From the IMG/VR virus record IMGVR_UViG_3300043438_001900: 60,316 bases of DNA. One strand, given 5' to 3'. Below the pieces are notes generated by a model. The model was not told the origin of the DNA and made no database searches. It was given only the letters and a program-made list of their open reading frames with translations. The stretch is from an uncultured virus (IMG/VR IMGVR_UViG_3300043438_001900). Taxonomy: Duplodnaviria; Heunggongvirae; Uroviricota; Caudoviricetes. The translations under genes were made by a program, and so were the position numbers. Positions 1 to 60,316 of the stretch are shown in pieces (positions within the stretch are counted from its first letter, which is position 1; each line of letters starts with the position of its first letter).

Positions 1-21
1 ACTCACGGACTCCATAAAAAA

Positions 22-735
22 ATGGAGTTTTTTAACCCATTACCTGAAGGTGATATTTTAATTCACGCGGGTGACTGTACCAATGTTGGTAAACCTCATG
101 AGGTTAAAGAATTTGTTGAGTGGTTTCAAAACGTAAAAGGATTTGAAACAAAAATCTTTATTGCGGGAAACCATGATTGGTCATTCCAAAAAGTTAATGA
201 ACCCCACCACTCAGGTGATTATGATTGGTTCCGTCATTTAATCAATGAAGAGAATCTATCCCAATCTGATGTGACATATTTAGAGGACACCAATTTTACA
301 ATTGAAAGTTCAGAGTTTTCAAAACCAATAAAAATCCACGGTAGTCCATGGCAACCTAATTTTTATGATTGGGCATTTAACCTACCAAGATTGGGTGATG
401 AGATTAAAAGTAAATGGGATATGATTCCCGATGATACCGATATTTTAATCACACACGGTCCACCACATGAAATCAGAGATTTTGTCAGTAATTGGAGACA
501 AGGTGATAGGAACGTTGGGTGTGAATTATTGAGGTATGAATTGGATAATAGAATCAATCCACTAATACATGTGTTTGGACATATCCACGGTGCATACGGT
601 GCCACATACATTAAAGATACTCTTTATGTGAACGCATCAACCTGCACAGAAGGATACGTACCATCAAATAAACCAATCGTTATTGACGTAACAGAGAATG
701 ACGGTAAATTAATCGCAACGTATGTCGAAATATAA
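22..735 (+). CDS. calcineurin-like metallophosphoesterase (may be 5'-truncated by window edge)
   Basis: Motifs HAGD, AGNHD, THGPP, FGHIH; frame is open upstream to position 1 (THGLH, first metal motif). Confidence 0.9.
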   Translation: MEFFNPLPEGDILIHAGDCTNVGKPHEVKEFVEWFQNVKGFETKIFIAGNHDWSFQKVNEPHHSGDYDWFRHLINEENLSQSDVTYLEDTNFTIESSEFSKPIKIHGSPWQPNFYDWAFNLPRLGDEIKSKWDMIPDDTDILITHGPPHEIRDFVSNWRQGDRNVGCELLRYELDNRINPLIHVFGHIHGAYGATYIKDTLYVNASTCTEGYVPSNKPIVIDVTENDGKLIATYVEI

Positions 736-1399
736 TGAACCGATAACAGTAGTAATCTCAACAAGAAAAATTGATGAGAACTATGTTAAACAAACAAAGA
801 AGAGTTTTTCTCACCCAAAGACACAGGTATTAATTTACGAAAATAATGGTGAATTCTCACTACCTCAACTTTATAATAAAGGTTTGGATGAATCGGTAAA
901 CGATGTTGTGGTTTTCATGCATGATGACATTGATATTGAAACTACCGGTGTAACCAATAAACTTTTAAGACTTTTTGATACACATCCCGAACATGGAATT
1001 ATTGGACTTGCGGGTACTGATGATTTGGTGAGTGGTATGTGGTGGCAAAAAAGAGAAAGGATGTATGGACAGGTTAAACACGAACATCTTGGTAAGGTAC
1101 ATCGTAATAACTATTCTGGAACGTTTGGAGACGGTTTAAAGGATGTTGTGATTGTCGATGGGTTATTTATCGCAGTACACAAGAAAAGGATTGTGGAGAG
1201 GTTTGATGAGGAGTTTCCGGGGTTTCACTTCTATGACACACCATTCTGTGTTTTAAACCACTTAAAAGGGGTTAAAATAGGTGTTACAACTAAAATATTG
1301 GTTGTACATAAGTCAGTTGGTGCGGTAGATAAGAAATGGGAAAAGAATAGGTTATTCTTCGAGGCAAAGTATGGTCACAATCTACCCTTGACTATTTAA
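722..1399 (+). CDS. GT2-like glycosyltransferase
   Basis: YNKG...VFMHDD (DxD), VDGLFIA, FDE-F-GFHFYD motifs. Confidence 0.8.
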   Translation: MSKYNEPITVVISTRKIDENYVKQTKKSFSHPKTQVLIYENNGEFSLPQLYNKGLDESVNDVVVFMHDDIDIETTGVTNKLLRLFDTHPEHGIIGLAGTDDLVSGMWWQKRERMYGQVKHEHLGKVHRNNYSGTFGDGLKDVVIVDGLFIAVHKKRIVERFDEEFPGFHFYDTPFCVLNHLKGVKIGVTTKILVVHKSVGAVDKKWEKNRLFFEAKYGHNLPLTI

Positions 1400-1443
1400 T
1401 GTATCTGACGTATATTTTATTATATTTATAAAAAAAACCACTT

Positions 1444-1680
1444 ATGAAGAAATTAATTGAAATCGTAAAACAATTCTTAGGTCTTGGAAAAACAGCAAAG
1501 GCCATAACCACAGTAACTCAACTAAACAACGAGGTTAAAGAAGCAATCGTTGAAGTTAAGGAAAAGGTAGAAGAAGTAAAAAAGAAAACAAGATATTATT
1601 CTAAACCAAAATCAAAACCATCTGTAGAAACTACTACAGAAAAAAAATCAAAAAAACCGAACAAACCTAAACAACAATAA
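1444..1680 (+). CDS. small basic hypothetical protein
   Basis: ORF with TATTTATA motif upstream; Lys-rich tail. Confidence 0.7.
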   Translation: MKKLIEIVKQFLGLGKTAKAITTVTQLNNEVKEAIVEVKEKVEEVKKKTRYYSKPKSKPSVETTTEKKSKKPNKPKQQ

Positions 1681-1715
1681 AAAAGTTTACTTACCTTTGT
1701 ATCGTAATATACAAT

Positions 1716-2122
1716 GGGGATGAATGGAATTGATTGGCGTTGGTATTGTACGTGGGCACGTAGTCGGATGTCATCTACGACTTAAATAAATGGTGGTAAC
1801 AATTAGACGGCAACGTTTACAACAACATGGAAGTAGCTGGTTTACTAGCAACTTCTAAGGTGGCAGCCTAACCGCTCCCACTGGACGGGTCGATGGACAT
1901 ATAACCTTGGAACAGAAGTCCTCACGGTGTGGTACCTACCCAAAAAGGTACAAATGGTCTCGTTCAGAGTGCTACCATAAAAAAAGTGAACTCGACACAG
2001 TTTCTGATAACGATGTCAAAATAGGAATCAGATATTTGTCGGTTGTGAATAATCGAATAAACGTGTAGTCCATTTATGGTATGGCGAACAAGACGAGGGT
2101 TCAAATCCCTCCATCTCCACCA
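1716..2122 (+). ncRNA. ssrA: tmRNA
   Basis: 5' GGGGATG pairs with 3' CATCTCC-A-CCA with G3:U wobble (Ala identity); T-arm GAGGG-TTCAAAT-CCCTC; tag ORF 1809-1871 GNVYNNMEVAGLLATSKVAA*; TACCTTTG promoter element at 1692-1699. Confidence 0.95.
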
Positions 2123-2128
2123 AAAAAG

Positions 2129-2153
2129 AAACCCCTCAAAAGAGGGGTTTTTT
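2129..2153. terminator. bidirectional intrinsic terminator
   Basis: AAACCCCTC-AAAA-GAGGGGTTT hairpin flanked by A and T runs between convergent genes. Confidence 0.85.
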
Positions 2154-2157
2154 ATTT

Positions 2158-2643
2158 TTATTTTACTACTGTTTGACTTGGGTCGGATAAATTTTGAATG
2201 TAAGCGTCAATTAATCTACTAACGGCTTCGGGTTTTTCGTCAGCCTTAAATTTTACTTTAATTTTAGCCAAACCCGACCTGTCCGTATTCTTACCTGAAT
2301 CCACCTCAATGCCTTTAATATTGTGTTCATACCCCTGTTTCTTAAATAACCCCAAAAGGGACCTCTTTAAATCTGAAACATTGGTTTCATCTTCACCAAA
2401 TATTAATCTGGCTTCAAATTCAATATCTAATTCATCTAAACCAATAGATGAATGGTCCGCCAATATGTATAGAGGTACAACTAATTCCCTCTCCCCAATA
2501 TAGAACGTTTTTACTTTAGGTGTACCGTCTTCATTGAAGTAGTTTCTTAATGAATTAATATGTTGTCTTTCACTTATACCTTGAGCGACCATTGCCGCTT
2601 CCAATAGACCACCAACAAGTTCCTCAATGTTCAATCTAGCCAT
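2158..2643 (-). CDS. DUF2589-family protein
   Basis: L..L..GL.EAA..AQ N-terminus, VPLY.LA...SIGLDEL.IEF core, C-terminal PEAVSRL. Confidence 0.75.
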   Translation of the reverse strand: MARLNIEELVGGLLEAAMVAQGISERQHINSLRNYFNEDGTPKVKTFYIGERELVVPLYILADHSSIGLDELDIEFEARLIFGEDETNVSDLKRSLLGLFKKQGYEHNIKGIEVDSGKNTDRSGLAKIKVKFKADEKPEAVSRLIDAYIQNLSDPSQTVVK

Positions 2644-2700
2644 TTATAATTTTTTATGTTACTAATATAACATAATTTTTTGACTAAATCAAGTCATTAA

Positions 2701-3297
2701 TTATTTACTTGGGTCAACTGTAAGTGGAATTAAAGATGGCTCTAACATTTGTGTCAAATAGTCAGACAATTTCAACATACCTTCAGTTGGAGGTAATTGT
2801 TCTGCATGAACTTTAACTTCATATTTTGCTGAGTTATCTGTACTTCTTGTGTTTTCTTTGTGGGTTGCCACTTTACCCGCAACTGTTGCGTTAAATTTCA
2901 TACCCCACCAACTTGCAGATGCTGAAGCCGAATAAGAAGATTCACTGTCAGAACTTTCTTTACTTGTTTCAGATGTCTTAACTTCCATTGTAAATGCAAT
3001 GTCAGCCGATGTAATTGCCAAAGAAGGTAATGGAACTAATGGTAACATTGGAACTTTATTATACAATTTTTGTATTTCTTGTTCACCAGTTTCTCCGTTA
3101 GTAACAACCCTGTTCATTTCAACATCTAATGAACGAGCGGTTGTTTTACCGTCTTTATCTTTTTCAAATGCAACTTCAGAGATGTATCTCCAAGTTACTT
3201 CATTTAATTTTGCTTGACCTTTTGCCATTCCGACAATAGGTGAAACAATCAAATCTTCGATTGGAAGACCTGCGAAATTGTCTGCGATTCCTGCCAT
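2701..3297 (-). CDS. DUF2589-family protein
   Basis: FAGLPIEDLI..PI...AKGQ, VPMLPLVPLPSLAI, RSTDNSAKYEVKVHA, P.EGM.KL motifs. Confidence 0.85.
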   Translation of the reverse strand: MAGIADNFAGLPIEDLIVSPIVGMAKGQAKLNEVTWRYISEVAFEKDKDGKTTARSLDVEMNRVVTNGETGEQEIQKLYNKVPMLPLVPLPSLAITSADIAFTMEVKTSETSKESSDSESSYSASASASWWGMKFNATVAGKVATHKENTRSTDNSAKYEVKVHAEQLPPTEGMLKLSDYLTQMLEPSLIPLTVDPSK

Positions 3298-3355
3298 AGT
3301 TTTTTTTTTAATTTGTTTTTATTACTTATAAATACAAAGAAGTTTATTAAAAGGA

Positions 3356-3559
3356 CTAGTCAAACTTTGCCATCCCTTTGTATCTGGTTTTAATTTTTTT
3401 TATTTCCCCCATGGCCTCATTATATGATTTTTTGATATCTTCATTGACCGTGAAATCGAGTACAGTTTCACACCTGGGACACGCTGAAACGGGATGTTTA
3501 ATAATAAATTCTAATGTTAACCCAAGAGGGGTTTTACACATTGGGCAAGGTAATGACAT
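3356..3559 (-). CDS. small zinc-ribbon protein
   Basis: CPMC...CPRC; directly upstream of the DUF2589 pair. Confidence 0.75.
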   Translation of the reverse strand: MSLPCPMCKTPLGLTLEFIIKHPVSACPRCETVLDFTVNEDIKKSYNEAMGEIKKIKTRYKGMAKFD

Positions 3560-3625
3560 AATCTAAAATATAGGGATACTAATAGAGAATATAAAGGGTA
3601 TTCGTAATTGGGTACCCCTATAACG

Positions 3626-3722
3626 AACAAAGGAGTCAATTAAGACCCCTTCGCCGAGATGTGGATACCTCCTTTCGTTTTTAGTTTTAGTTATCGTTTA
3701 CGGGCGACCAAACCAATAAACT
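3626..3722 (-). ncRNA. putative small RNA carrying an extended Shine-Dalgarno (complement of the 16S rRNA 3' end)
   Basis: TATTTAT motif at 3729-3735, GAAAGGAGGTATCCA with no downstream start codon, terminator hairpin AAGGGGTC-TTAATT-GACTCCTTT. Confidence 0.5.
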
Positions 3723-3803
3723 CTATTAATAAATATCCAAAAAAAAAGAGTTAGTAACTAAACTAACCCTTTTTTTAAAATTTATTTTAAATATTTTTTA
3801 ATC

Positions 3804-5222
3804 TTATTTTTTCCATTTGTATTTCATTGTGATATCTTCGTCACCCCTGTCACCAGTTTCTCTTTGTCTAACTTCAGTGTAACCTTTTTCTTCCAATGAT
3901 TTACTTAAAATGTAGTAGTCAGGTCCACTCAATTTAGGTCCTTTCCATACAACTACTTTTCCCCCTCTTCTTACAACCAAATTGTTACTCGATAAAAGTT
4001 CTTGTAATTTATTTTTATCCATTACAGGTTCCGCCGGTACCGGTGGAGGTGTAATTGGAGGAAGTGTTGAACCCGTAGTTGTTCCTGTTAATGTGGTTGT
4101 ACTACCTGTTGTTGTTCCTGTGGTAGCAGCAACCGGTGGTGCCGGAACAACAGTTGTTCCTTTACATTTGGCAATGATTGCATCATACGTTTCTTTTGTT
4201 AATTCTTTCGAACCACCAAGAGCAACCATTGTCTTAGGTCCAAAGTTACCTGTTTGTAAATCCTGAGACATACCTAAACAAGATTGGACTTCTCTAATTT
4301 GGTCACTACTACATCCATATGCCATTGGGAATGATGTACACGGTGTGTATTTAGTTGAACTTCCACCGCCAGTGTTTCCACCACCAGTGTTTCCACCACC
4401 ACCTTGTGTTCCATCATTTCCATCTGGGTCTAACACCACAACCGCTTCATTCGGATACATTTTACCGATTAAGTAAAGAACCGCAGCACCTGTGATACCC
4501 AATACCGCCAATGTTTTCCATTGACCTCGAGATAAACTAAACACTTTAATGTTACTTTGACCTAAAGATTTTGCATCCGCACTAAGAAGTTGACCACCTT
4601 TTACAATGTTAACTTTACCACCTTTTACTTTACTAAGAAGTGCCGCCCCTTGTTTACCTTCACCAACTAATTTTAAGTTGGTTTTAAGTAATGTGGTTGC
4701 TTTGTTATATTTTATCTTATCTAACGCTGCGATGGACTTAGTAATCTGTGAGGTTTTCTGACCCATTTTCACTACCTTAGCACCTTTTAAATTATCAATA
4801 TTACCAACTATTTGTTTACCTGCAGTTTGTAATTCTTTTTTAATAACATCATCTAAACTTTTACTTGCCTCTTTAATAAGGGTTTGTTTTTCAGCTGCAA
4901 CTAACTGTTTATAAGTTTTACCGAATTTTTTAATCGCCAAATCCTCAACTAAAACCGATAAACTTCTTTTATAACCCGGAGCGGCTCTAATTGCCGTCAA
5001 TGAAACTTGTTTAGAGTTTGATTTTGCTAACGTACCAACAACCTTACTAATTTCTTCCGATGCGTATTGTAATACTTTAGCGTCAGATGACCTAAATATA
5101 TTTTTTAAACCTGTAAGAACACTCTTACCAAATCTAGCCAAAAATGCGCCAATTCCGGCAAATTCATCTACCTGTTGCGGTGTGGTTTCCATTTCTTTAT
5201 TTTCCATTTCTTTATATTCCAT
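3804..5222 (-). CDS. putative virion protein with TM segment and peptidoglycan-binding-like domain
   Basis: Hydrophobic LAVLGITGAAVLYLI, Gly/Thr linkers, VQSCLG...GNFGPKT motif. Confidence 0.6.
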   Translation of the reverse strand: MEYKEMENKEMETTPQQVDEFAGIGAFLARFGKSVLTGLKNIFRSSDAKVLQYASEEISKVVGTLAKSNSKQVSLTAIRAAPGYKRSLSVLVEDLAIKKFGKTYKQLVAAEKQTLIKEASKSLDDVIKKELQTAGKQIVGNIDNLKGAKVVKMGQKTSQITKSIAALDKIKYNKATTLLKTNLKLVGEGKQGAALLSKVKGGKVNIVKGGQLLSADAKSLGQSNIKVFSLSRGQWKTLAVLGITGAAVLYLIGKMYPNEAVVVLDPDGNDGTQGGGGNTGGGNTGGGSSTKYTPCTSFPMAYGCSSDQIREVQSCLGMSQDLQTGNFGPKTMVALGGSKELTKETYDAIIAKCKGTTVVPAPPVAATTGTTTGSTTTLTGTTTGSTLPPITPPPVPAEPVMDKNKLQELLSSNNLVVRRGGKVVVWKGPKLSGPDYYILSKSLEEKGYTEVRQRETGDRGDEDITMKYKWKK

Positions 5223-5244
5223 TTTTTTATTTATTTTTTATTTT

Positions 5245-6375
5245 TTAACCAAAAACCCCCATCGCTTCAGCGTCCGCCATGATATCGGGGTTTACATCTG
5301 TTGATGTATTTTCATTATCTGTCGATGCAGTTGCACTTTGAGTTTTTTCTTTTGATGGTGTTAATGCCGTAACAACACCCGCCGTTGCCACACCTACCGC
5401 CACAGCCTTTGCCCCTTGTTTTGATAATAATTTACCTAAAAATGCTTGAAGTTTAGTTAGTACACTATCAATTGCGCGTAAAATAACTGAAATGACAGTA
5501 TCTCCCTTAAATTTCTTTGCCAACGAGTTACCTACGTTTTTTAATGTGCCTTTTAATGCTGGTATCTTAGTTGCTAATGAGTTTAACATTTTAACCATTG
5601 TAGGTGCTGCTTTTTTAACACCAACCTTTTTAATCATTGGAATTGATTTACTAAATACTTTACCAATTGCGGCGGTCAACACTAGAGACAATGCGTCCCC
5701 AATTAAAAACATGAAAGGTGATTCCTTTCTTTCGGGGTCTTTCGGGTCATAATCATTAGTTGCGATTTCATAGATATCTAATAACACAACAATAGCCCAA
5801 ACAATTGCGTTTGTTTTTACCGCAAGTATTGAAACAACAACGTCAATAACAATACCGACACCTGTGTATAATCCACGACGAACCCATCTTAAAAATGGTA
5901 GAACTCCGTTTTTAAACACCCACTCCATACCTTTCATGATTGTACTACCGACATTCTTGACTCCTGATTTTATACCATCCCATGCAGTTGATGCTCCCGA
6001 TTTAATAGTATCCCAAAGACCTTCGTTAATTATTTCACCGTTTTTAATCCATTCATAAACCATATCTTTAGACCACTTAGTGTTCTCAAGAATATTGTTT
6101 ACTTCACTATGAACACTTTCAGTGATTGTATCACCAAGTTTCGTAAGGGATTCTTTTATTAACTCGTTGAATACATGGGTATTTTCCCATATACTTCCAA
6201 TTGATTTTCCATCTCCACCAGCAACAAAAACCTCGTCCATCATGATAAGGTATTTGTTATTTTCAGTTAATACAAAATCAAACACAAAATCTCTTTTTTC
6301 AACAAGACCATACATCTTTTTGATGTTCTGTTTTTCAGACTCTGTAATTACGATTTTTCTTTGATTTGAGTACAT
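5245..6375 (-). CDS. putative virion/ejection protein with hydrophobic helices
   Basis: N-terminal KIVITESE motif, several amphipathic or TM helices, TATTTATA upstream. Confidence 0.6.
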   Translation of the reverse strand: MYSNQRKIVITESEKQNIKKMYGLVEKRDFVFDFVLTENNKYLIMMDEVFVAGGDGKSIGSIWENTHVFNELIKESLTKLGDTITESVHSEVNNILENTKWSKDMVYEWIKNGEIINEGLWDTIKSGASTAWDGIKSGVKNVGSTIMKGMEWVFKNGVLPFLRWVRRGLYTGVGIVIDVVVSILAVKTNAIVWAIVVLLDIYEIATNDYDPKDPERKESPFMFLIGDALSLVLTAAIGKVFSKSIPMIKKVGVKKAAPTMVKMLNSLATKIPALKGTLKNVGNSLAKKFKGDTVISVILRAIDSVLTKLQAFLGKLLSKQGAKAVAVGVATAGVVTALTPSKEKTQSATASTDNENTSTDVNPDIMADAEAMGVFG

Positions 6376-6414
6376 AATTCTTTATTATCTATATAAATAT
6401 ACCGATTTATGAGT

Positions 6415-6663
6415 TTATTTTAAAGGGTTTGATTTACCTCTTTTTAATAATGAACCAACAATATCCGACCATTTGGTAACACCTACTTGATTCGCAGGAC
6501 CTCGAGTCACCCCACTCTCCCATTTACCAACCTCGGGATATCCCTGTTTTGAACCAGAACTCGATGTTCCGGCGGTTGGTTGTGCGGCTGCGGGGTCCTC
6601 ACCTTGTTCGGTAATCCCACTTTTTATGAGGTTATATTGTTTCTCCGATACTATTATTTTCAT
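6415..6663 (-). CDS. hypothetical protein (KIIVSEKQ N-terminal motif)
   Basis: Start moved to ATG 6663 downstream of TATTTATA. Confidence 0.65.
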   Translation of the reverse strand: MKIIVSEKQYNLIKSGITEQGEDPAAAQPTAGTSSSGSKQGYPEVGKWESGVTRGPANQVGVTKWSDIVGSLLKRGKSNPLK

Positions 6664-6762
6664 GTTATCATATAAATATCCCAAAAAAAGTTTAAAAAAA
6701 ATTTGTGATATTCTAAAAAATAAATATCTTTGTCTAAATAATAACCATAAATGGTAACTAAT

Positions 6763-7326
6763 ATGAAAAATTTAATCTTTATTATTGGAGTAATACTCCT
6801 TACGGGATGTGAGAAGTATGAATTGGAAAGTCCACCCAAATTAACGGGTGGTAAGTGGATTTTAACCGATTACGATATTATCGTAATAAGTTCAATTAGT
6901 GACGTTACAGTTGTGAAGAATGATACTGTGTGTATTAATTCGTTTAGTTTACAACATGTAGATAGTGGTAGAATCGTGATGAGACAAGACTATAATGGTA
7001 CCGCATTAGATAGACGTTTTATAAAAGGAAGAACAACTTGGGAATTTGATGGTAATGATAAAGAATTGTATTGTAACTATATCCAAATGCCGGGGGTTCC
7101 TCGACCTAACCCATTTTGGGTTAACTTATCATTGTATGATAAAAATTTAGAAATACTGAACACCACAAATGGGTCAGTTACTAATTACACGTATCAAGCA
7201 AATGATGTTGGATACCCAAGGACTTTGACATTATTAAGCCCATCAATTGTTACGGATTTGTATATGTCTGACGGTACTCGAGATAAGGCTGTAACTGTAA
7301 AGATTACCTTATATTTTATGAGGTAG
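6763..7326 (+). CDS. lipoprotein
   Basis: MKNLIFIIGVILLTG-C lipobox; TTTG..TATCTTTG promoter upstream. Confidence 0.75.
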   Translation: MKNLIFIIGVILLTGCEKYELESPPKLTGGKWILTDYDIIVISSISDVTVVKNDTVCINSFSLQHVDSGRIVMRQDYNGTALDRRFIKGRTTWEFDGNDKELYCNYIQMPGVPRPNPFWVNLSLYDKNLEILNTTNGSVTNYTYQANDVGYPRTLTLLSPSIVTDLYMSDGTRDKAVTVKITLYFMR

Positions 7327-7327
7327 A

Positions 7328-7696
7328 TTACTCGTCATAGATGGTTTCATCCATCTGTGCAAATAGTTTGATGTATTGTCCCGCCTTTGAGTTTGCCTCA
7401 TCTTCAATATCCCCTCCGATATCTGCGGGTTTGACTTTTAAACGACCTTGTTCGAATTGTTTGTGGTGAACCATTTCGTGGGCAATACTTCTTAAAATAT
7501 CAACCAACGCTCTGTTTTTAACATTTATCTTAACAAACTTCTCCTCATTAGAATAATTGTAGGCCGCGGTTGTTTTGAGTTTACCTCTCCCGTTCTGTAA
7601 AACCACAGTAGGACACTTCTCTAATTGAAGTTCCTTCTTTACAAATTTTACAAATTCGGATACCTTGTCTCTTTTATTCTCGTCTAAAAAACTCAT
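7328..7696 (-). CDS. HExxH zincin-like metalloprotein
   Basis: AHEMVHHKQ...E.EAN. Confidence 0.65.
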   Translation of the reverse strand: MSFLDENKRDKVSEFVKFVKKELQLEKCPTVVLQNGRGKLKTTAAYNYSNEEKFVKINVKNRALVDILRSIAHEMVHHKQFEQGRLKVKPADIGGDIEDEANSKAGQYIKLFAQMDETIYDE

Positions 7697-7782
7697 ACCA
7701 ATAAATACTACGAAAAATTATTTTAGGTATACGTAAATTTGTATATATAATTAATCGGTTTTTTCATATACTTACCAATACA

Positions 7783-8109
7783 ATGGACTGGTACGTAATC
7801 CAATATTTGTATCCAACGGCACTGAATAGGTTCTGCAACACAATGTTTCCAAACGTTGGCATACCTTGTGTTTCGGTGTTGGAGTTCTATGATATTAAAA
7901 AATTATATCACTTTTTTGACAAACAGGGAATCTACCTAACAGTTGAAATGATTACACGTGATATGTGGGTTTATATGGTATCATTAGATAATGGGAGAGT
8001 TATCGCCCCGAGTCAAGATTCTAAAAAAAAACGAGAAGACGTTGAGGTACAAGGTTTCTATGAGTGTTTTCAATTACTTGAGAGTAAATTACGAAATAGT
8101 TATATATGA
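7783..8109 (+). CDS. hypothetical protein
   Basis: ORF overlapping next gene start. Confidence 0.65.
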   Translation: MDWYVIQYLYPTALNRFCNTMFPNVGIPCVSVLEFYDIKKLYHFFDKQGIYLTVEMITRDMWVYMVSLDNGRVIAPSQDSKKKREDVEVQGFYECFQLLESKLRNSYI

Positions 8110-8420
8110 TGGAAGAGAACTTTTTATTCCTATTACAGTCGGCAAAACATATTAAATCGGGGAATTATGCTGATGATGATATTGATTTCATCACTGAATT
8201 AGTATTAACCATTGACAATGAGATATTAATTGGGTATAATAGTACATGTAGTATTACTTCGTTGGGTAATGATTTAGAATTTTTCAATAAAATTGTTAAC
8301 TTTCTACTTCGATACTATGAGGAAACCGAAGAATATGAAAAATGTGAACTTTTACAAAATAAACTAACTGAGTCTACGGACATAAAGAATCAAAAATTGA
8401 CAGAAAATGAGCATAATTAA
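8106..8420 (+). CDS. hypothetical protein with C-terminal UVR-like motif
   Basis: YYEETEEYEKCELLQ. Confidence 0.6.
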   Translation: MMEENFLFLLQSAKHIKSGNYADDDIDFITELVLTIDNEILIGYNSTCSITSLGNDLEFFNKIVNFLLRYYEETEEYEKCELLQNKLTESTDIKNQKLTENEHN

Positions 8421-8539
8421 AATGAGTGATGAAGAGAAACAAAAAATTCTCGAAAAACACAAACAGTCCATCAAGGACTCAAATGACAAAAAAGAAGAAT
8501 TAAAGAAGGGTTTACAAAAACCTGAAAACACAAAAAAAC

Positions 8540-8782
8540 CTAATCAATAAGATTAGGTTTTTCTTTTTTAGACAATGTTCTCGAAAAGAAAATATACGAC
8601 AACCAAAAACATCCGGAAATAAAGTAAAAAATTATATCTGCAGCCCAATATGAGCCAGTTATTTCCATCAGTAATCTGAAAAGGGCGTCGTACCCAAATG
8701 GGAGAAAGAACATTGCTAACATTAGCGACGTATCTCTGAAGAGGGTTAATCTCTTTTCCTTGTCTTTTAATTTTACTATCAC
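8540..8782 (-). CDS. small two-TM membrane protein
   Basis: Two hydrophobic stretches; TATTTATA upstream. Confidence 0.55.
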   Translation of the reverse strand: MIVKLKDKEKRLTLFRDTSLMLAMFFLPFGYDALFRLLMEITGSYWAADIIFYFISGCFWLSYIFFSRTLSKKEKPNLID

Positions 8783-8853
8783 CTTCGGGGTCCATGTATT
8801 ATAATTAATCTTATTATGGGTCTAAATCTAAAACGAAATCCTTAATATAAATA

Positions 8854-11253
8854 TCACCAAGTAGGAAGATAAAATTGATTAAAGTGTCTTAAAATTTCAT
8901 TAGACATATCTATTGAGCGATTATACTGATGTACTATTTTAAATAGTTCACCATTACTATTATAAACCACTTTATTTCTACTAATTTGAATATTTCTAAA
9001 TCTACCCTTATCAATTGGGTCGTTGAATATTGTATGTAAATGCGCCGCCAATGGTACATCTTCTCTTAATCCCGTTTTTTTCAGTATTTGAGACGCATAC
9101 ATTAGTTTTAAAATTATTGCTTGGTCTACTCCGTAAATTGATTTTGTATGTTCAGGAATTTTACCATATTCATCTAAAACAATATCGGCAAATTCGGATA
9201 GTGTTTTTCTATTACCCGCAATAACCCCACAGTTTAATACTTCATACGGACCTACTGCATTTGCCATATCATTACCATAAACATTTCCAATAACACCATA
9301 GTTCCATTTTTGGTCTTGTATCGGAATACCTTCAGATGATATAATAATATTATCCTTAGGTAGTGTATCTAAAATTTCAAACGGATTCCCTTGGAAATAG
9401 ATATCACTAAAGTCCACGCACAATATTGTTTCATAATCGTGAGTATTTGCGAATTCTTTAAACGCAACTAATCTATCTAAAAATAGATTATCATAAACAG
9501 GTTCCCTATCTATAATTTCAAAATCAAACGCAGTTAATTCTCGTCTAACCGTTTCGTCTTTTTCTTTTGATGCGTCGATAACATATAAATCGTAATTATA
9601 TGACGCAAAATAACTAACACTCTTTATAAATGGGAACTTAATAGATGAGTTAATATCTTTTATGTAAGTTATTACCACATTTTTATTTTTAACGTTAGTT
9701 GGTGCCAAAAATAATGGTTCTATATTATGTTTATAGATATTCTCGTCTATTTTAGTTAATGAATGGGTTCGACCATAATGGTTGGTGTCGAACATACTAT
9801 CAACATTTCTATTTGGTGTGGTTCTTAAAATTCGACTACTATTACTATAGTTTACCGCTTGGAACTCTCTATTATGATTTTGATACTTTGTATCGTATTC
9901 TACTGTATAATCGAGTAATGTCGTCACATCAACTGTTTTGATACCGGATTGGTGTAGTTTTGTGTTAAGGTCATTATCCTCAGACCCCCAACCCCAAAAA
10001 CCATTTCTATAACCACCAACCTTAAAGAAATCATTATAATGCATCAATGTACTACCATAATCACCCATGTTAAAGTACGCCTCGTTTAAATTTGGCCACT
10101 TCCACTCACCATCAATAGGATAAACATCAACATGGTGAATATAGAGGAATTTATATTTGTTCTTTTTTCTAAAGTTAATAACCGAATTACAGGACAATCC
10201 GGCATTCCACTCACCAATATTATCTAACTCCGCAATTAAAATATCGTAAGTAATTCCCCTATCTTTAAAGAATTTTGGGGTTTTAACTAAATAATCTTTT
10301 AGATGTTGTTCACGATTTCTGTATGGTACAACGATTAATACGTCCTTTTCTTCTGGTTTATTTAATGTTGCGGAACTAAACTCTAAATTATTTAGTATTT
10401 CAAATTCATTAAGACTTCTAACGGTACCTAATGGATAATCTGTTTTATATGTTGGGTCAAAATATTTTTTTTCTGCATGCTCGTTTGATTTGTTTTCCCT
10501 ATGCATCGTATTCTGAACTTCGTTGTAGTGTCTTGGTGAACCACCACCAGTGTTATATTTGTGCCAAATTAAACATTCAGGTGTCCCAAAAAAATCCCAC
10601 CCATTGGTAAACGCTCTAAGTGTTTGGTCGGTTTCTTCATAGTTCCAATATAACTGTGGGTCATATGGTAACTCTTTTACGTATTCAATTGGTGCAAAAA
10701 CAAATCCAGCAGCGAATGTTGTCCCTAAAATGGGTTTATTATCACCATGGTCTAAATTACATGCATTTTTATCGAGACCAAACCCTAAAGAGGTAACGGC
10801 CTTTCTATTAAATGCCCTAATTTCATTCTTAATGATGTTACTTTGAGTCTTACCATTTTCATAATCAAATGCGGACGGGTAAAATGATAAAACCGGTTTT
10901 TTACTATTTGACTCTTTTAAATATTGTATAAATTTATCATCCCAATCCTTACCAAAACGCATGTGTGCATCAATTTGTAAGTAATATTTTTCTTGTTCAA
11001 TAAATGTTTGAATTTTGTGTCTAACCCAAGATACCCCTTTAGTATTTTTATAATCTAAAGAGTAAATCTCAACCTGTCGATTACCAAAATCCATTTTATA
11101 AATCTCATCAGCCTCAAAATCAGTTTGGTTAAATACAACAACCCTTATTCTATCTGGGTCTTTAGCGTTTTCATATAGGTCATTAATTGTGTTTATTAAG
11201 TCAGCATCTCTATAGGATGCAATGCTTACAAAAATTTCACAGTTTTTAATCAT
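8854..11253 (-). CDS. three-domain glycosyltransferase (GT60/Gnt1-like + GT7-like + C-terminal GT-A-like)
   Basis: IFVSIASYRD...LQIDAHMRF..WD; VPYRNREQHL...GWGSEDNDL; VDFSDIYFQGNPF...N.G...DQA...HQYNR. Confidence 0.8.
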   Translation of the reverse strand: MIKNCEIFVSIASYRDADLINTINDLYENAKDPDRIRVVVFNQTDFEADEIYKMDFGNRQVEIYSLDYKNTKGVSWVRHKIQTFIEQEKYYLQIDAHMRFGKDWDDKFIQYLKESNSKKPVLSFYPSAFDYENGKTQSNIIKNEIRAFNRKAVTSLGFGLDKNACNLDHGDNKPILGTTFAAGFVFAPIEYVKELPYDPQLYWNYEETDQTLRAFTNGWDFFGTPECLIWHKYNTGGGSPRHYNEVQNTMHRENKSNEHAEKKYFDPTYKTDYPLGTVRSLNEFEILNNLEFSSATLNKPEEKDVLIVVPYRNREQHLKDYLVKTPKFFKDRGITYDILIAELDNIGEWNAGLSCNSVINFRKKNKYKFLYIHHVDVYPIDGEWKWPNLNEAYFNMGDYGSTLMHYNDFFKVGGYRNGFWGWGSEDNDLNTKLHQSGIKTVDVTTLLDYTVEYDTKYQNHNREFQAVNYSNSSRILRTTPNRNVDSMFDTNHYGRTHSLTKIDENIYKHNIEPLFLAPTNVKNKNVVITYIKDINSSIKFPFIKSVSYFASYNYDLYVIDASKEKDETVRRELTAFDFEIIDREPVYDNLFLDRLVAFKEFANTHDYETILCVDFSDIYFQGNPFEILDTLPKDNIIISSEGIPIQDQKWNYGVIGNVYGNDMANAVGPYEVLNCGVIAGNRKTLSEFADIVLDEYGKIPEHTKSIYGVDQAIILKLMYASQILKKTGLREDVPLAAHLHTIFNDPIDKGRFRNIQISRNKVVYNSNGELFKIVHQYNRSIDMSNEILRHFNQFYLPTW

Positions 11254-11355
11254 ATTGGTCTCTTTCTGATAAAAATAATATTTTTTAGGGGATAAGTAAA
11301 GGTATGTTTTGTTTTTTCAAAAATATTGCTTATACTTTAAATATAAGTATTAATA

Positions 11356-11721
11356 ATGGGAACAACATACCAACCAATCGTGATAAGTCACGCAGAAAAT
11401 ATCATAGAATCATTTAATGAAAGTGGTTTTTTTGAGGATTATGAAATTGAAGATAAGAGTTATGCCATGGGTTATCTATGTGATAAACTAACGGATAAAT
11501 TCATTTTAGGAGAACTAAATGAGGATATTGAGGAATATGTGTTTACCGAAGATGAAATGGAAAAAATATTACGGGAAATAATTGCCGGAACCTACTTAAC
11601 CGAATTACAAGATAAAGGGTTGGTCGATTCAATTGAAGACAATAATGAAGAAGAAAGATTTTTCCTAACAGATTTAGGTAAAGAATGGGCCGATAAGATT
11701 AAAAAAGAAAAAGAGGAATAG
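11356..11721 (+). CDS. acidic protein with winged-helix-like C-terminus
   Basis: L.DKGLV......F.LT..GK pattern. Confidence 0.55.
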   Translation: MGTTYQPIVISHAENIIESFNESGFFEDYEIEDKSYAMGYLCDKLTDKFILGELNEDIEEYVFTEDEMEKILREIIAGTYLTELQDKGLVDSIEDNNEEERFFLTDLGKEWADKIKKEKEE

Positions 11722-11722
11722 G

Positions 11723-12157
11723 TTATTTGTGTTTTATTAACAATTCACCAATAACCTCAATTAGACCAACTAATTTCTGAAATTCAACTTGTTCGATATT
11801 CATATCTCCCTTGGTTGATTTATATAATTTGTCAAGAAGTTCTTTATATTCTTTTTTACTAGATTCAACATCAAACTTACCTTCCGCTGCCTTTTTATAA
11901 TAAGGTAACTTCACCCTAAAGTGATGGTAGGTCAACAATGAGGGTCCACCCTTTTCTTTTGCGTTATCCACAATTTTCTTAGCACCACCCATTCTTTTTT
12001 CTGCAAACGTATCGAATGATTTTGGGTGGTTATCATGTCCACATTTGTGACAGACATACAAATCGTCACCACCTTCGGACTTTTTCCATTTCCAATCACA
12101 GTGTTCACAATTAATCATCTCAGATGATTCATTTAATATGTCAAAAAATTTTATCAT
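11723..12157 (-). CDS. zinc-ribbon hypothetical protein
   Basis: CEHC..W...CHKCGH. Confidence 0.65.
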   Translation of the reverse strand: MIKFFDILNESSEMINCEHCDWKWKKSEGGDDLYVCHKCGHDNHPKSFDTFAEKRMGGAKKIVDNAKEKGGPSLLTYHHFRVKLPYYKKAAEGKFDVESSKKEYKELLDKLYKSTKGDMNIEQVEFQKLVGLIEVIGELLIKHK

Positions 12158-12480
12158 TTTTTCTTTTCGTCAACTTGTTGTTGATTAGTTCCTCTTTTGT
12201 GGTCCCTTATTTTGTTTTTAAGCACTTTAAGCATTTTGTTTGCGTCATTTAAATTTGATGAGATTGAACTTAAACGTCCACTTGAGATTGTTTTTAACCC
12301 TTCAGGTATACAATCCTGTACTTTACGTAGTTCTTTAACGGTTTCCGCCAATTGACCCTCAAGTTCATCTATTTTGAATTGAACCTTATTGTAGTCGTTT
12401 CTATTGACTTTGGATGTTTCTTCAGAAATTATTTTTCTGATGGTCTCCATTATATATTCTTCGTTAATTTTGTGTTGCAT
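12154..12480 (-). CDS. coiled-coil hypothetical protein
   Basis: Start moved to ATG 12480 after TATTTAT. Confidence 0.6.
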   Translation of the reverse strand: MQHKINEEYIMETIRKIISEETSKVNRNDYNKVQFKIDELEGQLAETVKELRKVQDCIPEGLKTISSGRLSSISSNLNDANKMLKVLKNKIRDHKRGTNQQQVDEKKK

Positions 12481-12596
12481 AATAATAAATACTTGGTAAA
12501 AGAGTATTTTCCTAAAAAAGAACTCCCCCATTTTATTGGGGGAGCGTGGTTTTATAATATTAGGGTAAGTCCCTTTAGGGGGGTTAAATAAGTGAG

Positions 12597-12830
12597 TTAC
12601 TCAACTCTAAAATCGTTGTTTTCTTTACTACTAATTTCGTTATCTTGTTTCATACCCTCTTTAATGTAGGTACGTATTAGTTTAGAAACACTCATATTCT
12701 TCTTAGTGGCAACTTTCTCGATTTCTCGAAAATACGCCGGTACTACTCTAAATGACAACATTTGTACCAATTGTTTCGATTTTGGTACGTCAGGTGTATG
12801 TGTATCTTCGTTAAAATTATTGATTTCCAT
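12597..12830 (-). CDS. ribbon-helix-helix-like DNA-binding protein
   Basis: LSFRV...IEKVA.KKNMSVSKLIR.YI pattern. Confidence 0.6.
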   Translation of the reverse strand: MEINNFNEDTHTPDVPKSKQLVQMLSFRVVPAYFREIEKVATKKNMSVSKLIRTYIKEGMKQDNEISSKENNDFRVE

Positions 12831-12901
12831 AATTGGGATTTTTATATAAATATTTGGTATTACGCAAATAATTTCGTATTATTTAAATAAAACAAATAAT
12901 C

Positions 12902-13255
12902 ATGTCAACAGAAACACAAATCTCAGCAACCAAACAGTGTGAGGAGTTATATCCTGAAACAACTGCGGAATTTAAAAAAATCCTAAAGGAACAATATGAG
13001 TTGTTCTGTAAAAAACAATTAAATTACGGACCAGATAACATTTCAGTGGGAACAAAGTTAGCAACCCCCGAAGAAATTAAGTTGTCACAAACAGGATTGT
13101 GGTTCCGTATGAATGATAAAATCCAACGATTAAAACAGTTAGTTCTCTTGGGTAGAGAAGACCAAGTTGGTGAAACAGTTCAAGACACATACTCGGACCT
13201 ATCCGTTTATGGAATTATCGCACAAATTGTTATTAGAGGTAAATGGGGTAAATAA
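12902..13255 (+). CDS. nucleotide-modification-associated domain protein (DUF1599-like)
   Basis: KQLNYG, RMNDKIQRL, E.V.DT..DL.VYGII. Confidence 0.75.
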   Translation: MSTETQISATKQCEELYPETTAEFKKILKEQYELFCKKQLNYGPDNISVGTKLATPEEIKLSQTGLWFRMNDKIQRLKQLVLLGREDQVGETVQDTYSDLSVYGIIAQIVIRGKWGK

Positions 13256-13359
13256 CAATTAGTTATGTGTCAAAAACCAAAAATAAGGGGGGTAAAAATG
13301 TACCCCCTTTGTTTTTAAAGTAAGACCCAAAATATTTATAATAAACGAAAAAAGGGCAT

Positions 13360-13719
13360 ATGAAAATCAACACAAATCATCCGACATTTATTTCCTTCTT
13401 AGACGGTGTGAATGGGAATATACTATCTAACATCAGTCCTGAAAAGTATTTTTCATTAACCCCATCAAGGAAGGTAAGTTTACAATATTTAACTTTAAAA
13501 CTCGTTATCCAATCAGTTAAGATTAGAGCCAAGTTGACCGATAGTGAATTATCGGAGTTTACCGAAATTCTAAAAAAGAAGAACGAGGAAAATGAAAATT
13601 ACGAGTTTGCTGCGGTTTTAAAAGATGTTCTTACAAATTTTGACACCCTAAATGAGATGACTAAAACCGGTATAAGACAGAAAAGAACTGTTAAGACCGA
13701 TAAAACAACAAATGAGTAG
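13360..13719 (+). CDS. hypothetical protein with UVR-like motif
   Basis: ENYEFAAVLKD. Confidence 0.6.
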   Translation: MKINTNHPTFISFLDGVNGNILSNISPEKYFSLTPSRKVSLQYLTLKLVIQSVKIRAKLTDSELSEFTEILKKKNEENENYEFAAVLKDVLTNFDTLNEMTKTGIRQKRTVKTDKTTNE

Positions 13720-14107
13720 GGGAGAAATTGATACTAAACTAAAAATCATATATGCCAAATCCGCATTGGAGTGGTGTGAGGTTACTTTAGGTATTAACAC
13801 CCGTAAAAGACGTAAACTGGAACTAAGGATAAGTGAAAGAAAAAGAAAAAGTGGTAAGTTTTATTTTTATGGTAATTATTGTTTTTACAGGAATCGAATT
13901 GTGATTTACATTTCTAATTGTAAAACATACAAAGACATTGCATCAACGATAATCCACGAATACACTCATTATTTACAATCAAGAACAAAATATGAGGAAT
14001 ACGAGAAGTTATATTACTATTCAACCAACCCATATGAAAGACAGGCGAAGAGAAATGAGGTAAAGTATACTAAAATGTGTTTAAGTGACATTAGGAAAAG
14101 TCTCTAA
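13712..14107 (+). CDS. HExxH metalloprotein
   Basis: IIHEYTHYLQ...NPYE.QA. Confidence 0.65.
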   Translation: MSRGEIDTKLKIIYAKSALEWCEVTLGINTRKRRKLELRISERKRKSGKFYFYGNYCFYRNRIVIYISNCKTYKDIASTIIHEYTHYLQSRTKYEEYEKLYYYSTNPYERQAKRNEVKYTKMCLSDIRKSL

Positions 14108-14305
14108 AACCTCAGCTTCAGGTATTTCCCTTAAAAATAATAATAAAACATCACCTCCTTGGTGATTGTTTTGTTTTAGGACCATATCACAATACCAATA
14201 GTCTCTAACAGTCGTTATACCTTCCGGTTTTATTTGAGATTCTTTAACTTTTCTATAGACCCAAAATAATCGACCTTGGTAATTTAATAATTCTTTTTTT
14301 AACAT
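14081..14305 (-). CDS. hypothetical protein
   Basis: Translationally coupled to the upstream nuclease gene. Confidence 0.55.
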   Translation of the reverse strand: MLKKELLNYQGRLFWVYRKVKESQIKPEGITTVRDYWYCDMVLKQNNHQGGDVLLLFLREIPEAEVLETFPNVT

Positions 14306-14910
14306 TAATGTTTACATGTTGATGACTTGTGTTGTTCCCATTTAGTTGTGGGTTTTTCATTGGCGAAATAATAACACTCCGTCTTTTTAGATTTGTCCCA
14401 AGTAATAAACATATGAAACCCGTCAGGAACTGTTGCACCTGTAGGTAATTTTACACTTTTTATTGAGTAATCTAAAATTATCTTAACTGTTATTGGTTCA
14501 GTATCATCCCATTTTCTAACTTGGTCTTCTAATATTCTCCACTCACCTCTATTAAGGTATTGGTTTTGTAGTGCGCAATTCAAATAAGAGAACGTCTGTT
14601 TAAGATTTTCCATATTATCTGAGAACGCGGCTGCCGGTGCTAAATGTCCTTTATCGTATAAATTTGTGGCGTAATCCGCAGCATCTGATGTGTGGATTGT
14701 CTTTTCAGTATAGAAATCCATAGAACCTCTATTAACGGTTGTTGGTCTATTTGTTGAGTGATAAATCAACCATAAAGGTTGTTCTAACTTCTGAGAGTAT
14801 GATACTTCAAATACTTTATTTTTAACGTGAACAACATCTTTTATCGGTAGGAATGATGACGCTAATAGAGTTAGTAGGGTTAGATTAACTATTAAAAGGA
14901 ATTTTTTCAT
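14305..14910 (-). CDS. secreted DNA/RNA non-specific endonuclease (NucA/EndoG family)
   Basis: Signal peptide; DKGHLAPAA, TF.Y.N..LQ...LNRGEW..LE, VP..F. Confidence 0.9.
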   Translation of the reverse strand: MKKFLLIVNLTLLTLLASSFLPIKDVVHVKNKVFEVSYSQKLEQPLWLIYHSTNRPTTVNRGSMDFYTEKTIHTSDAADYATNLYDKGHLAPAAAFSDNMENLKQTFSYLNCALQNQYLNRGEWRILEDQVRKWDDTEPITVKIILDYSIKSVKLPTGATVPDGFHMFITWDKSKKTECYYFANEKPTTKWEQHKSSTCKH

Positions 14911-15460
14911 GGGTGTTGTTTTTTATATAGTTAAATATGTCATCTGAGGTATTGGGACCTACAGAGAATTCAACAAATGGTATGTTATGGGTTATTAGTT
15001 TATTCTTAATGTCTTCATCAATCTGTTTTGATTCGTTAAGATTTTGAAATCTACCATTCTCATCATACGTTGAATCGTCTCTTTTTAATAGGATGTTTAG
15101 ATTATTATACTTTTTGAATAGACCTAAAACAAAAAAATCAAACGAATCATCATAAAAAGATGCGGGATATGATGGTTCCGAATCGTATCGGTCCTTATAG
15201 ACCATACCTAAAATTATGGGAGAATCAACAATTATGTGTTGAACTTTACCATACAATCTACTGATATTCCTGTGTTGGTTTGCGGTGATATAAAATTGGT
15301 CCTTAATTGCGGAATAATTTTCCTCCCACGCAACTATTTTAGGAAACTCAAAGGTTAATTCAACATCCATGTGGGTTTTCTTCATTAGGGTAAACAATTG
15401 GGCACTTTGGGTTGATTTACCAATACCGGGGCCGCCAAAAAAATTAATTATTAAACTCAT
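14885..15460 (-). CDS. P-loop NTPase / kinase (NadR-AAA_28-like)
   Basis: GGPGIGKST Walker A, IIVDSP, GRFQ. Confidence 0.8.
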   Translation of the reverse strand: MSLIINFFGGPGIGKSTQSAQLFTLMKKTHMDVELTFEFPKIVAWEENYSAIKDQFYITANQHRNISRLYGKVQHIIVDSPIILGMVYKDRYDSEPSYPASFYDDSFDFFVLGLFKKYNNLNILLKRDDSTYDENGRFQNLNESKQIDEDIKNKLITHNIPFVEFSVGPNTSDDIFNYIKNNTHEKIPFNS

Positions 15461-15552
15461 GTTGAAAATATAAGAATTTTTAAGATAAAGGTCAAGACCT
15501 AATACAATTTGGGGATAACGTTATATTTATTGTAATAAATAAAAAACATAAT

Positions 15553-15879
15553 ATGGATTCACAGTCATTCTATACTGTTTTAATAACAGCAGTTACAGTT
15601 TTAGGTTCCGCAAGTGCTTGGAGATTCTACGAAAAAAGAGCCATGAGAAAAGAGAGGTCAGAAGATTATATGAAAGATGAATGTCGAGAAAGGATAGCAA
15701 AATTGGAAGTCTTGTTGGAAAGGTCTTCAATAGAAAAGGATGACATGCGTTCAAAAATATTAGACCTTACTCGTGAAGTGGCCGAACTTAGGGTAAAAGT
15801 GGAATTCTTAGAAGACAAGAACATAGAATTAAAAAAAAGTGTAACACCTAAAACAACAAGAACTAAAAAAACACAATAA
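15553..15879 (+). CDS. TM + coiled-coil protein (possible holin-type)
   Basis: N-terminal TM helix followed by heptad repeats. Confidence 0.5.
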   Translation: MDSQSFYTVLITAVTVLGSASAWRFYEKRAMRKERSEDYMKDECRERIAKLEVLLERSSIEKDDMRSKILDLTREVAELRVKVEFLEDKNIELKKSVTPKTTRTKKTQ

Positions 15880-16265
15880 TGAAAAAATACGTATTAACAG
15901 AATCACAATTTAAATCCTTAATGGATAAAGTAATCACCGAAGAAAGTGGTAAGGGTAAGGGATATGGTTGTCCTCGTTCGGGTACACTTGGTCAATGTCT
16001 ACAAAAATCAGGAATTAAAGGTAAACCAATGTTCAAATTAGAAGGTCCAACCCAATTATTCTCTATGTTATATCAAGTAATGGCTGGAGATACATGGAAC
16101 GGAATTATGAATACCGTATTAGGATTGGATGGATTTTATGGTAAGGATGTAAAGAGTTATGAAAGATACTCAAATATCAATTTAAGTATGAATCCAGGTC
16201 TTGGTGGTAAAAAAGAATCAATTCAACAAGGATACGTTTTACATTTAGAAGGTCCTTACGATTAA
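15879..16265 (+). CDS. putative virion protein, possible degenerate LysM
   Basis: YVLTESQF N-terminal motif; YQVMAGDTW..I...NP..I..G..L. Confidence 0.5.
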   Translation: MKKYVLTESQFKSLMDKVITEESGKGKGYGCPRSGTLGQCLQKSGIKGKPMFKLEGPTQLFSMLYQVMAGDTWNGIMNTVLGLDGFYGKDVKSYERYSNINLSMNPGLGGKKESIQQGYVLHLEGPYD

Positions 16266-16828
16266 GAATCTTTTGTCAATTGGTCAAAAACCTCAATAAT
16301 GTGGGTTAAACCATCATAAGAAAAACATTCAGAGTAACCCGAAAAGTTCTCTAAGAGGGGTCGATATTTTTTGACTCCTCTTTTTTTTGCTAATCGGTCT
16401 TTAATCTTCCCCTCCAACTTTTCAGCATCCTTAGTGTCGATTCTTCTCAGTATGGTTTGAAGTACATATCCTTCATATCCGTAGTCTTTACTAAATCTAC
16501 GCATGATAAACTTCTTAGAAGTTATCCCCACTTTTACAAATGTATTACCCGTACTCTCCTCTTTCATCAATATAAGGTATAAAGATTTAGGTAACTCTTT
16601 GATTTTCTTTTGTTTATCCTTAGTATGTTTTGATAATTTCTTAAAAACATATGTTTTTGCATCTTCCAAACTATTGAAGTCTTTCACGTCCCTATAAGGG
16701 TTGGGTAAATACTTCTTAAATCGTTGAGAATAAAGGAGTTTACCACTATCTACGGTATATATTTTTTTGGTCCCTGACTTCTTTTCGTAGAAGGAGTAAA
16801 ATCCCATTTTAAGTATCGGCTCGGCCAT
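16262..16828 (-). CDS. GIY-YIG-superfamily (T5orf172-like) nuclease-domain protein
   Basis: LYLI...FVKVGITS....RRF, AEKLE, GYSECF. Confidence 0.65.
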   Translation of the reverse strand: MAEPILKMGFYSFYEKKSGTKKIYTVDSGKLLYSQRFKKYLPNPYRDVKDFNSLEDAKTYVFKKLSKHTKDKQKKIKELPKSLYLILMKEESTGNTFVKVGITSKKFIMRRFSKDYGYEGYVLQTILRRIDTKDAEKLEGKIKDRLAKKRGVKKYRPLLENFSGYSECFSYDGLTHIIEVFDQLTKDS

Positions 16829-16917
16829 GTTGAATTACTTTCCTAATACATATTCGTAGTTTTATTTTGTATATCCCAATTTTTTTATATCTTTGCGACA
16901 GTTAAAACCAAAAATAA

Positions 16918-17250
16918 ATGGAAAACATAAAAAAGTGTACCGGTTGTAGAAATGAACAACCACTGAGTAATTTTTACAAAAACAAGTTAGTTCACGATGG
17001 TCACAGTAACTATTGTGTTGAATGTACTCGTGTTAATTCTAAGAAGTATTTCCAAAGAAAAAAGGAAAAAGTGGTTAGGGTTGAAAATGACAATTTAATG
17101 AAGATGGTTCTTTTATCTAATAACGATTCTAACAACGCAGATAACCTTATGAAGGTCATGATGATTGAAAAGATGTGTAAGACCATTTTAGATGAAGTTG
17201 AACACTTAAAGAGAGGTTTCGTTAAGACTGAGTCGGAAGTAGTAAGATAA
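16918..17250 (+). CDS. zinc-finger protein
   Basis: KKCTGC....L.NFYK....DG..NYCVEC; host-type promoter upstream. Confidence 0.7.
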   Translation: MENIKKCTGCRNEQPLSNFYKNKLVHDGHSNYCVECTRVNSKKYFQRKKEKVVRVENDNLMKMVLLSNNDSNNADNLMKVMMIEKMCKTILDEVEHLKRGFVKTESEVVR

Positions 17251-17300
17251 TGTGCACAAACCTATGTTTATAGGTATTTATTGTATATATTAATTTTACT

Positions 17301-18824
17301 ATGAAGTTCAACGAAATTATAACAAATGTCATTTATGAAGAGATAAAGAATAAAAAACTCTTCAACGCATTAATGGACAAGTGGAAGATGGAAAAACCTA
17401 ACCTATCTCCAGATGAGGCGGAAACGTTAATCACCTCTTTCCAACGAATCCAAAATGGTTTAAAACCAGAAAAACCACAAGTCTTTTCATTCCTAAGCAG
17501 GTTCGATGGAGAACAAGGTTTTGAAAGATTCGACCCCAATAATCTAAAGGATATTACAAAGTATAGTTACCAACAAATATTATTTTTAGTTGGTGAATAT
17601 GATGATGCTGAGGAAGAAGTTCAAGGTGATGTATTTGTCGGTAAGGACACTAAACCAACCGAAGAAAGGATTGCAGCATCTAAAGAACTATGGAGTGGAG
17701 AAGAAAACCTAATCATAAACGAGGACGGATTAAGAGTATACAGTATACCTGACCAAAAAACCTCCATGAAATATGGTTATTATGTTCAAGTAATAAACAA
17801 GGCCATACCAAATAGTAACGGTCCTTGGTGTGTAACGTGGAGAGCCGACCAAGGAACAAACATGTGGGGTAATTATCGAAACAATAGAAGTTTTTATTTC
17901 GTTATTGACGAATCAAAAGATACCACAGATAAATACTATTTGGGGGCACTACAAAGAGATGTTACAGTTAAATCGGATTTTAGATTAACCTCAACACAAA
18001 ATAACGGGGATAATCCAATGACTTGGGAGGAAATTGTTCAAATTTACCCTAAACTTGATAACCACAAAGATAAGATTGTTGTAAAACCTTACTCTCAAAA
18101 TGAATTAGAGGAAAAAAGTATAGTGGGTCAGATTACCGAGAGAGTAGGTCATCAATATGAATTTAAAAGACTTGGTAAAGACCTTAAAAGGGCATACATC
18201 AATAACCAAGGTGTACTTAGTAGTCCAGAATCTTGGAGGTCGATGGATGATAAACTAAGAGCGCTTTATATTTTATCAACAACTGAGTATCAAGTAAAAG
18301 ATAAGTTTAATAACTTTGATTTTGTTAATGAAATTAGGAAAGTTGGTAGTGAATTTAACCTTTTAAATAATCGTTTAAAACAAGTAGGTTTAAGTGGTGT
18401 TGGTGTTATATATGACCATTTAATGGCCACTGAATTCAGAGTTGCGAGAGTGTCGGCTGACAATGAAAACATCAGATTATATGAAAGTAAAATCAACGGT
18501 AAATCGGGATTATACAACGTAAGAGCAACCGATTGGGTTGAATTGGGGGGACACAGATACGAACCATTATACGAACAAATCGATACTGATTTATTCTTTG
18601 ATGATGAGGGAGAAACGTATGTTGTTGAGACATTCAGTAAATCAATGCAACCATCTAATGATTCCTTTTATTCTGTTTATTCAGTGGGTGATTCAAATCC
18701 CGAATTAAATTCACATTTCCTATCCTCAACGGCGTGGGAAAAATTAAAAAGTAATTTAAAATCTGAAGACGAAGATGTCTCTAAGAAACCCGGTGAAGAA
18801 ACCGATATAAAAGAATACAAATAA
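17301..18824 (+). CDS. large hypothetical protein (WC[VT]T-motif family)
   Basis: PWCVT...W.NY....FYFV, similar to EWCTT...Y..Y...LYIL in 24307-26124. Confidence 0.65.
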   Translation: MKFNEIITNVIYEEIKNKKLFNALMDKWKMEKPNLSPDEAETLITSFQRIQNGLKPEKPQVFSFLSRFDGEQGFERFDPNNLKDITKYSYQQILFLVGEYDDAEEEVQGDVFVGKDTKPTEERIAASKELWSGEENLIINEDGLRVYSIPDQKTSMKYGYYVQVINKAIPNSNGPWCVTWRADQGTNMWGNYRNNRSFYFVIDESKDTTDKYYLGALQRDVTVKSDFRLTSTQNNGDNPMTWEEIVQIYPKLDNHKDKIVVKPYSQNELEEKSIVGQITERVGHQYEFKRLGKDLKRAYINNQGVLSSPESWRSMDDKLRALYILSTTEYQVKDKFNNFDFVNEIRKVGSEFNLLNNRLKQVGLSGVGVIYDHLMATEFRVARVSADNENIRLYESKINGKSGLYNVRATDWVELGGHRYEPLYEQIDTDLFFDDEGETYVVETFSKSMQPSNDSFYSVYSVGDSNPELNSHFLSSTAWEKLKSNLKSEDEDVSKKPGEETDIKEYK

Positions 18825-18852
18825 AAAAGGGGGTTTAAAACCCCCTTTTTTT
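18825..18852. terminator. bidirectional intrinsic terminator
   Basis: AAAAGGGGG-TTTAAAA-CCCCCTTTT between convergent genes. Confidence 0.85.
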
Positions 18853-19690
18853 ATGATAATAATGAATAATATTCTTTAAAGTGTTTAATTCTATCGGCTA
18901 ATCCGATTGTTCCACCATTTACTCTTTTTGTAATTTGAGTTACAACTTGGTCACTTGAACCTGTGTCTGCAATTTTGTGTAAACCATTCTTACTGAAGAA
19001 CCATGCGGCAGATAACAACGCATAATTAGATGCGACCTTATCAGGGTTTGAACAAATGTCTTCATTAATTGATTTACCAAATGCGGTATAGTTTTCTTTA
19101 CCTGTCAATTGGATGTATCCACGACCACGAAATTTAAAACCTTCTTTTGTTGCTTCCGCACCGTTACCCATTCTACCACCATAGACTCTTGACGCAATTG
19201 CTTCAGGTTTTCTTTGGTATTGATTGGCAAGTGCTTCTGTTGGGAAATACTTTTTAAAGATACCCATTAGACCTTTTGCTGAGTAATTCAAGTTTTCTTG
19301 AGTTGCCTTAAATCCACCACTTTCGTGACCACATTGAGCCAAGAAATGTGCAAGTCTTAATGGTGTGTTAATTCCAAATTTTGCCGCAGTATCGGGAATC
19401 ATCGCGATAACCGCTTCGGGAATGTGACCTCTTAATTTCTCTAATTTAAGACCTGTACCATTAGGTACCGGTGCTGGTTCAGTGATTACACCTACAGGTG
19501 TGGTACTTTCCCCGAACATTTTTGCCCAAGTTCCATCCCCAACAAGACCGTCAGGTGTTAAATCATGTTCTATTTGCCATTTTTTTACTTCTTTTTCTGT
19601 ACCGGGACCGAACACACCGTCAGCACCCAATCCCAATTTTGATTGGAGTTTTTTTACATCATCTCCTCTTGAACCTACTTTTAATAACAT
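18851..19690 (-). CDS. endolysin: PG-binding domain + GH19 lysozyme/chitinase
   Basis: GSRGDDVKKLQ..DG.FG..T..DG.VG..T; FLAQC.HESGGF, ENLNYS, FRGRGYIQLTG, VNGG..GL.DR. Confidence 0.92.
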   Translation of the reverse strand: MLLKVGSRGDDVKKLQSKLGLGADGVFGPGTEKEVKKWQIEHDLTPDGLVGDGTWAKMFGESTTPVGVITEPAPVPNGTGLKLEKLRGHIPEAVIAMIPDTAAKFGINTPLRLAHFLAQCGHESGGFKATQENLNYSAKGLMGIFKKYFPTEALANQYQRKPEAIASRVYGGRMGNGAEATKEGFKFRGRGYIQLTGKENYTAFGKSINEDICSNPDKVASNYALLSAAWFFSKNGLHKIADTGSSDQVVTQITKRVNGGTIGLADRIKHFKEYYSLLS

Positions 19691-19805
19691 AGTTTTAGTT
19701 TTATCTGTTTTATTTAACTATAAATACTATAAAAATATTTAAACATTTTTTGGAATATTCGAAAATAGTATTATCTTTGTTTCATCAATAACTAAAATTT
19801 ACATT

Positions 19806-20351
19806 ATGAAACGTTTAATTTTAATCTTGCTATTAGTCCCTTCATTAGGGTTTTCACAGACTGTAGTTAACAATGACTCATTGTTATATCATTTTAAACA
19901 TATCTTAAATAACTATCGTAAATCCTACGGATTGAACCCTCTTGAGGTCGATGGAGTAATGAAATCATTTACCGATAAATGGTCAAAACAAATGTCATTA
20001 ACCAATTTGGTTGGTCACGGTAGTGGGGATAATTCATTTCAAAAAAGAATTGAAACGTGTGGTTGTTTCCCACCCGCAACGTTTTGTCTTGAAAACTGTA
20101 CTGAGATTTACACACCGGACGTAAATACAAATGACCCAGTTTCATGTCCGGTTAAAAACATCGAACCGTACATTAAAAAGACGTTTTCGGGTAATATCAC
20201 CCAATATGAGTTGGCATATTTTGCATTTTTAAACTTTAAAAATTCACCACCACACAACGCGGGAATGTTAAATAAGGATACCAAATATTTCTATATTTCG
20301 GGCAGTAGAAAGAATGGGTCAACATTTATTGCATATATTGGGAGGAGTTAA
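19806..20351 (+). CDS. secreted CAP/SCP-domain protein
   Basis: Signal peptide, LNNYR...GL.PL, M.....H, EN, SPPHN..ML. Confidence 0.8.
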   Translation: MKRLILILLLVPSLGFSQTVVNNDSLLYHFKHILNNYRKSYGLNPLEVDGVMKSFTDKWSKQMSLTNLVGHGSGDNSFQKRIETCGCFPPATFCLENCTEIYTPDVNTNDPVSCPVKNIEPYIKKTFSGNITQYELAYFAFLNFKNSPPHNAGMLNKDTKYFYISGSRKNGSTFIAYIGRS

Positions 20352-20369
20352 TCTATTTATAAACGTAAT

Positions 20370-20915
20370 ATGAAGTTAAAGGTAGTCTTATTTGTTTTTA
20401 TGGTGGTATCGATTACATCATACGGTCAAACTGTTGTTAATAACGACTCTGTATTATATTACTTCAAAACAATACTAAATGATTATAGAATGGTTAATGG
20501 TTTAAAACCTTTGACCATTGATAAGAAAATAAAACCGTTTACAAAATCATGGGCCGAACACATGTCATCAGTGAATAAAGTTTATCACGGTATTGACAGT
20601 ACTGGTTTTTCTTTTAGGGCTCAAAAATATTTCGGTAGTGACACTTATTGTGTTGAGACATGTTGTACTATAACCACACCGAAAGTTTTAAGTGATGGAT
20701 ATATTACCTGTCCGATAAGGGAATTAATCCCATTATTAAGAAAATCATATGATGGGACCGCAACCCAAGAAGACTTTGCTTATTTTACATTTATTCTTTG
20801 GAGAACATCTCCAGACCATAATGAGGCATTACTTGACCCGAACATTAAAAAATTCTATTTAAGTTCATCCCCATCAAAAGATGTCACATATATGGAATTT
20901 GTTGGGACAAATTAA
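20370..20915 (+). CDS. secreted CAP/SCP-domain protein (tandem paralog)
   Basis: QTVVNNDS shared with previous gene; LNDYR..GL.PL, W..SP.HN..LL. Confidence 0.8.
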   Translation: MKLKVVLFVFMVVSITSYGQTVVNNDSVLYYFKTILNDYRMVNGLKPLTIDKKIKPFTKSWAEHMSSVNKVYHGIDSTGFSFRAQKYFGSDTYCVETCCTITTPKVLSDGYITCPIRELIPLLRKSYDGTATQEDFAYFTFILWRTSPDHNEALLDPNIKKFYLSSSPSKDVTYMEFVGTN

Positions 20916-20949
20916 TCAAATAAAGATATTTATAGTTTAAAGAAAAGTT

Positions 20950-21408
20950 ATGGCTAAGTTTATATTCACAGAATCACAAATGAAAATAATAAAAACTCAG
21001 TTAAATGAGAGTAGAGAAGATACATACGATGTTGGTAAATGTGACATTAATCTTTATTATGGTGAATTAACATATAAAGGACACGAGATTAACGACATCA
21101 GTGCTCCTGAAATTAGTTTTACATTTTATATTGATATGGATATTAAGAGTTATGGTATAAGAGGTATTTCTCTTTATAATCCTGAAGGTCCTTCTGAAAT
21201 TGAGTTGGAGGTTTCTTATTATACCGGTGAAGACGATGATGAGAGTGAAGACATAGTAACAATACCATTAGATTGGGAAAATGTTAACGAAGATGATGGC
21301 GATAATGGGTGGATAGGTTATGAAAACCGAATCGAGATTAGATTAAAAAATGATGAAAGTGGTAATATTGTTGTTGATTCGATGACCCTTTTCAAAAATA
21401 GTTTTTAA
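20950..21408 (+). CDS. acidic putative virion protein
   Basis: FIFTESQM motif; TATTTATA upstream. Confidence 0.6.
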   Translation: MAKFIFTESQMKIIKTQLNESREDTYDVGKCDINLYYGELTYKGHEINDISAPEISFTFYIDMDIKSYGIRGISLYNPEGPSEIELEVSYYTGEDDDESEDIVTIPLDWENVNEDDGDNGWIGYENRIEIRLKNDESGNIVVDSMTLFKNSF

Positions 21409-21469
21409 TACTTTACAGATTGTAAGGTTTTCACTTTACACTTTGTAAAATTTCCTTATACTTATTATT

Positions 21470-21543
21470 AGACCTTGTGGTTGAATCGGAAGTGTCCCTG
21501 AGACATTTGAGTTGGAATTGATACCAACGAATTCGGGTTCAAA
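21470..21543 (+). ncRNA. structured 5' leader (three-way junction)
   Basis: Hairpins AGTGTC/GACATT and GTTGG/CCAAC enclosed by TTGAATCGGAA/TTCGGGTTCAA. Confidence 0.5.
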
Positions 21544-21562
21544 TACAAAAAAATATAAGGAA

Positions 21563-22402
21563 ATGAATTACACAACCTCAAATAGGTATGTTGTACCTCA
21601 ATCGTTTGTTACTAAGAGTAAACAAAGATTAAAACAGCACATTGACACCGTTTATCTTAACAACGGTGATGAGTTCGAAATCGAACTTTACAACCCAACA
21701 TCAAATAAAGTTTTAGCTAAGATTGAACTGAATGGTAAATCCATCGGTAATGGTATTATACTTCGTCCTGGTGAGCGAGTATTCCTCGAAAGGTATATGG
21801 ACGAGGCAAAGAAGTTTTTGTTCGAGACATACGTTGTAAATGGGAATAATCAAGAAGTTAAAGATGCAATTGCCAACAATGGTGATGTGGTGGTTAAATT
21901 TTATGATGAAACCACATTTTTTAACTCAGGAACAAGTACATCAACAGTTGGTCTGTCTTACCCATGGTGGACTACAACGGGTACCTCATTAAATTACCCA
22001 CCGGGTGTTAGAACCTTTACCACGAGTAATCCTAATACATACTTTACAAATAGTTCAGGTATTAGCGGTGTATCCAATGGAACCATTACAACATCAAACT
22101 ATAGTTATACGACTAACTCAATTGTTAATGATTCTAATGTGAATTACACTAAATCAAAAACGAGTGAAGTTAGACACGTTGAAACAGGTAGAGTTGAAAA
22201 AGGTTCTAATTCTGACCAATCATTTACATATGATAATACAAGTTTCAACTCGTATCCGTGTAAAACCAATTGGTGGAAATTAAAACCATTAAGTACAAAA
22301 GTTCTTGTTAAAGAGGACTTGGTTGTCTATTGTTCCGAATGTGGTTCAAAGAGAAAAAAAGACAACCATAAATTTTGTCCACAGTGCGGAACAAAATTCT
22401 AA
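21563..22402 (+). CDS. hypothetical protein with C-terminal zinc ribbon
   Basis: ATG 21563 preferred over TTG 21512; YCSECG...FCPQCG; Ser/Thr-rich linker. Confidence 0.75.
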   Translation: MNYTTSNRYVVPQSFVTKSKQRLKQHIDTVYLNNGDEFEIELYNPTSNKVLAKIELNGKSIGNGIILRPGERVFLERYMDEAKKFLFETYVVNGNNQEVKDAIANNGDVVVKFYDETTFFNSGTSTSTVGLSYPWWTTTGTSLNYPPGVRTFTTSNPNTYFTNSSGISGVSNGTITTSNYSYTTNSIVNDSNVNYTKSKTSEVRHVETGRVEKGSNSDQSFTYDNTSFNSYPCKTNWWKLKPLSTKVLVKEDLVVYCSECGSKRKKDNHKFCPQCGTKF

Positions 22403-22453
22403 AATAAACTAATCACAAGGTCTTTAAGGGGGGTTACATTTTGTAACCCTTTT

Positions 22454-22747
22454 TTATTTAAAAGAAATTGGAATTGTTTTAATATCTGATATACGAACAT
22501 TTTTAAGTGCCAATGTTCCATGGGCGATTGGTGCAAACACACCTTGTTGATGTAGAAATTGAAAATAATAATAAAGGTAACCCGGGTCAACTCTATCTTT
22601 AAATTCATCCATTATTTTAACACCAATGTTTTCTTCGTAGAAATCTTTGGTTGGTGTTCCTACAGTTTTTTCAGAACCTTTACGTTGTAACCAAAAATCC
22701 GCATCGGGGAAGTTGGTTTTAAAAATACAAATATCTCCTATAGTCAT
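22454..22747 (-). CDS. stand-alone HsdS target-recognition-domain-like protein
   Basis: M.IGDIC, YLYYYF, GT...NV...DIK.I.I resemble a type I R-M S-subunit TRD. Confidence 0.55.
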   Translation of the reverse strand: MTIGDICIFKTNFPDADFWLQRKGSEKTVGTPTKDFYEENIGVKIMDEFKDRVDPGYLYYYFQFLHQQGVFAPIAHGTLALKNVRISDIKTIPISFK

Positions 22748-22750
22748 AAT

Positions 22751-24307
22751 TTAATTTATTTCGCTTAATCTATCATTTAGGTGTGAGTTAAAATCTTCAT
22801 CGTCAATATCTGGTGACCACCTGTCATCTAAACTAAATTTTGGTTTATCATAATAACTTCCCAACATTTCATCGAATGCACAACTTGCACTTTCATCACA
22901 TCTTTCCATTATTTCGTCAACCTCTTCTTCACCTAACCCCATATCACTAATCACCTTATTTAAATCAATACGAATTGTTACCCCCTCGTCATTTAATTTA
23001 GTAACATCCCCGTATTCTTCTAAAGTACTACGTAGTTCCTTCATCGCATAATCGTAATATGAACTATTCGCCGAATCAGAATATGCGGAACCTAATGAAT
23101 TTTTAATTTCATAATCATTATCATACTCATCTATTAGAGACTCCAATGATTCCTCAGGGTCGTAATCCTCACCCGCTCTTTGTTGGATTATGTTACGTAT
23201 GGTCTGTGAGTTTTCTTCGTTTGTGTAATACTCCAATGCACCTTTCCAATCGTCGTGGTAACCTTCCATTAAATCCCATATATCTCCCGATAATAGAGTT
23301 TCAATATACGATGTTTTACCAGTGTTACCATTCTTATCTTTCCACTGTCTAACCGTCCAATCACCATCAACGTAGTTACCAACATAGGTTGGTTCGATAT
23401 CTAAATCAAAAACCATATCAATTTCTTGATACTGACTTGAATCTAAAATACCCATCTTAACTAATTGTCTTTTTAGTTGTCTCGTGTTAAACAATTCGGG
23501 ACGCGAATCATAAACTTTTTTAATATCTGACTCAGGTAAATCTGTTATTTTAAAATCGGTTGAACTTTGATATTCGGAACCAAATCCTTGTATTGTTTCT
23601 TTATTGATAATTAAATCAACAATATATGGGTGAAACTCCTCTTTTGGTTTGGAGTTTTTTGTTCCCTTCATTTGGTAAATAATACCATCACTACTCCCCA
23701 CCGCAGCAGTCAGGTGACTTTTATTGATTGTATATTGTTCGTTGATTCTTTTGGTTTCCCTTAATGAGTAAATTGTGTTATCTGAACTTGTTCTACCGCA
23801 ATGACCCATTCTATTACATTCCTCATCAGAATTATTTGTTTCGAGGTCAGACCAATAAAACCCAATACCGTCTTTTCTATAGTCACGAAGAATTGTATTT
23901 TCCTCAATATAATTAATCGCCCCCGACCCCGTATCTAACGATTCGTGCCACTCTCTTGATTTTTTATATAAATTACCAAAACCAACATTTTTATATTCAT
24001 TAACGTTACCGTTTAGTCCAACACGAATCCAATCCATAATGGATACAATTTCACTTCTTCTTCCTCGTACACCCGAACCTTTATTGAAAACACCAATCGC
24101 CTCTTGTTTTGTGATGGGCTCTTCTTGCTCCATTGAACGAATTAGAACTGTATATTCAATTAATTTGTTACCTAACCATACAGATAGGGCACCCGATAAT
24201 TTAGATAATAAATCGGCATTATCCTCACTGAAACCAAGTTTTTGGATAAGAACATCCTTCTTACTTGCCTCAATTATTAATTCTTCTATTAGGTTTATAA
24301 TCTTCAT
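22751..24307 (-). CDS. large acidic protein (PcfJ-like motif)
   Basis: WH...E...MGHCG...IYSLR...QMKG..NSKP. Confidence 0.55.
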   Translation of the reverse strand: MKIINLIEELIIEASKKDVLIQKLGFSEDNADLLSKLSGALSVWLGNKLIEYTVLIRSMEQEEPITKQEAIGVFNKGSGVRGRRSEIVSIMDWIRVGLNGNVNEYKNVGFGNLYKKSREWHESLDTGSGAINYIEENTILRDYRKDGIGFYWSDLETNNSDEECNRMGHCGRTSSDNTIYSLRETKRINEQYTINKSHLTAAVGSSDGIIYQMKGTKNSKPKEEFHPYIVDLIINKETIQGFGSEYQSSTDFKITDLPESDIKKVYDSRPELFNTRQLKRQLVKMGILDSSQYQEIDMVFDLDIEPTYVGNYVDGDWTVRQWKDKNGNTGKTSYIETLLSGDIWDLMEGYHDDWKGALEYYTNEENSQTIRNIIQQRAGEDYDPEESLESLIDEYDNDYEIKNSLGSAYSDSANSSYYDYAMKELRSTLEEYGDVTKLNDEGVTIRIDLNKVISDMGLGEEEVDEIMERCDESASCAFDEMLGSYYDKPKFSLDDRWSPDIDDEDFNSHLNDRLSEIN

Positions 24308-26124
24308 TATAATAAATTCTTGATGTTTTTTACATTCTCGAACAATTTATAATTGGTCGCATATGTTGCGAGATTTTCAATTTTAACCGGTCCACTTTCA
24401 CGAGTACCTTTCTTTTTATCACCCAGCACGATGACGATAGACCCCTTCTCACAATCAATTTTCATTGAGGGTAAAAAAATATCAAACTCCTCGTTTTCAA
24501 TTCTATCGGAACCTTTGAATACTTTCTGTACAACATCATTTAAAATTTTACGATATTCAGCACACGTCTTCACACCTTCAAAGTCATTGAATACTTTTTC
24601 AAAATAATCCTCAATGGGTTTTTGTAAATCTTCATATGTCACCTCATCGGTTTGGTGGTCCCAAATACCCTCATAATCGTTATCAATATTGTAGTAACTT
24701 GCATAACCATCCAAAACATCAATCATATAATTTTCTTTTCCGTCGATGATTGTGTAATCTTTTTTTACTAGATATAGTAAAAAATAAGGTATTTTAACTT
24801 TTACAAGATTCTCTTTGGTGTAACTATCAAAGTCCATGTATTTTACAATATCATCAACTTGAGCCTGTGCTGCGTTCTCAAGGTGTATAGTATTTTTATT
24901 TACATAATCACTGGAATACCATTCCCAAATATCATCATCTTGAGTGAAATTATCATAGTGGTCCATTTTAAATTGTTCGTAATCCGAATACCCGTATAAT
25001 GTCTTTAATTCTTCACCATTTCTTTTATAATATTCCTCCAAATAGTTAGCCAACACATCTTTTATGTAATCACTATCTTCATTGTACATTCTATCCCACA
25101 AGACTTCACTCCCATTATTAGCCTCACCCTCATAATAACTCAATGTATCTCGAGTGGTATTTAAACTTCCGCCATATGAGGTTATAAATTCAACATTTAA
25201 CCACTCACCTTCAATTTCCAACGATGCCAAATCATCATCCGTTATAATCTTTTCTAATGCATCAATATCTTTATTGATTAATGCGGCGATTATTGGGTTG
25301 TTTTTTGCTGATGTGGAAACCAATTTATTTACCAATATCGTAGTATCGTCATCATCAAGGGCATTTAACCTTTCGATTTGAGTTTTTAGTGTACTCTCAT
25401 CTACATCATCACCAATAAGTGACGGGAAAAAGAAGTGTTTCACCTCCTCATTCTTATTTAAAAATTCTTGTATGTTGATTCTCGCATCTTCTTTATCCAT
25501 ATATTGTTTGGATTGAAAGTGGAGTTGATATTTTTCATTAATATCTGAGTTCTTTATTAAAATATAAAGATGCCCCTGTGAGTGATATCTTGAATATAAA
25601 CTACCTCTATCCTGATGTTTTGGGTTTAAAGATTGTGGACCCCAAGTTGTACACCATTCAGTGTTTACTCCTAAGTAACAAGATGCCTTCTCCGTGAATG
25701 GTACAAAAATCGTCCATAACTCACTTTGAAAGACCTTCCTATACTCTTTCTCATCTAATGCGGAGATAATCGAACCAAGGTCTCTTGTGTCCTTCGCATA
25801 GTATCCTTTTACTACGTCATATAAATCATTTAATGATTTAATCTTATTTGAATCGAGTGAGACACTATGTTTGTAAACATAATCCAAATATTCCTTTGCT
25901 CTTGGTAAATCCTCAAGTTTTAATGTTTTCTTTCTATATAAGTTAATCAACAATTTGGCAAACTTACCAATTCGTTGAATACCATTTTCGTTTGATTTAC
26001 TTTGAGGGTCAGACATAACAACTTGATTGAACTCTTCTCTTGGAATGTCCTTATAGTATGAGTTATAAATCTCATCGGGAGTCGCCTCCAATAGTAATGA
26101 TTCAAATAAATCCTCTAATCTCAT
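24307..26124 (-). CDS. large acidic protein (WCTT-motif family)
   Basis: ASC.LG..TEWCTT, LYILI...KYQLHF. Confidence 0.65.
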   Translation of the reverse strand: MRLEDLFESLLLEATPDEIYNSYYKDIPREEFNQVVMSDPQSKSNENGIQRIGKFAKLLINLYRKKTLKLEDLPRAKEYLDYVYKHSVSLDSNKIKSLNDLYDVVKGYYAKDTRDLGSIISALDEKEYRKVFQSELWTIFVPFTEKASCYLGVNTEWCTTWGPQSLNPKHQDRGSLYSRYHSQGHLYILIKNSDINEKYQLHFQSKQYMDKEDARINIQEFLNKNEEVKHFFFPSLIGDDVDESTLKTQIERLNALDDDDTTILVNKLVSTSAKNNPIIAALINKDIDALEKIITDDDLASLEIEGEWLNVEFITSYGGSLNTTRDTLSYYEGEANNGSEVLWDRMYNEDSDYIKDVLANYLEEYYKRNGEELKTLYGYSDYEQFKMDHYDNFTQDDDIWEWYSSDYVNKNTIHLENAAQAQVDDIVKYMDFDSYTKENLVKVKIPYFLLYLVKKDYTIIDGKENYMIDVLDGYASYYNIDNDYEGIWDHQTDEVTYEDLQKPIEDYFEKVFNDFEGVKTCAEYRKILNDVVQKVFKGSDRIENEEFDIFLPSMKIDCEKGSIVIVLGDKKKGTRESGPVKIENLATYATNYKLFENVKNIKNLL

Positions 26125-27443
26125 TATTGTGTTTTAATTGTTTTACTAAACGGTGGTATTGGTGTTAATTCAAATCTTCTATTTGGTGCGGTATCTTCCA
26201 CCTTGGTTGGGGCTTGTGCTGTCCACCCTGGCCCAAACTTAGTTGTTTCACCCGCACCATAGAAACCAAAACTAAGTCCTGTTCCCGTTAATTTTTCATT
26301 TATAATATCTGCAATTCGTTTTGCTCTTGCCTCAGATAAACATTTATTATATTCACCTCTTGTTGCCACTGATTTACACGGAGCATATTTCCCCGTTATT
26401 TTTTGTTCTGAATTGGCATCAATACTTGCGTAACCTACAATTTTAGGTGACGACTTCATAATGTGGTCCGTAAGTGGTTTACCGTGTTGATTAGCATTTG
26501 TTTTCATTTTATTCACAAACCCATCAATTTGACCCATTGATTTTCCTTCATCAATAAAGTTAGTCTCATCAAATTTAAAAACGTCAACTAATGAGAATTC
26601 AACTTTAATTACGGTCTCACTTGGAGTTTTACCCGTTGTTGTTGCGGTTCTTGGTACATCTCCCCCAATTTTCATATTGGGGTTACTATTGAAAACAAAT
26701 TTCTGTAATTCTAAAAATAAACCTCCCGATTGTAGATACGCATAAACATCATTGTTCACTTTCATTGGTAACCTATTATACTTAAAATATGTACCTAATG
26801 GGTATTCATCACCCGCGGCAACTGACTCTTTAGATGTGGCCCTATCAGGTTTACCCGTAAAACCCAATATAAAACGTCCACCATTCTGACGGTCAGTTTT
26901 AATGGTAACATCAACCATACCCTTTTCTATTTCCAACAAGTATCTTGGGTTTTTTTCAAAAAACATCGCCACTTTAGGGTCCTCTTTTAATATGTCAGCG
27001 GCGAACGCCGTTGAGACTGCCCCAACTTTGAACATTCCGTCAAAATCTCCAACATAATAGTATTCTTTTGTTTCCTCAAGAGGTACCTCACCCTCAACCA
27101 CTTTACCATTTTCAGTACCTTTAATAACAACAGAGTATGAGTCATTTGGACCTTGTTCCACTCGAATTGTAAGTAAGTTTAATAGTTCAGTCTGTTTGTT
27201 TGGAAGAATTTCCATATTCATTCTCTCCTCGATATATCTTATCACATCGGCATCAGAAATAAAATCAGGTTGTTCGTTAATAACTTTACTAACCAATTTA
27301 ACTAAATCCGATTCGGTTAATTTAACCATTTTTTGTTTGGTCGTTGGTGGGGACACCGTTCTATCTGAGGATGTTGGTTGCTCAAGTATATTTTGAACCA
27401 TATTCTTTAAATCATTCTCAGTAAGTTTTATAATTTTCGCCAT
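26124..27443 (-). CDS. putative virion protein with OmpA-C-like peptidoglycan-binding domain
   Basis: F.FD..., GYAS, YN..LSEARA..I, G.GET, NRRFE; two KLTE[NS]DL N-terminal motifs. Confidence 0.7.
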   Translation of the reverse strand: MAKIIKLTENDLKNMVQNILEQPTSSDRTVSPPTTKQKMVKLTESDLVKLVSKVINEQPDFISDADVIRYIEERMNMEILPNKQTELLNLLTIRVEQGPNDSYSVVIKGTENGKVVEGEVPLEETKEYYYVGDFDGMFKVGAVSTAFAADILKEDPKVAMFFEKNPRYLLEIEKGMVDVTIKTDRQNGGRFILGFTGKPDRATSKESVAAGDEYPLGTYFKYNRLPMKVNNDVYAYLQSGGLFLELQKFVFNSNPNMKIGGDVPRTATTTGKTPSETVIKVEFSLVDVFKFDETNFIDEGKSMGQIDGFVNKMKTNANQHGKPLTDHIMKSSPKIVGYASIDANSEQKITGKYAPCKSVATRGEYNKCLSEARAKRIADIINEKLTGTGLSFGFYGAGETTKFGPGWTAQAPTKVEDTAPNRRFELTPIPPFSKTIKTQ

Positions 27444-27519
27444 AATATTAAATGTTACCTATAAATATACCAAAATCCGTCTTTATGTTGTAGGAATAAC
27501 CTTGGGTTGTGTCTTTTAA

Positions 27520-27603
27520 ATTTTACCCAGTATTTATACTAGCACTAGATTCTAGCAATCTAGAAATAACTAGAAAAGCATCTAGTATTATACTGGGTAA
27601 AAT
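27520..27603. repeat. long inverted repeat enclosing six CTAG sites
   Basis: TTTTACCCAGTAT..ATACTAG / CTAGTAT..ATACTGGGTAAAA; CTAG at 27539, 27545, 27552, 27560, 27570, 27582. Confidence 0.8.
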
Positions 27604-27606
27604 CAT

Positions 27607-27876
27607 ATGAAAGTAATTGTTTCTGAAAAAACGTTAAGTAAGGTAATTGGTAAGTTAGTTACCGAAAACTATGAATCTGAGAAATTATACCACAGAGAGT
27701 CGTTGGTGAAGAAATTATTGGTTAAAAACCAAAAAGGTTTCTTTGTTGCTCCTAAAGAGATTAGGTCATTAATCGAAAGATTACCGTATATTGAATGTAC
27801 TGATTCCCAAGGTAACCCCCAAACTTGTACTAAAATACCCGAAGTACTCTACGTTTATTTAACCGGAAGATATTAA
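27607..27876 (+). CDS. hypothetical protein
   Basis: KVIVSEK N-terminal motif. Confidence 0.65.
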   Translation: MKVIVSEKTLSKVIGKLVTENYESEKLYHRESLVKKLLVKNQKGFFVAPKEIRSLIERLPYIECTDSQGNPQTCTKIPEVLYVYLTGRY

Positions 27877-27930
27877 TAAAAAAACCCTCATAAGAGGGTT
27901 TAATTTTTTATAAGGTATTCAAATTGGTTA

Positions 27931-28149
27931 TTAAAAGAATCTTTTAAAACTTGCTTTGATTTTTTCAACTGATTCGTTCACTAAATCATCAGTCTCATTT
28001 TCAATACCGTCTTCAGAATCGCATTCCTCACACACTTCCTCTTCGTTTTGTTCCATTTCAACTGATTCGTCAGTTTCTTGTGTAACGAATGAATGACGAC
28101 GTTCCATAATCATTTTCAATTGACTTTCTGTGATTTTAATTTTTTTCAT
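27931..28149 (-). CDS. small acidic putative virion protein
   Basis: KIKITESQL motif; TATTTATA upstream. Confidence 0.65.
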   Translation of the reverse strand: MKKIKITESQLKMIMERRHSFVTQETDESVEMEQNEEEVCEECDSEDGIENETDDLVNESVEKIKASFKRFF

Positions 28150-28194
28150 TTTTTCGGTTTCTATATAAATATCAAGTTATTGTAAAAGATTAAA

Positions 28195-28707
28195 TTACTT
28201 AAAGTAACCATCGATTCCAAATTTACGTACAAGTCTATTTCTTCTTTTACATGCTGGATTCTGTCTCGTACCTCCACGGAAGATTAATTTACCCAATTTT
28301 ACAATAATAATAATCGCAATTAAACCGGCAACAACTATAACCGCAACCGCAGGTACTGCCACTCCGGCAATTAAAATTGTCGCACCAACTTGTTCTTGAA
28401 CAACCGGTTGTTGTGTTATTGGTTGTTCAGGTTGTTTTTTAATTGATTTAACCTGTTTTAAGACCATAATAAGGTCATTAACATCCATTGTATCCAATTT
28501 AGATTTAATGTTGTTTACAACGTCCGCATACTCCGCTGGTGGTTCCTCAATTGGACACTCAGGTGATACTTCCATTTTCTCTTCGGGTGTTAATACGATT
28601 CCTGCCTGAGCCAACGCATTGTCAAATTGTTGTTCTTCTGTTGATTCGGTATAAAGTCCTCTGATACGGTTTCTTTCTTCTTCTGTTAATGTAAATTTTT
28701 GTCCCAT
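28195..28707 (-). CDS. TM-containing putative virion protein
   Basis: FTLTEEE motif; C-terminal TM; similar layout to 29882-30511. Confidence 0.6.
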   Translation of the reverse strand: MGQKFTLTEEERNRIRGLYTESTEEQQFDNALAQAGIVLTPEEKMEVSPECPIEEPPAEYADVVNNIKSKLDTMDVNDLIMVLKQVKSIKKQPEQPITQQPVVQEQVGATILIAGVAVPAVAVIVVAGLIAIIIIVKLGKLIFRGGTRQNPACKRRNRLVRKFGIDGYFK

Positions 28708-28732
28708 ATTAATGTTTATTATAAATATCATA

Positions 28733-28795
28733 AAAATGGGGATAGAAGTAGCGAATTCCTATCCCCGTGTCCGTGACTAGTCCCGGTCCTAAAGT
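28733..28795 (-). ncRNA. 3'-UTR element complementary to 23S rRNA H69-H70 region, ending in a terminator hairpin
   Basis: TTAGGACCG and hairpin-loop TTCGCTAC are complements of CGGUCCUAA and GUAGCGAA. Confidence 0.5.
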
Positions 28796-28818
28796 GAGGT
28801 TTTCAAACCTCAACTATC

Positions 28819-29763
28819 TTAATTTGTCGGTTGCTGTACAAGACCTGGTGTCACTGTTTCAGGATTTGATACGGTTGGTTTCAACGGTTCCATTGGTTTT
28901 AGTTCCTCAGTATCTCTTGATAAAAATTTACGTCCATTAGTGTTCCAAGCTTTTTGAGTTCTTGGACCAAAAATACCGTATCCCTTACCATTTTGACCTT
29001 TATTAATAATACCACCATTATATCCCACGGCCCAACCTTTAGCATTTACGTCTAACCAATCTTGGAATAATTTAATTCCATTGGCATCTTTTAATTCTTT
29101 TGGTGTTGGTATCAATACTTTTTTAGGTGCAACTTTAAATTCTGGGTCTTTACATGTGTAATTTGCCATCGTTTTATTTGCCAACATTTTTCTACCGTTA
29201 GCAAAATACGTAACACCATTTATTAAGTATGACATTGTACCATCACTATATTTTTGTTGTTTTGCACCTTTAAATCCCGTTACACATGGATACTTTAACC
29301 AAGGGTCAGTCGCGGGTGCGGCAGGTGCTGCTACAGGTGTCGCTAATAATTTGAAACTATTGGTTTTAAAATACTTAACAGATGGTTTGTATTTGTCGGC
29401 ATTTGTTTCATAGGTATTATTTACCCCAATACTTTTCAAGTGTTTAGAAACCATTTCCACGGTGTATAAATTATCCACGCCCATATCACTATTAATCCAT
29501 CCCGCAACATCTAACTCTGAATATAGTTTTTTAAGTTCGGCATTTACTAATGAAAATTGTGCAGCGTCTTTAATCTTCAAAACTCCATTTCTAAATTTTG
29601 TGGGGTCAGTACCGGGACCACTAACTGATGCGTGTATCTCTTTCGCGATACCAATATTTATGTCCACGGCTTGTTCATTTAATGGATTACCATATCCATG
29701 TTTCTTATGCATATTAAGGATTTCTTCCTTTTCTGACTCTGTTAGTAAAAAATTTTTATACAT
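28819..29763 (-). CDS. putative virion protein: annexin-like repeat + PG-binding-like C-terminus
   Basis: IH.SVSG.GTD (annexin GxGTD-like), FQDWLD...GIFGPRT..AW; FLLTESE motif. Confidence 0.55.
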   Translation of the reverse strand: MYKNFLLTESEKEEILNMHKKHGYGNPLNEQAVDINIGIAKEIHASVSGPGTDPTKFRNGVLKIKDAAQFSLVNAELKKLYSELDVAGWINSDMGVDNLYTVEMVSKHLKSIGVNNTYETNADKYKPSVKYFKTNSFKLLATPVAAPAAPATDPWLKYPCVTGFKGAKQQKYSDGTMSYLINGVTYFANGRKMLANKTMANYTCKDPEFKVAPKKVLIPTPKELKDANGIKLFQDWLDVNAKGWAVGYNGGIINKGQNGKGYGIFGPRTQKAWNTNGRKFLSRDTEELKPMEPLKPTVSNPETVTPGLVQQPTN

Positions 29764-29881
29764 TGTTTTAGTTTTTTTATAAATATTTAATTTTATGGGG
29801 TTATCATCCGTTTAACCGAATAAAATATTATTAAAGAAAAGAAAATAGACAAATAAACCGTCTGTGATATCAATCTCTTCA

Positions 29882-30511
29882 TTACCCGCAATTCCATAAT
29901 ATTGGGTCAGTTTCAAATAGGTTTTTAAAATCCAAGAATATAAGTTCCGCTAGTTTCACCAAGAAACTCTTTTGGATATCTAAACCACAACTAACACTTA
30001 TACTTCCAAGACCTTCGTAAATGTGACACCTTAAAAGACGTAAAATTAACCACGCACCAATTGCGATGAATACACCTACAGGTAATGCCAATAAAAATAC
30101 TTTAACTGATTCAAATGCCGCCATTGCTCCCGCCTGTTCATTCATTTGTGCCGGTTGTTCTTGTGGTGTTGGTTGTTGTTTATCTTGTCTTTTTTGTCTT
30201 CTCATCGCCTTTAGTTCCTGAATCATCAGTTTTAACTCATCTTTCGATGCGGTTGGGAGAACGGGATTAAGAATTGATGCAACTTTCTTTTTTGCATTTG
30301 TAATTTCGGGAGTCTCGGCGGTTGAACTTGAAACATCCTCTTTAGATACCCCAAGTTGACTTATCTCGGATGCCAATGTTTTAACAAATTGTAACCCCTG
30401 AGCGGATTCGGGACTAAAACAATTTGATTCATCCTCGTTGATTTTACCTTTACAGCAACCCATGATAGATTTAATTCTACCTATTTCTTCGTTTAATGTT
30501 TGTTTTTTCAT
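29882..30511 (-). CDS. TM-containing putative virion protein
   Basis: Start moved to ATG 30511 (KKQTLNEEI.RIK.IMG); TM near C-terminus. Confidence 0.6.
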   Translation of the reverse strand: MKKQTLNEEIGRIKSIMGCCKGKINEDESNCFSPESAQGLQFVKTLASEISQLGVSKEDVSSSTAETPEITNAKKKVASILNPVLPTASKDELKLMIQELKAMRRQKRQDKQQPTPQEQPAQMNEQAGAMAAFESVKVFLLALPVGVFIAIGAWLILRLLRCHIYEGLGSISVSCGLDIQKSFLVKLAELIFLDFKNLFETDPILWNCG

Positions 30512-30515
30512 TATT

Positions 30516-31568
30516 TTATATAAATGGTTGAATAAATTTAGCATAATTAGTTCCACCATCAGGTCTACTTTCTTTGATGCCGAAATAATATAACATTTCG
30601 GGGTCATTAATACGAACTTCTTTTTGTGGAACTGTGTTCATGTTAGTAATAAATTTCTTGTCATAGGCAAAACGAACCACCCTTTCAATTTTATCGTCAT
30701 CACCCCAATAAAATACCCACCTAAGGATAGGTGCGGTCCATGGGTCAGCAACCACATTTGTGTTCCATTTAATCTCATATGCGGTCATGTGTTTGTTGTC
30801 CCACTTATTTCTAAGTAACTTTTCACGTTGTTTAACAAACATATCGTCTACCGCCACCATACCAAGAGAATTTTTACCGTTAGCATAATACGACCCAGTT
30901 AAAATCATATTTGCGTTAATGTCTGTATATGTTTCAATAGTATCGGTACTCGTTTTACCCGTTGTAGTTACGGTTGTTATGTCTTTCTTGTATTTGAATA
31001 CAAGTGTAACGTTCATAAACTGACCTGGGTTGGGATATTTGGTTGTATCTCTTACTTCATCCTTAACACCACCTGTATTCAATACGATGGTTTTAAACGC
31101 AACTTTCGCAACATCAGAATCGGAGATTTTATTTTTTTTAAGGAAGTTGAATAGTGCGGGGCGAAACGACTGTGCTCTTAACAACGCCAATTGAACATTC
31201 TTTTTATACAGGGGGTCCTCAAGGTTTTGACCTTTTGGTGCAACTGCGTAATTATTTTCCTTATCGTATGGTGTTACCTTACCTAACCATGTGTTACTTG
31301 CACCGGCTGTAAAGGTTCCATTAGTAAAAGTCATTTCACCACTTTTTAACATAGCGGGACCATTCGGTGTTGCATTAATCTTTTCCAATAATGTTTTGGT
31401 GAAGTCAGCAAGAAATGGAGTTGGGTCCGACGAGTTAACGGGATACGCCGCCTTAAAGTTAAAACTAACTTTAACTTCAATAGGGGTTGTTACCTCATTT
31501 AATAATGATGTCCCATTCTTACCGATTAACGATTTAAGTTGGGACTCCGTGATGATGATTTTTCTCAT
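30516..31568 (-). CDS. putative virion protein
   Basis: KIIITESQL motif; N..LA..RA resembles a degenerate OmpA-C domain. Confidence 0.6.
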   Translation of the reverse strand: MRKIIITESQLKSLIGKNGTSLLNEVTTPIEVKVSFNFKAAYPVNSSDPTPFLADFTKTLLEKINATPNGPAMLKSGEMTFTNGTFTAGASNTWLGKVTPYDKENNYAVAPKGQNLEDPLYKKNVQLALLRAQSFRPALFNFLKKNKISDSDVAKVAFKTIVLNTGGVKDEVRDTTKYPNPGQFMNVTLVFKYKKDITTVTTTGKTSTDTIETYTDINANMILTGSYYANGKNSLGMVAVDDMFVKQREKLLRNKWDNKHMTAYEIKWNTNVVADPWTAPILRWVFYWGDDDKIERVVRFAYDKKFITNMNTVPQKEVRINDPEMLYYFGIKESRPDGGTNYAKFIQPFI

Positions 31569-31794
31569 ATAGACTAATATTAATAAATACCTGAAACGGT
31601 ATTATTGTTTAACGGTGGTTAGATAATAACTCAACCCATTATATATAATGAATTGTATATTGTCTTCACCTTCAATGGGACGGTAACGTGTCCAAATTTC
31701 GGTTAATCCTATTTCCCCTTTAATGGGTTTCATTGTTATTTTGTTTTCTTCAAATCTAATCGTACGCATATAATATTTTTACTATAAGTACCGA

Positions 31795-31977
31795 TTAATT
31801 CCTATGAAGAATAACTTTTTTCAGTGAATCGGATTTTTCGATTGTAATTTCAATGTTAATGTTTTTCTCACCTCTAAGACGGGCAAGTTCCTTTTGTTGA
31901 AAGTAACAGATGATAAGGAGACTTATTGCTCCCGCCATACTGATGTGTTTTTGATATTTTTGAAAAAATTTAATCAT
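31795..31977 (-). CDS. small membrane protein
   Basis: Single hydrophobic helix. Confidence 0.5.
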   Translation of the reverse strand: MIKFFQKYQKHISMAGAISLLIICYFQQKELARLRGEKNINIEITIEKSDSLKKVILHRN

Positions 31978-31984
31978 TGTTCTT

Positions 31985-32533
31985 TTATTTTTTTATCCAC
32001 CATTGTTGTTGATTACCAATGGCATTTATGTTGTCCTCTCCAAACATTTCGTTTACCGACTCATATACACCAGGCCAACAGGTGCAGTAATCATCACCAC
32101 AAATAAACCCACCGGGTTTTACTTTGGGTAACCAAGACTGTATATCGTTTTTAACGGAATTATAATCATGAGCCCCGTCGATGTACACAATATCAAAATA
32201 CTCATCTTCGTATAATGACGATTGTGAAACGGAATTATTCTTATGGATGTTTATAAGGTCTTTTAAGGGTATTAAATTGTTTCGAGTTATAGTTTCATAG
32301 TCCACACCCTTAACGTGTTCTGGTGACCCCTCAAAGTGGTCAATGGCGTGATATTCGAAATCAACACCTTTATTGATTAGGTCGACACATATCAGTGCGG
32401 TACCTCTACCCTGGTAAACCCCAATCTCGGCGATTTTTAATTTACCTGACGGGTTATCTACAATTGTATTAAATAATTCCCCTTGTTCATGTGGTTGAGC
32501 CCAACCTTCTATATTTTGATAGAAATGTTCCAT
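31985..32533 (-). CDS. class I SAM-dependent methyltransferase (Methyltransf_24-like)
   Basis: EIGVYQG, IDHF, DIVYIDGAHDY, KPGG.I.GDDY. Confidence 0.88.
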   Translation of the reverse strand: MEHFYQNIEGWAQPHEQGELFNTIVDNPSGKLKIAEIGVYQGRGTALICVDLINKGVDFEYHAIDHFEGSPEHVKGVDYETITRNNLIPLKDLINIHKNNSVSQSSLYEDEYFDIVYIDGAHDYNSVKNDIQSWLPKVKPGGFICGDDYCTCWPGVYESVNEMFGEDNINAIGNQQQWWIKK

Positions 32534-32916
32534 AATTAAGATTTACACAAATAAATATGGTCCCCTTTAATTAACGGTCCACAATCTCATTCCGGCGTAC
32601 GAGGTTCATTTTTTAGAGAACATTCTCAATGCACTTATCATAAGGATGGTCATACCAACCCCGAGGGTGCAAGAAACGTCAAAAGACATATTATGAATTC
32701 CTGAATGGAACAAAGATGCGAACACCACGGCGGTTAGAATATAAATCCAAAACAACTTAATGAAATGATACATCCCAACTGCCAGTATGGTAAATGCGCC
32801 CAAAAAGAATGCAAATACAACTTCTAATAATTTTATCATAAACATAAATAGAATATATATGGAACAAAAAACCCCACCTTTAAGGGGTAGGGTTTTAATG
32901 ATTTATTTTAACTTTA

Positions 32917-33315
32917 TTATTTTCTAATCGAAAGAGCACTATCCAATTCGTCATTCGTACCCTCGAATCCTGGCATTTCAGTATTATCCCTATAGTCCGT
33001 TCTACCATCATCCTCGGATTTTGTGAAACCCATAAATTTATATGCCTCTTCATCACTTTGGTTTAAAACCATTTTATTAAGACTTGTATAAAACTGTTTC
33101 ATGAATGTCCATTTAATACCACCTTCTTGTTGGGGACCAACAAAATGACTATATTCATCCACTAACATTTTTGAAATTTTGTTTGCGGCCTCATCTGCCG
33201 CCATCATAGCGATTTGAAGACCACCTAAACCTTCAGATAGTGTGGATTCATTATTAATCCCCATTATTTCTTTAACTCGGGATAACTCTTCGTTCAATTT
33301 TATTTTGTTTGACAT
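32917..33315 (-). CDS. hypothetical putative virion protein
   Basis: KLNEELSRVKEIMG N-terminus; start moved to 33315. Confidence 0.6.
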   Translation of the reverse strand: MSNKIKLNEELSRVKEIMGINNESTLSEGLGGLQIAMMAADEAANKISKMLVDEYSHFVGPQQEGGIKWTFMKQFYTSLNKMVLNQSDEEAYKFMGFTKSEDDGRTDYRDNTEMPGFEGTNDELDSALSIRK

Positions 33316-33381
33316 AATATAATGTTTAAGAATAAATATCATATAAAATGAAAAACCCCTCGTATTAGGAGGGGTTAATTA

Positions 33382-33813
33382 TTAAATTAGTTCGATGGTG
33401 TTAATCTTATCACCTTGTCTGATGTTGTCAATTATATCCAACCCTTCCACAACCTTACCGAAACAGGTATGGTTTCTATCGAGGTGTTGTGTTCCTTGTC
33501 TACCGTGGCAGATGAAAAACTGTGAACCACCGGTATTTCTACCAGCGTGGGCCATAGATAACACACCTTTATCGTGGAATTGTTTATCGGCGTTTACTTC
33601 GCACTCGATGGTATAACCGGGTCCACCGTTACCAATACCGTTAGGACAACCTCCCTGAATAACAAAGTTAGGGATAACTCTATGGAAGTTTAATCCATCA
33701 TAGAATTTCAAACCAATTAGTTTAAGGAAGTTACTTACGGTGATAGGGGTTTCGTTGTCGTACAACTCAGCAACCATGTCACCTCTGTCTGTGGAAATTT
33801 TTACTTTACTCAT
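33382..33813 (-). CDS. cyclophilin-type peptidyl-prolyl isomerase
   Basis: FYDGLNFHRVIPNFVIQGG, LSMAHAGRNTGGSQFFI, HLD..HT.FG.VVEG. Confidence 0.95.
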   Translation of the reverse strand: MSKVKISTDRGDMVAELYDNETPITVSNFLKLIGLKFYDGLNFHRVIPNFVIQGGCPNGIGNGGPGYTIECEVNADKQFHDKGVLSMAHAGRNTGGSQFFICHGRQGTQHLDRNHTCFGKVVEGLDIIDNIRQGDKINTIELI

Positions 33814-33904
33814 ATATCTCGTTTTTCCAATAATACGAAAAAAATATTAATCAATCAAGACTATGTTATAAATAAAAAACCCACCTTGTGGGTGGGTCTT
33901 AATA

Positions 33905-34810
33905 TTAAAATCCAAAACTAATTTTTTCATTATCGAACTTCGAAAGTACTTCGGAATCGGGTAATGCCCCGTTATATATTTTAACTGATTTCAACCAACC
34001 ACCCCAATACTCAGCGCCATCCCATCTTCTCATCAATCTAATACCACTCTCATTACTACTTAAAGTTTGTCCTGTTACTTCTTGAGTTTCAGCAAGACCA
34101 CCATTCACATAAAGTTTAAGGTTTGTACCATCAAAACTACCGACGATATGATACCACGCATTTATGGTGTCGATTGAATATCCCGTATCTGTATAGTGCC
34201 AAGAACCATTGTAGAATGATGTTGCCAAATTGGCGTTATTTGGTGGACTAAATCCACTACAACCTAATACGTAGTTTATTCCATAAGAACCCCCTTGAAG
34301 GTACGATTCATTAACAATGGTAGGAGCGTCACCTGTATTGGTTCCCGTATAGTAATGCCACACTTCTACCGTCCAAGTTGGTAACAATGGAAGTGATGTT
34401 GGAGTACTGGCCCATTGGTCGGTACCGTTAAAACTTAAAAACGCCCCGATATATTCTGGTGAACCATGTAGTGTGAATTCTTTATCACCAACTAAATCGG
34501 TCCAAGTTGTTCCTGTACCGGGATATGATAATGGGTCACCTGAGTCCAAGTGTAATAACAACGACGTAGTTGATGTAATAGACCAATCAATCACATATGT
34601 AACATGTGTACCAAAATCATTTGTTCTTTTTGTAACCTGATATCCATATGTGTCAATTAAAATTAACATCATGTCATCGTCCATATGTGAGGAATGAACT
34701 AAAATACTATATAGACCCTTATCACATGCGTCCACAACTAAGTCGTTTATGTAACTTAACGAACTTATCGTTAAATCACTATCTAAATTACTATCTGATG
34801 AAATATCCAT
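33905..34810 (-). CDS. LamG/ConA-like lectin-domain protein
   Basis: LHLD.G...SYPGTG..W.DL, FNGT, W.HIVG.FDG..LKLYVNG, IYN.AL. Confidence 0.8.
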   Translation of the reverse strand: MDISSDSNLDSDLTISSLSYINDLVVDACDKGLYSILVHSSHMDDDMMLILIDTYGYQVTKRTNDFGTHVTYVIDWSITSTTSLLLHLDSGDPLSYPGTGTTWTDLVGDKEFTLHGSPEYIGAFLSFNGTDQWASTPTSLPLLPTWTVEVWHYYTGTNTGDAPTIVNESYLQGGSYGINYVLGCSGFSPPNNANLATSFYNGSWHYTDTGYSIDTINAWYHIVGSFDGTNLKLYVNGGLAETQEVTGQTLSSNESGIRLMRRWDGAEYWGGWLKSVKIYNGALPDSEVLSKFDNEKISFGF

Positions 34811-34924
34811 TATATTCTGTTTTTATATAAATACCACTTAGTGGGTATGTGGATAAAGTCCAATATAATAAAAAATTCATCCCGGCGTCGGAGTACCGGC
34901 GTACGAGGTTCATTTACCAATGAA

Positions 34925-36196
34925 TTAATAGTTATTCGATAATTTAAGGTTGTCTTCGGCAATCATAAGGTCCATATTATCGAAGGTTGTGGAACCTCCT
35001 TTTGAATGGGGTTTATTCTTATGGTTCCCATGGACTCTCTTTCCGTTGGTGGACTGCAATGGGGTAATAACCTCGGTTGTACCATCCAAACGATTAATAA
35101 CACCTCCAGTCTCAATGCACTTGGCAATCTTATCCTTCTCTGTAAAGGTCCTAACACTATCGAGGGTATAAAAGAAATCAGATACAAAGGGAATCATATC
35201 GTTATATATGGTGTTGAACTTAACTATATGGAATTGTACAATGTTCCTATTGATATTGGCCCAATTGGAATCTGATGGGTTGTAGTATGTAGAATCAATT
35301 CTGTGGTTCTCCAATTCAAGGTACTTGTTAACAAAATCTTGAATTGTATCTTTCTTTAGGACCGAGTTATATGAACGGTCCATATCTAACAGATACATGA
35401 ATAGATTAAATGAAAAGGACTTGGTAATATCTGAACCTGTTTGATGTATCAGTTGAACACATATACTCCACGTCTTGAGAGTATCCAAGAATTGTTTCTC
35501 GTTATATATAACCGAACTTTTAAATAGGTTGTTTAAGTTGGTATTGGTAATAGTACTTCCTTTGGATTGGTGATATAATAAGAAGTGACTCATAAGTTCC
35601 AAATCCTTCATCCTTGGAAAGGTGACACCTTTAATGAGTTTGGTTGTCTCACTATAGGTATTACCCCATTTACGAATAAAATCAGATATAATACCATGAC
35701 ACGCGTTTCGTTTCTCTTGTTTGTTCCAACTCTCACCACTGTTAAGGTATGATGCAATATCATGTAAATCTAACTTGGTGGCGTTATTAATGATTACCAC
35801 AGAAATGGGAATGTTAAAGAAGTCCCACACATCGTCAGGGACATCATTCCAGTTAACCTCATCATGTAACTTCATAAGATAACGGGTTCTATTACCCCCA
35901 TCTATTGAAACATATCTTACACCCTGATTATGTAGTTCAGAAAAGTATTGGTGGTCATAAGTACTCTTTGTGGTTTGTGCAAGAGTCATACAACCCTGAA
36001 CATCCGCCATTACAATGTTACTTACATCTTTTCCTAATAATAGACACTCCCTATATTCGACCCCATTACGTTTTGTCCACACTTGTCTTCGTTGAATCGA
36101 TTCATCATAACAAATTTTCTTCCCTAATTGTAGAAAATTTTTAATACTCATGTCTTGTCTCATCTTACCAATTGGTATAGTTCTGTTTGTTTCCAT
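34925..36196 (-). CDS. GmrSD-like protein: DUF262/ParB-like N-terminus + HNH C-terminus
   Basis: QRR.VW, SIDGGNRT, LNSG..W..QE.RNA; H..P.SKGG.T...N......N. Confidence 0.7.
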   Translation of the reverse strand: METNRTIPIGKMRQDMSIKNFLQLGKKICYDESIQRRQVWTKRNGVEYRECLLLGKDVSNIVMADVQGCMTLAQTTKSTYDHQYFSELHNQGVRYVSIDGGNRTRYLMKLHDEVNWNDVPDDVWDFFNIPISVVIINNATKLDLHDIASYLNSGESWNKQEKRNACHGIISDFIRKWGNTYSETTKLIKGVTFPRMKDLELMSHFLLYHQSKGSTITNTNLNNLFKSSVIYNEKQFLDTLKTWSICVQLIHQTGSDITKSFSFNLFMYLLDMDRSYNSVLKKDTIQDFVNKYLELENHRIDSTYYNPSDSNWANINRNIVQFHIVKFNTIYNDMIPFVSDFFYTLDSVRTFTEKDKIAKCIETGGVINRLDGTTEVITPLQSTNGKRVHGNHKNKPHSKGGSTTFDNMDLMIAEDNLKLSNNY

Positions 36197-36224
36197 ATAT
36201 GGTTTATTAATTGTGGGACAAAAG

Positions 36225-36490
36225 TATGTATATTTTTGAATATTCCAAAAAATTCTGAAAATTTTTTTTTCACTATAGGGGGTGTTTCCCGATTTCCCAA
36301 AATTTTCTGGAAATTTCCGGAACGGGTTTCCCCTAAAAAGTCGATTTTTTGGATTTTTTCTGGAAAAATTTCAGTCACGGCATTGACCCCCCTTTTAGAC
36401 ATAGGTAAATACCCCTATATAAGGGGGGATACGGGAGGGAGGGGGGTATGGTTTAAGGGGAGGGGGTAGGTATATAACCATAGGGGGTGG
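36225..36490. other. non-coding signal region at strand switch (G-run cluster, TT-CYGGAAA palindromes); possible genome terminus or origin
   Basis: GGGGGGATACGGGAGGGAGGGGGG...GGGGAGGGGG at 36423-36466; TTTTCTGGAAA twice and TTTCCGGAA; gene orientation flips here. Confidence 0.5.
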
Positions 36491-36597
36491 TGCCAATCAA
36501 TAATCAACCTGTGGACCTGGGTGGTGAAAATAAATTTGATATAATCGAAATATCTTTTTATCTTCGTATTGTCTACTAACCAATAGACCCAAACATT

Positions 36598-36870
36598 ATG
36601 ATAAAGTCATTTGAATTTAGTTATTGTCTTGATGAGGTAGAGTTCATTGAGGGCAATGTAAACATCACTATTGATGAGAGTGTGGAGATTGTAAACAAGT
36701 TAATGAAGTCCGATGAGATATATGTCGGAGAAAGAACAAGGGGGAGTGTAACCTTTGATGAGAACATTCAACCTATCGTTTACGATGTCAACTATGAGTA
36801 TTGTAGTGAAGTCGGAGAGGATTGGGATGAGGATAAGTGGGAGGTGTTAAGTGTTCAAGTTCAACTATAA
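36598..36870 (+). CDS. small acidic early protein
   Basis: Own promoter and terminator. Confidence 0.7.
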   Translation: MIKSFEFSYCLDEVEFIEGNVNITIDESVEIVNKLMKSDEIYVGERTRGSVTFDENIQPIVYDVNYEYCSEVGEDWDEDKWEVLSVQVQL

Positions 36871-37193
36871 CCAAAGGGGGTACGAAAGTATCCCTTTTTT
36901 TTTGACCACAGATTTACCATCGGGATTCAAATGTAATTTTGATTGGCACCGACCTTTACCTTACTACCAATGTTTATGTTGCCAAACAAGTTTAGCGAAC
37001 CAACATCTGTTCCCGACATCTTCCCCTTTGCCAAACAAATTATTTCTCCGAAGGTCAGGGTTCGGGTTCAAAAAAAATGTTGATAACTATGTGGATAACT
37101 AAACGAAAAAAAATATAAAAAAAATACTTTTTTATTTGGTACTAATCAATTTTTGACTATATTTGTGTACCAAACAATTAAAAAACATCAGTT

Positions 37194-37718
37194 ATGACAA
37201 AAGAAACAATCAACATCACAAAAAACGAGTTAATCACTTTATTAAGTGAAATTGACAAACCAACTTTTACTAATGTAGTAATGGAAACAATGGTACGAAT
37301 GAACAAGACCAATAACCCATACTATAACAAAGTAGTAAAAAGAAGTAAGTGTAACTATTCGTTAGGGGTAAACTACGAAAATCGTGTGAACAACAACTAC
37401 GAAAAAGAGGGTATTGAAAATACCTTTGAAACTGAAAAACCAAGTGGCAAAACCCACATTTCAAAATGTCTTTTAGTTAGTGACAAAGACAATTCAGTTC
37501 ACTATGTAATGTTGGAACGATTTGACGAAATCAAACCTACAAACGAATTTATCTTTGAGGGTAACGAAATTGACAAACAACTTTTTCAAGATTTTATGGT
37601 AAAGTACACCGAGAGTGTTAAACAAGAACAAGAGAGAAAAGTATCAGTTATCACACCGAAAATTGAGAACATCAAAGAAATCTCACTCAACGGAATGAAG
37701 TACATCATTGGGGAGTAA
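37194..37718 (+). CDS. early hypothetical protein
   Basis: Own promoter and terminator; KT.NPY, YENRVNN motifs. Confidence 0.75.
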   Translation: MTKETINITKNELITLLSEIDKPTFTNVVMETMVRMNKTNNPYYNKVVKRSKCNYSLGVNYENRVNNNYEKEGIENTFETEKPSGKTHISKCLLVSDKDNSVHYVMLERFDEIKPTNEFIFEGNEIDKQLFQDFMVKYTESVKQEQERKVSVITPKIENIKEISLNGMKYIIGE

Positions 37719-38003
37719 GTTCCCCAACTATGAAAACCGAAGTCCCCACTTGAAAAAGTGGGGATTTTTTTTGTCCGAAGAATTTTTCGGGACTCGTGGA
37801 TTTTGAACTTTGTTTGGCATCGTATTACACGGGGGAGGAAGACGGATTCTGAAATTTGATTGGCAACAATGGTATAGATAATTGTATTACATATACTACC
37901 CCTGCCAACCAATATTCCGGATGGAGACTCGTCTGAGTGAAAAATAAATTTGGAGTATAAGAAAATTTGTTTTATATTTGTATAACCAATAAAAATAAAA
38001 GTT

Positions 38004-38219
38004 ATGAAAGTTATCAATTCTCGTATTACGGAACAACCCAAAAGTTTCTTTGACCCGATACCACAAGTATTCGTTACTATGGAGAATGGAGAAGAACAAT
38101 TCCTATTTGATTATTATCCCGATGAGATTAGTTTCACACCTAATGAGTTCGTGGGATTAACACTTGATGAGTGTAGACACTTGAAGTTTATCAAAGACAA
38201 GAAGTATCTAACAAGTTAG
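38004..38219 (+). CDS. early hypothetical protein
   Basis: YYPDEISF...EFVGLT; own promoter. Confidence 0.75.
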   Translation: MKVINSRITEQPKSFFDPIPQVFVTMENGEEQFLFDYYPDEISFTPNEFVGLTLDECRHLKFIKDKKYLTS

Positions 38220-38510
38220 TGTATGAGTAAGTCATCATATAAAGAAAGATTCAAGAGTTTGGGGGTACTGATTTTGGTATCCCCTTTTTTGATTTATTAT
38301 TATCTAAGGTTTTTCCTGACGGGGAGATGGTGAACCTTCCCCGATTTTGGTCGGCAATCGTATTACATATGGTGTGGTGCCAATCAAATTTCCGGATGGA
38401 CGGAGATGAGTGGGGTGGTCAAAATAAATTAAAAATAATTGAAAATAAATTTGGTTTATTAAAATATAATGATTACATTTGAATATGTTAAACACTAAAA
38501 CTATATTATT

Positions 38511-38918
38511 ATGTCATTAGAATTCAATCCAAGAGCACAAGACCATAAGTTTTATGGTACAACTATCGGTCAATTTACCGAAGAAGAAAAAGAACTATTC
38601 CAAGTTGACCTTATGATGTCAATGGGTTTTTCAATGGTACACCTCTCAAACAAAGATGATGGGGAGATGAAAGACGAACTGAACAAATTGGGAATGTTAA
38701 GGACACACCTTTGTATTCAACTTTTAGAAATCCCCGAAGTGTTATGTAAGATTATGGGGTTTGAAAAAACACACGAGATGATTGAGGAAAGTAAGTATGG
38801 GTTTTCGAGTTTCTTAAAATCCCAAGATGAGAACACGAAAGAACACATGGAAGAAATTGAGGAATTAGTTAGTAACCTCAAACGAGATGTTATGATGAGT
38901 AACATATCGATGAACTAA
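38511..38918 (+). CDS. early hypothetical protein
   Basis: Own promoter and GAAA-loop terminator. Confidence 0.7.
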   Translation: MSLEFNPRAQDHKFYGTTIGQFTEEEKELFQVDLMMSMGFSMVHLSNKDDGEMKDELNKLGMLRTHLCIQLLEIPEVLCKIMGFEKTHEMIEESKYGFSSFLKSQDENTKEHMEEIEELVSNLKRDVMMSNISMN

Positions 38919-39164
38919 AAGATGTTTGTTTCGAAAAGACCTCCACAGAAATGTGGGGGTTTTTTTATGTCCACAGAATTTGGGTTCAGGGACCTGGTGA
39001 GAATTTGATTGGCAACGTATTACATGTAGTAGTGGTTCACTGGTGTGCCAATCAAAATGTTTCCGACGCCACGGGGTGAGTGAAAATATGTTGAAATTAT
39101 TTTTTCTTAATGTTGTGTATAATGATATGTGTTGTATATTTGGGTATAATTAAAAACAAACAAA

Positions 39165-39782
39165 ATGAAAAAGGAGAACATCGCACAAGGAGTAGTGGTC
39201 GGAACTATCGTTATTCTTTCACTTTTACTATCAAGTTGTGAAACACAACATTGGAAGTTTGATGAGGGAATGAAGTTCGGTACGAGTTTGACTATTAAGA
39301 ACAACACCTATGGAGTGAATGACTTTAAGGTTGGTGAAGTTGGAACGTATGTCGTATCATCGGGTAGTATTGATTATGGTCGTAACATTGGAAGTACGTG
39401 GTATTTCAACGAGTACGAACCTTCTATTACTAACGGAACATATAGTGGTGAGTTACTTACGAAGTTGTACCAAGATAGTATCGGTACTATTACTTTCAAC
39501 GAAAACGGAAGTGGAACACTCAACATTACCAATCAGGACACCCTGACGACAGCGGTGAAGTTTGTTTGGCAAGTTCTTAAAGAAACCAACAACGGAACTT
39601 ACTTATCTATGGAGTTTGAGAACATACCAATTAAAACGTATGTAACCGAAGAACCTTTGTTTGTGTTTGGTTATGAAAAGGTGGGAGAGAAGTTGTGGAA
39701 GTATGAAACCACAATGGACACTTATAGTGGTAGGTGGAAATGGATAGGTAACAAGTTGTTAAATGATGAAGGGGGTAATTAA
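39165..39782 (+). CDS. lipoprotein
   Basis: Hydrophobic signal ending LLSS-C. Confidence 0.7.
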   Translation: MKKENIAQGVVVGTIVILSLLLSSCETQHWKFDEGMKFGTSLTIKNNTYGVNDFKVGEVGTYVVSSGSIDYGRNIGSTWYFNEYEPSITNGTYSGELLTKLYQDSIGTITFNENGSGTLNITNQDTLTTAVKFVWQVLKETNNGTYLSMEFENIPIKTYVTEEPLFVFGYEKVGEKLWKYETTMDTYSGRWKWIGNKLLNDEGGN

Positions 39783-39989
39783 CCCCCTTTTTTTATGTCC
39801 ACAGAATTTACATCCCCGGTCTTCTGGAAATTGGTTGGCAACCAATTTGTTGACACCAACAATATGGTCTGTTGCCAATCAAAATGTTTCCGACGCTGCT
39901 GTCTGAGTTGGGTGGATAAAAATAAATGAAAATAAATTTGGTTTATAAAAGAATTTGTTTTATATTTGTATAAACAAACACGAAAAACT

Positions 39990-40316
39990 ATGGACTTACA
40001 AGTATTAAAACCTCTTTGTCAAAGAGAGTTCGACCCAAACGAAACTTTAAAAGTTTTAAAACACAATCCAACAATCTTTTGGACTTGGGGAGTTAGTAAA
40101 ATGGCTAATGTAGAAGACAAAGGTTTACTGATGAAAGTAAACGGACACCACCACAAGGGGTATGTTTTTATTACATTGGCGTTTGATGACACCTATTCAG
40201 TACATATTATTTCCACACATGGAAATATTAAACAAACCTTTGATATGGTTTACTTTGATGTCTTAACGGAAATCATCGACAACCGAATCGAAAGAATTAA
40301 AAATTATTCGTTTTAG
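39990..40316 (+). CDS. early hypothetical protein
   Basis: WG...GL...VNG..HKG.V.I.L...DTY...VYFD.L...ID; start moved to ATG 39990. Confidence 0.75.
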   Translation: MDLQVLKPLCQREFDPNETLKVLKHNPTIFWTWGVSKMANVEDKGLLMKVNGHHHKGYVFITLAFDDTYSVHIISTHGNIKQTFDMVYFDVLTEIIDNRIERIKNYSF

Positions 40317-40722
40317 TTGTCATTGGTATTTAGGAACTATTAAAGACAACTAATCGAAGGGGGTGAGAAATCATCCCCTTTTTTTGTGCTCAATTGGCAC
40401 TGTATTTCAGGAACTGTACTGGTCCCGACAGGTGTGAATTTGATTGGCAGAACGGAAACCCTTGTAAATAAAGGAAGTATTACATCTGGGCGCTGCGCTG
40501 GTAAACCAGCACGTGCTGCTGTTCTGAGCTCAGTGAATTTGATTGGCACTGTATTACAGATAATAAGTAAACATTTTTGCTTACAAAACTTGCCAATCAA
40601 TATTCCGGATGGAGCCACGGTTCGTATCCCCATAAAAATATTTTAAAAATAAATGTAAATAAATTTGGATATTAAAAAATATGTTGTATATTCGTATAAT
40701 CAAACAATAAAAATATATAACT

Positions 40723-41016
40723 ATGATTAATGTAATTTTAGACACACGACCTAATGTGTACGGATTCGGACACGATTGGTTCTTGAATGTAGAGACGAAC
40801 TCTTGTTCAAAACAATTCAGACTTGGACAAGATGTTAAAGTTTGTTCACGACTTTTAGGAATGACACCTAAAGAAGTTACAACCGAAATTGGAAGTAACG
40901 ACTTACGAAGAAAAACTACTCGTAAGAAACTTGGGGAGTATATTCTATACAAGATTGGTATTTGTTACGAAGAAGAAATTGAAACTTTACAACCTTGGGA
41001 ACTTTCAGTTGATTAA
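40723..41016 (+). CDS. early hypothetical protein
   Basis: F.LGQDVK.CSR.LG; own promoter and terminator. Confidence 0.7.
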   Translation: MINVILDTRPNVYGFGHDWFLNVETNSCSKQFRLGQDVKVCSRLLGMTPKEVTTEIGSNDLRRKTTRKKLGEYILYKIGICYEEEIETLQPWELSVD

Positions 41017-41310
41017 GACCTTTCATTTTTGTTTAACCCTCGGACTTAATTGTTCGGGGGTTTTTTTATGTCTGAAGAACTTGAGTCAGGGGCCCGGGTG
41101 AGAATTTGATTGGCAACAAATCTTGCCGAACAAGTTTCACAGTGGGCCCTGAACTGAGATGGAAACTTCTTGATGTTGCCAATCAATATTCCGGATGGTG
41201 CATGGTGAAGTATCCTTCAGAAAAATAATTTGAAAATAAATGAAAATAAATTTGGAATATCCAACTATTCATATTATATTTGTGTATTGTTAATCACTAA
41301 TACTATTATT

Positions 41311-41514
41311 ATGTCAGAAAAACTGAAAATTCAAAGTTCAATCGTACCAACTGAAAGACCATCTTTCAACGAATGGGTACAAGAAAAAAATGTATCGGGT
41401 TTGTATCTTGAACCAACGGAGTACTATCGAGGTAATTCTACCACAATAGGAATGATGTACCTTAAAAAAGAAGAAACCCCATTATCTAAATTTATTAAAT
41501 TCTTTTCAATATGA
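41311..41514 (+). CDS. small early protein
   Basis: P.ERPSFNEW motif shared with 51708-51953. Confidence 0.6.
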   Translation: MSEKLKIQSSIVPTERPSFNEWVQEKNVSGLYLEPTEYYRGNSTTIGMMYLKKEETPLSKFIKFFSI

Positions 41515-41747
41515 TGAGTAACGAATTAATCGGAAAAAGAATCAAACTTATTACAATGTTTGATGACCCACACCCAATCGAAAGTGGAAGTATGGGAACA
41601 ATTTCTCACGTCGGTGGTGATGTGATGAATGTAACTTGGGACAACGGGAGAAGTCTTGGTGTAGTAATCGGAGTAGACAAGTACGAAATACTTGAAGACA
41701 CTGACCTACCACCCCACAATTTTCTTGTCTTTTCGGGAAATATCTGA
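41511..41747 (+). CDS. DUF4314-like protein
   Basis: G.RI.L..M.DDP.PI..G..GT......V.WDNG.SL. Confidence 0.75.
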   Translation: MMSNELIGKRIKLITMFDDPHPIESGSMGTISHVGGDVMNVTWDNGRSLGVVIGVDKYEILEDTDLPPHNFLVFSGNI

Positions 41748-41856
41748 GGGACAGCACACGGGTGGAATTTGATTGGCAACAAAATAAAGTTTCACCCATT
41801 GTATATCCCAAAAATTAATCGTATATTTGTACCACAATTTAAAACCCTATATAGAG

Positions 41857-42180
41857 ATGTTAATTAAACTAACGTATTACGGAACAGGTAAACCAACTTT
41901 GGTGAACCTTGAAAGTGTAGAAACAATGTACCAAGTGATAGACAAGAATAGAACTCGTTTATCTACAAAGGTGTCATTTAAAGGTGGTAACTATATCAAC
42001 GTAGAGGAAGAACTGCAGGAAATTTTAAAACACCAATCGAATCTGATGAAAGGCATCGACCAAGATTTTGATTGGCAAAGTCCAACAATAGACGATATGT
42101 TAGAACTTGATTACAATCGTCAACAAACACATCCTAAACGTGATTGGACACGTAACGAAAGAGTTATTAATAACTATTAA
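41857..42180 (+). CDS. hypothetical protein (FlbD-like N-terminus)
   Basis: MLIKLT....LVN...VE.....T.V......I.V.E...EI. Confidence 0.55.
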   Translation: MLIKLTYYGTGKPTLVNLESVETMYQVIDKNRTRLSTKVSFKGGNYINVEEELQEILKHQSNLMKGIDQDFDWQSPTIDDMLELDYNRQQTHPKRDWTRNERVINNY

Positions 42181-42666
42181 AATAAACGACTATGATTAGT
42201 ATGTTAAAAGAATTCTACACTTTGAGTAAAGAAGTGTATTACACAGATAGGAAAGAATTTTGGGAATCCATATTAGGTATGGTACTCATAGTGGGAATGT
42301 TCTTGGTAACGTTCTACGTACTCATCCCTATCTTCACGGAAGGCCCGTCATATCTTGATTAATCATTGTTTGGTTCATATTGATTAGTGTTTGGTTAGTA
42401 AGAAATCCCTCATCAGAAATGGTGGGGGTTTTTTCTGCTCTGAAGTTTCTTTCCCACTGCGGTCCGCATGCGGGACCAGGTCCAATTTTGGTTGGCAGTG
42501 TATGACATATAAAGGGTGTATTACACTTAGGGTTGCCAATCAAATTCAGGGATTAGCATGACGGTGAGCAACTCCTCAAGAAAAAATAAATTTAAAATAA
42601 TTGAAAATAAATTTGGATTATACTTAAAACTGTTTTATCTTTGTGTAACAATTAAAAAATAATCAA

Positions 42667-43524
42667 ATGACAGAACAAACAAATCGTGTTCAAGATGTAC
42701 TGAATCAGACAGGCTTGAATTGGACAGTTAGAGAAGAATCTCTTACAACTGAAAGTGGTATCATTATCCCACAACAAAAGGCAATCATCCGTGATGATAC
42801 GAACACGGTATTGTCAGTTCACGGTGAGGGTTATTACCCTTATCAAAATCATCAACTAATTGAGTTACTTGATAAGGTATCTCAACAAGTAGGTTTACCT
42901 ATTCACAAAGGTGGTATGTTTGGTGATGGTAAGAAAGTGTTTATCCAATTAAAGTCTAATGACCTTAAGCTGGGAACAGACAGAGTAGAGGGTTTCATTA
43001 CTGGTGTTAATTCATTCGATGGTTCAACATCATTGGCATTCGGACCCAGTAACATTACTATCTCTTGTCAAAACACATTCTTCGCAGCGTTCCGTAACAT
43101 GGACACTAAAGTTCGCCACACTAAAAACATGGTGATGAGAGTAGATGAAATCTGCCGTGGTTTGGAAAGAGTTATTGAAGAAGAAGCTGTGATGTTTGAA
43201 GATATCAAACAAATGGCGGACACTAAAATGACAAAGGAAAACCAAGAGTGGGTATCTCGTGTATTGTTTAATATCGAAAGAGAAGTAAACCTTAACGATG
43301 AGAAGTCGTTGTCAACTGTTACTCGTAACAAACTATCTCGTTTTGAAATTGACCTTAATGGTGAATTGAAAGATAAAGGTGATAGTCTTTGGGGTTTGTT
43401 TAGTGGTGTAACAAAATACACAACTCACTCAATGATTAAAGGTGATAATAGTGAGAACAAAATGTTTGGTGTTTACGGACAAAGAGAACGAAACATTTTC
43501 AAACAACTTGTAGAGTTGGTGTAA
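42667..43524 (+). CDS. DUF932-family protein
   Basis: GL.W.V, A..R.D, Y...QN, NSFDGS, C.NT, RHT, SLWGLFSGVT.Y..H. Confidence 0.85.
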   Translation: MTEQTNRVQDVLNQTGLNWTVREESLTTESGIIIPQQKAIIRDDTNTVLSVHGEGYYPYQNHQLIELLDKVSQQVGLPIHKGGMFGDGKKVFIQLKSNDLKLGTDRVEGFITGVNSFDGSTSLAFGPSNITISCQNTFFAAFRNMDTKVRHTKNMVMRVDEICRGLERVIEEEAVMFEDIKQMADTKMTKENQEWVSRVLFNIEREVNLNDEKSLSTVTRNKLSRFEIDLNGELKDKGDSLWGLFSGVTKYTTHSMIKGDNSENKMFGVYGQRERNIFKQLVELV

Positions 43525-43717
43525 TACGATAAATTTATTTTTTTCTAATCTAAAACCCCGTTGTCGTGAGATAGTCGGGGTTTTTTTATGCGCTGAAGTG
43601 TGCAGTGGAGCCGCACAGTTGCAGCTCAGAATTTGTTTGGCATAAAAAAATATAAAATAAATTTGGTATAATAAAATAATTGTTTTATCTTTGTATAATA
43701 ATCAAAACACAAACACT

Positions 43718-43939
43718 ATGATAAAATCTATTGATGAAAAAAAGAGAGGTAAGGTAGAGATTGACCTTACCGGTCCTGACGGAAACGCATTTGTACTATT
43801 AGGTCTTGCGAGTAAATGGTCTAAACAAGTTGGTTTAGATTCTAAAAAGATTCACGATGAAATGACAAGTGGAGATTATGAGAACTTAGTCGACACTCTC
43901 GAAAAGTATTTCGGAGATTATATTATCCTTTATCGTTAA
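43718..43939 (+). CDS. small early protein
   Basis: IDLTGPDGNAF.LLG...SGDY.NL. Confidence 0.75.
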   Translation: MIKSIDEKKRGKVEIDLTGPDGNAFVLLGLASKWSKQVGLDSKKIHDEMTSGDYENLVDTLEKYFGDYIILYR

Positions 43940-43955
43940 TAACATAATAAAATAT

Positions 43956-44192
43956 ATGGAAAAAGAAATCATTTTAGAGCAGTTAGAAAAAATAACAAAA
44001 AACAAATGTGGTGGTTGGGAATTGAGATATTTTCATCACACCCTCTACGACACAATCAATAATAGTATATTAAAAGTATTGGAGGAAATAACAAGTAGTG
44101 ATGACTTTGAGAAAAAATTAGAAGAAAAGATGATTGAATGTACGTTGAAAAAAATAAAGTTGTCGTCAATCTACGAAAAACTAAACCAATAG
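43956..44192 (+). CDS. hypothetical protein
   Basis: ORF followed by terminator. Confidence 0.6.
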   Translation: MEKEIILEQLEKITKNKCGGWELRYFHHTLYDTINNSILKVLEEITSSDDFEKKLEEKMIECTLKKIKLSSIYEKLNQ

Positions 44193-44543
44193 GTTAAGAA
44201 CCCCGAATAACATCGGGGTTTTTTTATGCCAACTGTGCACTGTACCTGCACAGGTGACAGGGGTGATTTTGTTTGGCATTACATATCATCTAAGAACCTA
44301 TCACTATATTCCTTTTCATCATCTTTTATTTCTTTGTGTAACCTATACATGTAATAGATAACAAAGACAAACAACTCAACCCATATCGTATATAATATTC
44401 CTTCTACCATGTGTAATAAATATGCCAACCAAAATCGGGAGTCGGACGACAGGTGGTCATCTCCGTAAAAGATTTTGGTCATTCACAAATAAATTTGGTA
44501 AAAAGAAAAAATTATTATATCTTTACATTCTAAATTAAAAATT

Positions 44544-44792
44544 ATGGAATATTCAGTAGAACCAAAAATGTTAAAACAATGGACTGACTTATCGAAAGAA
44601 GTCCTTCAAGGTAAAACAATTACCGAAGTTCGGTATCTCAATGATGAAGAAATGAAAATGATGGGTTGGTACAAACGACCAATTTGTTTTTTCTTAAACG
44701 ATGGTACAAGTTGTATTCTCTCTTGTGATGATGAGGGTAATGATGGTGGAGTTTTATTTTATGGAAAGGATGGAGTACTTCCCGTATTGTAA
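44544..44792 (+). CDS. small early protein
   Basis: L.GK.I..VRY...E...GW...DDEGNDGG. Confidence 0.75.
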   Translation: MEYSVEPKMLKQWTDLSKEVLQGKTITEVRYLNDEEMKMMGWYKRPICFFLNDGTSCILSCDDEGNDGGVLFYGKDGVLPVL

Positions 44793-44946
44793 ACAAAGAC
44801 CCCGAGTAACATCGGGGTTTTTTAATTCCCGTGGCGGGAAGGTTCAGGGCGGAATTTGATTGGCAAAAATAAATGAAAATAAATTTGTTTTATAAAGGTA
44901 TTAGTTTTATATTTGTATCGTCTACTAACCAATAGACACCAACACT

Positions 44947-45333
44947 ATGAAAAGTACAATTAAAGAGTATTATGATTTCTTGAAGAAACAAGATTCAGAG
45001 AGATTGGAAAAATTATCTCAAGTAAAAGGTCAGGTTGATAATCAAATGGATACCTATATGTCCAAACATGGTTGGGTACGAAAAGGTAAAAGTCAAAAGG
45101 TATTCTACACCAAACAATTCAATGGTAAGGATATCGTTGTCGAATATCGTTGTAACTACGGAAAGGACTTTGATTGTGGGTTACCCGAGTTCGTACACGA
45201 CAAGTCAATCCCTCATAGTGTTGATAAAATACAAATGGGTTACTTTCATTGGAACGACCAAGACACAAGTGGTTGGAGTTTAGATGTGGTAATGGAACGA
45301 ATGGAAGTCTTTTATGACAAGTACACGAAGTAA
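44947..45333 (+). CDS. early hypothetical protein
   Basis: Own promoter and terminator. Confidence 0.7.
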   Translation: MKSTIKEYYDFLKKQDSERLEKLSQVKGQVDNQMDTYMSKHGWVRKGKSQKVFYTKQFNGKDIVVEYRCNYGKDFDCGLPEFVHDKSIPHSVDKIQMGYFHWNDQDTSGWSLDVVMERMEVFYDKYTK

Positions 45334-45573
45334 AACGAAACCCTCACAGAAATGTGGGGGTTTTTTATTTACCTGAAGACTTGAGTCGGGGCCCCTGATG
45401 GAATTTGGTTGGCACACAATAGACCATTACAATATGTAATACGTTGCCAACCAATATCCGGATGGAGACTCACATCTGAGATGGTCTATCAAAAAAAAAT
45501 AAAAAAAGTATAAAATAAATTTGGTTATACGAAATATTGTTTTATCTTTGTATTGTAATCAAACAAACAAATT

Positions 45574-46866
45574 ATGTCAAAGTATCAAGTATTATCACCC
45601 GATGGGTTTACCATCGAAAGAGAACCCTCTTACTACACAAGTAAGAAAAAGGCGATGGAATCGTTTTTAAAGTGGAAAGAAAATTACCAAAGACAAGGTT
45701 ACTACTCATCTACAAAGTATGGTAGAATTCATTTGTCTGATTTAGGAGAGTATTGTCAATTTATAAAATTATAATCGTATGGAAAAGTTCAATCAATTAT
45801 GTGTATGGTCAGGCACACTTGTAGGTGTAGACCAAATTAAAGATTTTGAAAAGTTTATGTTAGAGGATGTAGGTGCTCGTGTTAAATACGAAACTGAAAT
45901 CGAAACATTACCAACTGATGGTGTACCCGAAACGGGAGGAAGAAACGATTTGTTCTTCTTTATTCACGATGACGACATCATGAAATTCGCGGTACCTCGT
46001 TTATCAATGGGTATTCGTTGGTGGGAAGATGTGTTAAGTAATGGTGGTGGAGTATTGTACAAAGAAGAAGTATTAATAAAATATCCTAAAACTTGGTAAT
46101 CATGGAAAAATTTAATTTCTACCTTGACCAAAAGGTAACAACATGGATGAGAACGGAATTCTCAGTCGAAGGTGAATCCCGTGAAGTTGCTCGGCAGATG
46201 GCAGTGGACTTCGTAAAGAAAGGTAATACATCAGAGTTACCTTGGGAGGAAGTGATGGACACCAAAGAGATTATGTTTCTTAAAGATAATGGTGGTATGT
46301 CTACCGAAGAAATCTTTGAAGAAGATGGAACTTATGTTTATGTAAATGGAAAGGACGAAGATGAGTAATCTAATTGAATGTACCTTTTGTTATTGGGTGG
46401 GTGAGGAAGATGAACTCCTTACACAAATGGTAGATAATCAGAATAACCCACAAGACCACACCTTGTACGAGGAAGTAGTATGTCCACAATGTAAAACCAA
46501 AGAAGACCTATCATGCAATATAAAGTAGTATCGTCATCAAACCCATCTGAACTTTCGTCGAAGGTATCTGAGATGGTGAATTTAGGTTGGCAACCGGTAG
46601 GTGGTCATCAAGTAACCACAACACGAGAAGTGAATCGTTATAGTGGACAACAACACATGGATACGATGTATCACACCGAGTACACCCAAACAATGGTAAA
46701 GGATGTATTACACATTAAAGACGAAGTTGTGAAAGTCCTTAACACGTTAAAGACCGATGCCGAGATGGCGTTAAGTGGAGAATGGGATTGTACTACATCG
46801 GAAGGAATGGAAAGTTTCAATGACCAAATTGAACTAATAGATAAAGTACTTGACATTTTGAAATAG
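45574..46866 (+). other. operon of five small hypothetical ORFs (45574-45774, 45779-46099, 46102-46368, ~46361-46528, 46513-46866)
   Basis: Abutting or overlapping ORFs between one promoter and one terminator; the last has a DUF1737-like GWQP.GG. Confidence 0.7.
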
Positions 46867-47274
46867 GTTTCGTATTATTAAGTATATAGACTACATTTCA
46901 TAGTTGTGGTTTGTGTTTGGTTGAATGGGGGTAAGAAATTATCCCCTTTCTTTTTGTCCAAAATTCCCGATACAATATACGCCAGGGGGAATTTCTGGGC
47001 CACCAGTCGATTTTTGCTTGGCAAGAATTAGTATGTTGCCAACCAATATTCATCAGGACCCAGGGTCAGAACTTCAGGATAATCGTTAAGAAAGAAATTC
47101 TAAAATAAATTTGGATATTCCAACTTTTATTATTAACTTCGTTCTATACAAAGTCAAAGTTATATGTGGATAACTTTCATCAAAATAAATAAAAATAAAT
47201 TTGGTGGACTGAAATAAACTTTATATCTTTGTATTGTAAATTAATTATTATTCATTTAACTAAATCAAAAGAAG

Positions 47275-48021
47275 ATGATTTCAAACGGAAAAAAAGTGAA
47301 CCAAGTGTTCCAAACAAAAAACTACGGAATTTTTAAGTTCCGTACCGACAACCGAGTACTTAACCCTACTCACATTAAAAAACTATCTGAAAAGATGAAG
47401 AACATTGGGTGGATTCCCGGTTCTTATGTTGTAATCAACGAGAAAGGTGAAATTATTGACGGACAACACCGAGTAAGTGCCGCCAAAATGGTAGGAGTTC
47501 CTATCTCTTACACCATTGAAAGAAAGTCAAACTTTGACACCATTCGTAGTTTGAACCAAAACCAAAAGAATTGGTCATTCACCGATTACATTCACGGATA
47601 TGTTAAAGAGGACAATGTACATTATACATTGTTAGATGAATTCCTTACCGAGTTCAAAGATTTCAAACCAACCGAGGCGTTGATGTTTTTACAAAACAAT
47701 TCAAATCCCGTACATCGTGATGTATTTGAAAGTGGTTCGTGGGAATCAAAAGATGTGGAGTTAGGTAAAGATTGGGCTAAAAAGATTCAATCACTTAAAC
47801 CATTCTTTGATAAAGGTTACAACAAGTCAATCTTTGTAAGGTCAATGATTAAGTTGATGTCAAGAAAACCCGAGTTTACCTTTGAGGAGTTCTTACACAA
47901 AGTTCAACTAAGACCTGGAATGATTCACCTTTGTGGTTCAGTTGAATTATACACCGAAATGATTGAGGACATCTACAACTATCGTAGACGAAACAATGAA
48001 AAACTTAATCTTCGTTTTTGA
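47275..48021 (+). CDS. ParB/Srx-like N-terminal domain protein
   Basis: NR..N..H...L...M, VIN...IIDGQHR..A. Confidence 0.8.
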   Translation: MISNGKKVNQVFQTKNYGIFKFRTDNRVLNPTHIKKLSEKMKNIGWIPGSYVVINEKGEIIDGQHRVSAAKMVGVPISYTIERKSNFDTIRSLNQNQKNWSFTDYIHGYVKEDNVHYTLLDEFLTEFKDFKPTEALMFLQNNSNPVHRDVFESGSWESKDVELGKDWAKKIQSLKPFFDKGYNKSIFVRSMIKLMSRKPEFTFEEFLHKVQLRPGMIHLCGSVELYTEMIEDIYNYRRRNNEKLNLRF

Positions 48022-48205
48022 TTTAGGAACGATGAATAACGAGAGGGGGTATCTGAAAAGATATCCCTTTTTTTTGTGTCATACATTTCCTTCCCGCCGC
48101 AGGACCTGAGATGTCGGATTTTGTTTGGCAAACTTTTTTTTGATATTTTATTGTTTATTCAAATATTCTTCTTACCTTTGCTCTTGAAATCAACTACATA
48201 GTATT

Positions 48206-48577
48206 ATGTTTCAAAAAGAAAAAAAGAACAACGCGGTCTCATTGAAGAAATCTTTAAATGAAATTCGTAAGTGTTTAAACAAAAGTATCCCTAATATTTC
48301 TGATAAAGAATTAGTAGGGGTGAAGTTTTCTCGTATTGGTGCAGAGTATCGTATAGAGAACGCTCCCATTCCACCATCTGATACAATCGGATTACAACTT
48401 GAAAAGTCATTCAACGACTTCATGAGTAATCTGAATATAAACTATGGTGGAGTTAAGATTGAAGGTTCCATGTTTTTGGGAACTAAATCGGACATGTTCA
48501 TGTTGGGTTACAACAACTACGAACGAAAAGGAAAGAAAATAACCAAAAATGGTTATTCAATAGATGGAAGTTTATAG
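48206..48577 (+). CDS. early hypothetical protein
   Basis: TACCTTTG promoter element, terminator at 48606-48634. Confidence 0.65.
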   Translation: MFQKEKKNNAVSLKKSLNEIRKCLNKSIPNISDKELVGVKFSRIGAEYRIENAPIPPSDTIGLQLEKSFNDFMSNLNINYGGVKIEGSMFLGTKSDMFMLGYNNYERKGKKITKNGYSIDGSL

Positions 48578-48940
48578 TGTAGATTAATAATTGTTCGGTT
48601 CAGGAAACCTCGGCAGAAATGTCGGGGTTTTTTTATGCTGCAAAATCTGTAGCAACGCAGCGCGCAAACATCCAGTGATTTTGTTTGGCAGAATGTAAAC
48701 CCCCGTAAATAAAGGAATTCTTATTTCTAGTTAAAACAGCACATCGCCAGTAATGGCAGCGCAACCTGGTGCTGTTGCTGCCAGGTGATTTTGTTTGGCA
48801 GTTGCCAACCAACATTCACAGTGGGCCCCTGAAGACGACTCGAAAAAATAAATGAAAAAAAATATAAAAATAATTTGGTTATACGAAATATTGTTTTATC
48901 TTTGTACTGTAATCAAAACATAAACAAAAAAATTAAAATT

Positions 48941-49540
48941 ATGGGTCAGTATTTTAAAGCAATCGTATTAGGTAACGAACCTAAAGACGGAGAACAAGAA
49001 GTAGTAAAGTCGTGGGTATATTCACATGAATATGACAACGGACTTAAACTGATGGAACATTCCTATCAAGGAAACACTTACGTTTCTACATTTGAAAAGG
49101 AATTAACTCGTAGAGGTACAAACTATAAAAGTCGTGTAGTTTGGGCTGGTGATTATGCGGATGTGGAACCTGGAGTAAAAATCATTCAAGAAGGTAAAGA
49201 GTACGATGCAAATTTGTATTCACTTTGTCATGACGGCAACGAGGTTAAACCTAAAGTGGGAAACACTAAAGATTACCCGTACATTTTAAATCACTCTAAA
49301 AAATTATTCGTGGATAAAAACAAGGTTCCCGAAATTCAGGATTGGGAAGGCACAAAGATTCACCCTTTACCATTATTAACATGTGAAGGTAACGGACAAG
49401 GTGGTGGAGATTTTAGGGGTGAACATGTTTTAATTGGTTCATGGGCAAGAGATGTTATTTCTGTGGAAAAAGATAATCCCGTAATAACTCACGGAACTAT
49501 GGACTACACCGAGATAATTTTTGATTTGAAAGAAGGATAG
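48941..49540 (+). CDS. conserved phage protein (MGQY family)
   Basis: GLKLMEHSY, W.GDYAD, IHPLPLLT..GNG.GGGD, GSWA.D. Confidence 0.75.
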   Translation: MGQYFKAIVLGNEPKDGEQEVVKSWVYSHEYDNGLKLMEHSYQGNTYVSTFEKELTRRGTNYKSRVVWAGDYADVEPGVKIIQEGKEYDANLYSLCHDGNEVKPKVGNTKDYPYILNHSKKLFVDKNKVPEIQDWEGTKIHPLPLLTCEGNGQGGGDFRGEHVLIGSWARDVISVEKDNPVITHGTMDYTEIIFDLKEG

Positions 49541-49656
49541 ATAAATAATCCCCCCTAACAGGGGGGAATTTGTTTGGCAAAAATAATTGAAAATAAATTT
49601 GGTTTATAAAAGTATTCGTATTATATTTGTATTACCAAACATTAAACACTAAAAAT

Positions 49657-50052
49657 ATGAAAAGTATTAAAGTTCGTTTCAATCTCGGTAGAGGTAAAAA
49701 CTATTTGAAGTGGAAGGTAACACATCCTGATGGTGATGTTATCTACTATAGTCCTGATGAAGTACAAATGGTAATGACCGAGTGTACATTTAAGAACCAC
49801 AAGAGTACCGCACAGAAAATTTTCGATGGTGCACACAAAACAGTTTGTGCGTGGATACTATGTAAGGACATTAAGATTTACACAGGTAAACCAATCACGG
49901 ATGAAAGTAGAAGGGTTCGTTATAATCCACGTGTCCAACCTAACTGGATATTCGATGGTCATATCATGGATAATGATGGGGTGCCGAAATTACACACAAT
50001 TGAAAGTGGCGTTTATATCACAGAAGGAAAAGGTGAAAATTGTTTGGCATAA
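49657..50052 (+). CDS. early hypothetical protein
   Basis: VRFNL, K.VCAW, YNP. Confidence 0.7.
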   Translation: MKSIKVRFNLGRGKNYLKWKVTHPDGDVIYYSPDEVQMVMTECTFKNHKSTAQKIFDGAHKTVCAWILCKDIKIYTGKPITDESRRVRYNPRVQPNWIFDGHIMDNDGVPKLHTIESGVYITEGKGENCLA

Positions 50053-50130
50053 AATAAATAAAAAAAACTTTAAAAATAATTTGGTATAATAAAATAAATG
50101 TTATACCTTTGTACCACAAACAAATTTAAT

Positions 50131-50442
50131 ATGAAAAAGACCAAAGAACTTTATCGAAGTAAACTACACACAAGAGATAAATCTCACGATGTAGTAATCA
50201 TCCAAGACATTACAAGAGTAAGTGGATGTAAATTAAAAATGACCTACGAATGTTACAACGCAGTTGAACGATTTACAGGTGAACGACTTGTAGGTGGTAA
50301 ATGGGAGTTTAACTTCTCGATGTCAGATTTGGGTGTATCATCCGATAGTTCAATGTATGTGAGTAGTCAAGATAACCGACTATCACGAGCAGAGGACTTA
50401 ATGAAAAGAGGAATAGAATTGTTTAACATTTTAAATCAATAA
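50131..50442 (+). CDS. early hypothetical protein
   Basis: Own promoter; start moved to ATG 50131. Confidence 0.65.
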   Translation: MKKTKELYRSKLHTRDKSHDVVIIQDITRVSGCKLKMTYECYNAVERFTGERLVGGKWEFNFSMSDLGVSSDSSMYVSSQDNRLSRAEDLMKRGIELFNILNQ

Positions 50443-50446
50443 GAAA

Positions 50447-50995
50447 ATGGGATTAGATATGTATCTCTCGAAAAAGACCTATGTTAAAAATTGGTCTCAT
50501 CAAACTCCTGAAGAAAAACATTCAGTTGAAGTTAAGAAAGGTGGTGTATTACGCACAGACATCAAACCTGAAAGAATAAGTTATATTACTGAAGAAGTAA
50601 TGTATTGGAGAAAGTCAAACCAAATTCACGGATGGTTCTGTAACAACACGGAAGAATTGGTGGACAATGTAAGGTACGATGTATCGAGAGACCATCTTGA
50701 ACAACTACTCTCTGATTGTAAGAAGGTTTTGGAAATCTTAAACACTTCAACTAAATCAATAACTCAAGTTGCTGGTGGTTGGAAAGATGGTAAGGAATAT
50801 ATGGTTGATGTCGAAGTGTATGACAATGTGGATGAGGTGATGGAAATTCTACCACCAACACAGGGGTTCTTCTTTGGTTCAGATACTATCGATGATTGGT
50901 ATAAGCAGGACATCGAAAACACTATCAATGTTCTTACCGAAGAACTAACAGGTATAGAGGCGTATTCGGATTACTCATACTACGCATCTTGGTAA
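50447..50995 (+). CDS. conserved phage protein (MGLDMY family)
   Basis: MGLDMYL, YWRK.NQIHGWF, LP...GFFFG, Y.ASW. Confidence 0.8.
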   Translation: MGLDMYLSKKTYVKNWSHQTPEEKHSVEVKKGGVLRTDIKPERISYITEEVMYWRKSNQIHGWFCNNTEELVDNVRYDVSRDHLEQLLSDCKKVLEILNTSTKSITQVAGGWKDGKEYMVDVEVYDNVDEVMEILPPTQGFFFGSDTIDDWYKQDIENTINVLTEELTGIEAYSDYSYYASW

Positions 50996-51073
50996 ATTAA
51001 AAATAATGGGAATACCATTAGGAATAATGGTATTCTCTTTATATCTTTGTATCACATATAAAAAATAGAAATC

Positions 51074-51715
51074 ATGCCAAACTGGTGTAATAACTTCATA
51101 GAAATTCAAGGGGATAAGAAAACTATCCAAAAATTAAGTCGAATCATTGAGAGTTCAAAGATTCCGGGCGATGATAATCGTGGTGTGTTCTCCGCATTGA
51201 TTGGGATTAAACCATCTGTTACAGCGGAAGATTATGATAAAGGTGAGTGGTATGACGCAAACACATCTTGGTTTGGAACTAAATGGGACATCTCATATGA
51301 TGAATGTAATTACACATTTGATGATGAGTCCATTTCATTTAGTTGTGAAACGGCGTGGTCGCCCCCAATTTCATTCCTTGCCACTTTATGTAAGATGTAT
51401 GGGGTATCAGGTGTTATTACATATGAGGAGGGTGGTTGTGACTTTGCGGGTAAGACCACAATCAATGAAGAAGGTGATATATTGGAGGAAGAAGATTACA
51501 CATACAATGAAGGATTATATTTTCTTAATAATGAATGTTTTTGGATGGAGTTGGAAAGTAACATTGAATACCACGCAGACGAGAATACTTCACCAGATGA
51601 TTTCGTTTCCAATTACGATTATGTAACGGACGAAGACAAAGTAGAAATAAAGAAACTTTACGAGGAGTATCTCGTAGATAACGATATCACAATAGAGAAA
51701 GAAGAAAATGCATAG
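51074..51715 (+). CDS. DUF1281/YubB-like ferredoxin-fold protein
   Basis: MPNWC.N, WY......GTKWD, TAWSPP, YEE.G..F.G. Confidence 0.75.
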   Translation: MPNWCNNFIEIQGDKKTIQKLSRIIESSKIPGDDNRGVFSALIGIKPSVTAEDYDKGEWYDANTSWFGTKWDISYDECNYTFDDESISFSCETAWSPPISFLATLCKMYGVSGVITYEEGGCDFAGKTTINEEGDILEEEDYTYNEGLYFLNNECFWMELESNIEYHADENTSPDDFVSNYDYVTDEDKVEIKKLYEEYLVDNDITIEKEENA

Positions 51716-51953
51716 TACACAACATAGGTCAGTAGTAGAACCCCCCGAGAGGGTTTCGTTTGAAGAATGGTTTGAGGAGTTTAATGTTTCACGACTCCAC
51801 AGAGCAAAAAGTATGGAACAACGAGTTCTATTAGATGAAACAGCAGCGTTCGCTGAAGAATATGAGAAAAAAACAGACGGGACAGCAGCAACCGAGAATT
51901 TGCTTGGCAAACTTTTAAAATTTAAAAACAGAATACATGGGACGAGTAAATAA
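51708..51953 (+). CDS. small hypothetical protein
   Basis: P.ERVSFEEW motif. Confidence 0.55.
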   Translation: MHSTQHRSVVEPPERVSFEEWFEEFNVSRLHRAKSMEQRVLLDETAAFAEEYEKKTDGTAATENLLGKLLKFKNRIHGTSK

Positions 51954-52425
51954 GACAATTGAGGGGGTTTTCACAAACATCGTAGGTACCTCAAGTGAAA
52001 TCAGTACTTACAATCAATTCATTAATCAAGGTGAGGATTTAAATATTTCTAAGGAACTACAGGACCTCACTGACACATATGTGAAGTTAGTTAACGAAAG
52101 TAAGAACACATTCGAACAGTTGGCATCTTTGGAGGAGATTATCATGCAAATGAGAATCAAGGAGAACTTAGATGATATCAAATTATCATTGGTTCGTGAA
52201 TACATCTACGCAAGGACTCCATTCTATCGCAAGGATAAGAAGGCCAAGGATGTTAGGGTCATAGTGAACAAAGTGGAGTTTCATCCTGAGGTGGACAGTG
52301 AAGGAATCGAGATTTTGTTTGGCAATGAGGAATTCATGGCAAGAGCAAAAGAGAAGTTGGTTCAGTCAATGGACAGTGAGATAAAGGAGAACATCCGATT
52401 ACTAAAACAAATGTTGAACAATTAA
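51937..52425 (+). CDS. hypothetical protein
   Basis: Coupled ORF in operon. Confidence 0.65.
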   Translation: MGRVNKTIEGVFTNIVGTSSEISTYNQFINQGEDLNISKELQDLTDTYVKLVNESKNTFEQLASLEEIIMQMRIKENLDDIKLSLVREYIYARTPFYRKDKKAKDVRVIVNKVEFHPEVDSEGIEILFGNEEFMARAKEKLVQSMDSEIKENIRLLKQMLNN

Positions 52426-52686
52426 ATTTGGAGTCATGGACGAAAGAGCACAATTCATTAGAATCGCAATGGCAAGATTAAACTCTGTGTACATTTTTAA
52501 ACCACAGAGGTTGGCGGTTGCGGCAAAGATGTACCGAAAGTACTTGGAACGGAAAGAACAGAGAAACGACTAACCGTCCTCAGGATGGTGACAGGTGGTC
52601 GATTTTGTTTGGCAGAAAAAAATATCATAAAAGATTTGGAATATTCTAGAATTAATATTAACTTCGTACTTTAAAACCAAAATATT

Positions 52687-53004
52687 ATGTCATATAAACA
52701 ACAAGTACAGGATTTACAGAATGATATTATAAAAAATATCAAACGATTCGTGGGTGAACTCGGTCAAGATGAATTACATTTTAACGAGATGTTTAGAGTT
52801 TGGGTAACGATATCAACTTGGGACGATGATTATGTTCGTGTGTCATACGCGGCAGTCGGGTTACGGGGTGAGTTTGTTATCTGCACCAGTGAGGTTGAGG
52901 AAGAAGAAATTCAATTAGGGGAACTCGACATATATGAGTTGTCATACATTTTAGATTTACTAATATCAAATCAATTTAAAACCGATAACAATGGACAAGA
53001 TTAA
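52687..53004 (+). CDS. hypothetical protein
   Basis: TTTGG..TAACTTCG promoter upstream. Confidence 0.65.
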   Translation: MSYKQQVQDLQNDIIKNIKRFVGELGQDELHFNEMFRVWVTISTWDDDYVRVSYAAVGLRGEFVICTSEVEEEEIQLGELDIYELSYILDLLISNQFKTDNNGQD

Positions 53005-53572
53005 ATTAAACAGTAAGGTCGTTGTATCCGACCCTTGTTACACAATTCCAACTTGGTGTCAGGCCATAGTTGATGGTGTATTACCTGGCAACTATAATGT
53101 GTTCTGTAAAAGACACGACTTAGGTGACTGGGGAGTTCGTAACTCAATGTTACTTATAGTACACGAGGACCACACAAACGACACTCTTGAGTGGGAATCA
53201 CATCCCGCAACAATTGGTGTTGACTCTGGTCAGTGTGGATTCTTCTCAAGTGAATCATATCGTAATGACTCTCACCCAATTGAAAAGGGTGGGGCTGACT
53301 TCTCTTGTTCTCGAGGTGAAGAAGGTGATGAGTTCTATGACAAGATGGGACAGAGAACTTTGACCACAGAGTCATATGGTGTGTATGACGAGGGTGCGGT
53401 GTGTTCATCAGGTATAGGAGATGGTTCATATATGTTGTTTACGGCAGAGGATGATTTTGGTAATGTAATAGGAATGGCGGTGGACTTCTTAATTGAGGGT
53501 CCTGAAGACGAGGAGGATGATACAAACAACTTCATCGATTTCGAATTCTATAAAGAAGAACTTGTAAAATGA
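52991..53572 (+). CDS. DUF4241-like protein
   Basis: VSDPCY, PG.Y, GVDSGQ.G, SSG.GDG.Y. Confidence 0.7.
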   Translation: MDKIKLNSKVVVSDPCYTIPTWCQAIVDGVLPGNYNVFCKRHDLGDWGVRNSMLLIVHEDHTNDTLEWESHPATIGVDSGQCGFFSSESYRNDSHPIEKGGADFSCSRGEEGDEFYDKMGQRTLTTESYGVYDEGAVCSSGIGDGSYMLFTAEDDFGNVIGMAVDFLIEGPEDEEDDTNNFIDFEFYKEELVK

Positions 53573-53633
53573 TAGTAATAGGAATCATCATCGTTATCGT
53601 ACTTTTGTCGATACTAAAAGAAATAAAGAAGAA

Positions 53634-53900
53634 ATGAAAAAGTTATTCATAGTGATGGGATTGGCAATCGGTGGTTGCCAATCACCACAAACCTTAATCA
53701 TGAAGTCGGACTTCACCGCAGTAAATCAGGACTCCACTAAGTTGTGGATTAAGGATACTGAATTTGGTAAACATCTGTACAACGCATGGAAGACAGGAGT
53801 TTATGGGGACGACACGAAAGTATACCTGTTGGACAGCACAGAATTCAACAATTTGGTTGGCACAAAATCAAAGTCCAAGAATCCGACGGTGAGTCTGTAG
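53634..53900 (+). CDS. small lipoprotein
   Basis: MKKLFIVMGLAIGG-C. Confidence 0.6.
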   Translation: MKKLFIVMGLAIGGCQSPQTLIMKSDFTAVNQDSTKLWIKDTEFGKHLYNAWKTGVYGDDTKVYLLDSTEFNNLVGTKSKSKNPTVSL

Positions 53901-53947
53901 ACCCCCCGATTTTGTTTGGCAAGAAATATTAATTTAAATAAATCCAT

Positions 53948-54385
53948 ATGGAACCGAATTTAATTATCAAACCATCCCAATGGTTAAACCTTGGGTGGTA
54001 CGCATTAACAGTGGGAGGATTATACATCCATGAGTACTTGGGGTTATTCTTCTTAGTAATCCTGATTTATAAAATCTTGGACATCTACTGTTGGAGTTAC
54101 AGGTTCTACGACGATATCATTGTGGAGAAGAGAGGAATCCTGAATGTGACCCAAGAAGAGGTTCATTACTTCAGAATCAAATCCATGATGGTGGAGGAAC
54201 CATTCTTCCAACGTTTATTGGAACTGTCGACCATCAACATGTCTACATCTGAACATCTCAAACAGAACTTCGTTCTACATGGTATTTTAAAGGCAGAGGA
54301 AACTAAAGAATACCTTGCGAAGATGACCAAGACTAAGAGACGTAGTAATGGAATCCGCGAGATGGATATCATCAACGGGTACTAA
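53948..54385 (+). CDS. membrane protein with bacterial PH (bPH_2) domain
   Basis: Two TM helices then Y.......RGIL.......RI.......F.QR. Confidence 0.75.
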   Translation: MEPNLIIKPSQWLNLGWYALTVGGLYIHEYLGLFFLVILIYKILDIYCWSYRFYDDIIVEKRGILNVTQEEVHYFRIKSMMVEEPFFQRLLELSTINMSTSEHLKQNFVLHGILKAEETKEYLAKMTKTKRRSNGIREMDIINGY

Positions 54386-54602
54386 CCCTGATGGACCTGA
54401 AGACAGGTGACGATTTTGTTTGGCAGGGATTACCGTCCGACGGGACCTGAGATGGTCGATTTTGTTTGGCAAGGGTTAACCTTCCTCAGGACGACCCCGG
54501 AATCAGGATTTTGTTTGGCAATAGTTTTTTGAAATATTTTGTAACGGGATTTGGAAATGTCAGATTTATTGGTTATATTTTATATATAAAACTGATAATA
54601 TT

Positions 54603-54788
54603 ATGGCAAACAAAAAAATCACTCAGAGACAACCAGGTAAGGTAACTGCATACGAACCTGTGTCGCATCACATCTACCACGATGGTTATTCATATCGTGT
54701 ACGTGTGATTAAGAACGGTACCCGTTACAGTCAGAATTTCTCTAGTAGAAAGAAGGCAATGGATTTCCGCAAGTCATTGTTATCTTAA
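54603..54788 (+). CDS. small AP2-like DNA-binding protein
   Basis: IY....YRVRV..NG.R.S..F.S...A..FR. Confidence 0.6.
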   Translation: MANKKITQRQPGKVTAYEPVSHHIYHDGYSYRVRVIKNGTRYSQNFSSRKKAMDFRKSLLS

Positions 54789-54989
54789 TAGGATAACTTT
54801 ACGTGGGTTCTCCATTCCACAATGGGGGACCACTAGACCCGTGGTAACCCCACGGGTTTTTTTCGTTACCACAGAAACCTGACTCAGGATGGTATCCTGG
54901 ATTTTGTTTGGCAAGGACACCCGTGTTGTAACATCTAACACTGTCGATTTTGTTTGGCAAGGATGTGTATGACAGAACTATTTATATGT

Positions 54990-55730
54990 ATGACACAGAA
55001 ACTAATAAACCTACTGAATGAGGACGATACTCAAAAGGTAGAACAAATGATACAAGACTTCGAGGGGTACAACCAAAATGGTATCGAGGTGGTTATGGTG
55101 AAGAAAGGTGATAGTGGTGGGGCCATAATGATGATACGGATAACATCCCCAACAATAACAGATGATATAGTAAACGAAAAGTTAGAGGTCATCTCAAAGG
55201 ACTTACAGTCCAAAGGGTATGGTGACCTAATTTTACTTTTCGTAGTTAGTGCCGTATACTATACACCTGAAGGTGTGGATTTAAAAATCGATGTGATGAA
55301 CTATCAACCACACCAAATCAAAAATAACCTGAGATATGAGTACCCTTCAATTCAGGATATACTAATGGGTAATGTGGACTTTACTATACAATCCAATGTA
55401 ATACCTACGGTTAATCAGGACACCGCAGAGTGGATTCGTATTAAGAAGAAGAGATGTATGACAGTATATCAGGTACTCCAAAAAGGTTCAGTTAATGGTG
55501 TGTCATACACACTAGGTCCCATCCATGGGATGAGTGAGGTGGAACCTACGGTTACTCCGAACTATAAAAAGACCTTACAGAGGGACACCATTAATCAACT
55601 TCTGTTATCCGTCGAATTAAACGTCCGTATTACAGAGGTCTCCGACCTCAATAGAAAGGACGAAGTCTCATACGGTATCAAAGAGAAGTTCGAAAAGTTT
55701 GGTGTCAACGTGGAAGTCATGGTGAACTAA
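54990..55730 (+). CDS. hypothetical protein (late-type promoter)
   Basis: TATTTATA at 54979-54986; start moved to ATG 54990. Confidence 0.65.
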   Translation: MTQKLINLLNEDDTQKVEQMIQDFEGYNQNGIEVVMVKKGDSGGAIMMIRITSPTITDDIVNEKLEVISKDLQSKGYGDLILLFVVSAVYYTPEGVDLKIDVMNYQPHQIKNNLRYEYPSIQDILMGNVDFTIQSNVIPTVNQDTAEWIRIKKKRCMTVYQVLQKGSVNGVSYTLGPIHGMSEVEPTVTPNYKKTLQRDTINQLLLSVELNVRITEVSDLNRKDEVSYGIKEKFEKFGVNVEVMVN

Positions 55731-56017
55731 AACACATATACATATTTACATATATAGACCCTGTCATACGACGGGGTTTTTTATTTTAGGACCGATATAA
55801 CGATATCCATAGTATACATTTCCAGGAAATTTAAATTTATGTCCTTACTTCACACAAGGTACAATCCCAGGGTAAATGTCACTGAGTGGTAAAAAGTGGG
55901 GGAAAGTGGCATTGTAATACGCCCAGCCCAAAAACCGGTCATTTTGACCTGACAAAAGTAGGGGATTTTCGTTACGACAAAAAATGTCTGGATAGTAGGG
56001 TTAAAAACGGGGTTTTT

Positions 56018-56362
56018 TTAGGGGTTATTTTTAGAATCATAAACCAATGGTTCCTCACATACCGGACACTCATCCAGTACAATCATATTGTTCCTGCGGA
56101 ACGACCAACGTTCCACGGTAGGTAATTCATCTACTGTAAGAACCGTATAACCATCCATACATTTTACTTCACCATCTATATCATAGTACCTACCTTTATA
56201 CCTTGTTACTATATGGTTTTTTCTTTGAGAAATATATGGGGTACAATCTTTATACATCTTCTTTAGTAGGATATGAAACCTATAACATCCTCCTTCGGTA
56301 TAGATGTATCTTATGTACCCATCTGTATTTCTCAGTTCATCTATGAATGTTAGTATATTCAT
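56018..56362 (-). CDS. hypothetical protein
   Basis: GGCY.F...H.......YDI.G (possible Cys-His-Asp papain-like triad); C-terminal CPVC. Confidence 0.65.
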   Translation of the reverse strand: MNILTFIDELRNTDGYIRYIYTEGGCYRFHILLKKMYKDCTPYISQRKNHIVTRYKGRYYDIDGEVKCMDGYTVLTVDELPTVERWSFRRNNMIVLDECPVCEEPLVYDSKNNP

Positions 56363-56383
56363 TTTATACTTTATGGTATTATA

Positions 56384-56668
56384 CTATATGGTATTATTGG
56401 AATCAACTATCCTTCTATACAATTCATGTTGTAATCTATAAGTCTCTAATCTTTGTTGTTCTTCATTAATAGTTATGGTATTATTCTCAATTGGATTGTG
56501 TCTTCTTCTATATCGTTCATGACGTATTCTATAACTTTCTTCTTCTGCCTCTATACCATACCTTAACGTATCTCTTATTCTTCTTCTTACAGATTCTTCT
56601 AATTCATTGGGATATACTTCTATTATACTATTATCAATATATCCCCTGCCAAGTTTAAAATTGTTCAT
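56384..56668 (-). CDS. hypothetical protein
   Basis: MNNFKLGRGY N-terminus. Confidence 0.55.
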   Translation of the reverse strand: MNNFKLGRGYIDNSIIEVYPNELEESVRRRIRDTLRYGIEAEEESYRIRHERYRRRHNPIENNTITINEEQQRLETYRLQHELYRRIVDSNNTI

Positions 56669-56677
56669 ATATATGGT

Positions 56678-56962
56678 TTAAGACATAAGACTGTCTATTA
56701 TTTTATCCTGTAATTCAAATATACTATCCATGTTGATATTATCATAATTCAATTCCTCCATAACGTATTCTGCCCAAACAATATAGTGGGTAAACGTGAG
56801 ATTATCCTTTATTGATACAATATCCGTGGCAACCCTATTAAACCCCTCATATTTTATCTCAATACGGATTGTGGTTTCATCTATATGATATAGTATTATC
56901 GATAACCCATATTGGGATATGATTTTGGTATTATATCCCCTGCCAAGTTTAAAGTTGTTCAT
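56678..56962 (-). CDS. hypothetical protein
   Basis: Same MNNFKLGRGY N-terminus; start moved to 56962. Confidence 0.55.
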   Translation of the reverse strand: MNNFKLGRGYNTKIISQYGLSIILYHIDETTIRIEIKYEGFNRVATDIVSIKDNLTFTHYIVWAEYVMEELNYDNINMDSIFELQDKIIDSLMS

Positions 56963-57059
56963 ATATATGGATTTCTTCAATTTATAGGTTTTAACCCCCT
57001 CGATTTTATATCTACACCATAAACAACGTAGAGATACTTATATTATAAAAGTAATCACA

Positions 57060-57254
57060 GTTGTATATACCTTTCAAATTGTGATTATAAACAACTGCAG
57101 AACAAATATCAACCTGTGTAGAACAGTTGTATACACCAATAAAAAGTATTTAGTGAGTGGGTTATTACCCCGAGATTATCTCCTCCTGTTTATTCAGGGA
57201 ATCACTATGGGTTGTACAACCAACCCCATCACTTGTGGTGATGAAAATATCTTG
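57060..57254 (-). ncRNA. second scaffold copy fused to half repeat + 30-nt guide + degenerate repeat (natural sgRNA / omega-RNA-like)
   Basis: 57138-57250 aligns with 59015-59133; half repeat GGTGTATACAAC at 57126-57137; spacer 57096-57125; 36-nt degenerate repeat 57060-57095. Confidence 0.75.
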
Positions 57255-58592
57255 TTTTTTCTGTAGACCTTTTAATAGTCTACCTTTCTTACTCTTACCT
57301 TTTACTTCGTTACCTTCAGCGTAAGTTATATTATATGCCCCAACAATATCGGCATCCTTTAGTTTACCGTAATCGTCACACTCAATGTTAATACAGGTGA
57401 ATTTGGTTTTATCCTTATCCTTTCTATTCTCCTTATCCACATTCTTACAAGTTGGACATGTAATAGATGTATCTTTTGGATTCACCCACAGGATTTGAAT
57501 CCCCACCATCTTTGCTTTATATTCAATATCCGTTTGAAGTTGATAATATGCCCACGATTTTAAAAACAAATCTTTAGTGTTTGTGGTTATACCAGTTAAG
57601 TCCTCCATCTTAATAATACCCACATTGTATTGTTGGGCAATATCAATAACATCCCTACTGATATCGTGATTCATTAACACGGACCAATTGTGTTCCTTTT
57701 CCTTTAATCTTTCCATTCCCAACATCTTTCTTGTTCTTCCATGTCCACCCTTGGCAAACTTCATGGATTGTTGAAGTGCTCTTCGTATCTTATAGAACTT
57801 CATTCTCTCAGTTTGAATCTTTTCACCGATTGAAATCTGTGATGGTTGATGTTTCTCCCCGTCAATGTATATTGATACTGGTCTGTTTATACCCAAATCA
57901 ATTCCCATTACCTTATCAGGAATCATATCCTTTGATTTTGTATCAGGTACTGTACATGTTAATAATAAAATAAAATCTTCATCCTTAATTTGAATAGAAC
58001 TGGTGTTCATTTTGTATTCACCATTCAATATTCTATTGACAATTTTTTCATTACCACTTCTATCCCTTCCGTAATGTAATTTGAATTTAATTCCTTTGTG
58101 AATACTTCTCTCTGATGACGATAATGGTAAGTTAAAAACATAATCCTCCCCTTCTTTACTCACCACAGGTTCTTTATTTACCGTACCTTTAAATGGTATT
58201 GTTAATGATGTTTTTCTAAATGATGGTATTGACATCTTTCCTTGTAAAATATCATAAAAACTCTCATCAATAGTTTTATATATCTTTTGACAAAACGACG
58301 ATTTTATGTTCGATGATATGATGGTATTTTTCTTCATTAAGTTATAACCCATATTCTCCACCATCGCCCCGTATTTTTCCTTGAAAATCTCTTTTGATTT
58401 AACTTTAGTAATATTAGTTGAATTTTTTATCTCATCCAACTCGTACTGGTTACAAACAGTTAACCTAATAACTTCGTTTCCAATTTGAACCAAGTCAGAT
58501 GCAATTCTTTTTACGTAATTGTACGATGCAGTTCTGTCCTTGCTGGTTTCACCAACCGCAATCAATTTGATTTTTCTTGTGATTATTGACAT
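57165..58592 (-). CDS. cas12f: compact type V CRISPR effector (Cas12f/TnpB-like), RuvC triad intact
   Basis: RuvC-I MGIDLGI, RuvC-II IKMEDL, Zn finger CPTC...CINIEC, RuvC-III DADIVGAYNI; 475 aa; adjacent array and tracr-like RNA. Confidence 0.85.
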   Translation of the reverse strand: MSIITRKIKLIAVGETSKDRTASYNYVKRIASDLVQIGNEVIRLTVCNQYELDEIKNSTNITKVKSKEIFKEKYGAMVENMGYNLMKKNTIISSNIKSSFCQKIYKTIDESFYDILQGKMSIPSFRKTSLTIPFKGTVNKEPVVSKEGEDYVFNLPLSSSERSIHKGIKFKLHYGRDRSGNEKIVNRILNGEYKMNTSSIQIKDEDFILLLTCTVPDTKSKDMIPDKVMGIDLGINRPVSIYIDGEKHQPSQISIGEKIQTERMKFYKIRRALQQSMKFAKGGHGRTRKMLGMERLKEKEHNWSVLMNHDISRDVIDIAQQYNVGIIKMEDLTGITTNTKDLFLKSWAYYQLQTDIEYKAKMVGIQILWVNPKDTSITCPTCKNVDKENRKDKDKTKFTCINIECDDYGKLKDADIVGAYNITYAEGNEVKGKSKKGRLLKGLQKKQDIFITTSDGVGCTTHSDSLNKQEEIISG

Positions 58593-58616
58593 ATCATGTT
58601 CTATTTTATGTTCATC

Positions 58617-58957
58617 GTTATATTAAAAACTTCAAGTAAGAGGTATTTACAACATAAATCCCATTAGTTCGTATGGGTTCGTAGTTGTATACACCTTTCA
58701 AATAAGAGGTATTTACAACGTACTTGATGACCTGCAACAGGTCCATCAGTTGTATACACCTTTCAAATAAGAGAAACCCAAAGTACATGTTGTATACACC
58801 TTTCAAATAAGAGGTATTTACAACGTTTTCTCTTTCCCATGAGGTGCATCACCTGTTGTATACACCTTTCAAATAAGAGGCATTTACAACTATTAACGGA
58901 TGTACCAAAAATTAACATATAGTTGTATACACCTTTCAAATAAGAGGCATTTACAAC
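58617..58957 (-). CRISPR. CRISPR array, 36-nt repeat GTTGTAAATACCTCTTATTTGAAAGGTGTATACAAC (transcribed strand), 6 repeats / 5 spacers
   Basis: Repeats 58922-58957, 58855-58890, 58789-58824, 58749-58773 (truncated), 58684-58719, 58617-58653 (degenerate); spacers 31, 30, 15, 29, 30 nt. Confidence 0.95.
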
Positions 58958-59011
58958 ATGGTTAACCCCATCTTATTATGAATCAACATATTGTGAATGA
59001 TTCCCTTATTA

Positions 59012-59160
59012 AAAAATAAAAGGTATTTAGTGAGTGAGAAGTTAATCTCCAGAAAAATTCCATCCTGTTTATTCAGGATTCACTATGGGCTGTACAACCA
59101 GCCCCACCAAAGTTTTACCTCTGATGAAAATATATTGAAGTTTCCAATATTTCAAAGAAC
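59012..59160 (-). ncRNA. tracrRNA
   Basis: Anti-repeat UAAAUACCUUU (59019-59029) pairs with repeat AAAGGUGUAUA; hairpin GGGCUG-GUUGUA-CAGCCC whose loop complements the repeat 3' end UACAAC. Confidence 0.8.
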
Positions 59161-59164
59161 AATA

Positions 59165-59195
59165 CAAAGATACGTGTATTTTTTAGATATCCAAA
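59165..59195 (-). promoter_or_regulatory. Bacteroidota-type promoter for tracrRNA-array-cas
   Basis: Minus strand TTTG-N19-TATCTTTG. Confidence 0.8.
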
Positions 59196-59216
59196 TTTTT
59201 TTTTAAAAATATTTTT

Positions 59217-59309
59217 TTATTCATCATCCTCCAACGAATCACTGTATGTGGGTTTATCCTTTGGGACATAGTCCTCATCACAATTATCAATATGGTCCTC
59301 GTCGTTCAT
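59217..59309 (-). CDS. 30-aa highly acidic peptide
   Basis: MNDEDHIDNCDEDYVPKDKPTYSDSLEDDE*. Confidence 0.4.
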   Translation of the reverse strand: MNDEDHIDNCDEDYVPKDKPTYSDSLEDDE

Positions 59310-59327
59310 AATAGATTTATTTTAAAT

Positions 59328-59500
59328 AACACCCTGATTTATCCAACTTACAGGTGTCGTGGCTGTCCCCGTTACCGGGTTAGAAATAGACTTTTGGATA
59401 GATAGTCAATCTAAATAGAGCCTTTCCCTATCAGAAGTTCCATATGGTTATCACACCACTTCTCATCGTATTGGACATACTATCCGGTGATTAACCGAAT
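59328..59500 (-). ncRNA. unidentified structured RNA downstream of the tRNA-like element
   Basis: Stems CGGU/ACCG, AGAAGU/ACUUCU, UAGGG/CUCUA, GACU/AGUC, CCCG-GUAA-CGGG, CACCUG/CAGGGUG; GC-richer than flanks. Confidence 0.5.
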
Positions 59501-59504
59501 CGCG

Positions 59505-59625
59505 TAGTCAGGACAGGAATCGAACCTATAACCAGTTTTCTAAGCCCTACGTGCAGGATTTTCACTGCCTCGTACTGGTGTCTAATCGAGCATACACAGC
59601 GTTTAACCAATTCCGCCACCTGACT
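59505..59625 (-). tRNA. tRNA-like RNA (121 nt) with non-canonical, expanded anticodon/variable region
   Basis: Acceptor AGTCAGG/CCTGACT-A; D arm TGGCGGAATTGGTTAAACGC; T arm ATAGG-TTCGATT-CCTGT; no 7-nt anticodon loop. Confidence 0.7.
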
Positions 59626-59813
59626 ATTAGCGTTCTATTAAAAATGGAAGTTATTGCGCCTATACCATTTCGTTGATACCACCAATATGGCGTTCATTTT
59701 ATTCCATTGTTCAAGTTTTGTGAACATTTTCAAATATAGATTTTTATTCCATCATTGCGCCTATTTTTCTTGCTTTGCGCCTATTTTTTCCACCATAAGG
59801 CTAAAATTAGAAA

Positions 59814-60053
59814 TTATTTTCCAAATGTTTCGTTGTAGTATTGTTGAGAGCCAATTACATATTCATCTGAAATGCCAAATTTGTAAGCATTCATTATCTC
59901 CTGCTTGTGCATTTCTTTGGCTTCGTCAACATCCACTAAAAAATTATCTATCATTGTTGTTCTAACAATTCCATCTGGTTCAGATTCTATTATTAAAATT
60001 CTTCGTTTCAATTCAGATATTAACCATTCTATACTGCTTTTTTGTTTTTCCAT
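59814..60053 (-). CDS. small phage protein (AKEM.KQ.I...YYNETFGK family)
   Basis: A paralog ending YYNETFGK* also runs from the window end to 60190. Confidence 0.7.
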   Translation of the reverse strand: MEKQKSSIEWLISELKRRILIIESEPDGIVRTTMIDNFLVDVDEAKEMHKQEIMNAYKFGISDEYVIGSQQYYNETFGK

Positions 60054-60316
60054 TTTATTTGTTGTTTAAATGTTTTCTATTTCTTTTTTAATTCTTCATA
60101 AATACCACCTAAAATAATCATTATGATTAGTTGTATAAATGTAGTTACCCAATAATAAGCGTGTTCCATAAGTTTTTTTGTTATTTAAGTTATTTTCCAA
60201 ATGTTTCGTTGTAGTATTTTTCTGCTGTTTCGTATGGCTTATCTCTAAAATGCCACGATTGATTATAGCAATTGATGATTTGTTGCTTCTCCATTTCTTT
60301 GGCTTGTAAAAGAATA

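Follow-up and report, generated by a model that had tools for sequence, protein, structure and literature searches.

Bacterial small RNAs such as CpxQ, SroC and DapZ are derived from the 3′ untranslated regions (UTRs) of mRNAs and act by base pairing, and antisense RNAs such as CopA/CopT and RNA I/RNA II present their bases in hairpin loops. To our knowledge, the Bacteroidota, the probable host phylum of the phage analyzed here, lack Hfq, and we know of no C/D or H/ACA guide system in bacteria or phages. Guide RNAs of the C/D and H/ACA types, which pair with rRNA in archaea and eukaryotes and have helix 69 among their targets, are described in excerpts of two papers (PMC4644070, PMC2377435). 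Small RNAs encoded by phages have been described too, and excerpts of two further papers deal with the anti-sRNAs of EHEC prophages (PMC4104026) and with 24B_1 (PMC4426718). A full-text literature search did not return, in the excerpts that it gave, a phage RNA said to pair with 23S rRNA.

We analyzed a 60,316-nt stretch of viral DNA, hereafter referred to as the window, which corresponds to bases 4736-65051 of a 310,691-bp IMG/VR virus record that is rated 93% complete and has no 23S gene of its own. An original prediction, made from the letters of the window, held that the 3′ UTR of one of its genes contains a split antisense to the H69-H70 region of 23S rRNA. We wanted to know how the gene layout, the conservation and the rRNA likeness of this element bear on that proposal.

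Genomic setting and predicted structure of the element

The G+C content of the window is 31-40%, and the phage DNA is present in 24 runs, all of which are lake or freshwater DNA metagenomes. The window encodes a cyclophilin-type peptidyl-prolyl isomerase (33382-33813, minus strand; Pfam E 5e-42), which looks host-derived and hints at the host phylum. The best 80 genomic relatives of this gene are 62-72% identical to it, and all but two are from Bacteroidota, as judged by their record titles. Because of these relatives and the origin of the runs, we infer that the phage is a jumbo phage of lake Bacteroidota. A full-length tmRNA gene is located at 1716-2122 (plus strand; Rfam 89.6 bits), for which ARAGORN gives the tag peptide GNVYNNMEVAGLLATSKVAA. 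In addition, a 121-nt stretch (59505-59625, minus strand) matches the whole Rfam tRNA model with 37.3 bits; ARAGORN made no call for it, and it may be a tRNA with an insertion or an intron.

Most of the proteins encoded near the element have no family match, and the proteins encoded by the two flanking genes (Table 1) do not match any family in Pfam or PHROG and thus lend no support to the originally proposed designation as a late gene. The 314-aa protein has 112 metagenome relatives, all unnamed, and its C-terminal part resembles, by eye, a peptidoglycan-binding repeat. No relatives of the 170-aa protein were found among the viral_contigs. An in-frame ATG at 28731 was rejected as initiation codon of this gene, since in the related contig L008, described below, the codon is missing and the position is out of frame.

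Table 1. Features of the element and its immediate surroundings (window coordinates)
Feature	Position	Strand	Remarks
Upstream gene, 314 aa	28819..29763	-	stop codon TAA at 28819-28821
Conserved block, 97 nt	28731..28827	-	2 differences from L008
Hairpin 1, 7-bp stem and 4-nt loop	28795..28812	-	6 nt past the stop codon; -7.3 kcal/mol
Linker, 28 nt	28767..28794	-	G+C-rich, mostly unpaired in the predicted fold; carries a 9-mer antisense to 23S 1920-1928
Hairpin 2, terminator stem-loop, 10 bp including one G-U	28738..28766	-	-15.2 kcal/mol
U-rich tail, ATTTTTAT	28730..28737	-	directly 3′ of hairpin 2
Promoter-like motif, ATATTTATA	28720..28728	-	directly after the U-rich tail; 12 nt before the ATG at 28707
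Downstream gene, 170 aa	28195..28707	-	one hydrophobic membrane-type stretch; ATG at 28707 kept in L008

The original prediction was built on two plus-strand strings, GTAGCGAATTCCT and CCGTGACTAGTCCCGGTCCTAA. These are indeed located at 28748-28760 and 28771-28792, respectively, and each of them occurs once in the 310,691-bp genome. The ORF layout and the predicted fold also agree with its view that the transcribed and folded strand is the minus strand, and that the stretch constitutes the 3′ UTR of the upstream gene. In the predicted minus-strand fold, one antisense piece lies in the loop of the terminator hairpin and the other in the exposed linker, as had been proposed. The loop of hairpin 2 has 9 nt (28748-28756) and carries an 8-mer antisense to 23S 1930-1937. 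The 9-mer of the linker corresponds to 28784-28792 and gives 12 bp when extended with one G-U pair; the remainder of the linker is partly antisense to the rest of helix 69, and a palindrome, GACTAGTC, is present within the linker. The G-U pair of hairpin 2 exists only in the minus-strand RNA, the plus strand having an A-C mismatch at this place in the window and L008 alike. Since G-U pairs would be A-C mismatches on the plus strand, the minus-strand RNA is the folded molecule.

The layout is that of an intrinsic terminator: past the stop codon of the upstream gene, a stable G+C-rich stem-loop is followed by a U-rich tail, and the sequence after hairpin 2 reads AUUUUUAU on the minus strand. A terminator consensus scan made no call for hairpin 2 because the scan has a loop limit of 8 and the loop here has 9 nt. 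The whole fold is unexceptional (z -1.8), and 10 of 200 shuffled sequences fold equally well. None of the Rfam covariance models matched the stretch at its gathering score; five Rfam matches had E values of 4.3-8.7, all of them far under gathering and none of them to rRNA. Guides of group I/II introns and of the bridge-RNA type were considered and rejected, there being no room, no Rfam match and no adjoining enzyme gene.

The promoter-like motif ATATTTATA has 30 copies in the genome. For 24 of these, an ORF of at least 60 aa that starts with ATG is present on the same strand within 45 nt, mostly at 10-19 nt, and for the reverse complement of the motif an ORF is within reach of only 10 of the 64 copies. 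Copies of the motif precede all three consecutive genes here; besides the one at 28720-28728, copies are located at window ~28161-28172 and ~29770-29780, both on the minus strand. The motif is probably a phage promoter element that gives rise to very short leaders. One copy lies directly downstream of the element, which therefore forms the 3′ terminus of a transcription unit and would end one transcript just before the next begins. No copy is present ahead of the element, and therefore no separate promoter was seen for it. On the plus strand, 28720-28727 reads TATAAATA, which we take to be reminiscent of a T4 late promoter. This candidate promoter was rejected because it is the reverse complement of the minus-strand motif, is not kept in L008 and, in this orientation, rarely precedes ORFs.

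Conservation and distribution of the element

A metagenome contig of a related phage, L008, is ~81% identical to the window over 28066-29681. Between 28827 and 28731 (97 nt), the two sequences differ at only two positions, which are adjacent. The changes in L008, from TC to CT, swap one G-C and one G-U pair in hairpin 2, so that all 10 pairs of this hairpin are kept on the minus strand. Identity with L008 is 68%, 76% and 77% at the third codon positions of the adjoining genes and 66% and 70% in the other intergenic stretches of the alignment; the stem and the loop of a neighbouring plain terminator, which lies upstream of the 314-aa gene, have both changed. Only 73 of 4,493 segments of 97 nt contain two or fewer differences. 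All but two of these (71) are located in a methyltransferase gene and the other two are the element, which is the only non-coding stretch among them. A wider count of 7 differences in 99 columns has a P value of 3.7e-6 at a neutral rate of 25%. Moreover, the conserved tract matches the borders of the element: its beginning is no more than 6 nt away from the stop codon, it fades out past the U-rich tail, and the end of the gene just upstream is scrambled.

On these alignments, all 97 nt appear to be under purifying selection. The comparison involves a single full relative, L008, together with one contig that is visible in part, and a short, recent recombination tract could mimic selection; identity between the window and L008 is a mosaic that ranges from 0 to 100% along 5 kb. 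At ~5150-6090, L008 contains a gene-sized insertion of ~900 nt relative to window ~27880-27905, where the window has only a bidirectional terminator hairpin (27882-27901).

A third version of the element and a variant locus were placed on the region using Logan contigs of four lake runs. The third version is present on a 415-nt contig of run X23, and on one X22 contig, and covers 28776-28820 with one substitution and one deletion. The deletion removes one base of the run adjoining the 9-mer and leaves ten Watson-Crick pairs with 23S. The loop letters are kept in this version, and the stem half, the spacer and both flanks differ; as judged by eye from its visible letters, the upstream flank of the X23 contig does not resemble the C-terminus of any of the six homologues closest to the 314-aa protein. 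The presence of the same loop and linker on a changed stem in another context suggests that they constitute a portable unit. None of the three carriers, which are the window, L008 and the metagenome contig, has lost the antisense bases, and the rest of the block is conserved in L008 as well.

The variant locus, which is ~90% identical in the 170-aa gene, is more abundant and was present in all four runs; at 28727 it departs from the window and runs into a plain, C-rich hairpin that is accompanied by a T-run. At three of four more distant homologous loci, L011, L015 and L016, the gene is followed by a plain terminator instead of the element, and neither the element nor a clear hairpin was found at the fourth, L010. 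The expectation of the original prediction, that homologous loci would conserve the rRNA-complementary bases, was therefore borne out among the three carriers but not at these other loci, from which the element is absent. Because relatives carry a plain terminator at this place, the element is optional or dispensable. Neither motif was present at 28 other loci that were examined. Searches of viral_contigs and genome_contigs with exact and gapped patterns of the element, the window's own record being excluded, gave no matches, and comparison of the element DNA with 401 Bacteroidota genomes gave only chance-level matches of 15-38 nt (best per-genome E 0.0015). In the phage genome, the element is single-copy according to nhmmer and BLAST, and the other short hits are only to its A+T-rich, promoter-like tail.

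Likeness to 23S rRNA and its significance

Comparison with the E. coli sequence (L007) confirmed that the 23S string on which the original prediction was based is exact for rrlH 1908-1943. The exact words common to 23S and the element are CGGTCCTAA (1920-1928) and GTAGCGAA (1930-1937), and the rRNA-like segments of the plus strand show 20/25 and 13/14 identities by BLAST. Apart from one base 25 nt upstream of H69, the 80 nt around these words are identical in the 23S genes of five Bacteroidota genomes, and 23S 1897-1973 is the longest block common to E. coli and three full-length Bacteroidota 23S genes. The computed pairing at 23S 1920-1931 consists of 9 Watson-Crick pairs, or of 12 pairs with one G-U, and that at 1930-1943 of 8 pairs, or of 13 with a one-base bulge; an extra 4+4 pairs are possible between the linker and the rest of H69. 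When an 18-nt loop query was used, the H69-H71 region was the best site in three whole 23S sequences (-19.5 kcal/mol). The longest continuous Watson-Crick antisense stretches are 9 and 8 nt long and permuted, there being no continuous antisense of ~17 nt to 1920-1940. Because their order is permuted with respect to a continuous antisense, the two pieces cannot form one helix.

These data allow the tentative reading, which was the main idea of the original prediction and which we consider rather unlikely, that the linker and the terminator loop base-pair with positions 1908-1943 of the host 23S, from helix 69 into the beginning of helix 71, as long as this region is still unfolded, either in late precursors of the 50S subunit or as free rRNA. 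In consequence, which is no more probable than the pairing itself, the mRNA end would be tethered to the large subunit, or maturation or subunit joining would be disturbed. Several of the observations above are in line with such pairing: the complementarity is real and lies at the best 23S site for the loop query, the target is invariant in the likely host phylum, both antisense pieces are in parts that are predicted to be unpaired and are kept by all three carriers, and ten Watson-Crick pairs are retained after the one-base deletion in the third carrier. The shortness of the helices and the permuted order of the pieces argue against it, as does the existence of close relatives without the element. 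In addition, rRNA vastly outnumbers a single mRNA 3′ end, and 9-12 bp are too short for RNase III.

Whether the match counts for the pairing depends on how much of 23S is regarded as target. In a BLAST of 23S against the genome, the pieces rank ~140th (E 388) and ~2,600th (E 7,557) among 29,727 hits. We also counted paired exact words, one of 9 nt or more and the other of 8 nt or more, that are separated by a gap of up to 15 nt in 23S and located within 60 nt in the genome; both orders and both strands were allowed. The real genome contains 220 such pairs and the reversed genome 158, and the mean over 40 block-shuffled genomes is 164. After local extension, the observed pair has a score of 22, a value that is reached or exceeded by 13 of the 220 real pairs. 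Pairs scoring 22 or more have a mean of 2.85 per shuffled genome, are present at least once in 56 of 60 shuffles, and number four in the reversed genome. If the target is limited to 23S 1881-1990, this score is reached in 27 of 400 shuffled genomes (6.8% per genome), which by simple arithmetic scales to roughly 1% per 60-kb window. When the 86-nt element itself was shuffled 200,000 times, a seed pair was obtained 5,365 times (2.7%) anywhere in 23S and 233 times (0.12%) in the 1881-1990 block. Chance levels of 0.12% per element and 6.8% per genome thus speak for the pairing if only the H69-H71 block is counted, but the match is ordinary across the whole of 23S. The 23S likeness is real, yet alone it is not beyond chance across the whole 23S.

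Duplex energies argue in the same direction. The best duplex of the linker with Bacteroidota 23S, at helix 69, has an energy of -30.0 kcal/mol, versus a mean of -30.1 (sd 2.0) for 100 shuffled linkers, and 57 of these 100 pair with 23S as well as the real linker does. Whole-23S duplex energies obtained with long queries are dominated by large loops and are uninformative. Also weighing against the pairing with 23S, the linker has 13 contiguous complementary bases at window 35350-35375 (minus strand), inside ORF 34925-36196; as computed, the phage's own transcript of this ORF would be an equally good target for the linker. Four other split matches to the same 23S block, at window-relative positions 140175-140240, 226123-226163, 167861-167912 and 4767-4794, were rejected as elements because they lie inside ORFs and consist of weak, A+T-rich words.

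The 18-mer corresponding to 23S 1920-1937, taken from L007, is found at eight viral loci, five of which are not rRNA genes. L122 and L123 are rRNA genes and L117 has rRNA on one side only; L120 and L121 contain 19 rRNA-like bases each. In L116 (401-442) and L118 (398-440), ~42 bases that are nearly identical to 23S 1920-1961 are present in non-rRNA surroundings, and L116 has the same one-A deletion (GCGAATTCC) as the window and a hairpin that follows on the sense strand. In the remaining contig, L119 (380-590, plus strand; 4.4 kb), a perfect antisense of 21 nt to 1920-1940 precedes a strong 10-bp hairpin with a run of seven T's, and a tRNA-Ile(TAT) gene lies ~90 nt downstream on the same strand. 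From its sequence, this stretch looks like a stand-alone gene for an anti-23S small RNA, which favours the view that the element, too, pairs with 23S. Control 18-mers were taken from other invariant 23S blocks. That of 2490-2507 lacks rRNA-like flanks at about 20 of the 23 loci where it occurs, for the most part at the two ends of contigs of 2-3 kb, and the 18-mer 2597-2614 lies outside rRNA genes at one of four loci. Since the control 18-mers also occur outside rRNA genes, this crude test with three probes reveals no special excess for H69-H71 in viral contigs, and to that extent it goes against the pairing. In several of the IMG/VR contigs L124-L146 (2.1-3.1 kb), the 18-mer 2490-2507 is present as inverted copies at both ends; these may be an artefact of assembly or a terminal repeat of an unusual kind.

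Among some 250,000 windows, coincidences of this kind are bound to number in the thousands, and the H69-H71 stretch is the rRNA string that a reader is most likely to recognize. The case shows how easily the most familiar rRNA string yields chance "antisense" findings, and the counts above give the control numbers that are to be expected.

Possible function and comparison with known systems

On balance, conservation and context make it somewhat probable that the stretch is a conserved, portable RNA module of the 3′ end, in which a terminator is combined with exposed linker and loop bases that have a putative sequence-specific partner. Hairpin 2 would stop transcription of the upstream gene and would leave a doubly hairpinned 3′ fragment of ~95 nt, either stable on the mRNA or cut off from it, as in small RNAs derived from 3′ UTRs. 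This fragment would then act through its exposed linker and loop by pairing with, or by being bound by, the putative partner; candidates are 23S 1908-1943, the phage mRNA site in ORF 34925-36196, or a protein. Given that some relatives lack the element, its contribution beyond that of a plain terminator is dispensable. A bolder form of the idea, in our opinion doubtful, is that the module is a portable device whose invariant linker and loop clamp unfolded 23S 1908-1943 of Bacteroidota hosts, a universally conserved stretch from helix 69 to helix 71 in the intersubunit bridge region. It would then be one split-guide representative of a broader group of phage RNAs, so far undescribed, with a direct action on host rRNA.

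In a simpler scenario, the stretch would be a terminator only: hairpin 2 terminates, hairpin 1 protects the mRNA end, the likeness to rRNA is due to chance, and the identity with L008 stems from a recent short-tract exchange. The rRNA match is within chance, and the mosaic identity between the two phages would fit such an exchange. Ordinary terminators are present at the same place in relatives, which indicates that termination is the shared function. We nevertheless regard this scenario as improbable, because the conserved tract coincides with the borders of the element next to a scrambled gene end, because the only changes with respect to L008 keep the pairing, and because the neighbouring plain terminator drifts in stem and loop. 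Furthermore, the third version keeps the loop and the linker but neither the stem nor the flanks, which a terminator alone would not need.

A loop that is conserved although its stem varies, accompanied by a conserved linear element, is what protein-binding hairpins usually show, and the module is located exactly between two transcription units. A phage or host RNA-binding protein might hence read the loop and the linker, or a protein might recognize the GACTAGTC palindrome as DNA, and tune read-through into, or expression of, the next gene, but this is very unlikely in our estimation. A site of this type would resemble nut/boxB or RAT-type sites, an equally remote prospect. No candidate protein was identified, the next gene has its own promoter-like motif, and by eye the element sequence does not contain an antiterminator pairing of more than 5 bp.

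A homing site of the I-CeuI type (LAGLIDADG) presumably spans ~1917-1940 of 23S rDNA. The idea that the plus strand, at the RNA or DNA level, imitates helix 69 and this site as a decoy for a nuclease, as originally suggested, or for an rRNA-modifying enzyme is barely credible: the plus strand is the rRNA-like strand and in L116 a hairpin on the sense strand comes after a sense-like copy of 42 nt, but the decoy found no support because the two halves are non-contiguous (10 nt apart) and in reverse order, so that they form no continuous recognition site, and hairpin 2 has an A-C mismatch on the plus strand, and the flanking genes, the U-rich tail and the promoter-like motif are all on the minus strand.

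If the conserved 3′-end module is a terminator with a small 3′-end RNA and nothing else, it adds one more conserved non-coding element to those of uncultured jumbo phages. For annotation purposes, it marks a transcription-unit boundary beside a newly recognized promoter-like motif. If the pairing with 23S were true, the RNA of a bacterial virus would act directly on the ribosome's own RNA, which would bear on how phages take over translation.

The element shares with intrinsic (Rho-independent) terminators a 10-bp G+C-rich stem-loop, a U-rich tail, and a position between a gene end and the next promoter-like motif. Unlike ordinary terminators, it includes a second hairpin, and the conservation of its loop and of its 28-nt linker greatly exceeds what neutrality would predict. 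Like 3′-UTR-derived small RNAs of the CpxQ, SroC and DapZ type, it has a 5′ hairpin, a conserved single-stranded stretch and the terminator of the parent mRNA, and no promoter of its own was seen; the conserved linker and loop, predicted to be mostly unpaired, go together with the terminator that is shared with the mRNA. It differs from that type in that part of its presumed seed is in the terminator loop, and in that the element is known from sequence, with targets that are computed.

The presence of conserved bases in a hairpin loop is a feature that the element shares with CopA/CopT and RNA I/RNA II, and its phage origin is one that it shares with the EHEC prophage anti-sRNAs and 24B_1 as excerpted. 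Those loop-presenting antisense and phage RNAs act on mRNAs or sRNAs, and none is reported to pair with rRNA, in contrast to what is considered here. The C/D and H/ACA guides, as far as the excerpts on them go, resemble the element in having short bipartite antisense stretches to conserved rRNA. Unlike these guides, the element has no C/D or ACA boxes by eye, and its two antisense pieces are in the order opposite to that of an H/ACA pocket.

Finally, the element and the L119 stretch have no sequence likeness beyond the antisense bases, and no look-alike of either was present in the indexed collection of windows. Both are antisense to the same 23S stretch, both have this antisense ahead of a terminator hairpin, and both come from uncultured lake phages. 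However, L119 contains a continuous, perfect 21-nt antisense in what looks like a stand-alone gene, whereas the antisense of the element consists of 9+8 nt, split and permuted, inside the 3′ end of an mRNA.

Follow-up and report, generated by a model that had tools for sequence, protein, structure and literature searches.

The question raised by this locus is whether one phage-encoded Cas12f-type nuclease is served by guide RNA in two formats, a natural single guide and a tracrRNA that works with a CRISPR array, as the original prediction had proposed. The locus belongs to a jumbo phage from lake water whose record is of 310,691 bp, and the window, by which is meant the whole stretch of DNA analysed, covers 60,316 nt. 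On the minus strand a gene for a 475-aa Cas12f-type nuclease (57165-58592) is flanked by two copies, each of about 105 nt, of one structured RNA, one upstream at 59020-59126 and one downstream at 57143-57248. One copy stands apart from the spacer array and the other is joined directly to a guide. The reading that we favour, with a probability of roughly 0.6, is that a Cas12f1/V-U3-type nuclease without adaptation genes is served by the fused guide of the downstream module (module B) together with the tracrRNA and array of the upstream module (module A). The sequence features named in the prediction were all found where it had placed them, on the minus strand, and the parts of the locus are as follows.

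59020..59126, minus strand: scaffold A, tracrRNA-like (covariance model R1, fold)
58990..59019, minus strand: tail of scaffold A (direct reading of the sequence)
58958..58989, minus strand: 32-nt segment from the scaffold A tail to the first repeat (conserved in relatives)
58618..58957, minus strand: CRISPR array A (repeat family D1)
57165..58592, minus strand: cas12f-type nuclease gene, 475 aa (ORF and profile matches)
57143..57248, minus strand: scaffold B (covariance model R1, fold)
57126..57142, minus strand: linker loop and repeat 3' half (GGUGUAUACAAC) (fold, direct reading)
57096..57125, minus strand: guide 1, 30 nt, contiguous with scaffold B (direct reading)
57060..57095, minus strand: full 36-nt repeat of a second variant (repeat comparison)
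57028..57059, minus strand: guide 2, 32 nt (direct reading)
57017..57027, minus strand: truncated repeat start (GTTGTTTATGG), the end of mini-array B (direct reading)

The nuclease and its surroundings

Cas12f effectors are small, about 400-700 aa, and carry a split RuvC at the C-terminus along with a zinc-finger/TNB domain; they form an asymmetric homodimer on one guide RNA, recognise a 5' T- or C-rich PAM and cleave double-stranded DNA. The size of the phage protein, its similarity to the family, its TNB domain and the adjoining CRISPR array all fit a Cas12f. Full-length PADLOC matches were obtained to Cas12u3 (9.3e-82) and Cas12f (PDLC01699, 1.4e-80), the Pfam Cas12f1-like_TNB profile matched at 1.4e-14, and nine Cas12f sequences in the PDB matched at E<=1e-30, the best being Al3Cas12f (9nzo) at 1.1e-48. 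Like TnpB, the protein passes the NCBIfam guided_TnpB cut-off (147.9 bits, the cut-off being 100), although it scores far better as Cas12f. Residues D232, E330, D413/D415 and C379/C382/C400/C405 are invariant among 30 homologues; by their motifs they are probably the RuvC and zinc-finger residues. Judged by these matches the nuclease is a Cas12f1/V-U3-type effector and not a TnpB.

TnpB/OMEGA systems reside in IS200/IS605 or IS607 elements, which bring TnpA or transposon ends with them. The phage genome, unlike such systems, has no TnpA: Y1 transposase (PF01797) was absent from the 310-kb record in a search whose control was positive in 6 of 14 genomes. Cas1, Cas2 and Cas4 were also not found in the genome. 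CRISPR arrays adjoin the gene on both sides (58618-58957 for array A, 57017-57137 for mini-array B), as arrays do beside most relatives, and the locus is syntenic in phage contigs that measure 63-73 kb and in longer ones of up to 324 kb. No relevant Rfam family was found at E<=1 within 55500-60316. An identity of the nuclease with Cas12 hacker/Cas12p was set aside, those proteins being of 500-700 aa and showing no sign of belonging to the same family in the accessible part of their description (10.1101/2025.01.20.633832).

Two copies of one structured RNA

That the two scaffolds are diverged copies with the same stems was borne out. Repeat families D3, D4, D5 and D8 link them, blastn aligned them at 76.6% identity over 124 nt, and each alone folds into the same five hairpins inside a closing stem, with an MFE of -38.8 kcal/mol for scaffold A (z -4.18, 0 of 200 shuffles as good) and of -35.8 kcal/mol for scaffold B (z -2.50, 5 of 200 shuffles as good). 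The stems quoted in the prediction, GGGCUG/CAGCCC against GGGUUG/CAACCC around a GUUGUA loop and CAUCAGAG/CUUUGGUG against CAUCAC/GUGAUG, are present as written, as is the hairpin CCUG-AAUAAA-CAGG. Covariance model R1 scored scaffold A at 111 bits (E 2.5e-21) and scaffold B at 99.5 bits (E 8.1e-19), and in the phage's own genome it found just these two copies.

A covariance-model search beside homologues, which had been suggested as a check, gave 52 matches in 49 loci, plus 2 in locus L131, which belongs to a Flavobacteriaceae bin. RNAalifold predicted 20 pairs from 22 copies, 13 of them with changes on both sides. Relatives supplied 44 distinct copies for an alignment in which 98.0% of cells are paired; sliding the partner lowers this to 31-44%. 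These figures are favoured by the fitting of the alignment to model R1 itself. Changes on both sides occur in 14 of the 20 pairs of the alignment, the observed values being reached by none of 500 shuffles. These comparisons support the view that scaffolds A and B have both been kept by selection on RNA structure. The loop of stem 2 is complementary to the 6 nt before the guide at all six positions in 14 of 19 scorable modules and at five of six in the other 5; both loop and repeat end hardly vary among modules, so the putative pseudoknot is without support from covariation.

The downstream copy had been described as overlapping the last 28 or so codons of the cas gene and running through a short linker into the repeat 3' half and a 30-nt guide, and this is how it reads. 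The scaffold starts at 57250 and the reading frame, stop codon included, runs to 57165, the last codons of the gene (57165-57250, about 28) being a read-through into scaffold B. The overlap with the coding sequence is of 86 nt, that is 28 codons and the stop, and the stop codon lies in the loop of the last hairpin of the scaffold. The repeat 3' half (GGTGTATACAAC, 57137-57126) follows the linker and leads directly into the guide at 57125-57096. Linker and repeat 3' half close a terminal hairpin, AUACU/GGUGU, in cis, and the UACAAC before the guide is complementary to the GUUGUA loop of stem 2 (6/6 Watson-Crick). This layout of scaffold, natural loop, repeat 3' half and guide, laid over the 3' end of the gene, is like that of an omega-RNA or sgRNA. 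What had been called a degenerate repeat at 57095-57060 is in fact a complete 36-nt repeat of the other variant, with a 3' half like the upstream repeats and a different 5' half; with one to three differences, this type builds the arrays of L084 and L095.

Two kinds of change in the downstream copies bear on whether the overlap is constrained as protein or as RNA. The last hairpin, whose 5' arm is coding and whose 3' arm lies past the stop codon, changes from GGGG/CCC in the window to GGAGU/ACUC in L001, L085 and L087, and the tail peptides GVGCTTHS, GAGCTAHS and GASCMAHS reflect changes at codons of both arms of stem 2. On this evidence module B is constrained as RNA and not as coding sequence alone. 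The 28-aa C-terminal tail of the protein is missing in 24 of 30 homologues; accordingly, nothing suggests that the protein requires this tail. One pair of stem 2 is broken in the downstream copy of L084.

Scaffold A consists of stem 1, stem 2 with its GUUGUA loop and a closing stem around three hairpins, and has AAAUACC at its 3' end. In its tail an AU-rich hairpin, read by eye as CUUUUAUU-UUUU-AAUAAGGG, replaces the AAUACC/GGUAU hairpin and is followed by UUCACAAU, the decayed counterpart of the repeat 3' end. The decayed tail is the same in L001 and L085 and takes related forms in L090, L003, L004 and L093. The 32-nt segment between tail and array is 94% identical over 32 nt in L001 and L085 (one mismatch, one gap), a degree of conservation that may be that of a leader or that of a fixed first guide. 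It contains a promoter-like site, TTCACA-16-TAAGAT, in a scan that was at chance level: the upstream copy had been credited with its own promoter, and the consensus scan returned 15 sites against 13.2 +/- 4.1 by chance. Array A itself has four full 36-nt repeats, one repeat without its first 12 nt and a degenerate terminal repeat adjoining the gene, with four spacers of 29-31 nt and one truncated to 16 nt. The DNA strain in run X17 is without 105 nt of array A, 58684-58788. Scaffold A retains short complementarity to the repeat 3' half, AAAUACC to GGUGUAU and GUUGUA to UACAAC.

Relatives, guides and transcripts

A scaffold fused in cis to the first guide is found in 22 of 35 non-redundant modules of the phage-borne family, in which a cis-fused scaffold directly 3' of the gene is the norm. 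The scaffold overlaps the stop codon or starts at most 62 nt past it in 19 of 34 tabulated loci, deep branches of the tree included, several of these loci being near-identical contigs. Scaffold over the 3' end of the gene together with a guide is also seen in L001, L084, L085, L087 and L088, and with a shorter overlap in L097 and L101-L103. The prediction had proposed that the locus is either a TnpB-to-Cas12f intermediate or the holder of a dedicated second guide channel, and is supported in part: the omega-RNA layout stands, the fused form is the common module across the whole family and not a special second channel of this locus, and the protein is not a TnpB.

Scaffold B of the window shows 90-93% identity with its downstream counterparts in L084, L087 and L001, against 77% with the window's own scaffold A, and further orthologous downstream copies at 90-93% identity are present in L088 and L085; the nucleases of these loci are 75-78% identical. 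The greater likeness of downstream copies between loci than of the two copies within one locus supports upstream and downstream copies as separate orthologous lineages. Two close relatives, L090 and L083 (the window's sister, at 85% aa identity), have lost module B, which is therefore dispensable. The upstream tracr-like copy is probably derived: another hairpin stands in place of the joined one, and a conserved leader of 32 nt precedes the array. Module B is probably the older form, a polarity taken from a midpoint-rooted tree with long branches.

Relatives carry further variants, with either two to four tandem scaffold-guide units or arrays of 14-nt mini-repeats. In L101-L103 the whole scaffold is repeated for three to four successive guides, in L096 and L131 one scaffold is followed by 14-nt mini-repeats, and module B of L001 has a single guide without a further repeat. 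The linker loops of the modules range from 5 nt, as in L101, to about 20 nt, with free variation in length and sequence. Guide 1 is wholly different in L001, L084, L085, L087 and L088, and L087 and L088, which agree in the end of the gene, in the scaffold and in all 10 guide-like 28-mers upstream, part ways directly past the repeat 3' half of module B. By these comparisons guides turn over between strains.

Searches for targets were made at several scales. For guide 1, guide 2 and spacer 2, exact searches with 23-mers gave 0 matches in IMG/VR, and a 20-mer of guide 1 had 0 matches in a genome set of 185,579 species, exact-match scans of this kind being blind to mismatched targets. Both arrays gave chance-level matches alone (E 0.3-5) by blastn against 50,697 phage records. 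No second match of at least 16 nt was found in the phage's own 310-kb genome for seven guides or the 32-nt leader, and no word of at least 11 nt from guide 1 or guide 2 recurs elsewhere in 56000-60316. From 33 relatives' loci, 237 guide-like 28-mers yielded one weak match to the genome of the window (20 nt, 1 mismatch, E 0.001).

RNA libraries contain module A, a hint of expression that is weak because the library sequences are contigs. In library X19 a 166-nt contig corresponds to 58975-59140, which takes in scaffold A, with 0 differences, and in library X20 a contig holds scaffold A, leader, repeat 1, spacer and repeat in one piece; arrays of the second-variant repeat are also present among the X20 contigs. 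Two metatranscriptome runs had no contig on 57134-58673, which includes scaffold B, and such lack of cover is not evidence of absence. A -10-like box precedes other scaffold units and, by reading, has not been retained in front of the clade's downstream copies, so that expression of module B would depend on the cas transcript.

Proposed use of fused and split guides in one locus

In the favoured reading, the RNA of module B would be made from the 3' part of the cas transcript. Its natural loop would close the last stem, AUACU/GGUGU, as the counterpart of repeat:anti-repeat 2, UACAAC would pair with the GUUGUA loop of stem 2 as the counterpart of the pseudoknot (repeat:anti-repeat 1), and scaffold B with its 30-nt guide would serve as a natural single guide, any further unit of the two-unit mini-array B being used in trans. 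Module A would be a version of this scaffold whose cis hairpin and guide have decayed, leaving the terminal AU hairpin and the fixed 32-nt leader, and would act as a tracrRNA in which AAAUACC and GUUGUA pair with GGUGUAU and UACAAC of the array crRNAs. We infer that one nuclease loads both split and fused guides; transcription and processing of module B, the pseudoknot and DNA cleavage are likewise predicted from sequence.

Module B could instead be a second tracrRNA gene with a small array, its RNA invariably cleaved within the linker loop or first handle so that the nuclease uses two-piece guides only, and the cis fusion a genomic convenience that gives tracr and array one promoter. Many modules do continue into further repeat-spacer units, which must use the scaffold in trans, the free variation of the linker loops is expected if the paired strands alone matter, and the X20 contig that joins scaffold A to its array fits co-transcription. 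We nevertheless consider this unlikely, as a scaffold repeated for every guide in L101-L103 would be wasteful if one free tracrRNA served, module B of L001 ends after its single guide, and the 5-nt loop of L101 is like the natural tetraloop of the omega-RNA in the available part of its description (PMC10097598).

The structure of module B is kept at 90-93% identity between loci with proteins 75-78% identical, compensatory changes reach past the stop codon, guides differ between otherwise identical strains and the 28-aa tail is missing from most homologues. These points make it improbable that module B is a decaying remnant of an original gene-proximal tracr-array unit, kept mainly as part of the reading frame and with no present role, despite its loss without replacement in L083 and L090, the short and partly truncated mini-arrays of the window and L085, the stem 2 mismatch of L084 and the lack of targets found for the guides. 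A regulatory use of the fused RNA, as a guide for binding a partly matching phage or host site and not for cleavage of a competitor, has precedent in published natural single guides, as far as the accessible parts of the sources go (Workman et al.; dCas12f, PMC12259090), and would suit the leader of module A, conserved like a fixed guide. It is made very improbable by guides 1 and 2 varying among relatives, unlike a fixed regulatory target, by the invariant catalytic-type residues and by the searches of 56000-60316 and of the 310-kb genome, which returned no second match for the guides of at least 11 nt and 16 nt, respectively.

Natural scaffolds that carry their own guides are known from omega-RNA, TranC and dCas12f single guides, and the phage locus is a variant of these; the comparisons that follow hold for the accessible parts of the sources. 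The omega-RNA is a natural sgRNA whose guide-pseudoknot-stem core is common with the Cas12f sgRNA (PMC10097598). As with the omega-RNA (reRNA) of TnpB in ISDra2, the phage scaffold lies over or directly beside the 3' end of its nuclease gene, the guide is at the 3' end of the RNA, and a core of guide, putative pseudoknot and stem has a short natural loop between its crRNA-like and tracrRNA-like parts; unlike in the TnpB omega-RNA, the phage guide is followed by CRISPR repeats and not by flanking DNA, and guides are of 30-32 nt. With type V-F1/V-U3 Cas12f (AsCas12f, SpCas12f1, Al3Cas12f) the phage system shares protein family and size (422-497 aa for V-U3), the lack of adaptation genes and the several stem-loops of the guide scaffold, and the tested minimal loci have the tracrRNA region between gene and array, as in the downstream modules of the phage family (PMC7229846, PMC13186708). 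It may differ from these in a scaffold that is unbroken into the first guide, and differs in the two modules that flank the gene, in its jumbo phage carrier and in having relatives with tandem scaffold-guide units and 14-nt mini-repeats.

TranC nucleases can reportedly use both CRISPR RNA and reRNA. They are transposon-CRISPR intermediates (Jin et al., Cell 2025, via 10.64898/2026.03.27.714800, PMC13565253 and PMC13639567), some of which, such as CauTranC9, are phage-borne like the present locus. Compared by description, the phage protein differs from them in grouping with Cas12f1/V-U3 by profile and structure-sequence searches, and the locus in having split and fused forms side by side in one native locus as conserved separate lineages. 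The dCas12f-sigmaE systems are similar as Cas12f homologues with natural single, multi-stem, omega-RNA-like guides and no tracrRNA, and one dCas12f locus has full-length guide RNAs resembling the repeats of nearby arrays (PMC12259090). Their proteins are nuclease-dead, bacterial and tied to a sigma factor, with 14-16-nt guides that activate transcription (PMC12259090), whereas the phage locus has invariant catalytic-type residues, guides of 30-32 nt and a tracr-like copy that coexists with a regular array. The Cas9 long tracrRNA (Workman et al.), a natural single guide that represses its own promoter, is also a tracrRNA-derived RNA with its own guide beside a normal array; it is of type II, with a fixed guide partly matching the cas promoter, whereas no self-match was found for the phage locus.

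If the fused RNA is used uncut, evolution would have produced a single guide of about 130 nt, not counting the guide sequence itself, for a Cas12f competent as a nuclease, in a native locus that also encodes a split tracrRNA and array for that protein. The arrangement agrees with the proposal that CRISPR arrays arose from guide RNAs of the transposon type, the hypothesis that omega-RNA gave rise to tracrRNA and crRNA (PMC10097598), for which TranC has been reported, in the parts of the sources available, as experimental support. Were the favoured reading true, this step would be directly testable with one protein and two natural RNA formats, relatives with intermediate array types would be available for comparison, the covariation-backed scaffold variants could serve the engineering of miniature editors, and the locus would show the upkeep of guide sets by a phage without adaptation genes.

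A wider proposal, which we regard as possible but doubtful, is that this clade keeps the whole series from omega-RNA to CRISPR array, with arrays that grow without Cas1-Cas2 and one nuclease that takes guides both in cis and in trans. The series would begin with tandem complete scaffold-guide genes (L101-L103) and pass through one scaffold with 14-nt mini-repeats that represent the guide-proximal handle alone (L096, L131) to one scaffold with 36-nt repeats that duplicate the terminal hairpin (module B of the window, L095, L104), ending in a free-standing tracrRNA with leader and array (module A of the window). Growth of the arrays would proceed by duplication and recombination at the handle.

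Two scaffold copies around a nuclease gene

The window comprises bases 4736-65051 of a 310,691-bp virus record with a CheckV completeness of 93%, and 18 lake-water/freshwater DNA runs each contain 83% or more of the words sampled from the window. All features of interest lie on the minus strand of the window.

Features of the nuclease locus, beginning with the first in transcription order
59126 to 59020, minus: scaffold A, the upstream tracrRNA-like copy
59019 to 58990, minus: tail of scaffold A
58989 to 58958, minus: leader, 32 nt
58957 to 58618, minus: array A, which with scaffold A forms module A
58592 to 57165, minus: nuclease gene, 475 aa
57248 to 57143, minus: scaffold B, the downstream copy, within the last 86 nt of the gene
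to 57126, minus: linker and repeat 3' half, following scaffold B
57125 to 57096, minus: guide 1, fused to scaffold B in module B
57095 to 57060, minus: full repeat of a second variant
57059 to 57028, minus: guide 2
57027 to 57017, minus: truncated repeat start, from direct reading of the sequence

The original prediction of paired scaffold copies was confirmed, as A and B are connected by four repeat families, with 76.6% identity over 124 nt, and when folded alone each adopts the same architecture of stem 1, stem 2 with its GUUGUA loop, and a closing stem around three hairpins. The stems that had been quoted are exact in the sequence. The fold of scaffold A has a z-score of -4.18 (0 of 200 shuffles as stable) and that of scaffold B one of -2.50 (5 of 200). 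Array A has 36-nt repeats that are duplicates of the terminal hairpin, and their 5' part (…AAAUACC) resembles the scaffold 3' end. Two details had to be revised. The repeat after guide 1, described as degenerate, is a complete repeat of another variant followed by a second guide, and the claim that the upstream copy has its own promoter cannot be made because the promoter scan performs at chance level. Within array A, one truncated unit (58749-58804) consists of a 16-nt spacer and a repeat without its first 12 nt, and a DNA strain in sequencing run X17 is missing 105 nt of the array (58684-58788).

In the small metatranscriptome X19 a single contig falls on the 2.3-kb stretch; it is 166 nt long, equals 58975-59140 and takes in scaffold A, the tail and 15 leader nucleotides. 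A second metatranscriptome, X20, has a 263-nt contig from a strain variant in which scaffold A continues through the leader and repeat 1 into a different spacer and another repeat, and further X20 contigs are arrays of the second repeat variant. Contigs from RNA libraries cannot give ends, strand or level, and such libraries can contain DNA; these contigs bear on module A alone, for which they are a weak hint of expression.

The nuclease and its structured RNA family

The 475-aa protein was matched over its full length by the PADLOC models for Cas12u3 (9.3e-82) and Cas12f (1.4e-80), and nine solved Cas12f sequences match it at E<=1e-30, the best being Al3Cas12f (1.1e-48). Pfam identifies a Cas12f1-like TNB domain, while among NCBIfam models the broad guided_TnpB model scores above its cut-off and Cas12f2 below. 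D232, E330, D413/D415 and four cysteines are invariant across 30 homologues; we take these to be the putative RuvC and zinc-finger residues. Together these matches identify the protein as a Cas12f1/V-U3-type effector. Cas1, Cas2, Cas4 and Y1 transposase were not found in the phage genome by searches whose controls gave signal, and a passage of PMC7229846 describes V-U3 systems as being without adaptation genes. The family is large, with 581 matches at E<=1e-3, several of them on contigs of 250-343 kb. In 185,579 species genomes the only close relative, at 51% identity, is locus L131; the others reach at most 41%, and at most 36% where the match spans most of the length. L131 lies on a 248-kb contig (248,233 bp) binned as a Flavobacteriaceae MAG, which may be a mis-binned jumbo phage or a pointer to the host group.

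A covariance model was built from 22 scaffold copies, the loci of relatives being taken from viral and metagenome contigs. In the phage's own genome it finds only scaffolds A and B. The search among relatives, proposed with the original prediction, found the scaffold beside homologues of the nuclease, with 52 copies in 49 loci plus two in L131. In a plain MAFFT alignment 13 of the 20 predicted pairs show changes on both sides. In the model-fitted alignment of 44 distinct rows 98.0% of cells are paired, compared with 31-44% with slid partners, and both-sided changes occur in 14 of 20 pairs; none of 500 shuffles reaches the observed values. The scaffold corresponds to no Rfam family. It is a real and conserved structured RNA.

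Fused modules and upstream states among the relatives

Of 35 non-redundant modules 22 are fused: a loop that varies in both length and sequence leads from the scaffold 3' end (…CACUCAC-YRAAUAC) into the repeat 3' half (…GGUAUAUACAAC or a close variant of it), after which come a guide and usually more repeat-spacer units. The downstream unit of L097 (dn1) carries a variant of the motif, and the other 12 modules show no fusion. In L005, L007-L009, L014, L095-L098, L101-L104 and L107 the scaffold begins no more than 62 nt past the stop codon or overlaps with it, and whole scaffold units occur in tandem in L101 (four), L102/L103 (three) and L095, L096, L097 and L104 (two each). With so many modules fused, and with such gene-proximal and tandem units in relatives, the cis-fused scaffold and first guide is, on this comparison, the common module of the family and no peculiarity of the window.

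The tandem units downstream of the nuclease gene in L101:3854-4763, L102:1707-2212 and L103:3858-4363 number three to four complete scaffolds, each with its own short handle (the repeat 3' half directly before a guide) and a guide-like stretch, at loci with no regular CRISPR array; in effect, the entire ~95-nt scaffold serves as the repeat of an array. In L096 (3960-4290) and L131 (1373-1500 and 2933-3060) the scaffold is succeeded by a series of short repeats, about 12-14 nt long (…AGTATATACAAT/C), that is, the guide-proximal handle only; their spacers measure about 24-26 nt in L131, and in L096 they are irregular, at 17-75 nt. Such arrays would escape standard CRISPR finders. A spacer of L093 (1961-1988) matches L100:3897-3919, just downstream of the L100 nuclease gene, at 21 of 23 nt (E 0.008), which may be either a chance match or a case of one phage aiming at the locus of another.

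The window falls in a clade of eight rows with 100/100 support. Both modules are present in six of these and in the partial contig L089, outside the tree, and two modules also occur outside the clade in L005 and L131. The upstream copies of L084 and L087/L088/L099/L106 have kept a fused handle or lie directly against a repeat. In the window, L001, L085, L090 and L083 the AAUACC/GGUAU hairpin of the upstream copy has been replaced by an AU-rich hairpin, followed by UUCACAAU and then a 32-nt segment, and the same kind of state is seen outside the clade in L003, L004 and L093. This segment is 94% conserved among the window, L001 and L085; the spacers are not. We read the replaced form as a scaffold that has probably turned into a dedicated tracrRNA with a leader. 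The downstream module has been lost in L083 and L090. Gene-proximal downstream modules occupy the deepest branches of the midpoint-rooted tree, which, with such a root and long branches, can do no more than suggest that this form is the older one.

Scaffold B and the proposed guides

Scaffold B orthologues share 90-93% identity between loci at which protein identity is 75-78%. In the last hairpin GGGG/CCC changes to GGAGU/ACUC, the 5' arm being coding and the 3' arm lying past the stop codon, and the homologue tail peptides GVGCTTHS, GAGCTAHS and GASCMAHS differ at codons of both stem-2 arms. Of 30 aligned homologues only 6 have the 28-residue tail, and 24 end about 12-24 (mostly 12-20) residues past the KKGRxxKG motif, which gives the tail the appearance of translation reading on into the RNA gene. 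L087 and L088 are alike in their gene end, in scaffold B and in all 10 guide-like words upstream, and they diverge exactly after the module B handle, which shows turnover at the guide position. A function for the downstream RNA is very likely.

TnpB processes its own mRNA into omega-RNA. Module B would be transcribed from the cas message and later trimmed. In passages of PMC10097598 (Nakagawa et al.) omega-RNA is described as a natural sgRNA whose halves are joined by a natural tetraloop, and its guide, pseudoknot and last stem are equated with the guide, repeat:anti-repeat 1 and repeat:anti-repeat 2 of the Cas12f sgRNA. These elements can be read here: AUACU/GGUGU of module B, closed by UUUUAUU, corresponds to the last stem, and the loop sequence GUUGUA has its complement in the UACAAC that precedes the guide, as in the pseudoknot (6/6 in 14 and 5/6 in 5 of the 19 modules scorable). 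Our proposal is therefore a natural single guide from module B and, from module A, a tracrRNA that would pair with the handles of crRNAs from the array.

Of the earlier interpretation, in which one nuclease loads split and fused guides, the part that stands is that the downstream RNA has the form of a natural single guide, a putative guide for the nuclease; it does so in a Cas12f family where that form is standard. The nucleases of the TranC study reportedly use both CRISPR RNA and reRNA. In secondary passages TranC systems are described as intermediates whose reRNA is split into tracrRNA and crRNA; the hypothesis of such splitting is in print in a passage of PMC10097598, and one of PMC12259090 describes nuclease-dead Cas12f homologues with natural single chimeric guides and no tracrRNA. 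Full-text searches of the literature outside subscription journals gave no account of a phage locus in which a nuclease-competent Cas12f is encoded with both guide formats, and none of scaffold-guide units in tandem or arrays of 14-nt mini-repeats in this Cas12f family. No target was found for the guides in the phage's own genome or in the virus and species genomes searched.

Elsewhere in the window ARAGORN calls a tmRNA gene (1716-2122, plus strand) with tag peptide GNVYNNMEVAGLLATSKVAA. At 59500-59620 (minus) there is a tRNA-like end (…GGTTCGATTCC… then an acceptor-like end) with a long insert, uncalled by ARAGORN and by Rfam at E<=1, which could be a tRNA that is interrupted or unusual, or have no significance. 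Directly downstream of the small array of module B, two neighbouring small ORFs (56384-56668 and 56678-56980, both minus) have no PHROG match and share the start peptide …MNNFKLGRGY…; the next ORF (56018-56362) matches phrog_4814, of unknown function, homologues of which lie downstream of the locus in L087 and L088.
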